Shown: in pieces, positions 1 to 64,000 of the stretch
How the letters are laid out: each line of letters starts with the position of its first letter
Position numbering within the stretch: the stretch's first letter is position 1
Notes under the pieces: generated by a model
Seen by the model: only the letters and a program-made list of their open reading frames with translations
Told to the model about the DNA's origin: nothing
The model's database searches: none
Made by a program: the position numbers and the translations under genes
Assembly: GCF_004010195.1 (NCBI RefSeq)
Contig: NC_057719.1
Location: 39,484,252 to 39,548,251 of the forward strand
DNA: 64,000 nt
Direction: 5' to 3'
Source: Chiloscyllium plagiosum
Lineage: Eukaryota

Positions 1-3000
1 TCATTGCTCATACATGGAGAAGATTAACCTCTTAAATTTCTAATTGATGCAATGGCTAAAATAATGAACTGTGGGGTTTGCCGTATGATTATAGGAGGGG
101 ATTTTAATTGCCCAATAGATCCAAGAGATTGACAGGGTGCCAAAAGGCCTGACAGGTATGCCCGCGCAGTCTAAACAGTTGGTGGACATGTGCGATGAGT
201 TGGGACTAGTGGATGTGTGGAGGCACCTCCTCCCTAATGGAAGAGACTTCGCATTCTATTCCAACCCCCACAAGTGCCATATGCAAGTTGACATGTTTCT
301 TATGCCAACTGATGGTTTGGACAGAACATTGGTGTGCAAAATTGGGAATATAGCTGTTTCAGATCATGCACCAGTGTATTTAGATGTTAAAATCAAGGCT
401 CGTGGAATGGATGCACATCATTGGCGCATGGATCCATTTTGTTAGGGGGTGGCAAGTTTATTGAATATATTACAAGAGAGTTCAGGGCCTTTTGGGGATA
501 TTAATTCAGGTACAGCTCGTAATCTGGCAATGCTTTGGGAGGCCACTAAGGCATATTTACGAGGTCTGATCATTTCACATTCAACGACTAGAAAGAGGCA
601 GAGGGAGAAGCAGCAACAGATGCTGGAGGCCCGGCTGAAGGTAGCTGAGAAAACATTATAATAGGCCGTCATTGGTCAAGCTTCAGCGGGTCACAGCTCT
701 TTGAGTTGTTTTCGACTCAATGCACACACAAGTGGCTAAAAAAGAGGTCTCCTTTGCCAAACAAAGACTGTTTGGATTCTGAGATAAGCCTGGTAGATAT
801 CTGGCTTATTTGACTAGGAGGAAAGAAGCTTCCCAATCTATTACCTCTGTTAGGGAGAAGGCTGGTATGATTATCCGCGAATTGAAAAAGATCAGTGTTA
901 GGTTTAGGAAATACTTTGAAGAGCTATTTCGGTCGCAGGGGTACGAACACAGTACAATGGGAATGCAGCCCTTTTCTGAAAGTCTGAACCTCCCCAACAT
1001 AAGTACGGAGGAGGCTTTCCTTTTGAATGCACCTTTAATGGTACAGGAAGTGCAGGAAGCAATAAGGCATCTCCAGGGAGGCAAAACACCGGGACCAGAT
1101 GGATTCCCAACTGAATTCTATAAGGATTTCATAAGCATGTTAGTGGAGCGACTTCTGGGGATGTACGAATATTCTTATGCACAAGATTGTCTGCCACCTG
1201 CTCTTAGGGAGGCTGAGGAGAGTATTGAACACAGTACAGGTATACTAGCAAAGATTGATTCCAGGTTTGGCGGTCGCCCTGGATGCAGAAAAGGCGTTTT
1301 GATCGGATAGAATGGCCGTATCTATTTGAGCGCTTTGGTTTGGGGGGATCCTTTGCCAGATGGGTAGCAGTACTGTATAATGATCCTAAGGCGGCAGTCA
1401 TTACAAACTGTATTAAGTCAAATAACTTTAATATTGGAAGAGGTAGTTGATAGGGGTGTCCTTTATCACCGCTGTTTTTTACCTTGGCGATTGAATTGTT
1501 AGATGAAACTATCAGGAGGGATCCTGAAATAGTAGCGCCAAAGGTGGGAATGGGGGAAGCATAAGATCACCCTATATGCTGACGACGTCTTTTTATTCTT
1601 GGCCCATCCTGTTCCTCGATTGATCCAAACATTTAATTCATATGGTGGTTTCTCGGGTTACAGGATCAATTTTACAAAATCGGAAGCCATGTCGGCAGGG
1701 GGAATAGTGGAGGTGCCTGACGAAGGATGGAATGCAATTCCCAATTCCCGTTTAGATGGTCGCCAAAAAGTCTTTTGTATTTGGGAATTTTTATTACCCC
1801 TTGCTTCCATCATCTGTATAAAGCTAACTATGTACAACTGAGAGAGGATAAAACAGGATTTGCAGCGGTGGGAGGGATTACCGTTATCCTGATTGGGCCG
1901 GATAGCCCTGATTAAGATGAATGTTCTTCCTCACCTGCTGTACCCCATGAGAATGCTCCCGTTGTTGTTACCCAGATAAGTGTTATGGAGGCTCAATGGT
2001 CGGCTAGTGTCCTTTATTTCGTGCCACAGGCCTTCTCTAATTAAATTCACTAAATTGCAACTTTTGCAGGGTGAGAGAGTGGTGGATCTTAAGGATTTGA
2101 AGAAATACTAAATAAGTGTTCTGTTAACATATGTTGGTGACGGGAGACGGGGGATTTCGGAGTCGATTTGGCTTGATATTGAAGCCTCGCAGTCGAGATG
2201 TCCTTTAATTAATTTATTATTCGTGGACAAGATGAAATCCGTGACCCAGCCGTGCACAAGTCCAATTATTTTAAATACAGTAAAAACCTGGAGAATAATG
2301 AGGCAAGACGAGGGCAATTGTTCTAAGACTTTGCCATTTACCTCAGTGGTGGGAGCCAATGATTTAAACTTTAAACCTGGGACAATGGACTCCAGCTTTA
2401 AGGCATGGGAGAATAAGGGAAGCTTCTGTCTGGGAGACTTATTTGAGGGGGAGATCCTGATGTCATATAGTCAGTTAAGTCAGAAATATGGATTGTCTAA
2501 TAGGGAACTTTTCCGATATTTCCAGATAAGGGACTATATACAGAGGAAGACCACGCTTCTGGTTCTGTGTTACAAATCAGACGTGGAGAAAAGAGTACTC
2601 CGGTGTGTGGGTGCTCTTTGACTTAGTACTTAATATCATTTACAGAAAGGTCACAGGAGACGTGGAAGGACTCTGTAGGACATGGAATTGAGAGGAGAGG
2701 ATATTTCATCGGGGATATGGGAAGACATCTGGGGGAATGTAAGGAAAATCTCAGTATGTAACAGAGTGCAGGCGATGCAATTGAAGATCTTACACAGGGC
2801 TCATATGGCGCCAGAGAGGCTAGCTAAGTTCGAGAGGAGTATCATCAGGATGTCCGAAATGTAACATTAGTAAAGGCACTCTTACACACTGTTACTGGTC
2901 CTGTTGTAGGATCCAGAGATACCGGAATGCTACCGGTAACGGAGCTAAAGGTTTTCCTGAGGATTGGAATTAATGTGGATCCGGTATTTCTTCTTTTGGA

Positions 3001-3677
3001 GTTGCCAAATTTGCCCCCTTTGGGGGAACAGGGAAAGAGATTGTGTAATATTCTTACCCACTGTGCGAGGAAGAACATTCTAGTGAACTGGACGTCAGAA
3101 AAACCACCAGGTGTTATGTGGTGGCGTAGCTTGGTGATGGAGCATCTCCCCCAAGACTACCTCACAAATATGGTGCACCACAAAACAGAACAGTTCTACA
3201 AAATGTGGCGACCCTTTTAAAATTATATTGATGCTGACTTATCTGCAATATTAATCAGGGCTGTGGTATAACCATGGGAATTCAGTATGGGTGCCTGTGG
3301 GGCCGTGGGAGGAGGAGACGGGGTGGGGAAGGGAATATATGGGTACTGTAGATAGTGTTCCCAGGGATGGGAGCCTCAGTGGAGGTGTGATCAATGAGTT
3401 AGAATAAAGTAGTGAAATATTATTTAAGTTATTTGAATTTAGTTTGAGTTAGTATTTATTTAATGTGTTTGTAGTTTAAGTTAAGTCGATGTGTTTGTTT
3501 TAGTAGAATAGTAAGTTGTTTATTAACAATGGTACTGTGTTATGGCCTTTTTTGTACTTTTTTTTTCTGTTTTGATGGTGTTATTGTTTTTCTTTGTGTG
3601 TGTGTGTATATATATTATATATATATGTTTTGTAAAAGATTTAAAAAGGTTTTCAATAAAAATATTTATTTAAAAAG
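1..3677 (+). mobile_element. L1-clade LINE, disrupted ORF2 plus 3' UTR (5' part outside window)
   Basis: APE endonuclease motifs GGDFN (~94-108) and SDHAPV; RT motifs PGPDGF, GCPLSP (~1454) and LYADD (1572-1586); C-terminal Cys/His region ~2850-2900; T/G-rich 3' UTR, AATAAA at 3655-3660, A-rich end; many stops and frameshifts. Confidence 0.92.
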
Positions 3678-3717
3678 AAGTGCTGCTGTTCTACTGTGGT
3701 AAGATTGTTTCTTTCAG

Positions 3718-4032
3718 GATGGCTCAGTGGTTATCACTACTGCCTTACTGCACCAGAGACCTGCGTTTTGCACGTTCTTCCTATGCATGCATGGGTTTCC
3801 TCTGGCAGCTCTAGTGTTCTCCCACAGTCCAATGATGTGCAGGTTAGCTGGGTTGGCCAAGCCAAATTGCCCTTTGTGTCCAGGAATGGGTAGGTGGGTT
3901 AGCCATGGGAAATGCATGCGTGGTTATAGGGTTAGGTTTGGAGTGGATTTGGATGGGGTGCTCCGTGCATGGTTAGTGTGGGCTTAAGGGGCCAAATGGC
4001 CTCTTTCCATAATGTAAATTCTATCATTCTAT
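3718..4032 (+). mobile_element. HE1-like V-SINE, old copy
   Basis: tRNA-like head tggctcagtggtta, V-domain tgggtttcctctgg...ctcccacagtcc, CR1-type tail ending ttctatcattctat. Confidence 0.8.
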
Positions 4033-5799
4033 ATATGTGTTTCTCACTGGCTAGACCAGCATTTATTGCCCATCCCTGGTTGCCGTTGAGAAGATTGTGT
4101 GAACTGCAGTCTTGAACTGCTGCAGTTTATTTGGTGTAGATATACCCACAATGCTATAAGGAGGAAGCTCCCAGACTTGGCCCCAGCAACACCGAAGGAC
4201 TGGTGATATATTTCTGATTGGTAAGTAGCTTGAAGGAGAGCTTTAGGTGGTGGTGTTCCTATGAATCTGCGGCCCTTGTCCAGCTGGATGATGGTAGGAG
4301 GTATTCCTTTTCACTATCCAGCCTGGTCTTTTCCACTATTATTTCAAAGCTTTCCCCCCTTGAAATTTCTGACTTTACACACAACACTGAATTGTTCTCA
4401 GATCCTTCTTTTCTAAGGATTCTTTCACCTCCGAATGTGACTACATCATGTTTGCTTCCTAGAATCTGACTGATTTTTCTGTTTCTTTCACCAGCTCAGA
4501 TGTGAATGTTTTCTTTTTGGAGTGCTGCTTTTGCATTAGGGGTTGAAGATAAATCACGTTTTGAGTTTTAATTAGAAGAACATTTGTCTTATACAACAGG
4601 ATATAACACATTACAAGATAGGAACAGGTACACATTACATCAGCTAGTTAGCCATGATTATAAAGATTATCATGACTCAGATGATATGTCTATCTCCATC
4701 AGTGCCTCATGCTGTCATAATAAATTGCTTCATCTCCACCCAAGTCTATGTGACGCTATCAGATTGGGTGAAGCTTAATGCAGCCTCAACATTAGCCCTT
4801 GTTCTATACCACAAAGGAGCAAAACACCTGATGTTGCCACATCATGTTTGTACAGAAAGGTATTGCAGGGAAGGGAGTGGGTGTTAGCCTTCACTGAACA
4901 ATGGACTAAGGCATTTATTTTTACATTCATTTGTTCATAGGATGTGGGTGTTGCTGGCCAGGCCAGCATTTATTGTCCATCTTTAATATCCTTGATAAGG
5001 CAGTAGAATGTAGTAGAATTGACACTTCATTCAGGCTAGGTGCACCCACACACTGTTAGGAAGGAGTACCAGGATTTGACCCAGAGACTCTGAACAAATG
5101 ACAATATATTTAGAATGGTGTATGGCTATAGCATTCAAGTTATTTTGTATTGTAGTCTCATGAAAAGAGTTGAGACAAATTGGCCTAAATTTGATATAAT
5201 CACTAACGGATCAAGAAAATAATTTGAGTTATATCAATAATATTGAGAATAATATTGTGCTACTCACTATTGCATTGAGTGATTAAAGCAAATAGTATTT
5301 ACATAGAGATATTTCATCCATAAGGAAGAAGGAAATAGGGCAGGGTTCAGAGAGGCAATTTGAATAAAACTAATTTAATACCGGTATTGTGTTTAACACC
5401 CGTATCAACTAATTGGTTGAATTTGCCAGATTCTTTGTGTAATTTTATTTAAATATTTAATTCTTTAAGACCATAAGAGACAGGACATGTCTTTCAGCAC
5501 ATCGGGTCTATTTGCCATTTTTTAAGAGCAGCATAACTGAGCTGATAATCCTCAACTCCACTTTCCTGTCTTTTCTCTAGTTTAGAGGGTAATATAAATT
5601 TGTTTCCCTGACCATTATGATTTTATTTTTTAAAGAAAGCAGTATTTTAGTTGTGCTTTGAGAACTCAAACTTTCTCCGTCCCATATATCATCACTAATC
5701 CAATGCACTTCACTGACCTCACATAGTGATTGCCGCAAAGTATTGTTGCTGAATGCAGAAGCTAATAGGTAGAGATTTGTTGATTTCCTACTATAGAGG

Positions 5800-6246
5800 G
5801 TCAAGTAAGTAGCATTCTCACTTCTGAGTAACAAGGTTTTAGTTTCTAGTCCTACTCCAGGGCTTGAGTACAAAAATGAAGGTTGACTCTTGAATGAGGA
5901 CAAGTAGTCCTGTCAGAGATACTGTTTTTTGAATGACACATTAAACCAAAGCTCCATTTGCTGGATACGTGGAATGTAAATGATACCATGACACTATTTA
6001 CAGAAGTGCAGGAAAGATCTCCTCAGTCCTGGACATTATTTACCCCTCCACCAAAATTGCTAAAATAGATTGTAAATCACCCCTCTGGGTTATTACCACA
6101 CTGCTGTTGGTAGGAACTTGTTCTCTGCATTTAATTGCCACATTTCCTTATTATGACAGCAGCTACATTTAAAATTAACTCCATTCTCTTTGAAGAACTT
6201 TGAAATACCCAGTGGTTGTGAGAGTGCAATATAAATTCTTCTTTTC
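5800..6246 (+). mobile_element. Deu-domain SINE (SacSINE1/AmnSINE1-like), diverged
   Basis: Resembles the recalled Deu core (gacacattaaacc...ccatgacactattt...atttacccctccacc...ctgctgttggtagga) and tail gcaatataaattcttctttt. Confidence 0.65.
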
Positions 6247-6402
6247 CATCAAGTCTGATAAAATAGCCAGATTGGTAGTGAAGTAATGGCGTTGAAGTAT
6301 ATTTTTATAAATGACCTGAAGCACACAACCAGAAATACAATCTTTCAATTAAGGAGTTGTCATCATCCTTTGTGTGAGCATGCAGCAGGCTTGTTTCGAG
6401 GG

Positions 6403-7078
6403 ATGATTTGGAGGTGCTAGTGTTGGACTGGGGTATGCAAAGTTTAAAAATCACTCAATACCAGGTTAAAGTCCAACAGGTTTATTTGGAAGCACTAGCT
6501 TTTGGAGAGCTGCTCCTTCAGGTGGTTGTGAAGTATAAGATCGTGGGACACAGAATTTAAAGCAAAGGTTTACAGTGTGCTGTAACTGAAATTATATATT
6601 GAAAAGACCTGGATTGTTTGTTAAATCTCTTGTCTTTTAGAATGGGCATATTGGTTCAGTTCTTTATGTAAATCCCAGAACTTAAAGTTACATTCTCAAG
6701 TAAACTTTAACAATAGGTGCCATGTTGGCCCACATACTGTACTGCATTGAAGGTGTGAGGTGCCCTGTGTGAGGCTGTCAGTGCCCCAATGTTCAGACTG
6801 ATTCTAATCTAAAAAAGGCATTTACGCAATCTTACATAGATTCATGGAGTTTTTGAGCAAAATGAAATGTAATTCTGCAAGTATAAATTCGTCCCACAAA
6901 CTTTTGTGTGTTTGTGTGTGTGTTTGTGTGTGTGTTTGTGTGTGTGTTTGTGTGTGTGTGTGTGCGCGCGCGCACGCGCGCGCAGTGACTGTCTGTGAGA
7001 GAGTAAGTGTATGTGTGTGTGTTAGTGTGAAGGGGTATAAGTCTGTGAGAGGGTGCGTGTATGCATGCGAGTGTGAAA
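6403..7078 (-). mobile_element. Penelope-like element 3' end/terminal repeat with a broken hammerhead
   Basis: Reverse-complement homolog of 34401-35129; hammerhead core reduced to ctga-aggag...ctcc-aaaa. Confidence 0.85.
6905..6984. repeat. (TG)n microsatellite with tttg interruptions followed by (CG)n
   Basis: tgtgtgtttgtgtg...tgtgcgcgcgcgcacgcgcgcgca seen directly. Confidence 0.95.
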
Positions 7079-7696
7079 GTTAAATCATTAAAAATAATTA
7101 AAAGTGATGAGAAATGACAATAAGATGCAACAAAGAAGTAAGGGATCTTAAAACAGAGAGTGGCACTTTAAAATGCCCTCTCTCCTAACTAAATAAAAAC
7201 AACTTTAAAGTGAAAAGTATTTCAAAAGGGAAGAGGATTCTATGTAATGAGAATGCTAGTCAACTTGTTGCAAGTATGAAATTCAATACTGTAATTGCAT
7301 CACATAGCAATAGTACAACGCAATTCCTGTTTCATGCTGTCAAAGTTTTGAAAACTGTGGTTGTATTTAGGGAATAAAAGGATTATAGAGGCAGCTCCTG
7401 AAGATATGTAGTAGCTTCAATGAAAAAGTAATTAGCAGTTTCTCTAAAGAGTTTTATTGTTGATGAAATTCTGGAGTTTCTGCTGAAAACTGTCAATTGT
7501 GTTACATTCCGTCCACCACATTATAGTCATGACTGAGTCACATCTATTACGGACTGCGTGAACTTTTATACACTAACCATACTGACTGGAACTTAAAGTG
7601 AAAGTTAGAATTTCAGACTAAGCAAGGTTTTGCTTTAGATTTTATGAAATGCCTGTAGTCTTAGTATGAAGTTTGTTGTTACGCCTCAGGCTAGAC

Positions 7697-7795
7697 ATTT
7701 CTGACGAAGGGCTTTTGCCAGAAGCATCAGTTCTCCTGCTCCTCAGATGCTGCTTAACCTGCAGTGCTTTTCCAGTACCACACTCTTGACTCTCG
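7697..7795 (+). mobile_element. Penelope terminal-repeat fragment with degenerate hammerhead
   Basis: ctgacga-agggc-tttt-gcca-gaag followed by tctcctgctcctcagatgctgc, the same family as 25065-25264. Confidence 0.75.
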
Positions 7796-8106
7796 AATTG
7801 GGAATCAACTTATCCTAGTTTTATATACAGTGGCTCCATTCTTGGTTGCTGCAGTGATTTGGCTGCTGCATGTTCACTGTGTCGCATAAATTGGTACAGG
7901 TGTTCCTGTAATGAAGTGTTAGCAGGTTTTTCTTAAACACATGTTCAACAGGTATTTTAATTAAGTTAGCCTTTTAGTATTTATAATGCTTCTTGTGGGG
8001 CTTAAAATAACAAATTGTTGTTACTGAAAATCAAAAGAATGGATGTGCTAGGATATATAATGCAACAGTAATTTATTTTGAGAAGAAGAGTTTACCAGCT
8101 GGAATG

Positions 8107-8592
8107 AACATAGAACATTACAGCGTAACACAGACCCTTTGGCCCTCTATGTTGTGCTGACCTGTGGAACCAATCTGAAGCCCATCTAACCTACACTATT
8201 CCATTCTCATCCTTATGCCTATCCAGTGACCATTTAAAAGTCTTTGAAGTTGGCGAGTCTACCACTGTTACAGACAATGCATTCCACGCCTCTACTACTC
8301 TGAGTAAAGAAACTACCTCTGATGTCTGACCTGTATCCATCACCCCTGAATTTAAAGCTATGTCCCTTTGTGCTAGCCATAGCCATCCGAGGAAAAAGGC
8401 TCTGATTATCTTATATGTCTCAATTAAGTCACCTCTCAACCTTCTTCTCTCTAATGAAAACAGCCTCAAGTCCCTCAGCCTTTCCTCATAAGACCTTCCC
8501 TCCATACTAGGCAATATCCTAATAAATCTCCTCTGAACCGTTTCTGAAACTTCCACATCCTTCCTATGATGCGGTGACCAGAACTGTACGCA
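8107..8592 (-). mobile_element. CR1/HER1 LINE 3' end
   Basis: ORF 8191..8556: VQRRFIR...LFSLERRRLRGDLIETYKI; catagaac tail repeat. Confidence 0.9.
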
Positions 8593-8934
8593 AGGCTTTT
8601 ACAATGTTGCAGATCAGAGAAACTAACTCTTCACTGATTTACCTTCATACTGATCATGAGTTCAAATTGTGTAATTTGATGCGGCATATTCATATTAAAA
8701 TCAAAATGTAATCTGTGTTGGAAATAAATCTGGTATTGGCTTGATGGTAAAAGTAGGGGATAACAGATGGTTGTGTGAGCTTTGAAGTGTCAAAAGGAGA
8801 ATCGAGACAAGTGATTCAAATATGTGGTGTAGCTTGCACGGACTCTGCTAATTTGATAAACATAAACAAGTTTAGAGCCTCAAAATAAGACTTTGTAAGA
8901 ACTACGTGTGCGGCCCCAAAATACTGAAGGAACT

Positions 8935-9340
8935 TCATATCATTCGAGACAAAGCAGACTGCTTGATTTGTCGTGTTTAAAGTTCTGTCTCTCCACCCTG
9001 GCCAGTTAGTTGCATCAATATGTGTTATCTACAAGATGCACTGCAACAATTCTCAGCACTTGCCCAATCCAAAACCTCCATCACTTAGAATGACAAAGGC
9101 AGCAGATCCATGGAATCATCACCACCTGCAAGTTCCCATCCAATCTGCACACTACAGTAACATCACCATTAGTTCACTCGCTGGGACAAAATCCTGGAAC
9201 TCGCTGCCTAACAGCATTGTGGGTACATCAATATCACAACTCCAGCATTCAAGGCAGCTAATCACCATGTTCTCAAATACAATTAGAGATGGGTAATACA
9301 GCCACACTTGCTGCTGATCCTCACAAATAATCATATTTAC
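8935..9340 (+). mobile_element. 3' end of a second LINE family ('family B', CR1/L2 group)
   Basis: IYKMHC...HLPN...SWNSLP motifs; homologous to 45060-45440 and 52985-53375. Confidence 0.75.
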
Positions 9341-9759
9341 ACCAAATATTATCATTGAAACATTTATGAAGGTGTTTTTAGAGTGAGCGTGAGGAATTGA
9401 GTGTGGGCATGTAGGTTTGTTAAATGTACACATAGACCAATGTCTTGAAGATATTTATTCCTGAGGATGATATTTGTAAGCTGGTGATTCTGAGGTTCAA
9501 AGAACCAATATAGTTTAGCAGCAACAGGATTAGAAGTGAACGTAGCCTGGTGCTGGATAGTACATGATCAGTAGAGTTTTGGATGAGCTGTAGTTTAGAG
9601 GATGGGAGGCTAGCCAGGAAAGCATTTGAATTGTAAAGTCTGTAGCTAATTTAATCGGTAGATGGGTGGTGTAGAGGTATATGATATTGCAGAGGTGGAC
9701 ATTTGTATGATGAAGCAGGAGGACGAGACTCCTTGAACAAGGAAAGCATAAGTGAAAAA

Positions 9760-10450
9760 GTCATAAGAGTCTTAGAATTTTACAGCATGGAAAGTGGCCC
9801 TTTGGCCCATTGTGGCCAAGTTAGTTATCAAGTGCCTGTGTACTCTAATCCTATTTTCAAACGCTGTGCCTGTAGTCTTGTATGCTATGGTGTTTCAAGT
9901 GTTGAAATAATGCTTAATTGTTATGAGGGTTCTTCAAATCCCTACTAAATATCCTGCCCCTGACCATAAATCTATGTCTCTTGAATCCCTCTACTATCCC
10001 TCTACTAAAAGTTTGTTGTTGTCCTATCTCTGTCTCTCATTCTTCTGTAAACTTTAATCAGGTTTCCTCTCAGCCTTCTCTGCTCTAAGGAAAACAAGCC
10101 CAGCTGAAATGGTGCAGCAAAGGCAACAGCCTGGTGAATTTTCCACGTACCCTCTCTTGTGCCATCACATCCTTCCTACATTGTGGCAACCGGAACTGCA
10201 CATAGTACTCCATCTGTGGCATAACTATTGCTTTATATTTGTGCAGTTCCATCCACACCTCCCTGCTCTTGTATTTCAACCCTCAACTGATAAAGGTAGT
10301 TACCCCATGTGCCTCCTGCTCCTTTCAAGGAATTGTGGGCACGTACATAAAGGTCCTACTGATCCTCTGCGCTGTCTAATATCTTACCATTCATTGTGTA
10401 TTTCCCTTGTCTTTTTAGTCTTCCCAAAATACATCGCCTCACACTTGGCT
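9760..10450 (-). mobile_element. CR1 LINE 3' fragment, old
   Basis: ORF 10085..10279: YKSREV...EYYVQF...RKDV...FTRLLP. Confidence 0.75.
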
Positions 10451-11269
10451 TGCAACTTTCTTCAGCTAGAATTCCCATCTGAACAATTTCTTGCATCTTC
10501 CTGAGGTCCCCAAGGTTCAGCCACTTTAATTCACTCCATGTGATATCAGAAAACTGTCAAGTGTAATAAATACAGCAACAGCAATGGTTCCTAAAAGCAT
10601 CCCAACAATACTGCTGAAGACTGATGGTTGATGTCCCCCCGACAAATACCTGTTCAAGTATCTCTTGTTTGAAACAAGCAGGATGAACCTAATCAATTCA
10701 CAGTATAACCATATGTCAGAGAAACTAGAAGCAAAGCAAAAAGACAAAGATCACAGTTCCTCTCCAAAGGCTGTGTGCAGCAGACCAACTCAGGGAGCCT
10801 GCACATGGTCTGACCACTGGCTGCCACCTCGCTCCATCCCCGCCTCGGGTTACTGGCAAACCTGTTGCAGCCACTGGCATCCTTGCTCCTTTCACTGCCG
10901 TCACTGCATCACTGCCTTGCTAGTTTTGGGGGCCTGGTGTCCAAGGCTGAGAGGAGAGAGGGAGAAAAAGAACGGGCGAAACAGAGGAGCTCCAACTGGA
11001 ACCACCTCCTCTGCCACCATCTTACTGGATGAGCATGGCATCAAGGACCCTGAGTAAAATTAAAAGTCAGAATCAGAAGGGAGGAGCACATGGATAGAAA
11101 TGGATAGCTGAAGTCAAAAAAGACATCTGTTGGATATGATTATTGAAAGTAGCAGGTCAAAGGGTAAAGACATTTACGGTGTTTTTATTTGTTTAAAAAC
11201 CCATTATTATACATATTCCATTTTAAAAACTTATGATATAGTTGTATCTCCTCTTTCTTGTACTTTTCA

Positions 11270-11406
11270 AAATCAGCCCTGAAGAAGGGTTACATCCGAA
11301 ACGTTGGCTTCGCCACCACCTGTCACTGCCTGGCTTGCTGTGTTCTTCCAGCCTCCTCCTTGTCTACTTTGGATTCCAGCATCTGCTGGTTTTTTTTGTC
11401 TCTAAC
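11270..11406 (+). mobile_element. Penelope terminal-repeat fragment carrying an intact-looking minimal hammerhead
   Basis: Hammerhead followed by gcctggcttgctgtgttcttccagc...ttccagcatctgc tail, shared with other copies in the window. Confidence 0.75.
11275..11309 (+). ncRNA. Minimal type I hammerhead ribozyme (Penelope-type)
   Basis: agcc-CTGAAGA-a-gggt-tac-atcc-GAAA-cg-TT-ggct: stem I agcc/ggct, stem II gggt/atcc, full core, palindromic AACGTT in place of stem III. Confidence 0.75.
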
Positions 11407-11967
11407 CTTTCAGCATCTTGATCAACAGGTGGTAGAACTAAACTGTTTAATACATTTCAAGAAAGGACTACACCAATTCTGACTGACAAATGTTTTATTA
11501 TTAATATTCCTAGGGAGACTTTGATAGGTAGGCTAGATGGACCAAAAATCATTTGTTTGATAGTTTACATGTTATCAATACAGCTCCAGTTGCAAGTCAG
11601 CAACAGAAGATGGAATTTACCTGGCAATATAATTTATAGAGATAATTGGCCTACAATTCTACCTACTATTGTATCAAGCTTAAGTTAGCTTCTGAGCACC
11701 ATAAAACATTGATTTGTCAGTGCTCCATTCTATGAACAAAGTTTTTTGTCATTCTGAAAAGCATCAAAATGAAAATATAAATGTTGTTTAAATTATACTT
11801 TCAATTCTCCTCTGTTAATGTTTCTAATAATAGTATTTCTATCACTAGTCTTAGATATTGAAACTAATCTTAAACAGAATAGCATTAAAAGTACAGTTGC
11901 AAATATTTTATGGGTTATTTAATATTTTCTAATTGGTTTGACAGCAAAAATCACAAAGTGTTAGAAT

Positions 11968-12213
11968 AATAGTCAGTTCTTCTGCAACTCTATGTTAGAA
12001 AAATTTCATGCTTTAGAAACCGCGCTTAAAGTGTTGGCCATGTTTCTAAAGTGTGATTTTTCTATAACATGGAGTTGCAGAAGAGCTGACTATTATTCTG
12101 GCACATTGTGATTTTCACTATTACAGTCAACACTTTTTAAAAGTCCCCAATTTGTCAATTGCATTGCAGTGAATTTGCATTGGTAAAACATACATTATAA
12201 CAGAAAGACTGTA
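11968..12213. mobile_element. pogo/Tigger-like MITE relic with internal inverted duplication
   Basis: Begins tagtcagttcttctg, ends ttataacagaaagactg-TA; the termini resemble CAGTC-type TIRs. Confidence 0.55.
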
Positions 12214-12299
12214 ATAGGAAATGAAGGGGAACAAGAGGCACAAACTTTTTTGTCAACAATAAATACTAATTTAAAAAGTTTCTAAATAAACAAATAGGA

Positions 12300-13650
12300 C
12301 TTAACAGTGACACGGCAACTGACCTAAGCAGGCTGCATCAAGGGTCTTAAAAGATGTAACTACAGAGATAGTGGATGCATTGGTTTCAGTCTTCTAAAAT
12401 TCCCTAGATTCTGTAAACATCATAGTGAATTGGAAAGCTGTACTTGAATGACATTATTCAAGAAAGGATGGAGTCAGAAACTTCGGCCAATAAGCCTAGT
12501 ATTTGATGCTGGGAAAACAGTGGAATCTCTTATTAAAGAAGCCGTAACAAAACCTTTTCAAAATAAAACTCATTATTCAGCCAGGCAGAAAGGGCAATTG
12601 GGTTTGACGAATTAATTAAAGCTCCTTTAATAAACAGGGTGAATAGAAAGGAATTAGTAGATGTGGCATGTTTGGATTTCCAAAAGGTGTTGATAAGGTG
12701 CCACATAAAAGCTTACTACACAAGTTAGTGGTGGGCATGATAGAATGAAAGGAATAGGGGACTGAAGAAATAGAGAGCCTGAATAAATGGGTTATTTTCA
12801 AGTAGGTGAGTGTCATAGTGTTGAGGTCTCAAAGCTATTTACAGTCTCTAAAGACTTGGGTGAAGAGACTGAGTGTACCGCAAGGAGGTTTGCTGACGCT
12901 GTCTCAAAGTTATGCTATAAAGTGCATTCTGAAGAGGATGTTATTTAAGTGAAGAGTGATTACAGAATGCTTCAGTACAGAGAGATCTCTAAGCATCCTC
13001 AGGAAAGTAATGTTGACATTCAGGAATAGTAAGTGATTGGGAAGACAAGTGAAATATTAGCTTTTATTGAAAGGAGAATAGATTATAAAAGTCAGGAAGT
13101 CATGCTACAACTGTACAGGATATTGATGAGATCATGCCTGTAGAATTAGATGTATTTTTGATCTCTATGTAAGAAGGAATGTACTTGCATTAGAGACAAT
13201 TGCGTGAAAGTTCACTCAAGTTGATTTATGTAATGAGGGGGCTCATTACATAATATTACATGTGCCTCACTGTACTTTAAACAATGAGAGAGATTCTTCC
13301 TGAAACAGAAGATCCAGAGAGGCTTGAAAAGGCTAAGAAGGTATTTCTCCTTATGGGAGTTTCTAGAGCAAGGGAACATAGTTGCTGAATAAGGAATCAA
13401 GTATTTAAACAGAGATGAAAAGGAATTTCTCCTTCAAGCTGACTATTAATCTATTGAATTTTCTGTCTGAGGGAGTTGTGGCAACTGAATTATTGAATAT
13501 ATTCAAAGTTGTGTTGCACATATATTTGACGATAAGATAAAGGTTATACGGCCAGACAGGAAAGTGAAGTTTGAATCCAAGATCACATCAGACATGAACA
13601 CATTGAATGATGGAGCAGGCTAGAAGGATTGTATAGACAACTCCTGCCCT
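12300..13650 (+). mobile_element. Highly degenerate CR1 LINE
   Basis: Remnants of LDFQKxFDKVPH (12670-12706), FAD and YKSQEVMLQLYR. Confidence 0.75.
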
Positions 13651-14054
13651 TTTTATTATATTACTAGGTAAATATTTAATGCATGCCATTAAATAGATCC
13701 CTTTGATGTGTTTGTGGTAATATATAAGAAACTACTTGAGTTCACTGAACAATAATAGACCCAGTGTTCAAATGTTTTAGTTTCTTGACACCGTTAGAAA
13801 CCAATTCCTATCAAATCAGAATATCATGACCTGATTACCCAGTTTCAAAATATGAACTTTCAGAAAGGGATTTCATTATAAATTTAAGAATTGCAGAAAC
13901 TTACAAACATTATAAAACCAATATATGCCCAAAAACTTAAAACCGTTTACTAAACTTCTTCCTCCTTGACCCTGTTTGGTAGATTTAAGATTGTTGGGAC
14001 CTCCCAAAGCACAGCTATCTGGCAAAATGCAGAGTATGGGGATAACAAGGTCCT

Positions 14055-15066
14055 TCTCAGGATGGCAGTCGGTGTGACAAGTGGTGTTGAGCAAGGTGCA
14101 GTATTGGGACCACAACTTTTTACTTTATACATTAACGATCCAGATGAAGGAACTGAGGACTTTCTGGCTAAGTTTGCAGATGATACAAAGATAGGTAGAG
14201 GGACAGGTAGCTTGAGCAGGTGGGTAGGCTGCAGAAGGATTTGGACAGGTTAGGAAAGTGGACAAAGAAGTGGCAGATGGAGTACAATGTGGGAAAATGT
14301 GAGGTCATGCACTTTGATAGAAAGAATAGAGGCATGGACTATTTTCTAAATGGGGAGAAAATTCAGAAGTCTGAAGTGCAGAAAGACTTGGGAGTTCTAG
14401 TCCAGGATTGTCTCAAGGTAAACTTGCAGGTTGAGTTAGTAGTTAGGAAGGCAAATGCAATGATGGTAATTATTTTGAGAGGACTTGAATACAAAAGTAG
14501 GGATATACTTCTGAGGCTCTGTAATGCTCTGCTCAGACCACATTTGCAGTATTGTGTGCAATTTTGGGCCTCATATCTCAGGAAGGATACTGGACTTGGA
14601 GCGTGTTCAAAGGAGGTTTACGAAAATGGTCCCAGGAATGAAAAGCTTAACATGAGGAATGTTTGAGGACTCTGGCTCTATACCCAGTGGCGTTTAGAAG
14701 GATGAGGGAAGATCTAATTGAAGCATATAGAATACTGAATAGCCTGGACAGAGTGGGTGTTGGGAGGTGTTTTCATTGGTAGGAGAGACTAGGATGTGAG
14801 GGCACAGCCTTAGAATAAAGGCAAGACCTTTTAGAACAGAAAAGGAGAAACTTCTTCAGCCAGAGAGTGGTGAATCCATGGGAATTCATTTCTACAGATG
14901 GCTGTGGAGGCCGGGTCATTGAGTATATTTAAGACTGAGATAGATTCTTGAGTATCAAGGTGATGAAGACTTACGGGGAGAAAGGAGAATGGGGTTGAGA
15001 AACTTATCAGCAAACTCAATGGGCTGAATGGCCTAATTTCTGCTCCTGTGACTTATGGTCTTATGT
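14055..15066 (+). mobile_element. CR1 LINE, 5'-truncated
   Basis: [16 protein letters not shown]...KFADDTK, KWQMEYNVGKCEVMHF; ttatggtcttatg tail. Confidence 0.92.
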
Positions 15067-16904
15067 CTTTTGATCTATGAGAATAGGGTAGTTCAGTCAA
15101 CAGTTTTTAAGCTGGTGATGACATTATATAAGATTTATTCACACTGTAATTCTTTCCCAGTCACTAATTCGCAATGACTAATGCACTATCACACTCAATC
15201 ACTCAATTACTCACTTATTTACTCACATCCTGTATCTCTTTCTCACACCACAGGGGAAGGGAACCGCTTGTAGCCAGGCTGCTCTGTGGAGTGAATCTCA
15301 GGGACTGAGGGCAGGGAAAGGAGCCATGTGCAGTCAGATCGCATTGGGGACTAGGTGGACAGAGCCATTTCCTGCCAGAGAGAAGGCAGTCTCAGCGGAA
15401 GGATGATTAGGGATCATCTTCAGCTACTTTAAACTGACCAGGTGGAGTTGGCTGCAGCAATCTCTGATGGAACTGTTCCCGGCACAAGACAGAAAGGAAT
15501 TGATTCCAGTTTATGCTAATGGGTCAATAATTCTTGTTGTTCAGACTAACAGCAATCCTTGATATTAATCTATTATTGGAGTAGTTTGCACCAGATTAGT
15601 TGCTTTGGTTACTTACCATTTTGATTGATATTCAACCATTGAACCTGACCTGAACAATGAACATTTCAGTAAATGCTGTCCTGGGGTCTGCTGCACTTTA
15701 ATGCTGCCATTAAAGATTTTGGACTCAAAATCCCCAAATTTAGTCAGCCGTTCCTATTGAGGGTCATGACATGTGTTTTGGGAAGCCATTCCTTAAAGAT
15801 TGAAATGTTGGAGGCTGTGATCTAACATTTCAATGCTTACACTTTTGGCACTCATTATATCATTAAAAATTGGAAGTGAATCGCTCAAATATTACCAATT
15901 TAGTTTTATTCTACTTGATTCACTTCATTGCCTATTGAGATTCACTGATTCAGTATAGTTTGTTTAACTACATTGACCAGCCTCATCAATATTTTGGAGT
16001 GGAACTCCCATTTCCCATCTTCAGTTAAAATCAGCAATCTGAGTAAGTGTCCATTGTGGTTCAAATTTGAGGGTTTGAAAAATCTGGTTGAGGATCATAG
16101 TTTCCATTTCCTCCCTCTCAGCTGGAATGTTACAAATGAAACCTGTCATTTCAGCTAGGGCAATTAGCTATACTTTTAAAGTATATTGTATGATACATCC
16201 AACAATTAAGTATCAAAATCACCTTATCATGCTTATTTTCCATCTAACATTTTAGAAACATTACAAAATGTAATTGAGAGTACACCGGTACAAGAATTAG
16301 CGACACTATCATTTTTTTAAAATTAAGATGTGTTTGAATATACTCTGTGCTCCAAACGTTCTTTGACATAAGATGCATGTTAAAAGAAAGATCAACTAAG
16401 TTGGACAGCAAGGTGGTAGAGGGCTTGGAGATATTGCAAACTCAAATTATATTTTAAAAATCTGTAGAAGAGTGCTAAACTGGAAGGTTACTTTTGAGAA
16501 TTGTGGAAGCAGTATCGTTATACCTGGTTCTAAAACCTAGATCTCTGATTTGGCTTTACTTCTCTGTAGGGAGACAGCAAGTGTTAAGTTAAAGCTCAGT
16601 AATTCCTGTGACACCTCAAAATTGGAAACGCACAAAAGTTCAGCAACATCTGAAAAACAATCATGCGGTTTTAGGTGTCGATTTGACCTGCTATTCTAAT
16701 TATGAATTGTGTAAAGTGACATCGGTTGTCCAATTTCCCTTGATTTTCACCATTCATTTCATACTTCTCATACTTTTCACTTACCAGCTGACCTGGGTCT
16801 GCAATCTTCTGTAAAGGCACTTGAACAAAGAGTTGACTCGGGGGAATCTGTAATCTCTAGAATTGGTCATTAAGTATATTCATGATATAGAGACAAGAAT
16901 AAAT

Positions 16905-17045
16905 TCAAAGAACTACAGATGCTAGAAATCAGACACAAAACAGAAACAGCTGGAAAAATTCAACAAATCTGGCTGCTTCTATGGAGAGAAAGAAGAGTTA
17001 ACACTTCGGGTCCAGTGACCCTTCTTTAGAACTTTCTTCAGAAAG
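16905..17045 (-). mobile_element. Penelope terminal-repeat fragment, degenerate hammerhead
   Basis: Minus strand gtt-ctaaaga-agggtcactggaccc-gaag-tg-ttaac. Confidence 0.7.
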
Positions 17046-17089
17046 AAGAAATTCTTTCTTTCGGCAAGTTAATCAGTAATTAAAAGTCA

Positions 17090-17560
17090 TACATGACAAT
17101 AATTGGCACAAAAACTTCCTAAAAACTTAAAAATTTTCTTTCCCCACACAGTTTTCTGATCTACACTACTTGAAAGGGTAGTAGAAGCAGATTCCATTCA
17201 GAAATTTGTAAAGGTATTTGGGCATGTACCTGATGATAAATTTGCAGGGTTATTGTGGGAAAAACCTGCAATGTGGGACAAAATCAGACAGCTGTTTCCA
17301 TGAGCTGGCACAGCATTACTTACTAAATGTGCTCCTATGCTTTAAGATGTCAGTGTATGGAATAAGCTGCCAAGGAAGTGGTGGAGGCTGGTACAATTAC
17401 AACATTTAAAAGCCATCTGGATGGATTCATGAATAGGAAGGGTTAGATGAATATGGGCCAAGTGCTGGAAAATAGGACTAGATTAATTTTGGATATCTGG
17501 ATGGCATGAACGAGTTGGACTGAAAGGTCTGTTTCTGTGCTGTAAATCTCTATGACTCTG
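17090..17560 (+). mobile_element. Two adjacent CR1 3'-end fragments
   Basis: gctgccaaggaagtggtggaggctggtacaattacaacatttaaaa...ctctatgactct tail. Confidence 0.7.
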
Positions 17561-18098
17561 TTATAATTACAGAACTAGAGTCCCTGATTATACATATGGT
17601 CTTGGATTTCTTCCTGCTTCCTAAATTCTAGAGCTCCATCCAGTGGCTGAGTATGCTTACAACAGTAGCTATACTTTTACTTAGATACACTGTATAAGTG
17701 ATGTACATGTACAGACTTCAAAGCTTTCTAGACCTATGGCATTTTCCATCTGAATTTCTGCTGCTCCACTGTGCTAGTGATAATGTGCTATTATTTTGAT
17801 TTCTTACCTGTTATCCAACTTATTTTATAGCTTCTAATCTACTTCCATGAAATCACTGGCTTTCCTTGAGCAGCTACGTGAGCTTGGAGAAGAGATATTG
17901 GGAGAAGGGAGGGAGATTTTATAGTGATTAAGCTGGGTGAATAATACTATGGAGCTGATTCCACTGTAACATTAAAAAAGACAACCTTGCATTTTTCTTG
18001 AATTGTGTTACACATTATAAAATCAAATGGTCAAAGGAGAATACAAATGATTGCATTAACAATATAAGCTTCTAATCGCATTTTCTTTTTTCTTGCAG

Positions 18099-18147
18099 CT
18101 TTTCAGGGAAGTAAGAATAATGAAATGTTTGAACCATCCAAATATAG
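18099..18147 (+). CDS. MARK3: MARK kinase coding exon (49 bp), LFREVRIMKCLNHPNI(V)
   Basis: Acceptor ttttctttttcttgcag, donor gtgagt; translation matches MARK subdomain III-IV; ends phase 1, compatible with the next exon. Confidence 0.93.
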
Positions 18148-19579
18148 GTGAGTAAATTTTCCATATCTTTGAGGACTAAATTAGGCACTGAAAAAGTTTC
18201 TCCTGTTGAAACATGCTCACATAAAGTAATGAGAAAACCTGCTTTGCTTTAACTCTGGACTGATAAACTCTACACTAAGTCTAATGATACGCTTCCATGA
18301 TAGACTTGGACAAATATCTTCTGGCCTAAGATAGAATTGTTGATTAGGCATCCAACCGCTCAATAAGAACTTATGATTTCACCAATGACTCCCCTGTTCA
18401 ATTGTAGTAAGAGGTTTGTTCATTAAACACAGAAAAACACTGAAGAGCATTCTTCATGCATATATGTTCCAATAATGCTGTAGTCAATGGAAACTCTTCC
18501 TTCTTTGAGGTATTCTTAGACTGTAAGTTGATGCAGTAGGCCTTCCTGTGTCCATCAACATCAATATGCACTTGAGCCCCATATCCTATTTTGCATTCTG
18601 TGTTGTTTTCCTGAGCTAAAAACATTGAATGAAAAGTCCTTGTCACATTAAACCCCTTCCGTAGCATCACAGCTTGATGTTCTGGAAAAAAAGCATTAGT
18701 CACTTGTAACTTACAAATAAGTGGGCAAATTCATGGAATTAAGAGATATGTTATGAGTTAGAAGATCTAGAATTTATTGGTTGACAAACCTTGCTCCACT
18801 GTTTGTTTTGCACACCTGGAACCTTGCTCTTAGCCTCCTTGTTATTTTACAACTTTGCTGCATTTGAACGATTATTGCCTAATCAAATTGCCACAGAAAG
18901 TTAGCTCTGGCAGTACTACCTTTTAAACAGCATGATGGTAATATAGTGCCGATTAATTTACCTGACCTAGAAATTGAACAATTTAAGCTGCTGAACCTCC
19001 TTTCTTATGATAAGTTGTCCTTAGAAATTTTCAAAAGGCAAATCTTAAATTTTATTTTGTTTCTTTTATTCCTTTGTGTGTCTTCCTTTCATCTTAGTCC
19101 AAACTTTCTTTGCCTCATTACTTCTCTTTCTGTACTTGATTAGACTGACTAATTGTCCCCAGCTATCCTGTCTTTTTCTCAATTCTCAAATCTCATTGAG
19201 TAAATAAGTATACTGCTCATCTTATAATTGGCTTCAACCCCTTCTGTCTTGTTGTCCTCGTTGAACCACTACCAGCGTGCAATTCCAGCAAATTACAGTG
19301 CAAACATTTCTATGAACTGAAAAATGCAAAAAAAAAGTATGGCTAACAGACCATGCCACAAGATGACTGGCTGCAGTAAAGCCCTTTTCTGTAATCTACA
19401 CCAACATTCTATCTCTTCCCACACCCTTAAGTCCACTCACTTTGTCCTTCTGTCCATTGATCCACCATTAGACTTTAGTAATCTTGACCTAAATTTTTAG
19501 AGTCACTTCCTTAAGACCCTCTGCTTTTCTTCTTCCCTTCAGCTTTAAAGCATTTTTTAAAACCTACTTTCCAATATAC

Positions 19580-20548
19580 ATAAAGCATTTGATAGTGTGT
19601 CACATGGCAGGTTGGTTTGCAAATTAGAAATGTTTCAGATTGATGGGTACTTGGCAGCATGGATTAGGAATTGGCTAAAAGATAAGAAACAGAGGGTAGG
19701 TGTAGATGGGTAATGGCTTAGTTTGGAGGCAAGTTGAAAGTGGTGTTCCCCAGGGAGTGGTGTTGGGACTCTCGCTTTTCCTGATATAATAAACGATTTG
19801 GAAATGGGTGTTGAAAACAAAATTTCTAAATTTTCAGATGACATTGAGGGAGAATAGTGAATTGTGAGGATGTTGCTGAGTGACTTCAGAGACATATTGA
19901 CAAGTTGTCAAATGGACAGACATGTGGCAAATGAACTTCAACACAGAGAATTGAGAGGTAATGTATTTTGGAGAAGAAAACTGAGGTACAGTACAGGCTC
20001 AGTGGTACAATTTTGAGAGGAATACAGAAGCAGAAGGACCTCTGGGTTCATGAACATGGTTCCCTGAAGATGGCAGGCAAGTTGAAACTGTTGTTAAAAA
20101 GGCTTATAGGACCATTGGGGTTATAATTAGAAGCATAAGAATATAAAGGTAAGTGAGTGATGTTGCACTTCTACAAATCATTGATCAGACCATACTTGGA
20201 GTGTTTTGTTCAGTTCTGGTCACCTTATTTAAGAAAAATGTTAAAACACTGGAGAAGGTGCGAGCCAGATTTACTGGAATGACACCAGGAATTAAGGACT
20301 TTAGATACGAGGAAGAATTAGAGAGATTGAGCTTATGCTCCTTAGAGCAGAGGAGATTAAGGGGTGACTATACTGAAATGTTCAAAATTACGAACAATTT
20401 TGACAGGACAAAGAAGGATATTCTGTTTCAACAGGTTGGTATGTCAGTAACTGGAAGTCACAATTTCAGGATTGTCAGCAAGAGACCTGAGACAGAGATG
20501 AGAAGAAACGTCTTCATTCAGAGAAACTTCTTTATTCAGAGTTGTTGA
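19580..20548 (+). mobile_element. CR1 LINE fragment
   Basis: KAFD, PQGxVLG, KFSDD; ORF 20153..20548 SLEQRRLRGD. Confidence 0.85.
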
Positions 20549-20549
20549 A

Positions 20550-21590
20550 GATGATGAATGGGATTCTTATCAAGTAGGCTGCTTTGTCTTGAATGAGGTC
20601 AAACTTCTTCAATTTAAGCGGTGCTCATCCAGGCAAATGGGGAGTATTCCATCACACTTCTAACTTTTAGATGGTAAACAAGATTTATGGAATCAGAAAG
20701 TTGATTGTCTACCACAGAATTCTCAGCCTCTTTTCTGCTTAGCATCTAAGTGGTTGGTCCAGTTTGAAATCTGGCCAGTGATAATACAGGATGTTGATAG
20801 CGGGAGATTCAGCAATGCCAATGCCATTGAATGGCAAGGTCAGCTGGTTAAATTCTCTCTTGTTGGAGATGGTAATTGCCTGGCACTTGTATGTACTCAA
20901 TCTTACTTACCATTTATCAGCACAAACCTGAATGTTGTCCAAGGCTTGCTTCATATGGACACCAACTGTTTCATTATCTGAGGAGTTGCAGATGGTGCTT
21001 AACATTATGCAATCATCAATGAGCATTCTTACTTCTGTATTAGATCACAGAAGCTTAGGTCATAAGTATTGTAACTGAAAATGATTGGGCCAAGGACACC
21101 ACCTTAAGGAACTCCTGCAGAATTCCCCCGAAATGAAATGATTATCCTCCATCCAACTGCTTCCATCTTTCTTTGTGCTAGGTATGACTCCAGCCAGTAG
21201 AGACTTTCCCCAATTTTTAATGACTTTGATTTTTCTAGGGCTTCATAATGGTTTTTCTATTTAGTGTTGCCTTTATGGTAAAGGACAATCACTTTCATCG
21301 CAACCGTTAGGTCATTTATTTTGACCATATTTGGAAAAAGGCTATAAAAAAGTGAGGAGCTGAGTGGTCCTGGCAGAATCCAAACTGAATGCAATGAGCA
21401 GCATATTGCTGAGTAAGTGCTATGCAATGGCTCTGTTGATCACTTTGCTCACGATGGAGAGTACATTCGCAGCCACAATTGTCTGAGTTGAAATTCTCCT
21501 GCTTTTTGTGGACAGGGCATACCTGGACAATTTCCCAGTTCCTGGGTAGGTGCTAATGATGTAGCTGGACTGGGAAATTGTACTACATTG
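20550..21590 (-). mobile_element. Family B LINE fragment
   Basis: Homologous to 38305-41230 (same strand) and 44100-45000 (opposite strand). Confidence 0.75.
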
Positions 21591-22632
21591 GAGTGGATAG
21601 TGGGGAACCAATAGATGCATATTTGGACTCCCAGAGGATATTCGACAAGATACCTCATACAAATTTAAGTCAAAAGATCAGTGCTAATGGTGTTGGATGA
21701 AGTATATTTGCATAAATGGAGAATTGGCTGAAGGGCAAGAAACAATGAATGGGGATAGGAGTTCTTTTTCAGGTTGGTGACCTTTGACCAGTTGGGTTCT
21801 ACAGGGAACAATGCTGTGACTGCAGTGGTTTATAATGTACTTGAATAATGTGGAGGAAGAAAATGAATGTATGGAGAGGTAGGTTGCGAAACGGATAAAG
21901 ACAGTTTGTTGAGAGACATTGAAAGTTTAAATAAGTGGGCAAGCACTTGGCAAATGGAGTATAATGTGGGAAAATGTGAAGTTGATTTTGAATGGGAGGA
22001 CAAAAAAATTAAGTGGAGAAAAACTACAGAAGCAGTGACACAAAGGGACGTCAGAGTACTTGCATACGAAACACGAAAAGTTAGTGCATAAGATTCCGTG
22101 ATTTCCTGCTGCACTTGATAAAATCAGGAAAGCTAATGTGGAATGTTGGTGCTTATTCAAGGGAGTTGGAGTATGAGTAGGGAAGTCTTATTGTAGCTGT
22201 ATAATGTGTTGATGAGACCACAACCGGAGTACTTTGTGCAGTTTTTGTCCCCTTATTTAAGGAAATATATAATTTAATTGAAGGCAGTTCAGAGAAGGTT
22301 CACTAGGATAACCCCAGGTATGAGAGGATTGTCTTATTAACAAAGGCTAAACAGTTTGGGACTCTACTCACTGGAATTCAGAAGAGCGAGAAGTGAGCTC
22401 ATTATAACATAGAGGATTATTAAGGAGCTTGATAAGGTAAATGCTGAGATGATGTTTCCCTTCATGGGAGAATCGAGGACCAGAGGGCATAGTCTCAGAA
22501 TAAAGAAGCGCAAATTTAAGACTGTGTCAAGAAGGAATTTATTCTCTGACGGTTGAGAGTTTTTGGAGCTCCTTCCTGCAGATATATGTTGGGGGTCTAG
22601 TTCTTGTGTATATTTAAGGCTGAGATAGATTA
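21590..22632 (+). mobile_element. CR1 LINE fragment
   Basis: WQMEYNVGKCEV; VQRRFTR; LYSLEFRR. Confidence 0.85.
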
Positions 22633-23611
22633 GTCCTTAATAAAAATGGAAAGAACTGCTATCCCGAATATTCATAATGGGATTTTCTAATGTGAAACTT
22701 GAATCCACAACAATGCAATCCACTGAGTGAGGGACCTGTCCATCACCAAGTGTGGTTCCTAAATGAATTAGCTGAGTCCTTTGCTGCTAGACTGGGTTTG
22801 CGACACCTGTGGAAATAACCAGCAGAGGGAAAAACATACTTGATCTTACCCTCACCAGTCTAACTGATGTAGAAAGATTTATCTGTGACAGTACTGTGAT
22901 AGGAGATACCCTTGTGGAAACAAACTCCCATCATCACACTGATCCTTGTGCATGGTACTAGTTACAGATTGCCATCCTGAAAATTCCCCCCTTAAACCAG
23001 CTTTCCCTATCTTCTATTAGTTATTTAATCCTCTATCCATGCCAATATACTCCCTCTATTACATGGCTGGTCATAGGAGCTTGCAATGTCAAAGTTGGCT
23101 GCCACAATCTACTCTACAACAGTGCAATAACAATAAAACATTTTAGGGGCATTCTGAGGTTTTGAAGTATGGAGATCAATCTTTGTTTGCCCACTCTGGC
23201 TGAAGCAAAACAAACAATACTGTTTGCCTAATCCTCTCACACCCAGTTAGTGAAAATAAATAACTTGAATTGAGAGTAGTATAATGGTTGATGTAGTAGC
23301 AATCTCCTGATAGCAAGACACTTGCCTTTTGAGTTTTTTAAAAAAATCTTGTATTTGTGAGTAGCTGCTTGAGAGGCACTTCATATCTATGTTTGAGACC
23401 AGTTCACTCAATTTAACCATTTGTGCAGGTCAGTAGTGAGAACAATGTAAACATAAAATATTCCCTTTGTCATTGTTCTTCAAAAGATTTCCAACTCAAA
23501 AATATCATTTAGAGGTGAAGGGAACAGTTACAGACTTGTAGTTTCCATACTGATTAAACTTGCTTGGGAGCAGAAGTAGGCCATTCCATCATTGAAGCTG
23601 GCTCACCATTC

Positions 23612-24084
23612 AGTAGACAATAGGTGCAGGGGTAGGCCATTCTGCCCTTGGATCCTGCACCACCATTCATTATGATCATGGCTGATCATTCTTAATCAGT
23701 ATCCTGTTTCTGCCTTATCTCCATAACCCTTGATTCCACTATCCTTGAGAGCTCTATCCAACTCTTTCTTAAATGAATCCAGAGACTGGACCTCCACTGC
23801 TCTCTGGGGCAGAGCATTCCACACAGCCACCACTCTCTGGGTGAAGAAGTTTCTCCTCATCTCTGTCCTAAATGGTCTACCCCGTATTTTTAAGCTGTGT
23901 CCTCTGGTTCGGCACTCACCCATCAGCAAAAACATGTTTCCTGCCGCCAGAGTGTCCAAACCTTTAATAATCTTATATGTCTCAATCAGATCCCCTCTCA
24001 GTCTTCTAAACTCAAGGGTATACAAGCCCAGTCGTTCCAGTCTTTCAGTGTAAGATAATCCCGCCATTCCAGGAATTGACCTCA
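23612..24084 (-). mobile_element. Younger CR1 3' end nested in an older CR1 tail
   Basis: Intact ORF C-terminus IPGMAGLSYTERLERLGLYTLEFRRLRGDLIETYK...WNALP; flanked by a split older tail (23568-23611 and 24085-24230). Confidence 0.88.
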
Positions 24085-25064
24085 TGATGTCAATATGATC
24101 AAAGCTAACCTTGTATCTTGAATCCAATTTCCTCCATGCTCCCCTATCCCTCGATTTCCTGAGAGATCAAGAATGTTTTATCTCCATATTGAATCAATGT
24201 GACAGAACATGCACAGTCCTTTGGATTAACATAAGAATATACAAAATAGGAACGGGGAAACCAGAAGTCTATTGAACAGGCTCTACCTTTCACTATTATC
24301 ATGGTTGATTTTGAGCTTAAACTTCACTTTCTCACCTGCTCTGCTTTACTCTTCATTCTATGACATATCTGCTTATTCCAACATTAAATACATTGGAATA
24401 TCTACAACCCACTGGAGCAGACAGCTCTGAAGATTTACAACATCTGAATGGAGAAATTTCTCCTCCACTTAATCCTAAATGATTAACCCCTTATCCTGAG
24501 ATTTATGCTCCCATATTCTAGTTACCCTAGATAAAGGAAATTATATCTGTGAGATGTTGTCTGGCAAACTAACCTTTATATTAAATAGGCTCAACACCAG
24601 TTCTCAAACACCTCCTCTTATCTTCCTGGACCATGACCCCATGTGGAACATTAGGCCATTGCATCAACTACGGTCACCAACCTCATTTCATCTGGTGCCT
24701 CCTCTGCCTAGCTGAGCTCATCTTCACTCTGAACAACTTCTCTTTTAACTCGCCTCACTTTCTTCAGGACAGAGAGGTGGCAATGGGTACCTGAATGGGC
24801 CACAGTTGAGCCCGTGTCTTTGTAGGGTATGTGGAGCATCCCTTATTCCATTCCTATTCTGGCCCCTACCCACAACTCTTTCCCCGGTACATCGATGATA
24901 TTGGTGCTGCTTTCCCCTCTTGTTCAGATTTGGAAAAGCTTATCAGTTTCGCTTCCAATTTCCACATGCTCTCATCTTCACTTGGTCCATCTCTAACTCC
25001 TGTTTTCCCTTCCTCGACATCTCTGTTTCTATTTTTGGGGGTAGGCTGGCCACCAATATGCACT

Positions 25065-25264
25065 GAAAATGTGTTGCTGGAAAAGCGCAGCAGGTCAGGC
25101 AGCATCCAGGGAACAGGAGAATCGACGTTTCAGGCATAAGCCCTTCTTCAGGAATGCCCGAAACGTCGATTCTCCTGTTCCCTGGATGCTGCCTGACCTG
25201 CTGCGCTTTTCCAGCAACACATTTTCAGCTCTGATCTCCAGCATCTGCAGACCTCACTTTCTCT
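25065..25264. mobile_element. 200-bp fold-back Penelope-derived element with 13-bp TSD
   Basis: accaatatgcact duplicated at 25052-25064 and 25265-25277; 75-bp inverted arms. Confidence 0.92.
25121..25155 (-). ncRNA. Minimal hammerhead ribozyme
   Basis: Minus strand attc-CTGAAGA-a-gggc-ttat-gcct-GAAA-cg-TC-gat; stem I is weak. Confidence 0.65.
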
Positions 25265-25922
25265 ACCAATATGCACTACAAACCCACCAACTCCCACAGA
25301 TACCTTGACTATACATGCTCACACCCTGCATCATGTAAAGACTCTATTCCGTTCTCCCAGTTCCTGCATCTCCATCGCAATTGCGTCTGGTGATACCAAC
25401 TTTGAAAGGGGGGGGCCTCCAAAATGTCCACTTTCTTCCTCAACTAAGGATCCCCAACATCATAGTTGATGGGAGTCTCAGCTGGGTCCAACCCATCTCC
25501 TGCACTTCAGCCCTCACCCCTGTCTTTCCATCCACAACAGTGATAGGGTCCCCCTTTTTCCTTACCTACCATTCTACCACCTTCCATATTCAGAAAATCA
25601 TTAGCTGGCATTTCTGCCACCCCCAGCAGGATGCCCCCACCAGACACACATTCCCCTCCCCTGCTTTGTCAGCCTTACGCAGGGACTGTTCCCTCCAGAA
25701 CACCCTGGTCCACTCCTCCTTCACTCCCAAAGCCCCACCACCACACGGAAGAACAGCACCTTGTTTTCCACTTGGAAATTCTACAACTTTCTGAGCTCAA
25801 TATCAAGTTCAACAACTTTAGGGCCTGAGCTGTCCCATGACCATATCCCTATCCCCACACCTCAGTTCTTGTTATTACATTATCTGCTATTACACCCAAC
25901 CCATTGCTGACCACTAACAGTG

Positions 25923-26140
25923 TCGATAAAGTGTGACACTGGAAAAAGCACAGCAGATCAGACAGCATCTGAGGAGCAAGAGAATCATGTTTCGGGCTTA
26001 ACTCTGTCCTGATGCAAGGTTAAGCCCGAAATGATGACACTCGTGTTCCTCAGATGCTGCCTGACTTGCTGTGCTTTTTCCGGCGCCACACTTTATCAAA
26101 ATTGACTTCTCCAGCATCTGCAGTCCTCACTACCTTCTAG
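25923..26140. mobile_element. 218-bp fold-back Penelope-derived element with 12-bp TSD
   Basis: ccactaacagtg at 25911-25922 and 26141-26152; diverged inverted arms 25925-26002 and 26019-26097. Confidence 0.88.
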
Positions 26141-27354
26141 CCACTAACAGTGCCCGTTCATAGCTATTCATCCAGCCTGATTGTTATCCACTCCTTTGTC
26201 CAACTGTTCTTCTCTCTCTTTGGGCTCTATCCCCACCTATCATTTACTCTTTACCCCCCCCCACCCTATTTTCTGCATTAGAAGGCAACATTTTCTTACT
26301 ACCATCAGTTCTGAGGAAGGATCATTTGACCCAGAACATTAACTCTGATTTATCTCCACAGATGCTGCCCGACAACCTGAGCTTTTCCAACAATTTGTTT
26401 TTGTTTCTGATATCCAGCATCCACAGTTCTTTCATTTTTAATATTGTTGTCTGTCTTGTCATATTCCTTCAGAATCTTATGTTTCGATTAGATCACTTAT
26501 TTCTATGAACTTCAATTATGGACCTGTTCACTCAACTCCTCATCATTGTGCAACCTTTTGTAACACGAGCCAATCTGGTGATCTTGCTGTTGCCGTAACC
26601 TATTCTGGAATTTTTCATCTATTTGAGAAGTCTGTTTGAAGAGTGGACAATCTATTCCCTTTCCAGCACCTACCCAGTGATCTCGGGATTTATCATGTGT
26701 CAGTGTTGCATATTCTTCACATGTCTGGGAACTAACTTTCACAGTGACATAAAGGATATTTTGGAAATAACATCATTTGTGATATTTTCTAAAGTAAATG
26801 CATCAAATTTCCAATGATCAAGAATATTTTTCAAATTATGAAAGCAGATTCTCATTTTGCTTTTAAAATCTACCTAATCCCACTGGCAATCTCACTGCTT
26901 GCAGAATATTGTTTAAAAAAAACTTTCAAGGTTAGATCAATTGGAATTGCAACATAGATACAGATGATACTGAATCTTGGGAAATGTGCCATTAGCCAAG
27001 CTGTAAATTGGTTATTAACACTATAATAAATCCCAGTCTAAACTAACTGTAAAACAAAAGTATAATAATGTAAAAGTCAGAAAATTCGTTTAATCATTTT
27101 TACACTCTACGTTAAGCAGACATTACTTGAATTATACCTTGCACATTTAGTATCCATTTGTGAATCTACTATATATCTCTGGAATAATGCCATTGACCCA
27201 AGTAGGGATTGATATCCAGTTTGAAGTGCAGTCAGTACTTAATTGAGCACAAACTGACTCCAGGAGTCATGCTCTACACTAAGCGCCACTTTTTAAAATA
27301 AGTCGTCACTTACTCCAAATTGAAGTATTACCATACACACAATATATAACTGAC

Positions 27355-27965
27355 ACTCCTTCAGCCTACTCTCGATCATCGGTAAATTGATAAACGTTGT
27401 CATCAAAGGTGCTATTAACCAGCACTTGCTCAGGAATACGCAGCTCATAGATGCCCATTTTGGGTTCTACCACAGTCACTCAACTTCTGACCTCATTACA
27501 ATCTTAATTTAAATGTGAACAAAAGAGCTGAATTTCAGAGGTGAAGTAAGAGTGACATCATAACCGCATTTGACCAGGAGTGACATCATGCTTTGTGTCA
27601 GTTGGAGCTATACCTGGCGCATACGATGGTTGGGATTATTGAAAGTCAATCATCTCAGCTTGAGGACATCTCTGCAGAAATTCCTTGCAGTGATGCCCTA
27701 GGCCCTACCACCTTCAGTTGCTTCATCGATGACCTTCCCTTCATTCTAAGGTTTGCCAATGATTGCATAATGTTCAGCACCATTCACAACTCTTCATAAA
27801 TGAAAGCAGTCCATGTCCAAATGAAGCTTGACCTGAACATTATTTAGGCTTGGACTAAGAAGTGGCAAGTAACATTCATGCCACAAAAATGATAGGCATT
27901 GCCCATCACATGTCCATTGGCATTTGGTGGCATTACCATTAGTAGATGACACACTGCCAATACTC
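27355..27965 (+). mobile_element. Family B LINE RT fragment
   Basis: LGPTTFSCFIDDLP...FANDC (ORF 27593..27799). Confidence 0.8.
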
Positions 27966-28439
27966 TGTTTTGGGGGGGTGGTAGTGGTGGGGGTGAGAGT
28001 GCAGAGAGTGACAGTTTCTGAAGCCTGGCTGTGTTTTAAAATTACATTGAAAAATTATTTTAATTCACTAATGCTAGAATAAAGCAAGCAAGTAAGGAAA
28101 TTTGTAATTAAGATATTAAGAATGCTTTGTTTAATGACAACATCTGTAAGCCATTTGGATAACTATACAAGCGTAATTAAATGCAGAGTTGCTTCAATAA
28201 AACAGAGAATCCATTTTCACACTGGAACTATTCCAAACAAAAAAAAACCACGGACCAATGTTCCACTTTTTTGTGACTGTCTTCTCGTTAAAAAAAATAT
28301 TTTTAAGAAGTGGGCATTTTAAAAATAAATTCACTCCCATTGTATGCCCTATCACCCTGACAATTTAAATCTTATAGAGCTTTTGAGAACTCAGCAGGTG
28401 TGCCACTTATCAGAGTGTCCAGCTTACCTCACCCAATGA

Positions 28440-29050
28440 TAATGTCATTGCATGTCAAGGTACATATAAAGGACAATGGGAAGATTCTTTTGTTGGTGGG
28501 CATTGACTGACACTTCTGTGATGCAAATGTTGCCACTTGCTGACCCAAGCCTGGATATTGTTCAGGCCTTGCTACATTTGGACACTGACATCTTTGGTAT
28601 TTGAGGAGTCATGAATGGTATGAGTGAATATCCTAACATCACACTTATCTCCCCTCCGGTATTAGATTTTTTTGTCCATGTTTGAGTTAAGGCTGTAATA
28701 AGGTCAAGACTGTGTGGCCCTGGTAGAATCCAAACTGTGTGTCAGAAAGCAAATTATTGTTACGCTAGATAGCATTGATGATCCCTTCCATTACTTTGCT
28801 GATGATCAAGAATACACCAATGGGGCAGTAATTGGCTGGGTTGAATTTGTCCTACTTACTGTGTATGGGACATAACTGGGTAATTTTTCACACTATTGGG
28901 TAGATGTCAGTGTTGTGGCTGGACATGAACAGCGTGGCGAGGGACTCAAGTTCCTGAATACTATTGCTAGAATGCTGTCAGCTCTTGTAATATCCTGTGC
29001 TTTCAGCTACTTATTTATATCACTCAAAGTGAATTGAGGTGACTGAAGCG
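28440..29050 (-). mobile_element. Family B LINE fragment
   Basis: Homologous to 39000-39850. Confidence 0.7.
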
Positions 29051-30009
29051 TGTAATATTTTATGTGATCAAGTTTGGAAATAGCATTCCCTATACTGGTT
29101 AGAAGATCTGGGCTAATGCTTTCTGTCCCATGATGGTTGAATTTCCTGGACATTTATTTTGATCATTAAAATTGATTTTAAAGCTAACCTGGAGGGGTGG
29201 TTAATTCACTACAATCATTTAATCACCTTGTTTTACCACTCATTTGTAAAAGTTTATTCCTTCTTTAGTCTACCTTCCCTTATGCCTGTACCCACTTCAC
29301 CTTTCTACCTCATCCTGTTTCTTTTTCTCTCTTTCTCCAGATGGTTTACATTTTTGCTTCATTATTAATTGTCAGGACAGACTGTTGTGCAGTCTGAATT
29401 AATTTTGAATGTACAGAGATATAATAGAATTTTGCAGCCTGGAGTTAGGCTTTGTTTGCTGTGTCCGTGCCTGTTCTTGAAACTGCATTCCACATAGTTT
29501 CTTGAACTGTAAGCTTTTAAGTATTTTTGTTTTGTTTTAGCTGTTTAACCACTTAGCTTTTAAAAGCAATTATGGATTTTGCTTCCAGTGATTTCTCTGC
29601 TAGAACATTCCAGGCCACAGTAGCCCTTTGTGAAAGAAAGCAAACGTTAACACTTTCTTTTTATTAAGGTGATGATTTTAAATCTATACTGACTTGTTAT
29701 TGATTCATAGACCAAAGGAAATATAATCCATTACTTAACATTGTAAAATATTTTGACTGACATCTTTCTTAATATGTGCTGTCCACAATCAGCCAAATTA
29801 CAAGTTAATTTTAGAAGACTATGGAGTTGAGTTTTATGTTTGAGTATATTCAGGAGCTAAAAGCTATACAGTATGTTTATCATCTTTATGCGAGTACACA
29901 AAAGAGCATTGACATTGCTGTTTATTCAAGCATTTGGGAATTTTGCCACTGCAAAGTTAGAGTAGCTAGATTTCTATTTAGAGCACATTATTTTCTACTT
30001 ACTGAATTC

Positions 30010-30510
30010 GAGGAGGAGACAGTGGTAATTTTACCAGACTAATAACTCATTCCTGACAAGGGCTTTTGTCCAAAATGTTTATTTTCAGATGCTGCCTGAC
30101 CTGCTGTGCTTTTCCAGCACCACTCTAATCTAGACTCTGATTTCCAGCACCTGCAGTACCCACTTCTGCCTAATAATGCAGTATCCCATTTTGGAGCCAT
30201 GTGTTTAAACCATGACAGCTGCTGATAGAATTCGATTTAATTTAAAATTTTAGAATTTAAATCTAGTCTTAATGGGGACCATGAAGCTACCAGGGTATTC
30301 TCTCTTGTCATAAAAACATGTCTGGTTCACTAATGCCATAAAAGGAGGGAAATCCTTACCTGGTCTGGCCTTGATGTGACTTCAGGCCCACAGTAATGTG
30401 ATTGACTCTTAACTGCCTCTGAATTGCTCTCACTGATTCTAGGTGCATTCAGGAATAGGTAACAATGCCTATTCACTTCCCTGTGATGCCCTTATCCATG
30501 AAAGAATTAA
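30010..30510 (+). mobile_element. tRNA-derived SINE split by a Penelope terminal-repeat insertion (30046-30169)
   Basis: Homolog of 40250-40596 on the opposite strand; insert flanked by ctaataa at 30039-30045 and 30170-30176. Confidence 0.7.
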
Positions 30511-30544
30511 ATTCAAATAAATTTAATCTTTAAAAAAATGAAGC

Positions 30545-30965
30545 AGGCTTTCCCAGTACTTGAACTAGCGCATACACAGTGAGCAAGACCAAGTGCTAGG
30601 TTTAAATCATAGCATATGCAGATTTAGCAGTTCTTACCTGGACACTGGTATTTAACTACAGTTATCCTCTTGGTCCTTAAGTAAAGTTTGAGTTTGTTTT
30701 ATTTATTATTGTCACATGTACCGAGATACAGTGAAAAATGTTGTTTTTGCGTGCTATATAAGGTGAAAGTCAACTGTTGTTGCTACTTTTTATTGTAATG
30801 CAGGGCTTCTATTGAGTATTATCTTGGGTTTGCCTGTGATGATTCCTACAATCGTAACAAAATTTGCTGTCTACACCCACAAATGAGAAATACCCATTTA
30901 GGTGAGGTACTAAAAGGCAATCACTCTAGCAAGGAGCCAATTCTTTCAGAAGATAGAGACAGTAA
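30545..30965 (+). mobile_element. LF-SINE-like relic interrupted by a short LINE tail (~30687-30760)
   Basis: Resembles the recalled LF-SINE consensus: gcctgtgatg...gctgtctacacccacaaatgagaaatacccatttaggtgaggtact...agcaaggagcca...ttcagaaga. Confidence 0.5.
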
Positions 30966-31167
30966 AAATGCAGGAAAAGGGAAGTTACATTATTTTTAAT
31001 ATACAAAATGTACTGTATTGCATTTTTTAAAACATACATAGCTCAATCATACATTAGCTGGAATTGAGCTCTCTGTTAACATAATTGAACTATCTTTCAT
31101 ATATGTGTTGAATTAGATATTTATCTGTCCTCATCAATATGTCAAATCTTTCATTTTTGTTTTCCAG

Positions 31168-31233
31168 TGAAATTATTTGAAGTTATTGAAACAGAGAAGA
31201 CTCTCTATTTAGTGATGGAATATGCAAGTGGAG
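31168..31233 (+). CDS. MARK3: MARK kinase coding exon (66 bp), (V)[21 protein letters not shown](G)
   Basis: Acceptor tttttgttttccag, donor gtaagt; hinge MEYASGG; phase 1-1. Confidence 0.95.
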
Positions 31234-32737
31234 GTAAGTGGAATTCATCTGAAAGTAATATTGATAATTTTTTTGGTTTAATGAGGATCTGATATTTTTC
31301 TGGATCTCATAAGGAAGAATATTTGGTTTTGTACAGTATTTTATTATGCCACACCTTTTCAGTGGATACTGTACTGAATTGGAATGTATTACTTATTTTG
31401 TCAGCAACCTGGCACAACATCCTAAACTGTGATGGGATGAATAAGTTTTCTGTTTTCTGTTGATCTGTTTTCGGATGGTGAATGTTGGAAACGTTCAGCA
31501 GGTGACATCATCTATAGAGAGCGAAGCAGTTAATAGTTTAGGTCTGAGGCCTTTCATATGAACTGAGAAAAGATAAAAATGATTGGTCAAGTGTAAGTTA
31601 GACTGGAAAGAAGAACCAAGAGTAATGGTCCCAGCAGATGCTATTCCTGGACAAGTCAGATCTCTGGACTGAAATCTGGCTTGATGGATCGTGTTATGTT
31701 ATTTTTTGGTTTTAACGAGTCTTTGACTGAAGCATAACATGCAATGCCACAGATTTAGTGTATTACACAAAAGAAATGAAGAATAACATAGAAGAAGCAA
31801 ACTATTTACATGTAACACAAGTTTAAAAATTTCAAAATGAATAGTAAAGTACACTCTCAATGATCTGAACAGTACTGCTTCCCAGTACTATATCCTTTCT
31901 CTGTCATATCTAAAGGGTTTAATTTAACAGAACAGATGCTTCAAATCTTGGTCCTGAGAATCTGAGTCTCTTCCTTAAGTCTTTATGCAACAGATCTCAG
32001 ACTTTCTCCATTTCAAATAACCTTTCAAGATTTTAATGGAACACTTTTGGTCTGGAACTTTCAAACTTAACTACTTACCTTAAGAAAAACAATTTTTTAA
32101 ATAGTTTCAAGCCATCTCTTTTTATTAGACACAACTGTTTTACACATTCCCCTCAGACAAGACCTTTGCAAATCTGCAACAAAAGGGTAGACTGGATGTT
32201 CCTCCAGAACCAAAAGAAATTCTATTGCACAACTGTTTGTGATTTCTGCTAATAAAATTCACCCAATGCTAACAAAACCTCATTATTTTCCAGAATTCTG
32301 TCTGTTGTACTGTGTTTTGAAAGAAATCACATTGGCCATTGCCATAGCTGCAAGTTAGCCATTCAAGACCAAACCTACATACCATTTGTGAAAAGACACT
32401 AAATAAAATGGGGGCAGAGGTTTTGATCTAAAGTTGTTGAACTCCAGAAGGTTGTGAAATGCCCAATCAAACATCAAGTGGTTCCAAGAGGATGCATTGA
32501 GCCTCATTGAAACATGATAACAGTCCAAAGGTAGACAGGTCAGATTAGTTATGCGGCAAGGAATTAAAACAGCAGGCAACAAGGTTTGGGGACAGGATCG
32601 AGGTGGTCTACAAAATGGTCAACAGTCACCATTTAGTCTCACCAGTGTAGGGCAGATCACTTCATGACTAGTGAACAGGCTATATGAAATTGTGAGAAGT
32701 GAAAGTAATCAACGGTTGAAGCAAATTGTTTTCTTCA

Positions 32738-34144
32738 TAAAATAACTCCACAAGCTGATATCCTGTCACTGAGTAACCTTTTGTAATTGATACTTGGAGC
32801 GTCCTGGACACTGATCTGACTCACTCAGAGCCAACTCTCCGAATGAACAGGATGTCTGACACTCCTGTTCTTTTTTTTTTACCCCCACACTACCACCTAA
32901 CTGCGGTAGTGCTTATTTTTTTTCCCCAGCACCCATGGTGTGTGTGTGCAGGTGTAAGACACAAAGTGCACGAATCTTTATTCAAATTCCACCACCAAGA
33001 AGATAGGAAAACACCCAGGTGGCCAGTGACAAACACTGCCCTCGACACTCCGGTCCTTTTTTTTTCTCTTTTTTTTCTTTTTTTTTCTTTTTTTTTCTTT
33101 TTTTTATATAATTTAACCCCCACACTACCACCTAAGTGCAGTAGTGCTTATTTTTTCCCCAGCACCCATGGTGTGTGTGTGCAGGTGTGAGACACAGTGA
33201 AAGACACAAAATGCACCAATCTTTATTCAAATTCCACCACCAGGAAGATAGGAAAACACCCGGGTGGCCAGTGACAAACACTGCCCTCGACACTCCTGTT
33301 CTTATCTGTCAGCCAGGACTCCCTGATTGGACCATATTAACAGCCCAATCAGGGAACTCATTCTATGAGGTCCACCTGGCTGACCTTGTTACAATCACTT
33401 CAACCCTCCACCTCTGGGTCCGATGACCTTGACTGGTTTTATTTAGCTCCTCCTGGGTATTTTAGCATCAGGTCAGGTTCCTCCAACTCTGCCTCTGATA
33501 CAGGCAGTGTGTAATGCACAGTACCTTGCCTCTTGCACCCAGAGTGTCTCAGAGGAAATTCATTCTCTTCTTCAGGCTGTAAAAGCATTGAGGTGATGAC
33601 ATCCACCCTGTCCATCTCAGTTTCTGAGGTATCTTCAACACTTGACGGAGAGGGAGAGCCCTTTGGTTGTGGAACAGTCAGAAAGACAGTCAAGGAGTTA
33701 GCAATGTTTTGTATCTGTACTGTTCATTAATTTGCAACTTTTATATGGTTCATGTGCTTGTTGAGGACCATCGCACCTCACAGAATTATGTACGTCACTG
33801 GACCTGACTTCACATTGACCATTCCTCTTATCCATGCTGGGCCATTACCATGGTTCATACACCAAACATCATCCTCTGAAATAAACTATCTCTCTCGCTT
33901 AGTGGAGTGTTGTGTCAGGCTTTGGCGGTCTTAATGCCACCACAAAGTCACCCTTTATTTACATGTGGAGAGTGCTTGATACTGATCCAGCTCCCTCAGA
34001 GCTAGCTCTGAGTGAACAGGATTTCAGACACTCCTGTTCTTATCTGTCATCCAGGGCTCCCTGATTGGTGCTGTTAATCTGGTCTAATTAGGGGACTCTT
34101 ACTCTACACAGCTCACCTGGCTGACCTCTGTTACAGTCACTACA
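32738..34144 (-). mobile_element. Internally deleted Gypsy-type LTR retrotransposon
   Basis: Two LTR copies (32738-33402 and 33940-34144, minus strand starting TG); purine tract at 33403-33414; integrase C-terminal remnant NGPAWIRGMVNVKSGPVTY...KHMNHIK. Confidence 0.8.
32873..33288 (-). mobile_element. Tandem pair of poly(A)-tailed LINE (L1/Tx1-like) 3' ends inside the LTR
   Basis: Two homologous units, each with poly-T on the + strand and tttatt (AATAAA on the minus strand); 15-bp target present three times. Confidence 0.88.
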
Positions 34145-34400
34145 CTTATTACTACAATTTTTATTTTTTATTTTATGTTTAATGTTATGCCAAACTTTTT
34201 TTTAATGAAATTTGCCTATTGGCCTTGTGAGAAAAAAAAAATTGAAATATGGCTCCTCGTGAAAAGTTTGGACAACTCTAAATTATATACTCCGGCTCTG
34301 GTATATGCTTGGATCGACAACCTTCTGTTCAAATGTGTAATAAATTAAGTCAAAAAGGCAACTGAGCCAACGAGGTAGTGAAAATGCTGTTATCTTAATA

Positions 34401-35129
34401 TCACGCTACAGGTGACCCCATTGCACTATACACACACAGGGACAGACGGACATGCACACTCTCTACAGAGAGAGACACTCATGCAGACTCTCTCTCATAC
34501 ACTCTCTCAAACACTCCCGCACACACCCTCTCATAGACTTATACCCCTTTACGCTCACACTCATACACACATGCATACACTCTCTCAGACACTCATACCC
34601 CCCCCACACACACACACATGCACACGGTGAATTCGTACTTGCAGAATTACATTTCACTTTGCTCAAAAACTACACAAATCCATGTGAGATTCTGTAAATC
34701 CATTTTTTAGATTAGAATCAGTCTAACCATTGTGGCACAGACAGCCTCACACAGGGAGCTAACACCTTCAATACATTATCTGGGCCGACATGACACCAAT
34801 TGTTAATGTTCACTTGAGAATGTAAGTTTTTTTTTAAAACAAAAGTTATGTTATTTACATATGAAAGAGCAGAAACCAACACAGTCATTCTAAAAGACGA
34901 GAGACTTAACAAACAATCCAGGTCTTTTTCAATATATAATTTCAGTTACATCACACTGAAAACTTTTGCTATAAATTCTGTCTTACAATCCTATTCTCCA
35001 CAACCACCTGATGAAGGAGCAGCACTCCGAAAGCTAGTGCTTCCAAACAAACCTGTTGGACTATAACCTGGTGTTGAGTGGTTTTTTAACTTTATACACC
35101 CTGGTCCAACAGCGGTGTCTCCAAATCAT
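34401..35129 (+). mobile_element. Penelope-like element 3' end/terminal repeat
   Basis: Starts at ORF terminus SRYR*; CA-rich tract; hammerhead; inverted homolog at 6403-7078. Confidence 0.88.
35005..35039 (+). ncRNA. Minimal type I hammerhead ribozyme
   Basis: cac-CTGATGA-a-ggag-cagca-ctcc-GAAA-gc-TA-gtg: stem I cac/gtg, stem II ggag/ctcc, AGCT palindrome. Confidence 0.78.
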
Positions 35130-36029
35130 AGCTTGTATTAAATTAGTGACTAATCTGGGAGTGAATGAATTTTGCTCGGTCTCTTTCAAGATTGCTAAAG
35201 GAAAATCTTTACCCGGAATTTGCTGGTTGTTATATTCTAATCCATTATAAATGTTTGACTATTCAAGGACTATAGATTTGTTGGTTTTCATGGATTAAAC
35301 AGGTGACCAGCATTCATTAGCTATTAAAGAACATTTGGACAAGAAATTGGAAAAGGTACAGGTATCTTAGCAACTGTAACTGCCTTCAAAACACCATATT
35401 AATGAAAGAACTAATGTCCCCTCCCCTTTCGAGAAGAACATCTAGATTCCTGTTGAAACCATTTTTAGTATTTGTTTCAGGGGCTTTACCTGATAATTTA
35501 TTCGAAAAATCTGTACTTTTTTTGCCTCCAGAGTTGACACACTTTCCTTTCCTCTTGCTGCCCCAGCCTTTGATTTTGCATCTTCCTGGTATTTGCCACA
35601 TCAGTCTTCAATTTAATTACTCCAAAATTTATTTTGCTAGAGAACTCATGGCAAATTTTCTCAATCTTTTCTTAGAACTTGGATCTAAATTATGTTGGTT
35701 AGTCATATGAATATACTGTCAAGGCTATCAATACTTTAATGCTTAGGTGAAAAAAATTGTTCACTAGTTTTGGAAACATGCTGATCTAGGCTTTCTAAAG
35801 CCTTTTCTGATGTCAGAATCATACCTGTTTTGATATAGCCAAGTGCTGAGTTGATGGTTTCATAGATTGCTGTAGTGACCTGAAAGTTTTTTTTATTGTC
35901 TTTGCTTGTTGAGGTCATTGTATGATTGTTCCAACAAACATCCAATAATGGCATTAGGAGTCCTTCAAGATTTTATATATTTGTTATAATTGGCAGTTTT
36001 GGTTTCCCACTAAAGCTTTTATCCACACA

Positions 36030-36740
36030 ACTAGTTACATATTGCCAACCAAGAAAAGACCCATTTATCCTGACTTTCTACTTTGTTGGTTTAGCCAATT
36101 CTCCATCCAAGCTGATAAATTACCCCTAACCCCATGAAATCTTACATTGTGCATTAACCTTTTGTACAACTCCTTTATCAAATACCTTCTGGAAGTCTCC
36201 ATGTACTACATTTACAGAATTCTCGTTATCCACCTTGCTTGTTAAATCTTTGAAGAACTCTAGCAACTTAGTCAAACATAAGACCCTTCATAAAGCCATG
36301 CTGACTCTGGTGGATTATGGTTTGACTTTGCAAATTTCCTGTTATTTCCCTAATAATGCATTCTAACAATTTCCCGATGACAAATTATACTTTATTTATA
36401 ACCACCTGTCTAGTCTATAGTTTCCTACTTTCTGCTTCCTTCCCTCTTTGAATAAGTGTGTTATATTAGCATTTTGCTAATCCACTGGAACCATTCCCAC
36501 ATCCAGGGAATTTTTGAATATTATAGCCAATGAATACGCTATCTCTGCTCCCCCTTCCTTTTAAGATCCTAGGATGTAGGCCATCAGGCCCAGGGGACCT
36601 GTCTACCTTCAATCCCAATAATTGGTTCAGTACTTTTCCCTTACTGGTGATAGTTGTTCTAAGTTCCTCTCTTTTTATAATCTCTTCATTACCTGTCACT
36701 ATTGGGATGGTGTTAGTATTCTTCACTGTGGAAACTGAAA
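36030..36740 (-). mobile_element. CR1 LINE RT-region fragment
   Basis: LKVDRSPGPDGLHPRILK (ORF 36466..36726). Confidence 0.85.
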
Positions 36741-37827
36741 CAAATACCTCTCCCTATTTTCCTTTTGAAACTGATGGTAGTGCAATGTTGGCTTGAGCCA
36801 CTTTAGTCCATGTGATGACAAACAGTAAATTGAACCCAATCAGGATGGTATTTCTCGAAGTGGAACTTTGAAGATAGTGTTCCCATGCACCTGCTGCCCT
36901 TGACCTTCCAGTTGTTAAATTATGAATATGCAGCTCAGTAAATAATCTGTTCCTGACATTTGAGTAACAGTATTTTACCAGTAACAAGTGATTTCAATCA
37001 AATGGTGCTGAGCTTAAATTTAACAAATACAGCTCAATCTGCACACAATTCTCCTGTTATGTATTAAATATACACAATGGACTGAATTTTATGCCCTCCC
37101 CTATCATGGGTTTGGTGCAGGGCATTTAATCAGACAAGAATGTTGCTAGTAGGCAGCTGTACACTTTCCTGCTTCCACCTAATGGTGGAAGCCTGCCTGT
37201 CCTGCTGCCAACTGAGGCTCTTCAGTGACAGTTGGAGAGTCCAATCTAGCCACTACTGTTGTTAATCTAGCAAATAATTCACTGAACTGAATAAGCAAAC
37301 CCTGCTGGAGTTTGTGAGAGCTCCAAAGCAAGTTGTCCTCCTTTGCAGAGATGCTCATTGTCAAGGTATCCTGCACTGGAGGAGGAGCTATGGACTCATC
37401 TTTGCGCTTACCACTGATCCATGTTTCTGTAAGTCCCCTGCCATCACTTGATCTTTAACCAGGAATCCAAGGCTTCAGGAAGGTGCTATGACAGCAACAA
37501 TCATCACCACCTCCGTCATGCTGCCATTCAACAATCCTACAATAAGGCTGATTGGCTGGCATTTCTTAGTAAGTCAGTAAGTGAGGCTTGGATCACGGGG
37601 CGAGGCTGGCTGTCAAGTGCCTGAATGGAGCAAGATTCCACAGGCTTTACCTAAAAGGGATGATGCGGAGCTCCAATCACCTCCCCAGCAGGCAGCTGAG
37701 AACCCTTGTACCACTGCAAGATTATGGCCACTTCATCAGAGTTGTCAGACCAATTTTTAAAAACCATGCTGCAATATCTATCACTGTGCAACACTCTAAT
37801 TTTATTCTCAAAATAACTAATCACTAA

Positions 37828-37968
<141 letters not shown>

Positions 37969-39903
37969 TGACATAGAAAATTGAGGACTAGACCAAATAT
38001 TAGAAGGTATTTAAATAAATTCTTCACAATATATAATCATGTACAAAGAAACAGTAAATATGATATTTATGTTTAACTTCGATGTAAATTTCAGTATCTA
38101 GGTCATTGACTTAGATTTGATTATACCCAAAAGATGAATGGGGTCACATTTTGAAAATTGTAGTGTTTGATCTAAAATTAGAACTGCAAATTACAGGCAA
38201 TTTTTAAGTCCAGGCAAGAAATTATTAGTGCATACGCTTTACTACTGTTTAATTTTAGCATGTTGTCAGCAAATAAATTTTGAAATTGATCCTATTCTGT
38301 TTTTTACTTAATTTATTCATGAGCATCACTGGCTCGACCAACATTTATTGCCCACCCTAATTACCCTTGAAAAGGTGACGATTAGCTGCCTTCTGGTGTA
38401 AACCTTGGAGAAGGGAATTCTGGATTTTGTAGAACCATAAAATTTTGCATTAGAGAAGGAGGCCACACGGCCTATCATGCTGGTTCCATTTTGACCCAGC
38501 AACAGTGAAGGAACACTGTTCCACGACCAGGTGGTATGTGGCTTGCTGGGGAACTTACAGGCGATGCTGTTCCTTTGTGTTTGCTGCCGTTGTCCTTCTA
38601 GGTGTTAGCTGTGTGAGTATAAAAGGTGCTTTTGGAAGAGCCTTGATGATTTACTACAGTGCACCTTGTAGATAGTACACTCTGCCACTGTATGTCAGTG
38701 ATGAAGGGAGTGAAATTTGAAGGTAGTGGATAAGGTGCTGATCAAGCAGGCTAACTTATGCTGGATGGAGTCAAGATACTGTTATTTGTTTGGAACTATA
38801 CTCTTTGGCAAGTGGAGAGTATTCCATCACGTTCTGACTTGTTCCTTGTAGATTGTGAACAGACATTGGGAAGAAAGGAAGCAGGTTATTCACTACAGAA
38901 CTCCTAACCTCTAACCTGCTGTTCTATCCACATATTTGTATAGCTGTTTCAGTTCAGTTTCTGGACAATAATAAGCCTCAAGATGTTGATTGTGGGGATT
39001 CACTGATGGTAATGCCATTGAACATCAAAGGCTAATGGTTAGATTCTCTCTTGTTGCAAGTGTTATTGCCTGGCATTTAAGTGGCACAAATGTTACTTGC
39101 CACTTTCCTGCCCAAACTTGGATACTGTCCAGGCCTTGCTGAGTTTGAATGGACTGCTTCAGTACCTGAGATTATACAAATGGTTCTGAACATTGTGCAA
39201 TCATTAGAAAGCATCCTCACTTCTGACTTTAAGATGGAGGGGAGGTCATTGTTGAAGTAGCTGAAGATGGTTGGGCATAGGACATTATCCTGAGGGTAAG
39301 TGCTATCCTAGGGCTGAAACAATTAACTTCTAATAATCATAACCATCTTCTTAGTGCCATGTATGTCTCCAGCCAGCAGAAAGATTTCCCCCGACTTCTT
39401 TTGACTTCAATTTTCCTCAAATTCTTTGATTCAGTACTTGGTTAAATACTTCCTTGGTGTCAAAAGCAGTAACTCTCACCTCTTCACTGAAATTCAGCTC
39501 TTTTGTTCATGTTTGGATTAGGGCTGTAACACACTCAAGACCCAAGTGATCCTGGGAGAATCCAAATGGACTGTCAATGAGCAAGTGCTGGAAAGCACTG
39601 TCAAAATCTCTTTATAGATAGATGTTTGGCTAGGTTGGATTTGTCCTGCATTTTGTATTTGGGATGTATCTGGGTAGTTTTCTACATGGCGTATTGTAGC
39701 TGTACTTGAGCTGCATAGTCAGTTCTAGAGTCTTGAGTACAATTGCTGGAATGTTGTCAGGACCTGGTAGTCTTTGCAGTATCCAATACCTCCAGCTGGT
39801 TTTTTTTATATCATGTGGGATAAATTGAATTATTTGTTGAAAACTAGCATCTGTGATGCTAGGAGTCCAGCAACCACCCATTGCTGATGATGTGGATTTT
39901 TTT

Positions 39904-40218
39904 TTAGATTAGATTACATTACAGTGTAGAAACAGGCCCTTTGGCCCAACAAGTCCACACCGACCCGCCGAAGCGAAACCCACCCATACCCCTACATTTA
40001 CCCCTTACCTAACTCTACGGGCAATTTAGCATGGCCAATTCACCTGACCCTGCACATCTTTTGGACTGTGGGAGGAAACCGGAGCACCCGGAGGAAACCC
40101 ACGCAGACACGGGGAGAACGTGCAAACTCCACACAGTCAGTCGCCTGAGGCGGGAATTGAACCGGGGTCTCAGGCGCTGTGAGGCAGCAGTGCTAACCAC
40201 TGTGCCACCGTGCCGCCC
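39904..40218 (-). mobile_element. HE1 V-SINE, young full-length copy
   Basis: Minus strand gggcggcacggtggcacagtggttagc (A box)...ggttcaattcc (B box), V-domain, (taatc)n tail; CpGs retained. Confidence 0.95.
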
Positions 40219-40249
40219 ATTTGTGGAGCTCCACCTTGTGCTTTTATTT

Positions 40250-40596
40250 TATTCATTCAGGAAAAGAGGATGTTGCTGGCTAGGCCATTTATTGCTGATC
40301 CCTAATTGCCCAGACGGCATTTAAGAGTCAACCACATTACTGTGTGTCTGGAGTCACATACAGGCCAGACCTGGTAAGGATGGTAGTTTCCTTCTCTAAA
40401 GGACATGAGTGAACCAGATGGGTTTTTCTGACAATCAACAATGGTTCCATGGTCATTAGACTCTTAGTTCCAGGTATTTATTGAATTCAAATTCCACCAT
40501 CTGCCATGGCAGGATTTGAACACAGAACCCTAGAACATTACCTGGGTCTCTGGTTTAACAGTCTAGTGATAACAGCACTAGGCCATTGCTTCCCCC
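40250..40596 (-). mobile_element. tRNA-derived SINE sharing its 3' tail with family B LINE
   Basis: Minus strand tggcctagtg (A box), gttcaaatcc (B box); tail gggcaattaggg...aataaatggcctagcc. Confidence 0.8.
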
Positions 40597-42714
40597 AAGA
40601 ATTCCAGAACTTAGATTTGATCGTGTTGATTGTGGAACTGTTTATCTATTGCATTCTATTTTCACTGTTTGGCAAGTAAGTAGTTCTCTATTGTAGCTTC
40701 AGCAAGTTAACACTTTTAGTTATGTCTAGTGCTGATCCTAGCGTGTTCTCCTGCCTCCTTCAACAAGAGTTGTTCTTCTGACTTAGTAGTAACCATAGAG
40801 TGGGGATATTCTGGGCCATGAGTTTATAGATTCTGGTTGAATATAATTCTCCTGCTGATGGCCCACAATGCCTCATGGATGCCAATTTTGAGTTGCTAGA
40901 TATATTGGGCGATGTACAAGATAGTAACATTTACCCATTTAAAAGGTAGCAACATTTCCACTGCACTCCTGAATGCTCTAGGACCTCTGAGATCTGTGCA
41001 GCCTTGGAAAATTTAGAGGAAATATTATGCAGCGATAATGTAACACAGCATTTTGCAGTGAATCCTCTATTGGAAGTTGTGTTTCCAGAGGACTGTATGG
41101 TGGTCACTGCTACCAACACTTGTGAATGGTAGCATCTGCAAAGGGTAGATTGGCGTATACAAGGTTAAGATGATTTTTTGTTTTGTTGGTTCCCAATTTT
41201 TACAGACCCAGTATAGCAACTACGTCATGGTGACTGAGCCTTAAAAACTGTTGGATAAATAGAAATTTGCTACCTTACAGAAATGAACACAATTTTTGAT
41301 AATTCAATATAACCAGATGAAGGAATAAAATATTAATTATAGATCATAACTTCTAACAGTTATTATTTGAGTTGGATAGCATGTCACCTTTTAATTATAT
41401 TGTCATATTAATTATGAACACAATGTGGAAAATTTCATAATTTTGAACTAATGGTAGAAATAAAGTGAGGATATCTAATGCATTATTCTTGACATGCTTA
41501 TATGCAAATCCAGCCACTTTGATCCAAAAGCTGATAAAATCTAGCTACTTTGAGGCAAAAGCCATTGAAAGCAAGAGGAAATCTTAAAATCAATTCTCAG
41601 GTGAGGCAACATTTGCGACGAGAAGAGACGGTTCAACATTTCAGGTGCAGGCCCTTAATGAGAACATGCTCCTGAATGGTTCAGATCGGAAATATCAATT
41701 TGCCTGTGCCCTATAAAGAAAGTACCAAACCTGATTGTTCTTTCCCATTTTTTCTTCAGATTTTCACCATTTATTGTTGTTTAGTTTACAGTTCATTTAC
41801 ATGCACCCAAAAATTTCTTTTCATTTTTTTTTAAAACAGATGTGTAAATTTCTTTTGTCACCTGCCTGCCTTGTGACTTTACAGATATACCTGACAAAAA
41901 AATGACAGCTCTGTTCTATCCTTCACTTTGACATAAGTAAATCCTTGAAAAGAGCACCGAAGTGGGAACATAAGGTACAAAGTAGACCCGACCATCTGAT
42001 TCAGCAGCCAGAATAGGCTATTTGGCCTCTTTTGCTCACTCCGCAATTCAATAAGGTCATGGTTTGATCTGTTGGAGCCTCCTCTCCATTTTTTACCATT
42101 CCATCCAAAGCCTTTGAAAAATTGTCGTGCAATTGTCAATTTGGCTTAGGTAGTGCAAAGCCATGGGTATGTTGAAAATTAATGATTATATACTGAACAT
42201 TTTCGAACATTTAGGTTCTTAGAAAAAGAGTGGGTCTTCAAAATTGGCATTGAAAAAAATGACTGCAATTTTCTAAAATGTTGCACTATGAAGGTCTAAC
42301 CCAAATATACAACAAAAATAATATAAAATTACTCTATGATGTCAATGTGGTATAGATTACCTTTCATTTAGTTTTATTGCCAAAATATGATTTTACTGTT
42401 ACAGTTAGGACAGATTAAATTTAATGGAATCTCCTTGGAATTGCATTTGAAGCTGTCCTCATAACCTACATCTTTGACTGTTGATAGCATTTTTTCCAAA
42501 TTGTTTGTCTGGTTTTATGTGTTATCATATTTGTTCTGTGTGGTTAGCACTATAAAATTATAAAATATTTGTGATATTGCCAATATCAAATGCAGCAGAG
42601 AGGATAAGGATGAAACAACAATTGCTTTACACGGAATGCTGTTTTTAACTAAACAATATAATCTGTGCTGAAATGACAGTATGCAGAATGGAAGAGTTTG
42701 AATTAGAAAAGAGG

Positions 42715-45440
42715 GAGACAACTTGTGGTAGTAATGGCACTGCAGTTATCCAGAGACCCAAGCTACCAAGTAATATAAGTTTGAATCCCACAATAGCAGA
42801 TGGTGGAATTGGAGTTCAGCTAATAAATCTTTATAAGCTGGTATATTGGTGACCAAATATTATTGTTGATTTTCAAATCTGCTCTCTGACATATATATGA
42901 TTCCTAAAACTGGGAGAGTTGTTCTTCAGCTAGATCAAGTAAAAGTCTGGCATACTTACGCTGAGAGAATTATACCTTATAGGCAATGTCCCATGTACCA
43001 CCACCACCACTATCGGAACAACAGAAGAGCTAAGAGGGAGTTACCAAGTACTTTATTTCAACTCCAATCCCCTGATATCTCATGGTATCAGGTCATTTAT
43101 GGGCAAGGGAACCTCCTTGATTACTATTTAACATCTCACTTCAGCTGAAGATGTATTCCTCATGTTGAATACCAATTGGAAGAAACACTGAAGGTGGCAA
43201 GAGCACAGAATTGATTTTGGGTGGAGGACATCAATGCACCACTGCTGAATAAGCTGGCCGAATCCTAAGGGAGACTGTTGCCAGACTGGAGACAGATAGT
43301 AAGACAGCAAATGAAAGGGAAAAACTACTTGACCCCATCTTCAACTATCTATGACAGAAGCTTCTGTCCATGGCAGTATTGTTGGGAGTGACCACTGCAC
43401 AGTTCTTGTGAATTCCCATCTTCACATTAAGGATATTCTCCATTGTGTTGCATGGCACTGCCAAAGTATTAAATGGGATAGATTTAAGACAGATCTAATA
43501 ACTCAACACTGAGCATCCTTGGGCCATGACAGCAGCAGAATTCTATTCAACCATAATCTGTAACTTAGTGGCCTGGCATATCCTTTGCTCTAACATTACC
43601 ATCAAGCCAGCGGATCAACCCAGGTTCAAAGACATTTGCAGGAAGGATCACCTAAAAATGAGGTGTCAACTAGATAAAGTTACAACATGCTAAACAATGG
43701 AAGCAGCATGTGATAGAGCCAAATTATTCCCCCACCAACAGATCAGATCTAAGCTTTGCAATACTGTCGAATCCAGTTATGAAAATATTGAAGAATAAAA
43801 CAACTAACTGGATGTAAAATGCAGAGAACCCAGCACATCTATGCAAGAGACAAAACTGAAGAATTATGACTATCTTCAGCCAAAAGTATATGATGAATGA
43901 TACATCTCAGCCTCTACTTGAGGCCCCTAGCATCACAGATGCCAGTCTTCAACCATTTTATTTCATTCCAAATGATATCAGGAAACAGCTGAAAGCACCA
44001 GATACTGCAAATGAGCAGTATGGGCCCTGATAACATTCCAGCTGTAGAACTCAAGACTTATGTTGGAGAACTAGCTACACCTGTAGTCAACCTGACAATG
44101 TAGAAAATTCCCCAGTTGTGTCCTGTCTACTAAAAAGCAGGGCAAACCAATCTGGCAAATTACCACACTGTCAATCTATTCTTGACCACCAGCAAGGTGA
44201 TTAAAGGAGTCTACAATAGTGATAAGCAATGGTATATAGAAAGCAATAAGCTGCTCACTAACACTCAGTTTGTGTTCAGCCAAAGCCATTCAGTTCCTGA
44301 CCTTATTACAGCCTTGGACAAATGAGCTGAACACCAGCTGTTGACATTAAGGCAGATTTGATTTAGTATGGCATCAAAGAGCCCTACAAATATTTTTCAA
44401 AACTAGCTAGCCCTAGAGTCAACAGGAATTGGCTGCTGTGGTGGTGTGGGGGTTGGGGTAGGTTTCAGCTGGTTGGAGTCGTACCTAGCACAAAGTAAGA
44501 TGGTTGTTTTTCTTGTACGTTAATTACCTCAGCACCAGGAGTTTGTTGGAAGAATTCCTTGGTGGTGTCCATGCTCAACATCTTCAGCTGCTTAATCAAT
44601 GACCTTTCCTCCTTCATAAGGTCAGAAGTGGGATATTTGCACAATGTGCGCACCATTCATGACTCATACTGAAACAGCCTGTGTGCAAATGCAGAGGACC
44701 TGGATAATATTCAAGCTTGACTGATGAGTATCATGCAACAATCATAACACAAGTGCCAAGGATTGGCCATCTCCAACAATGGAGAATCTAGCCATCATCC
44801 CTTGCCATTCATTAGCATTACCATCACTGTTGACTTCTCCCACTGTCAAGATCCTGGTGAATACCAGTGACCAGAAACTGAACTTGAACTGGCATATACA
44901 TATTGTGACTACAAGAGCAGGTCACAGGCTAAGAATTCTGTGATGTGTAGCTCACCTCATGTCTCTCCATCTCCTGTCCACAACCTACAAGGCATAAGTC
45001 AGGAGTGTGAAGGAATACTCTGAACCTGTCTGGATGTAGACAACTCCAACTCAAGAAACAGAATCCAGAAGAAAGCAGCCAACTTGGTTGGTATGCCAAC
45101 CACCAGCATCTTCATTCACTCACTTCATCAGGGATTCACCGTGGTAGCAGTGTGTATCATCTGCAAATTGCATTTCAGCATCTCATTAAAGCTCCTTCAA
45201 AAGCACCTTCCAAACAGTGAACTCCTCCGCCAAGAAGTAGTTCCCCTCCAAGCTACACACCATCCTGACTTGGAAGTATATTGTTGTTTCTTAACTGTCA
45301 CTGTGTCAGAGTGCTGGAACTCCTTTCTTAATAGTACTTTGGTATACCTACATCCAAAGGCAGTTCAAGACAATGGTTCAACATCACCTTCTCCAGGCCA
45401 GTTAGGAATGGGCAATAAATGTGACACCTGCATCCTAGAA
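42715..45440 (+). mobile_element. Long family B LINE with a SINE-like 5' head
   Basis: Endonuclease remnant (SDH-like gagtgaccac), GPDNIPAVELK, FSCLINDL, WNSFLN; 3' aataaa. Confidence 0.8.
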
Positions 45441-47111
45441 ACAGTGCAACAGTGTTGTAGCTCAAACATTGAGCATCAGTTGGAGAAATTAGTGAAATCT
45501 TAAGATGAGTTGTTCTGATGTGAAGGTGATGTATGATTGGCTGAAAGGAGGAACAGTACTGGAGAACAAAGACAAGTCAAAATCAACCAGCAGCGGACTG
45601 AGTCATTTGGGTTGAGAATGGTCTTAAATGGAGGAAAAGAATTGGGGTTATTTCTCAGATGAAGTGTCAGTATTTAAAATCTGTTAAAATAATTCAATTT
45701 CCTTGGTTTTGAATGTAGTAACATAGTTCATGTGAGTCTGCTTTTCCACACTATCTCTATTCTATTATTTTGTTGGTACGCCAATATGTTACAATACTTT
45801 GTAAAATTGCATAGTTCTGTGTATAACACAATTTTGTGGTAACACCCAGATTATCCTGTTGTACTTGATTTTATTTATCTACACAATTACTTGATTTTTT
45901 ATTTCTGCCACATTCAGTGTATAAGATTGGTGCACTTAGATTATCCTTTGCATAATATTTTCCTCTGTGGCTTTATTGTGACCTGTTACTAACCATGCTG
46001 AGAATATGAAAATGCATTTCAACATTTTATACATTCCTGTTCAGCTGTAAAGGTGACAAAATAGTCTGTTGTATGGTTAAATTGTGTGATTGATGCAATT
46101 TGCTACTGGATAAGATTTGTCTTTCTTAGCTTTTACCTTCTTTATCTGTAACAGTTTGTTTCTTGTCTTGGATATTCTGTTTACTTTTGGTTGTTTTTAT
46201 GGTTCTTTTCCATTTCTGATCCCTAAGACTTTCATCCATCGCAGTTCCTTATCTCAAGAACCTAATTCAAAATTTATAGAAATGGGAATATCCACTACTC
46301 AGCAGGTGTTCCTTGCATGGCTTGCCAAAAGTAAGTCAACTATGGTAGATGTGAAGGCAGTGATAGACATCCAGCAAAAGTGACTGACTTTTCAATTTCT
46401 TGATCAGAAAAAAATTGGGCTAAACAATACATAGGGCTAAATTCAGAACATGGGTTCTGAGCCTGCACTTACTGAGAGCAGGACTGGGTTAGTGATTTTA
46501 CTATGGGTGGACCTCTAATTTGTATACAATCAAAAATTCAGGGCAGCACAAGTTGCCTAGTGCTGCTGTCCCATTCAGAATACTGCAAAGAGAGATAAGT
46601 GCTGCTGGGGTATGGACGTCATCCTGGAGATATGTCAAAATGGAGATTCTGTCCAACAGGTATGTAAAAATTAAAATTTAAGGTCAAGAGCAATAGACCA
46701 CACTGAATGGTGGTAAAATCTCTCCTGTTAGCTAGCTGGTGCAACAGTGATGTCCTCCCTTGCTCATGGCCTTCTCATTTTAACTATGAAGTCTCAATGG
46801 TATTAGGAAACTGCCAGTCACCACATGAAATGACCTTTAACATGGACTAGAACTATACAAATCAGCTGCCTATTTCCTTGGAGTCCAACAAGCCACCTCT
46901 CAGTATGCTGAGATAGTTCTCTCCTGAGATAATTCCATTTTACTGGTTTTCCTGTCATCTGGGAGCTAGTAGTATTCTGAGCATTGTTTGAAGTAAAAAG
47001 AATTATATGCATGTATAGGGTGTGAAATTTTCTGTTAAATAAATTGGTGAAAGGATCTTACAGGGTTATCACACTTGACATCACTAACTTTTGGTGTTTT
47101 GATTTTAATAG

Positions 47112-47168
47112 ATAGTATCTGCAGTGCAGTACTGTCATCAAAAGCAAATTGTACACAGAGATCTGAAG
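47112..47168 (+). CDS. MARK3: MARK kinase coding exon (57 bp), IVSAVQYCHQKQIVHRDLK (catalytic loop)
   Basis: Acceptor ttttgattttaatag, donor gtaagt; HRDLK motif; phase 0-0. Confidence 0.95.
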
Positions 47169-47213
47169 GTAAGTCCTCCCAATGTTTAGTTCGTATGCAA
47201 AGTTATAACAGGA

Positions 47214-47946
47214 CAGAGGAACCTCGATTATCTGAACGACATGGGTGGACACCATTTCGGTTTGGATAATTGATTATTCGATTAATTTCCTGTGGGGCTC
47301 AGAGTTTCCTGTGAAGTCTGCCCTGCCCACTCCCCAACCCTGTCCAACAATGCCCCAAACCCTGGCCCACCCCTTCTGCCCGAAACCCACCTGCCCCCCA
47401 CACCACCTCCCCTGCCCCGCCATCCCTGCCCCGCCCCAATCCCGCCCACTCCCCTGTCAACCCCACCCACCATCCAACCCCCGTCCACACTCCTGCACCC
47501 TGGCCGACCCCCCCACCTCCAGAGCAGCCGGACTGAACACCAATACACCACACCTTTGTGTGGCAAATCTCCAAACAGCACACATACATATGCATATAAT
47601 CTTTTACTGTAACTTTTTGACGAGTTCAACCTTTGCTCAACCAATGTTGGAGAGATTATCTGGGGAAGGGGGCTTCAGGGTACACCCCTGTGTAGAACTT
47701 CAGGGCAAGTGTGGGGGGGGAGTGCAGTGCAGAGAGAGGGCAGGAGGTCATTCATTTGGAAACTGTGCCTGGACTGCCCAGGACTGTTCTTGGCAGCATT
47801 TCAGTGAGCTCAGTTCGTTTTTAATCATTGTACCTGTAAACAAAAGACACGATCAGGGTTGAAACAGCTCTTTCACGTAATGTTTCTATCGGGACCTCAA
47901 GATCTCCTTCAGATAATCCGATATTTGGATAATTGAGGTTCCTCTG
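47214..47946. mobile_element. pogo/Tigger-like MITE
   Basis: TIRs cagaggaacctcgattatctgaa (47214-47236) and tttggataattgaggttcctctg (47924-47946), 20/23 match; TA on the right flank. Confidence 0.88.
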
Positions 47947-49116
47947 TATTAGCTGGCAATCTATTCATTTTCTGTATTTTAATATGTTAACCTTCCAGTA
48001 ATTTCGTTAATTCGTATTTGAGGGTGTTATTAATTTTGTTTTATATGCATAATAATTCTGGGAAAAGTATCAGTTTTACTCGGCATTTATGTCCTGTTAT
48101 AAAGACAGAAGTAGTCTTTGATTTCTGAATGAAGATAGTGAGAAATTTGTACCCATCTGCAGAATTTCTACCCAGTACGTTCTTTCTCCCCAGAGAGATG
48201 CACAGGTCCAGAAATAATGAGTGCAAGATAGCAGAATCATGTCTTAAGGATTATAAAGTATGCTACTGACATCTAACCAGTCCTACTTATCAGAGCTACT
48301 TTTCTCTGCTTGTCAGCTAAAACTGTAAGCCCAGTTTGGCTTGCAAACTTTTCTGTAATTTAGTGGGAATACTCAGCCCTATGTGACAGTTCTACATCTT
48401 TAATTTCCATTAGTTGTCCACAATAGCTGATCGATCATTAGCAGTGTTCTTGAGTAGTGCAGAGCTGCCTATTTTGAGTTTCAAATGACTAATTCTGCCA
48501 CAAAGAGTTGGCCCGTTTTTGAGCTTCTTTGCCAGGTGTAAATATTGGATGACCTTGAACTCTCAATGATCCTCCTTGACTCACACAATAGATTCTACCC
48601 AGAAACCAAACATTCTGTCGCCATACCTTATTTTCATGAATTCCACTGTACTTCCTCTGTCCAGAAGATACACATTCAGCTAACTCATTTAGCTGTTACA
48701 TCTCAAACTAGTTGACCTTCAATTCAAAAGCAATTTGATTTTGTCTGCATTTGTCTTTTGAATTTTGTCCTGCCATAAGTAATGTTGAAGATTAAAAGGG
48801 ATGCAATATTAATTTAGGTTAATAGTATACAGAAACAACTTGGGTAGTTAAATGTTATCCATTCATGTTTGACCAAAAGATTTGACAGTGGGTTCTCTGA
48901 AGGTGCTTAATAGTCACAGAAGGGTAAACTTTGTCTCAAGATGCAGACATTCTGGCTTTTTTCATTTTCTTCGATTTTTATACCTGTGAAATTATTTTTA
49001 ACTAAAATTACTCTTTCCCTCTCTGCTAAATGCTGCTCTCTGTAAGTACACGGGGGGAATACATTATTTGCATGCCATTTCCTTTGATTTGCAGAACTTC
49101 GGTTGAGGTCAAAATG

Positions 49117-49712
49117 TGACATTAAAGTATAGGAGTTGGGAATTCACTTTGAGGTTGTACAGGACATTGGTGAGGCCTCTTCTGAAATACTGTGTCCAGT
49201 TCTGGTCACCCACTTATAGGGAGGATATTATTAAACTGGAGAGGACTCCGAAGAGATTTACCGCCATGTTGCTGGGTATGGAAAGTGTGAATTATAAAGA
49301 AAGGCTGGGACTTTTTTCATTGGAACGTAGGAGCTTGAGAGTTTATCTTATCGAAGTTTATAAAATCATGAGGGGTATATACTGAGTTAATGGTACTTGC
49401 CTTTACCCTACGATGGGGAATTTCATGACTAGGTGGTGTACTTTTTAAGGTGAGAGGAGAGAGATTTTGAAAAAGACATAGGAGCAAAATGTTTTTACAC
49501 ACAGGAGAGTTCGCACATGGAATGAACTTCCTGAGAAAGTGGTGGATGTGAGCACAATTACAACATTTAAAAGACATTCAGATAAGTATAGGAACAGGAA
49601 AGGTTTGGAGGGATATGGGTCAGGACTGGGCAGGTGGGAATAGTTTAGTTTGCGATTATGGTCAGCGTGGACTGGTTGGACTGAAGGGTCTGTTTCTCTG
49701 CTATATGACTCT
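49117..49712 (+). mobile_element. CR1/HER1 3' end
   Basis: LYRTLVRPLLKYCVQFWSP...LFSLERR (ORF 49116..49385). Confidence 0.9.
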
Positions 49713-49878
49713 TGTTTTCATTTAACTTCGAGAAAGTAAGAAATAAGTCTTTTCCTTGTTGAACTTTTGTTAAAGTAGTTTAATTTATTAGATATAATGG
49801 GAGAATTTGCAAATTGAATGTTTCTATCCATGTTTTTAATTTATAGTTTGATCATTTACTTTATGTTTTTAAACCTAG

Positions 49879-50160
<282 letters not shown>

Positions 50161-50197
50161 TAAATGACCACATGATGGTTTTCTTTTTCCTTATTCT

Positions 50198-50340
50198 TCA
50201 ACCAACATCATGGAAATAGATTTCTGGTTTGAAATCTTGCTGTCAAGTTTCCTGTGTTACAATACTAACTACACTTTAAAAAGTACTCCGTTGGCTTATT
50301 AGCTTTACTAAAGTTGTGGAAGTTGCGATGTAGTTGTAGG
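50198..50340 (+). mobile_element. Deu-SINE 3' fragment
   Basis: caaccaacatca...gtttcctgtgttacaa...ctacactttaaaaagtact, similar to 6050-6240. Confidence 0.5.
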
Positions 50341-52128
50341 TCAATTCATTCAACAAGCAAAGGATAATTGTCTTGTGCAAAACTGGACCACAAAGTTACA
50401 TGGGAGAGACATGTATATGGTAGACAAATGGAGCATCTTGGAATAGCCCTTGATCATTTAATAGTAAATGATACTATAAATGTGATTAATTACTATAGAT
50501 TGTGATTAATATGCCTTTATTTAGTGCATTCTTCTTTAACATCTTGTATATAGACAGGGATTTTTCTTTTGGGTCTAAGCAATATATAAGTAAATGACTG
50601 ATGCAGAAATGCAGTCAATTAACTAACTTTGCCATTTTGTGGGTCAGATTTTGCCTGTAGTATGATAGAAAGACTATAGCATTCACTACCATTATTCCTG
50701 AGACTAACTGAAATGTCAAAATTTGCTTTTATAGTAAAATTTCCACAGCGTTACAGCATATTTTCTAAACCTTTATTTTTGATTTTGAGATTTCATCGTA
50801 ATCCCATGTGCATGTCATTTATTTCATATTATGTAAAGTTTAATTTAAGGTGAAAAATTATCAATGTGTTGTTATGTAAAAATAAAGTATACATATATAT
50901 TTAACAGGCATGGCGGCATCTGTGGAGAAAGAGAAAATTTCAGAGTGGTAACACTAGAAAAAGATAAAAATATCATAGATTTCAAGTATATAGGTAGGCA
51001 AAGGAGAATGGGAGCAAAGAATGAAAGACAAGGTTGAGATAGGATGGAAGACAAGTAAGATCAAATAACAAAAAAGATAATGGTCAAAAGAAAAGAGAAA
51101 AGATATGTCTGCGTATGAGAGAAGTTTTGGAGACCGATCTGGAAATCAGTTGATTTCATAAAGCTATAAAGTGTCTAATGCAGAAATGAGTTGCTGTTCA
51201 TCAAGCTTCAGTTGAGCTGTTTCGTAACAGTGTTGGAAAATGATAAACCTATGTAGTGAATTTAGTAAGTTAGCTTATCAAGCACAGGAAGGCCCAACCA
51301 TTTTCAGTTGCTTTTTCAATGGCCTTCCCTCCGTTGTGAGATCAGAATTGGTCAGCATCTTACATGACATCCCAGATACCAAAGCAATCCATATCCATTT
51401 GCAATAAGATTTGGACAATATTCACATTTGGGGTGATAAGTGAGAAGTAACATTTGCACCAGACTAGTCCCAAGCAAGGTCCATCTACAACAAGAGTACC
51501 TAACCATCTCCCTTGACATTCAAAAGTATCACTATCATCCTGGAGATCCCCATTGGCCAGATGCTGAACTGGGCCAACCTGTTAAAAAATATGGCTAGAA
51601 AAGGGAAATCCTGTCACAGAGATTGCTAGGTCTTTTTGGGAAGCTTTCTTGGAGGTCATCAATGAGCATAGTCATCACCACTGAAAGAAAAAAATCGTCC
51701 TGTTGGATTTACTGGAGTATTTAATAATTTGAACATAGAAAATTGTGTAGTTTCTGTGAGTTGTGCTTCATTCTCTTTTAAATGTCTTAGCAGGTTTGGA
51801 TGTTGCTGCAGCTTTTTTATACAGTGGATTAGTAATATATATGCTTAATTCAGTTTGAATTCTTTGAATATTGTTGGAGATCCCTGATGATGTATTGGGT
51901 AAATATGCAACTTGGTATTTTACTGAACACACAAACTAGAAAATGCAACATTTGATCCCTAGTCAGTAAAAGAACCTTGATGCCTTTATAGTGAGAATTG
52001 AAAAAATGACAACACCAAGCAATAAATTAGCAGAAATATAATTCAGAAGCATTGTGAGATTTTTCTAAATTCAGGAAGTGCCTACAATGTCTAGGAAAGC
52101 ATTAATTATATTGAACTTTGTGTTAAAG

Positions 52129-52248
52129 GAACTAAGGGAAAGAGTGCTCAGAGGGAAATACCGGATTCCCTTTTACATGTCTACAGACTGTGAAAACCTC
52201 CTCAAACGCTTTCTGGTACTTAATCCTTCTAAAAGAGGTACACTGGAG
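52129..52248 (+). CDS. MARK3: MARK kinase coding exon (120 bp), [40 protein letters not shown]
   Basis: AAG acceptor, donor gtaaga. [17 protein letters not shown] and RGTLE fit MARK3 better than MARK1 (KKLLV), MARK2 (KKFLI) or MARK4 (FDGHNLK). The paralog call is less certain than the family call. Confidence 0.93.
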
Positions 52249-52984
52249 GTAAGAAACTCAGATTATTTTACTGTTGTTCCACAGAATAGTGAAATTTTGT
52301 CATTATTTTTTTCATGTATTTATGAAAATTAATATCATCATTATAAGATGAAATATTGGTAGAATTTTTAAAGGTTTGTGAACTGGGCAGCCTTTTCTCA
52401 AATGGTTGTGATCGACATTTGTCATTGAACTGTCTACAAAAAGGTAATTACTAAAAATAATTAATTTCACTCCCTCTTGTGGCGTTCTACCCATAACTGT
52501 TTCAAAAGCATTTAAACTGAGTTTTGCCACAGGCATCATTGCAAAGACTGTGCGGTCTTAAAGGGGCCTTGTAGCTTTTAACACTCAGTCAGACCTCTGT
52601 AGCAACCAATACTGGCTCAAAGTTCACAACACTAGAATCTCATCTGCACTGTCATTGGTGGTCATGTCTTCACTTAGGGCTTGGTTATAAGGTAGACACA
52701 CTTTTATTTTAAAGGAAATACATCTTCACTGTTTTTCTGCTGGCATACTTAAAATTAGCCAAGGTACATAAGCAAAAGTGTAAAATTAGAATGCAAGATG
52801 GATGCATTCCTATAGATAGAAGAGCTTAGTGAGGGTGAGCAGCAGAAAAGGAAGAAAATATGTATTTAATGCATCTGGTCAACAGGACTGCAGCACTGCA
52901 GAATTAATCCAAAGACTGAACATCCCTATAAATGTCCAAATAAATAAACAAAATTCAGTACTTAACATAAAAAAAAAAACCCAT

Positions 52985-53375
52985 ACCTTGAACATTCACT
53001 CCCTTCACCACTGATGCACAATTCTTAGCAGTGTTTACCTACAATGTGCACGGAATTCTCCAAGTCTCCTGAGACAGCATCTTCCAAACTCACAACCTCT
53101 ACCACCTGGAATGACAAAGGCAACAGATGTGTGGGAATACTACAGTCTGTAGGTTCTCCAAGTCTCTCAACAATTTGAATTGAAACTGTATTGCCATTGC
53201 ATCTCTATCATTGGGACATTATCATGGAATTCCCTCCCCAGCAGCACTGTGGGATATGCCAACAAACCAAGGACTGCTGTAGTTCAAGATGGCAGTTCAG
53301 TGCCAAGAACACTTATATAGGGGCATTAAATGCTGGCAAAGCCAGTTTCATCCAAGGCAAATGAATGAATGAAAA
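52985..53375 (+). mobile_element. Family B LINE 3' end
   Basis: LNIHSLHH; (atga)n tail. Confidence 0.75.
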
Positions 53376-53727
53376 GATTTGCTTAAATTCATACTGACTT
53401 TTTACAGAGGGACATTCACAATGCTAAGAATACTAGATTTTTGTGGGCAGTTTGTTTTGAAGTTACAGGTGACAGCTGTGTTTCGCCAGGACTGTAAAAT
53501 CCAGACCTTTACTTTCATTCAAATCCATAACAATTTAGAAGGTTTATCAAGTGAGCAACTGAGTCAAATGGATTAAGGGAGCCTGACCTTTGAATCTTTT
53601 TGTGGTGCCTTAAATGATCTGCACTTAAACAATGGTGTAGAGTCACTAGAGGCTTCAGTTTTAGGACTGAGACATGCTAATTATCACTATCTCGGCTCAA
53701 GTACAATGAATAACCCTTTTGACCTTG

Positions 53728-56225
53728 AGATATAAGAGCTGAAGTAGGCCATTCACCCTGTTATGTCTGCTCCGCCATTCAATGAGATTATGGCTGATCC
53801 TCAAATCTACTTTCCTGCCTTTTCATCATAATCCCTGATACCCTTACTGATTAAACATAGGTCCATCTCAGCTTGAATGTACTTAATGACCCAGCCTCAA
53901 CAGCCCTCTATGATAAAGAATCCCACAGATTTGCTACCCTCTGAGAGAAGAAATTTTTCTTTTCTATGTTCAATGTGCAACCTCTTGTTCTAAGATTTTG
54001 CTGTCCAGTCCTTGACTCTTCCACAAGGTGAACAACATTTTGTGTTTACCCTGTCAAGTATTCTAAGAATCTTATATGTTTCAATAAGATCATCTTTCAT
54101 TCTTCTCGATTCCAATTAATCCAGGCCCACAGTACTCAAATAGTCCTCATAAGTCCCTCCATACCTGGGATGAGCCTAATGAACCTTCTTTGAATTGCCT
54201 CCAGTGCCAGTATATCTTTCCTTCAACAAGGGATCCAAAACTGTTCACACTGTTCAAGATAGGATCTGACTAGTCCCTTGCACAGTTTGTGCAAAAACTA
54301 CCTACTTTTACAGAATCAGAGATGTACAGCACAGAAACTGACCCTTCAGTCCAACTCGTCCATGCGGAACAGATATCCTAAATAAATCTAGTCCCATTTG
54401 CCAGCATTTGGCCATATTCTTCTAAACCCTTCCTATTCATATACCCACCCAGATGCCTTTTAAATGTTGTAATTGTACCAGCCTCCACCACTCCTTCTGG
54501 CAGCTCATTCCATACACGCACCACCTCTGGTGAAAATGTTGCCCCTTAGGTCCCTTTTAAATCTTTCCTCTCTCACCTTAAACCTATTCCCTCTAGTTTT
54601 GGACTCCCACACCTTGGGGAAAAGACCTTTGCCCCTCTACAAGGTCACCCCTCAGCCTCCAAAACTCCAAGAAAAATAGCTCCTGCCTATACAACCTCAC
54701 CCTATAGCTCAAACCTTACAACCCTGGCAACATCCTTGTAAACTTTTTCAGAACCCTTTCAAGTTTCACAACATCCTTCCTGTAGCAGGGAGACTAGAAT
54801 TGGATGCAGTTTTCCAAAAGTGGCTTAACCAATGTCCTGTACAGTCACAATATGACCTCCCGAATCTTATACTCAATACTCTGACCAATAAAGGAAAGCA
54901 TACCAAATGACTTCTTCACTGTCCTATCTATCTGCAACTCTACTTTCAAAGAACTATGAACCTGCACTCCAAGGTCTCTTTGTTCAGCAACACTCCCCAG
55001 GACCTTATCATCAAGTGTACAAGTCCTGCCTTGATTTGCCTTTCCAAAACGCAGCACCTCACGTTCATTTAAATTAAACTCCATCTGCCAATCCTTGGCT
55101 CATTGGCCCATCTTATGAAGATCCCATTGTACTTTGAGATAACTTTGCTGTCCACTACACCTCCAATTTTGGTGTCATCTACAAACTTACTTACTATTCT
55201 TCTTATGTTCACATCTAAATCATTTATTTTAATGATGAAAAGCCATAGACCCAGCGCCAATCCTTGTGGCGCACTGTTGTATTCCACTCCCTTTGAAATA
55301 AAGGCCATTCTTCCCTATGCCTTTGTTTTTACACAATCAAATTGGTTGCTAGCATTTTGTGATTCCCAAGAACATTTTCAAATCCCTCTGTTCAGCAGCC
55401 TAGTATGGTATTTTCCCATTTAAATAATGCGTAGCTCTTTTATTCTTCCTGCCAAAATGCATAACTTCACATTTTCCATGTTATATTCCATCGGCGAACT
55501 GACTTAACCTGTCCAGATCCTTGAACATACTCTGTAACCTCCTCACTACTTCTCACTTATTTTTGTGTCATGCGCAAACTTAGCTATAGTATATTCATTT
55601 TACTCATCCAAATAAACTAAATTAAGTTTGATTAAATTAAGTTCAATTCAAATCACTAATGGTATTGTCTATTATTGCTGCCCAGCATTGATCCCTGTGG
55701 TACACCATAAGTTACAGATTGCCAGCTTTAAAATGCTTCGTTTACCCCAACTCTGTCTTCTATTAGGTAGCCAGTCCTCTATCCATGCTAATATGCTACA
55801 CCAACACCAGGGGCTCTTGCCTTATTAACGAGTCTAATGTGTGGTACCTTATAAAATGCTTTCTGAAAATCCAAATATATTGCTTCCACTCTTTCCCCTT
55901 TATCTATCCTGCTTGTTACCTCAAAGAATTATAGTAAATCTGTCAGATATGATTTCTGCTTCATGAAGATATGCTGACTCTACTTCATTATTTTTAAATA
56001 CTCTGCAGTTACGTCCTTTATAATAGACTCTTAACATTTTCCTAACAACAAACATTACGCTAACTGGCCTATGTTTCCCATTTTCTTTGTCTCCTTCCCT
56101 TTTTAAATAAATGTGTTACATTGGTGGTTTTCCATTCCTCTGCATCTTTTTCAGATCTAAGGACTCCGAGAAGATTATTACCAGTGCATTCATTCTCTGT
56201 AGTTGTTTCCTTTAACATCCTATGA
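53728..56225 (-). mobile_element. Nested CR1 LINEs: younger copy (~54311-55275) inside an older copy
   Basis: Host reads cctactttta|...|tgtattccactccc across the insert; KFVDDTKIGG and RDLGVQVHSSLK motifs. Confidence 0.85.
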
Positions 56226-57518
56226 TGAGAAGCTAGTATTTCTGTTCAGAATCATTGGGCGCAACTCCCTCAAAGTGATACTGCAAGAATATATATGTGC
56301 TCGATAAGACTGATTCGGGGTTGGCAGTAATGCATTTCTAGTCAAGTAGCCTCCCAACCGATTGTGATGATAATTATTTGGATCTTGTACTGGTGATAAT
56401 TAATACTTACTGAGTATTACCCAAATGAGGAGTCAGCACTTGAAATTTTTCAGCAATACTTCTATGTCTAACACATTGAGCTACTTTATCTTAAGTTTGA
56501 AAGCTGAGGGGATTAATAATGGATTTCATAACCTAGTGGGTGGGAATTTGTTGACATAGCGCAAAGACTTAAAAATACATCACTGACGTTCTATTTATAA
56601 AAGATGAAAACTATAATCCTGCCAAATGTGCAATCTGACAGGCTTAATGATTAATTGCTTTTGCTTCATGAAGCAAAATTCTTCAATCTTACAGTATCTC
56701 TGATTAGTACTTTACACTGAAGACTAAAGTTTGCTTTCTATTTAAAAAAGACTGTTAGCTGGCCTTGTCAAACAAGGTGGCTAATTATAGTACTGCCTCA
56801 GAACACCATATGCTATGAAATTTTACATTTAATTTTAGATCCTTGTATTTTGGAAGGACAAAAACTTTATGTATTAATCTCTTTATCATCTTTTGCAGTT
56901 TGATAACTTTGGAATTACTCTTTTTTTCCTTACCCATTTTTCTGTGATCCTCTCTACTTTTAACTATAAAGTGCAGAATTGACATTAAATAACGTCCATA
57001 TTTTTCTTTTGTGTAAGAAGTATCTAAATACCTAAAATACACCTTGTGCCTTCGCAGCATCCAATATAGCTGCTTAAGAAATTCTTGAGGCAAACTCTGC
57101 AACACTAAAGCAATTATGTGTAAATATTGGCTGATTATATTGCTACTTTTTCAAAATACTTATAAAGTTCATGTTAAAAAATTATGTAGTCATCAAGTTT
57201 TATCATGCCTTGGCTCAAAGGTGTCTTAAATCTATCCTGTGCCATTCTATTCATTTATTAATAACCACCTTCAATTCTCAAAGCAACCAACATTGATATT
57301 TTTTTCATTCCTCTTCTTTTTCCTTAATATTCTTTCCATAACAAATCTTAGGAATCCATTTCCTCTTTTTTGTGCCCTACCCAGACTCCCTGAGCTGAAT
57401 CTTTTTTTGTTTTGCTAAGCACCAATTGTGTTGAGAGTTTGGGAGGGTTTTCTGCTGCCAGACCTAATGTATTTCTGTCCTAACCATGTACTCTGTCCAT
57501 ATCGTATTCCTCTTATTA

Positions 57519-57717
57519 TTAGATTAGATTACTTACAGTGTGGAAACAGGCCTTTCGGCCCAACAAGTCCACACTGGCCTGCCGAAGCGCGACCCACCCA
57601 GACCCATTCCCCTACATTTTATCCCTTCACCTAACACTATGGGCAATTTAGCATGGCCGATTCACCTCACCTGCACATTTTTGGACTGTGGGAGGAAACC
57701 GGAGCACCCCGAGGAAA

Positions 57718-57752
<35 letters not shown>

Positions 57753-57857
57753 GGAGAATGTGCAAACTCCACACAGTCAGTCGCCTGAAGCGGGAATTGA
57801 ACCCGGGTCTCTGGCGCTGAGAGGCAACAGTGCTAACCACTGTGCCACCATGCCGCC
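57519..57857 (-). mobile_element. HE1 V-SINE with internal (AC)15
   Basis: Colinear with 39904-40218; microsatellite at 57721-57750. Confidence 0.95.
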
Positions 57858-58035
57858 TGTATCTGATTCTATCTATCTTACCACAAGCCACTTCAGAATA
57901 ATTTGTCATTGCAGCGATGTGCCAGTGTTGACTAGCTTCCCTGGTACCTGTTACATTATTAAAAGGCTGTTGTGCATTCTGACAAGCACAATCAGTCGAG
58001 AGCTGTCCTCCAGGTTCCTAACAATTGCCCTGGAC

Positions 58036-58246
58036 ATGGTAGACAAGAGACCCAACTTTTCAGCCAGGATCCTGTGTGGGAGGGAATAGTGGAGGGCCAC
58101 TTCATTCACCCAGAACTAGAAGAGGAGGACATCAGCTCCTGCTAGACTATGCTGAGGTTGTCACCTGGTGCAGATCAGTCTCAACTGTTTGGGAGGATGC
58201 AAAGTGATGTAGAAAGTAGATCAATAACCTTCTTCGCTCTGCCAGC
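58036..58246 (+). pseudogene. Degenerate PIF/Harbinger Myb/SANT-like ORF remnant
   Basis: MVDKRPNFS... then YAEVVTWCRSVSTVWEDAK*CRK*INNLLRSA, resembling the W-EVA...QCRKK-NDL pattern of Harbinger DNA-binding proteins. Confidence 0.5.
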
Positions 58247-58719
58247 ATATGTGCCACATCTTCAATTCAATGCCTCACACTCGCTATGGCTGTACCTATC
58301 TCCTAGCGGGGGGCATATGCTCTAGCCCTCTTGCTGTTTCCTGCAACATTCCCCCACTTGCTATCAGCTACCCCAACCCCAACACCAATAACCCTGCAAC
58401 CCTTCCACACTGCCTTCTCACTTACTCAGAACACCCCCACTTGCAACAACGTAACAGTTGTATCACACACTTTCATCTCCCTTAATATCTGATCTTTCTC
58501 GTTGCAGGACCCGGGTTTTAAAAAAAGGCAGAAGAGGTGATGGGCAATGTTTCCTTTGAATTATGCTGCTGTACGCGTGCGGCTGTTCCAAAGTTTTGCA
58601 CGCAGCAATTGGTTTGTGCCAGCACAGATTGCAGCATTGGCTTCTGATTATGGAAATTGCTACTGCGCATAGACTTCACAAGTCCACGCAGAAAAAAAAT
58701 ATTTAGGGAGAATTCTGGT

Positions 58720-59233
58720 GGTACATTCACCATGTACAGGGCATTGCTGAGGCCTCTTCTGGAGTAATGTGTGCAGTTCTGGTTGCCCTGTTATAGGAAG
58801 GATACAATTAAACTGGAGAGGGTTCAGAAAAGATATTCCAGGGCGTGGCCAGGAATAGAGAATTTGAGATATAAAAATCGACTGAAAAGACTGGGACTTT
58901 TTTCACTGGAGCATGGAAGGTTGAAGGGTGACCTTATTGAGATTTATAAAATCATGAGGATAATTTTCTCTAGGGGAGTTCAAAACTAGGGGGCATATTT
59001 TTAAGGTGAAAGACAGGGCTTTGTTTAACAGGGCTTCGTATGTGGAATGAACAGAGGGAAGTGCTGGATACAGTTTTAGTTACATGTTTAAGAGACATTT
59101 GGGTAAGTTCATGAATAGAAAAGGTTTGGAGGGATATAGGCCAAGTGCAGGTAGGTGGGACTAGTTTAATTTGGGAACATGGTTGGTTGGACTGAAAGGT
59201 CTGTTTCCATATTGTATGATCCTATGGCTCTAT
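58720..59233 (+). mobile_element. CR1/HER1 3' end
   Basis: VQFWLPCYRKDTIKLERVQKR...LFSLEHGRLKGDLIEIYK. Confidence 0.9.
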
Positions 59234-60480
59234 AACTGCTCAACATTTGTCATGACAAGCCTTAAATGGAGTGCATCCTGACTCTTGACCAGACCAAGCA
59301 GCCGGTTCTGTCCAAAACCCTAGACCATTGTCAGAGGCTGCCCTTGACTAACTGTGCTGGAAGGCCCTGACTAAAGGCTATCTCTGATGACTCCTGACAA
59401 CCATGTCAAGCTCCCTGGCTTTGTGTCTGTTCTAAATGGGAAGGCGATACAGCAGTGCTGATTGGGAAGGCAAGATAATGGTAGACAAGAAAGGGACACT
59501 GAGCATCAATATAGGCTCAGAGTAAGTGTGCAGTACGACAGCAGGTAAACAGTCTAGTCCAGTCTGCGAGCTGGGTTCATGTCCCTAAACTGTGTTCTGA
59601 CAGCAGCATTGCAATGGTAGTTGGTCAAGCTTTGAAGTTCAGAAGTGGATCAGAGATGATACGCAGTGACGGTTCTCAGGAGCTTACAAATCAGATACCA
59701 ATGCACATGGACATGGCATGTGCATGTTGGTGTCTATGGAGCATGCTGAGAGACTTGATGCCTGACGTCCAACTTGGAGAACTTTTGGACCAAGTGGTAG
59801 GCTGAAGTTGCTAGGTCCCTGCTTAACTTCCATGTCAGGAATTTTCGATATCTAGCTTTCAGTTTGTTCATTGGATTTGGTATGATAGACAGCTGAATAT
59901 CATTGAGGTGAGTTGTGGCTATCCCTCTTAATTGTAACTCACTGCTGTCAAGAAAGAAGCTGCAAGTCAAGGCAAGAAAGTAAGTGAAAAGTGTTCAATA
60001 AAAGACAGGACAAAAATATAACTCTAATATTGGAAACATGGTTACAAGTGGGGGAGAAGCAGGCCAGCAACCACTCCCCTTCACTGTCCAAAAAGAAATC
60101 TAGCAGACAAGTCTTTTCATTTTACCAATTGACCAATTCGCAGCATTACAATTGTTCTTGGTGATGAAGTGAAGAGGCTTTTAAGGTCTATATTGGCCAT
60201 TGGCCAGGAAGGTGAAGGTTAGGTTTTTTTTCCCAGTATTTAGTTCCAGTGGTGTTGGGAAGGTGCTGGATATCTCCTTGGAGCTCATCTGCCCAATTAT
60301 CTTCTCTTTCCACCACCTTCCCTGCCACTTCTCTCGAGGAGAAAATTCCACCCTTATTTTCAAGAACTGAATAGAGAGGAAGTAACATTTGATTTGCAAA
60401 AGTCTTCCAAAGCAACATAACCACTGTTAAACTAGGCAGAAATGTCATAGTAGATAAACTAGCCAAATGTAAGGAAGACA

Positions 60481-60672
60481 GACAAAAATGGAAGTTATTG
60501 GTGAAACTTCGCAGATCTGGCAACATGTGTAGGAAGAAAGCAGAATTAACATTTCAAGTCCAATGACTCTTCCTCAAAACTGATGCTTCAGATACTGCCT
60601 GACCTAGTTTCACCAGCTGTTTCTGTTTTTGTTTCAGATCTTCAGCATCTGCAGTTCTTTGTTTTATTTTAG
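60481..60672. mobile_element. Old fold-back Penelope terminal-repeat element
   Basis: acaaaaatggaagttattggtgaaact is inverted relative to agtttcaccagctgtttctgtttttgt; cagcatctgcagttc tail. Confidence 0.65.
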
Positions 60673-61258
60673 TAAGGAAGGAAGGCAAATCTAGATGGAT
60701 TTATCATGGATATTCAAAAAAAAAATTCGCAAGGAAATATCAGAAGCCCTGGGATCAAATCTTTTAAAAAATCATTAAAGGCAGGAATTGTGCCAGCGCA
60801 GAGGAACAGCAAATGTAATTTCTATCTTCAGAAAGGGAATACGAACTGATCCAGCAAGCTGTAGAATAGTCACTTAAATGCATTGGTAGAAAGATCATCT
60901 AACTTTTGCTAAAAGCTTCTATATTTTAAACAAAAGTTATAACAGGAAATATTGTTAGTAACTTTGTTGGCTTTGCAATGTAGTAACGGACTAGACAAAT
61001 GTGCTACACTTATTTTAAAGGCTTTCAGTAAGGTTAAATAATTTCCGAGGAATGTGGAGTCAGGGGAGAAGCAATCAGGGCATGTGGAGCCAAGGTTGCA
61101 CAATGAACTTAAAGATGGCTGCAACACAGAAAATAGTAAAGGTCAAGAGTTTTGAATAGTAGGAACTGGGTAGCTGTGTCCGCAGAAATCCATATGTGAC
61201 TACTGTTGTTTACAGACCATTGGTCCAATTATCTGTTCATACTTCACATGAGTTTTAA

Positions 61259-63100
61259 AACATAGAACATAGATCAGTACAGCACAGTACAGGCCCTTTG
61301 GCCCTCGATGTTGTTCTGACCTTTTATCCGACTCTAAGATCAAACTAATCTACATACCCTTCACTTTACTATCATCTATATGCCTAGCCAAGAGTTGTTT
61401 AAATATCCTTAATGTATCTGACTCTACTACCACTGCTGGGAGTGCATTCCACTCACCCAACGCTGTGTAAAGTACCTACCTCTGACATCTCCCCTAAACC
61501 TTTCTTGAATCACCTTAAAATTATGCCCCCTCATGATAGCCATTTCTGCCCTGGCTATTCACACTATCTATGCCTCTGATCATCTTATACACCCCTATCG
61601 TCACTTCTCATCTTCCTTCACTCCAATGAGAAAAGCAATAACTCCCTCAACCTTTCGTCATCAGACAAGCCCTCTAGCCCAGGCAGCCTCCTGGTAAATC
61701 TCCTCTGCACCCTCTCGAAAGCTTCCACATCCTTATAATGAGTTGACCAGAACTGAACACAGTATTCCACATGTAGTCTAATCGGGGCTTTATACAATTG
61801 TAGCATAACCTCGTGGCTCTTAAATTCAATCCCCCTGCTAATGAAAACCAACACACCATACGCTGCCTTAACAGCCCTATCAAGTTGGGTGGCAACTTTG
61901 AGGGATCTATGGCCATGGACCTCAAGATCCCTGTGTTTCTCCACATGCCAAGAATCCTGCCTTTAACCCTGTAATCGGCATTCGAATTCGACCTTCCAAA
62001 ATGAATTACTTCACACTTTTCCAGGTTGAACTCCAATAGCCACTTCTCAGCCCCGCTCTGTATCCTGTCAATGTCCTGTTGCAATCTACCACAGCCCTCC
62101 ACACTATTCACAACTCCATCAATCTTGGTGTCATTGGCAAACTGACTAACTCACCCTTACACTTTTCTCATCCAAGTCATTTATAAAAATCATAAAGAGC
62201 AGAGGTCCCAGAACAGAACCCTGTGAAACACCGAACTCCGGGCTGAATACTTTCCATCTACTATCACCATCTGTCTTCTATGTGCCAGTCAATTCTGTAT
62301 CCAGACAGCCAAACATCCTTGTATCCCATGGCTCCTTACCTTCTGAATGAGCCTACCATGGGGACCCTTATCAAATGCCTTGCTAAAATCCATGTGCACC
62401 ACATCCACTATTCTACCTTCAATGTGTCTTGTCACATCCTCAAATAATTCAATAAGGCTTGTGAGACATGATCTGCCCCTCACAAAGCCATGCTGACTAT
62501 CTCTAATTAAACTATGCTTTTCTGAATAATCATAAATCCTGTCTCTCAGAATCCTTTCCAATAATTTGCCCATCACCACCATAAGACTGACTGTGTAATT
62601 CCCCAGGTTATCCTTATTTCCCTTTCTTAACGTTTGCCACCCTCCAATCAACTGGTACTGTTCCAGTGGACAGTATCATCACCAAAGATGCAACAATATA
62701 ACCTTGGGTACATCCTTTCTAGCCTAGGGAACTTATCTATCCTCATGTTTTTCAAAATTTCCAGCACATCTTCCTCCTTAGCATCAATCTGTTCGAGCAT
62801 ATCAGCCTGTTTCACTGTGTCCTCACAAACAACAAGATCCCTCTCACTAGTGAATACTAAAGCAAAATATTCATTAAGGGATTTCCCTTACCTCCTCTGA
62901 CTCCAGGCACAACTTCCCTTTACTATCCCTGGTCATCCTAACGTCATGCTGGCCATTCTCTTGTTCCTCACATAAGTGTAACACGTCTTGGGGTTTTCCT
63001 TAATCCTACCCGCCAAGGCTTTTTCATGCCCTATTCCACTTCTCCTAAGTCCTTTCTGTAATGATTTTTTTGTCACCCTGTTCCCATTTCCCAGTAATCT
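61259..63100 (-). mobile_element. CR1/HER1 LINE, ~1.8 kb, 5'-truncated
   Basis: SQHGFVRGRSCLTSLIE...DFSKAFDK, VQRRFTR; (catagaa)n tail. Confidence 0.93.
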
Positions 63101-63561
63101 TGGATGCCTCATGTATGCACCGTCTCCTCCTAAATAAGCCAATGCTATCTCCTTGAACACTCATTTTTGCAGCGGGTTCCAAATTCTCAAGCTCTGTGTA
63201 ATTTTTCTATTATATCTATTTTGTCTCTTGTTCTGAAAAAATGTTAAAGACCTCTATCAGGTTTTCTCTTAGTCTTCTGCCTTTCAAGGAAATGAGTCTC
63301 GGTTGCTCAAAGTTTCCTTAAATCACAATTCTGCTTGCTTCACTGGATTATTTCTTCAATTTCTCCAGTATTTCAATTTCCTTTATGTATTGTTTAGCAA
63401 ATTATTGACAAATATCTTTGTTTCTCTCTGCATTTAATTTTATAATTTCAAATGGAGTAACCATACTCCTCCAAACCAAATGCAACAACTCATACTTGGC
63501 TTTATTAAATTTATGTTGAAATATATCCATTCATGTTGCAATCCTCAATATGCATTACGAT

Positions 63562-63762
63562 AACAAACACAGAGAATGCTAGAGAAACTCACCAGGTCGG
63601 GCAGCATCTGTGGAGAAAGTGGGACTCCTCTTCATTGCTGAAGATATTACCTGACTTGAAGCCTTAACTCTGTTTCTCTCTCTACAGATGTTGCTAGACC
63701 TGCTGAGTTTCTTCAGCACTCTGTTTTTTCAGGTTTCCAGCAGATGCAATATTTTGCCCTTA
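63562..63762. mobile_element. Old fold-back Penelope terminal-repeat element within an old CR1 fragment
   Basis: cagagaatgctagagaaactcaccaggtc...cagcatctgtggagaaag is inverted relative to ctctctacagatgttgctagacctgctgagtttcttcagcactctg. Confidence 0.65.
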
Positions 63763-64000
63763 TGCAATACTAGATTTTGATGCAGTTTTCCATATTATTA
63801 GCTACATCCCCCAAATTAGTATCATTGCAAATGTTGGCACCATATCTACAAGGTCATGCTGCCTATGTTTGGGATACAGGATTAAAGGGATACATGGATA
63901 GAATGAGAAGAAATAATTAAAGAACTCTCATGTGAACTATAGGCAGAGATTTAGATCAGATAGTTTAATGAAATAGCGATCTGATTCTGTGCAACAATTT

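Follow-up and report, generated by a model that had tools for sequence, protein, structure and literature searches.

The 64-kb window (the whole stretch of 64,000 nucleotides that was analysed) carries a protein kinase gene on the plus strand (Pkinase, E 1.4e-22), which from its resemblance may belong to the MARK family, with exons found near 18.1, 31.2, 37.9, 47.2, 49.9 and 52.2 kb. The intron flanked by the exons at ~18.1 and 31.2 kb contains an older, decayed Penelope-like element (PLE), and the RT of this element is in turn interrupted by a 200-nt hairpin insert, which lies thousands of bases away from the nearest exons found. The features of the host PLE and its insert, and of two further hairpins in the window, are as follows.

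24690-26430 (right boundary approximate), plus strand: host PLE, older, decayed and 5'-truncated, with RT and downstream coding remnants at 24690-25764 and then a 3' region (protein homology)
25052-25064, plus strand: left TSD, 13 bp; the inverted arm begins within it, the last 2 nt being common to both (2-nt microhomology, likely the priming point)
25065-25156, minus strand: inverted pLTR copy, untailed, extending in full to the 5' end common to the family, which lies 5 nt before the hammerhead core (arm comparison and the pile of loose ends at 25156)
25120-25155, minus strand: minimal type I hammerhead motif (motif scan, folding and the family majority at 25132)
25154-25156, no strand: head-to-head junction, a 3-nt microhomology common to both copies (sequence, with loose ends behind 25156 and before 25154/25155)
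25154-25264, plus strand: direct pLTR copy, 5'-truncated in the helix II loop, lacking the CUGAnGA core and bearing the tail
25229-25264, plus strand: 36-nt PLE tail, spanning the interval from one family 3' end to the other (loose ends at 25225/25229 and 25263)
25265-25277, plus strand: right TSD, 13 bp
25911-26152, plus strand: second, older hairpin stub with a related pLTR and its own 12-bp TSD, ~630 bp downstream in the same host PLE
63566-63760, plus strand: third, old hairpin stub from another pLTR family, with a third type of centre and no convincing TSD

The 200 nt between the two TSD copies are organised around a pair of 75-nt arms (25063-25137 and 25154-25228) that differ only at 25132, where A is present and the other arm implies G. 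A 16-nt spacer (25138-25153) separates the arms, and the 36-nt tail lies outside the right one; on this account terminal inverted repeats are not found at both extreme ends, and we rejected a MITE, a DNA transposon, as the identity of the insert. The TSD is exact over 13 bp (25052-25064 = 25265-25277), and when 13-mers were drawn at random from the window, exact recurrence in a comparable 60-nt slot was seen in 2 of 200,000 draws. The coordinates of arms, spacer, tail and TSD listed in an earlier note on this DNA were every one confirmed by sequence comparison, as was its statement that removal of the insert restores the reading of the host Penelope RT: with the insert and one TSD copy cut out, one frame is open across the site and reads ...GGRLATNMHYKPT.... 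Each read on its own strand, both arms are the same terminal repeat (pLTR), which opens with a minimal hammerhead motif, and the two copies of this repeat are arranged head to head with a 3-nt overlap at 25154-25156.

Protein matches continue on either side of the insert, which therefore splits a PLE RT. Residues 600-630 of P0010, a 924-aa protein with RT and GIY-YIG domains by Pfam, align to 24968-25060, and residues 628-690 to 25265-25456. A full HMMER search with the flanking host RT gave 944 matches, the best of which include proteins of 800-950 aa, and when six of the host-RT relatives were scanned with Pfam, all six contained RVT_1 and/or GIY-YIG and four contained both. A word-indexed protein search returned no match for the host RT piece, although full HMMER did, and Pfam gave no match on the 87-aa host RT piece or on five short PLE-derived peptides. 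Near 26305-26430, the 3' region of the host PLE has a degenerate hammerhead and a pLTR of its own, so that a repeat homologous to the insert arms closes an element whose coding remnants match RT and GIY-YIG proteins; an autonomous element of the donor family was not seen in this analysis. We also note that position 25411 in the host flank is G in the window but T in both same-species DNA runs, representing either an allele or an assembly error.

Given that palindromes are hard to assemble, and that no contig displayed spans the whole unit, it might be asked if the hairpin arose from two separate insertions, from a later rearrangement or from an assembly artefact. A single exact TSD encloses the whole unit, the host frame resumes exactly beyond it, and both ends of the insert coincide with the family-wide pile-ups of ends described below, all of which argue against these origins and make them very improbable.

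To define the family to which the insert belongs, reads and contigs from four runs (three DNA and one RNA, of 24 listed, with ~2% of the RNA run sampled) were aligned to 24700-25600. At a threshold of at least 90%, 56,271, 56,259 and 65,073 contigs were placed from the three DNA runs, together with 1,968 RNA reads, almost all of them on the insert. RNA depth on the flanks was 0-1, and the RNA reads therefore represent the family only and not the insert locus. In run X1 the summed depth in the tail bin was 10.0M, as against 15-17 for flank contigs, a ratio corresponding to roughly 2x10^4 to 6x10^5 copies, which is not a true copy number as overlapping contigs may count twice. Pattern scans for the repeat family gave 0 matches in metagenome contigs, viral contigs and prokaryote genomes.

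At 25156, each of the four runs shows a pile of loose ends (116, 112 and 103 contigs and 172 RNA reads), which marks the family's 5' end; further piles are located at 25225/25229, which corresponds to the untailed end, and at 25263, the tailed end (441, 335 and 113 contigs and 787 RNA reads). The tail, which the earlier note had called unique, is unique locally, but these piles identify it as the normal 3' end of the family. No piles of RNA starts or ends were reported in the RNA run, whose library type is unsuited to show them.

The family thus delimited by two 3' ends and one 5' end shares no single centre. A total of 580 joints were listed, and 12 of the 15 displayed break off from the left copy within 25145-25155 and resume in the right copy at one of 10 positions (25184-25241), several of the displayed joints carrying filler letters or long skips. 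The exact centre of the insert, being the alignment reference, cannot appear among the 580. RNA reads over 25147 number 418, of which at least 172 depart from the reference at 25156, and those over 25164 number 280, of which at least 153 join it at 25154-25155 with a different sequence upstream; up to 127 of these 280 are unexplained by the loose-end rows displayed. An empty-site allele was not present among the 15 displayed joints or among 24 of the ~180,500 pieces. One contig of run X1 (piece 4, with 9 differences) begins matching at the right TSD, leaving 9 letters unmatched, and may be a paralogous host copy that lacks the insert.

The other hairpins in the window can be compared with the insert directly. 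In that at 25911-26152 the tailed arm is full length, the inverted arm is cut in helix II and a 4-nt filler is present, a polarity that is the reverse of that of the insert. Across the three head-to-head hairpins the called arms are separated by 16, 45 and 56 nt, and the truncation patterns differ. Related repeats occur at 7.7, 11.3, 26.0, 26.3, 30.05, 60.6 and 63.6 kb, and in four of the other copies or arms (near 7700, 11279, 30050 and 63635), as well as at the end of the host PLE, the motif begins within ~7 nt of the core.

Several additional features of the window repeats are worth recording. Most pLTR copies have a pyrimidine run followed by AG just before a conserved ATG (25186, 26054, 26362, 30089, 63688 and 7747), resembling a splice acceptor; in the subfamily of the insert this AG is replaced by GG. 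Two other inverted arrangements were noted: a 74-bp inverted repeat at 11947-12115 (85%, 21-nt spacer), unrelated to the PLE repeat and with no clear TSD, which is possibly an old MITE-like element, and a pair of inverted 90-bp segments at 27779-28619 (74%, 661 bp apart), which are likely oppositely oriented fragments of another old repeat.

The variety of centres bears on the proposal that the insert is a non-autonomous hairpin retroposon with a fixed centre, in which transcription covers all 200 nt and a PLE RT acting in trans recognises the tailed end and copies the unit entire. Such a route has precedents, since the pLTR sequences of rotifer PLEs are described as sufficient for trans mobilisation (PMC3846280) and non-autonomous PLE derivatives are known (bioRxiv 10.64898/2026.07.22.740005). 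It would also account for two displayed contigs that bridge a near-identical centre with 2 gaps (piece 11 of run X5, depth 5.7, and piece 19 of run X7, depth 51), from which it follows that similar centres recur. However, a fixed 5' end meeting a 3-nt microhomology would also be expected to give a recurring centre, and the unit appears to lack a promoter upstream of it. The 580 joints, the different centres in all three window hairpins and the RNA reads near the centre that lack the insert's junction (the two groups counted above) are difficult to reconcile with a unit copied intact. We consider this proposal improbable for the insert. To an equally small degree we would entertain the idea that some of the head-to-head stubs are self-propagating noncoding hairpin retroposons, with the 200-nt unit copied whole from the tailed end by the PLE RT, the centre kept and the ribozyme silenced by the antisense arm.

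A fixed-unit family of the MITE-like or SINE-like type, whose copies would share one length and one internal junction, was rejected for the repeats as a whole on the strength of the window hairpins and the listed joints. The earlier note had envisaged a discrete, MITE-sized, ribozyme-centred family, and had itself proposed that inversion points differing from copy to copy would point away from a family; the three window hairpins, no two of which have the same centre, and the joints listed speak against the fixed family. What has held up is its description of a young, PLE-derived, TSD-flanked retroposed insert. The hairpin, though real and young, is an unremarkable stub of a Penelope-like element that is present in very great numbers.

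We next consider the hammerhead motif. On the minus strand, the 5' strand of helix I (25155-25152) is followed by the core (25151-25145), an extra nucleotide (25144), helix II (25143-25132, 4 bp) and GAAAC-GUC (25131-25124), with the predicted cut between 25124 and 25123. All of the core letters of a minimal hammerhead are present on this strand (CUGAnGA / GAAA / NUH, with the extra nucleotide between 9 and 10.1), as the earlier note had recognised, but its word "complete" overstated the case. The conserved G10.1-C11.1 pair is a G-U in the insert as a result of the mismatch at 25132 (a CpG-type change), and helix I is reduced to 2 bp, a U-U mismatch and 1 bp, with pair probabilities in isolation of 0.09, 0.08 and 0.01. 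In the family, G predominates at 25132 (8.09M of 11.13M depth in run X1; 383 of 484 RNA reads), which keeps the G-C pair. The tailed direct copy lacks the CUGAnGA core and so corresponds to the arm with half a motif that had been described previously.

Folding predictions place the motif in an unfavourable context. Helix II has a predicted probability of 0.0000 in the full minus strand, compared to 0.90-0.97 when isolated, and of 0.0000 also in all five prefixes ending 0, 4, 10, 20 and 40 nt beyond the cut site; thermodynamically, enforcing the hammerhead fold is predicted to cost 34.7 kcal/mol and helix II alone 11.1. On the minus strand the antisense arm is transcribed first, ahead of the hammerhead. 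The G-U pair, the 2+1-bp helix I and the early transcription of the antisense arm argue against hammerhead function in the insert, and the folding models predict that the motif is sequestered in the hairpin as a passenger that does not fold in this context. A search with the Rfam hammerhead models, as the earlier note had suggested, gave no match at the insert with E up to 5; these models expect helix III. Matches at the insert to miRNA families in Rfam were all below the gathering score and were set aside as generic hairpin matches.

Other hammerhead-like sequences were observed in the family and in the window. With the changes 25121 A>T and 25170 T>A, a minority variant of the family regains 4 bp in helix I; it makes up 0.2-11% of the depth in DNA and 11-15% of the reads in RNA, and possibly represents a subfamily with an intact hammerhead. 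A solo pLTR of another family at 11270-11315 has an intact core, a 4-bp helix I and G-C at 10.1-11.1; it is a better ribozyme candidate than the motif of the insert, and would be on the pre-mRNA strand if the kinase transcript reaches there. A weak Rfam match to HH9 at 20824-20883 (E 1.3, 18.6 bits) likely arose by chance because the sequence lacks the core letters.

On the plus strand, that of the kinase pre-mRNA, there is no CUGAnGA core, the hammerhead being antisense to the pre-mRNA, and a very stable stem is predicted (-157.8 kcal/mol), in keeping with the long dsRNA stem that the earlier note had placed in the kinase intron. Such a stem raises the idea that the hairpin has been retained as a regulator of the host kinase, acting either through ribozyme cleavage or as an intronic dsRNA that is edited or diced. 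RNA reads show, family-wide, 15 A>G and 11 T>C places, as against 6-7 and 7-10 in the DNA contigs, and A-to-I editing of such intronic stems is plausible. This excess is nevertheless not evidence of editing, because changes of a non-editing type are raised in RNA as well (25121 A>T in 73 of 476 reads versus 0.5-3% of DNA depth, the DNA being unmatched). The absence of a hammerhead core from the pre-mRNA strand, the youth of the insert, its status as one of very many copies and its distance from the exons also count against a regulatory role, which we regard as highly unlikely.

The repeat contains a frame that is open from 25186 for 26 codons, up to the end of the tail. When it was compared with the N-termini of 9 long relatives (36 comparisons), the best result was equalled or exceeded in 5 of 500 shuffles and no match was convincing; no homologue was found for this frame, nor did a word-indexed protein search return anything for a 40-aa frame across the centre. 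One protein, P0142, begins with 10 residues similar to the pLTR frame, followed by RT sequence.

Taken together, these observations are best explained if an abundant PLE contributed its hammerhead-bearing terminal repeat twice, as copies placed head to head of which one is tailed, in what was likely a single insertion: both target ends would have primed short cDNAs, which would then have been joined at the 3-nt microhomology. We hold this explanation with considerable confidence. From what is directly observed, namely how the insert is built and that the family has two 3' ends and one 5' end in common but many different centres, we infer the following steps. The GIY-YIG nuclease of the element would make a staggered cut in the target, giving rise to the 13-bp TSD, and each target 3'-OH would prime reverse transcription inside the RNA, at either of two start sites ~36 nt apart. 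The RNA itself likely starts at an initiator-like site ~5 nt before the hammerhead core, and the cDNA would run off after only ~90-130 nt. The left cDNA would have reached the 5' end of the RNA, and the right one would have been joined or trimmed within the helix II loop.

Two of these steps have consequences for the family as a whole. If the RNA starts near the hammerhead core, its run-off cDNAs could only be short, which would account for the abundance of copies the size of stubs; and if cDNAs are primed, shortened and joined in each insertion event, the centre of the hairpin is likely built anew each time. The common 5' end sits at TCATTC (loose ends at 25156; the copy at 30.05 kb), which is similar to the initiator consensus, and it is from this consensus and the pile-ups of ends that we infer a transcription start near the core. 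The tail ends ~116 nt past the start of helix II.

The mechanism that we favour recalls the twin priming of L1 elements, in which two primings at one target lead to an inverted insertion with microhomology at the junction; inversion and junction microhomology from two primings are the points of likeness. It differs in that L1 primes at a poly(A) end and inverts a different segment of the RNA, whereas the insert has no poly(A) and its two copies represent one and the same segment.

The need for two primings follows from the orientation of the spacer, which reads in the sense direction from the tailed end: this rules out fold-back of the tailed cDNA alone, and fold-back of an untailed cDNA cannot supply the tail. 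An alternative in which the element and the stub are the same but the centre is formed differently is that an untailed, full-length cDNA folds back to pair with 3 complementary bases of its own, 16 nt further upstream, and from there primes synthesis of a sense copy; this copy would then hybridise with a tailed cDNA from the other target end. This route competes only with the start-site priming, run-off and joining steps set out above, and within the preferred explanation we assign it the smaller share, as a possibility to be taken seriously but the less likely of the two. The geometry of the microhomology permits the 16-nt loop, and self-priming has been proposed for the inverted junctions of PLEs (PMC3846280). 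In addition, the arms carry identical letters at three family-variable sites (25087/25204, 25109/25182 and 25113/25178), an agreement that, judged on the letters themselves, fits one arm having been copied from the other, or two cDNAs from one source. On the other hand, fold-back still requires a second priming to provide the tail, and the filler letters and long skips in several of the displayed joints, like the 4-nt filler of the 25911-26152 hairpin, fit end-joining.

As a single locus the insert has little weight, being one young copy among very many. The family, comprising tens of thousands of short, young, TSD-bounded hairpins, is by contrast a dataset for the mechanism of PLE insertion, in which twin priming and fold-back could be separated by counting the polarity of the spacer relative to the tail and the cases in which the two arms come from different subfamilies. 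PLE hairpin stubs are also an annotation hazard, as they mimic miRNA precursors and MITEs. The route by which PLEs make insertions with an inverted copy and a tail is described as unresolved in the papers drawn on here (PMC8557442, PMC11167929, PMC3846280). In a limited look at the open-licence PMC and bioRxiv literature, no paper was found on PLE stubs of the shark type or on twin priming by PLEs; such stubs may nevertheless be shown in figures or supplements of the cited papers.

The arrangement of the insert is familiar from other PLEs. Their insertion pattern has been described as an inverted, 5'-truncated copy with a 30-40-bp tail at one end (PMC8557442, Craig et al., 2021), and rotifer PLEs are reported to have an inverted pLTR that overlaps the direct one, a 31-bp tail, TSDs of 8-10 bp and TATA/Inr-like motifs in the pLTR (PMC3846280, Arkhipova et al., 2013). 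As in such EN+ PLE units, the insert has an inverted, 5'-truncated pLTR placed head to head with a small central overlap, a hammerhead in the pLTR, a tail at one end only (36 nt, matching the two family-wide 3' ends) and an exact TSD that surrounds the whole unit. It is only 200 bp long and lacks an ORF body because both copies stop at or inside the hammerhead. The insert differs from the rotifer examples in the length of its TSD (13 bp versus 8-10 bp) and in a copy number that is orders of magnitude higher. By its sequence features, it passes the structural tests of a truncated EN+ PLE insertion.

For metazoan PLEs, minimal hammerheads are reported to be weak, acting only as dimers in vitro, and to occur mostly as solo copies from truncated PLEs, with opposite-strand pairs 100-700 bp apart noted; G10.1-C11.1 is conserved, and helix I is typically 4-5 bp, with 2 bp in D. 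virilis (PMC4209133, Cervera and De la Pena, 2014). Relative to the features given there, the insert has the same core letters, the extra nucleotide between 9 and 10.1 and no helix III beyond a palindromic 15.1-16.1 stretch, but it is set apart by the G-U at 10.1-11.1, the 2+1-bp helix I, the 75-bp stem enclosing the motif and the partner arm with half a motif. Non-LTR retrozymes, for their part, are described as head-to-tail tandems with at least two complete hammerheads (bioRxiv 10.64898/2026.07.22.740005). The insert resembles them in being noncoding, derived from a PLE pLTR and equipped with a type I hammerhead; as a single head-to-head unit with one core and a sequestered motif, it was rejected as a retrozyme of the kind described in that source.

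The closest biochemical parallel is provided by PAc, the Poseidon element of Anolis carolinensis, as studied in vitro (PMC11167929, Frangieh et al., 2024). According to the main text of that work, which does not treat head-to-head stubs, reverse transcription initiates at two sites within the RNA, and the segment separating them constitutes the tail; cleavage and extension take place on both target strands, the hammerhead cleaves only with the help of protein, and mutating it leaves insertion unimpaired. The PAc ORF opens at stem II, and RT initiation falls 111-118 nt downstream of that point (PMC11167929), whereas in the insert the frame from the helix II region stops after its 26 codons. The spacing between stem II and the more distant start site is nevertheless similar in the two systems, 111-118 nt in PAc and, as read from sequence alone, ~116 nt in the insert.
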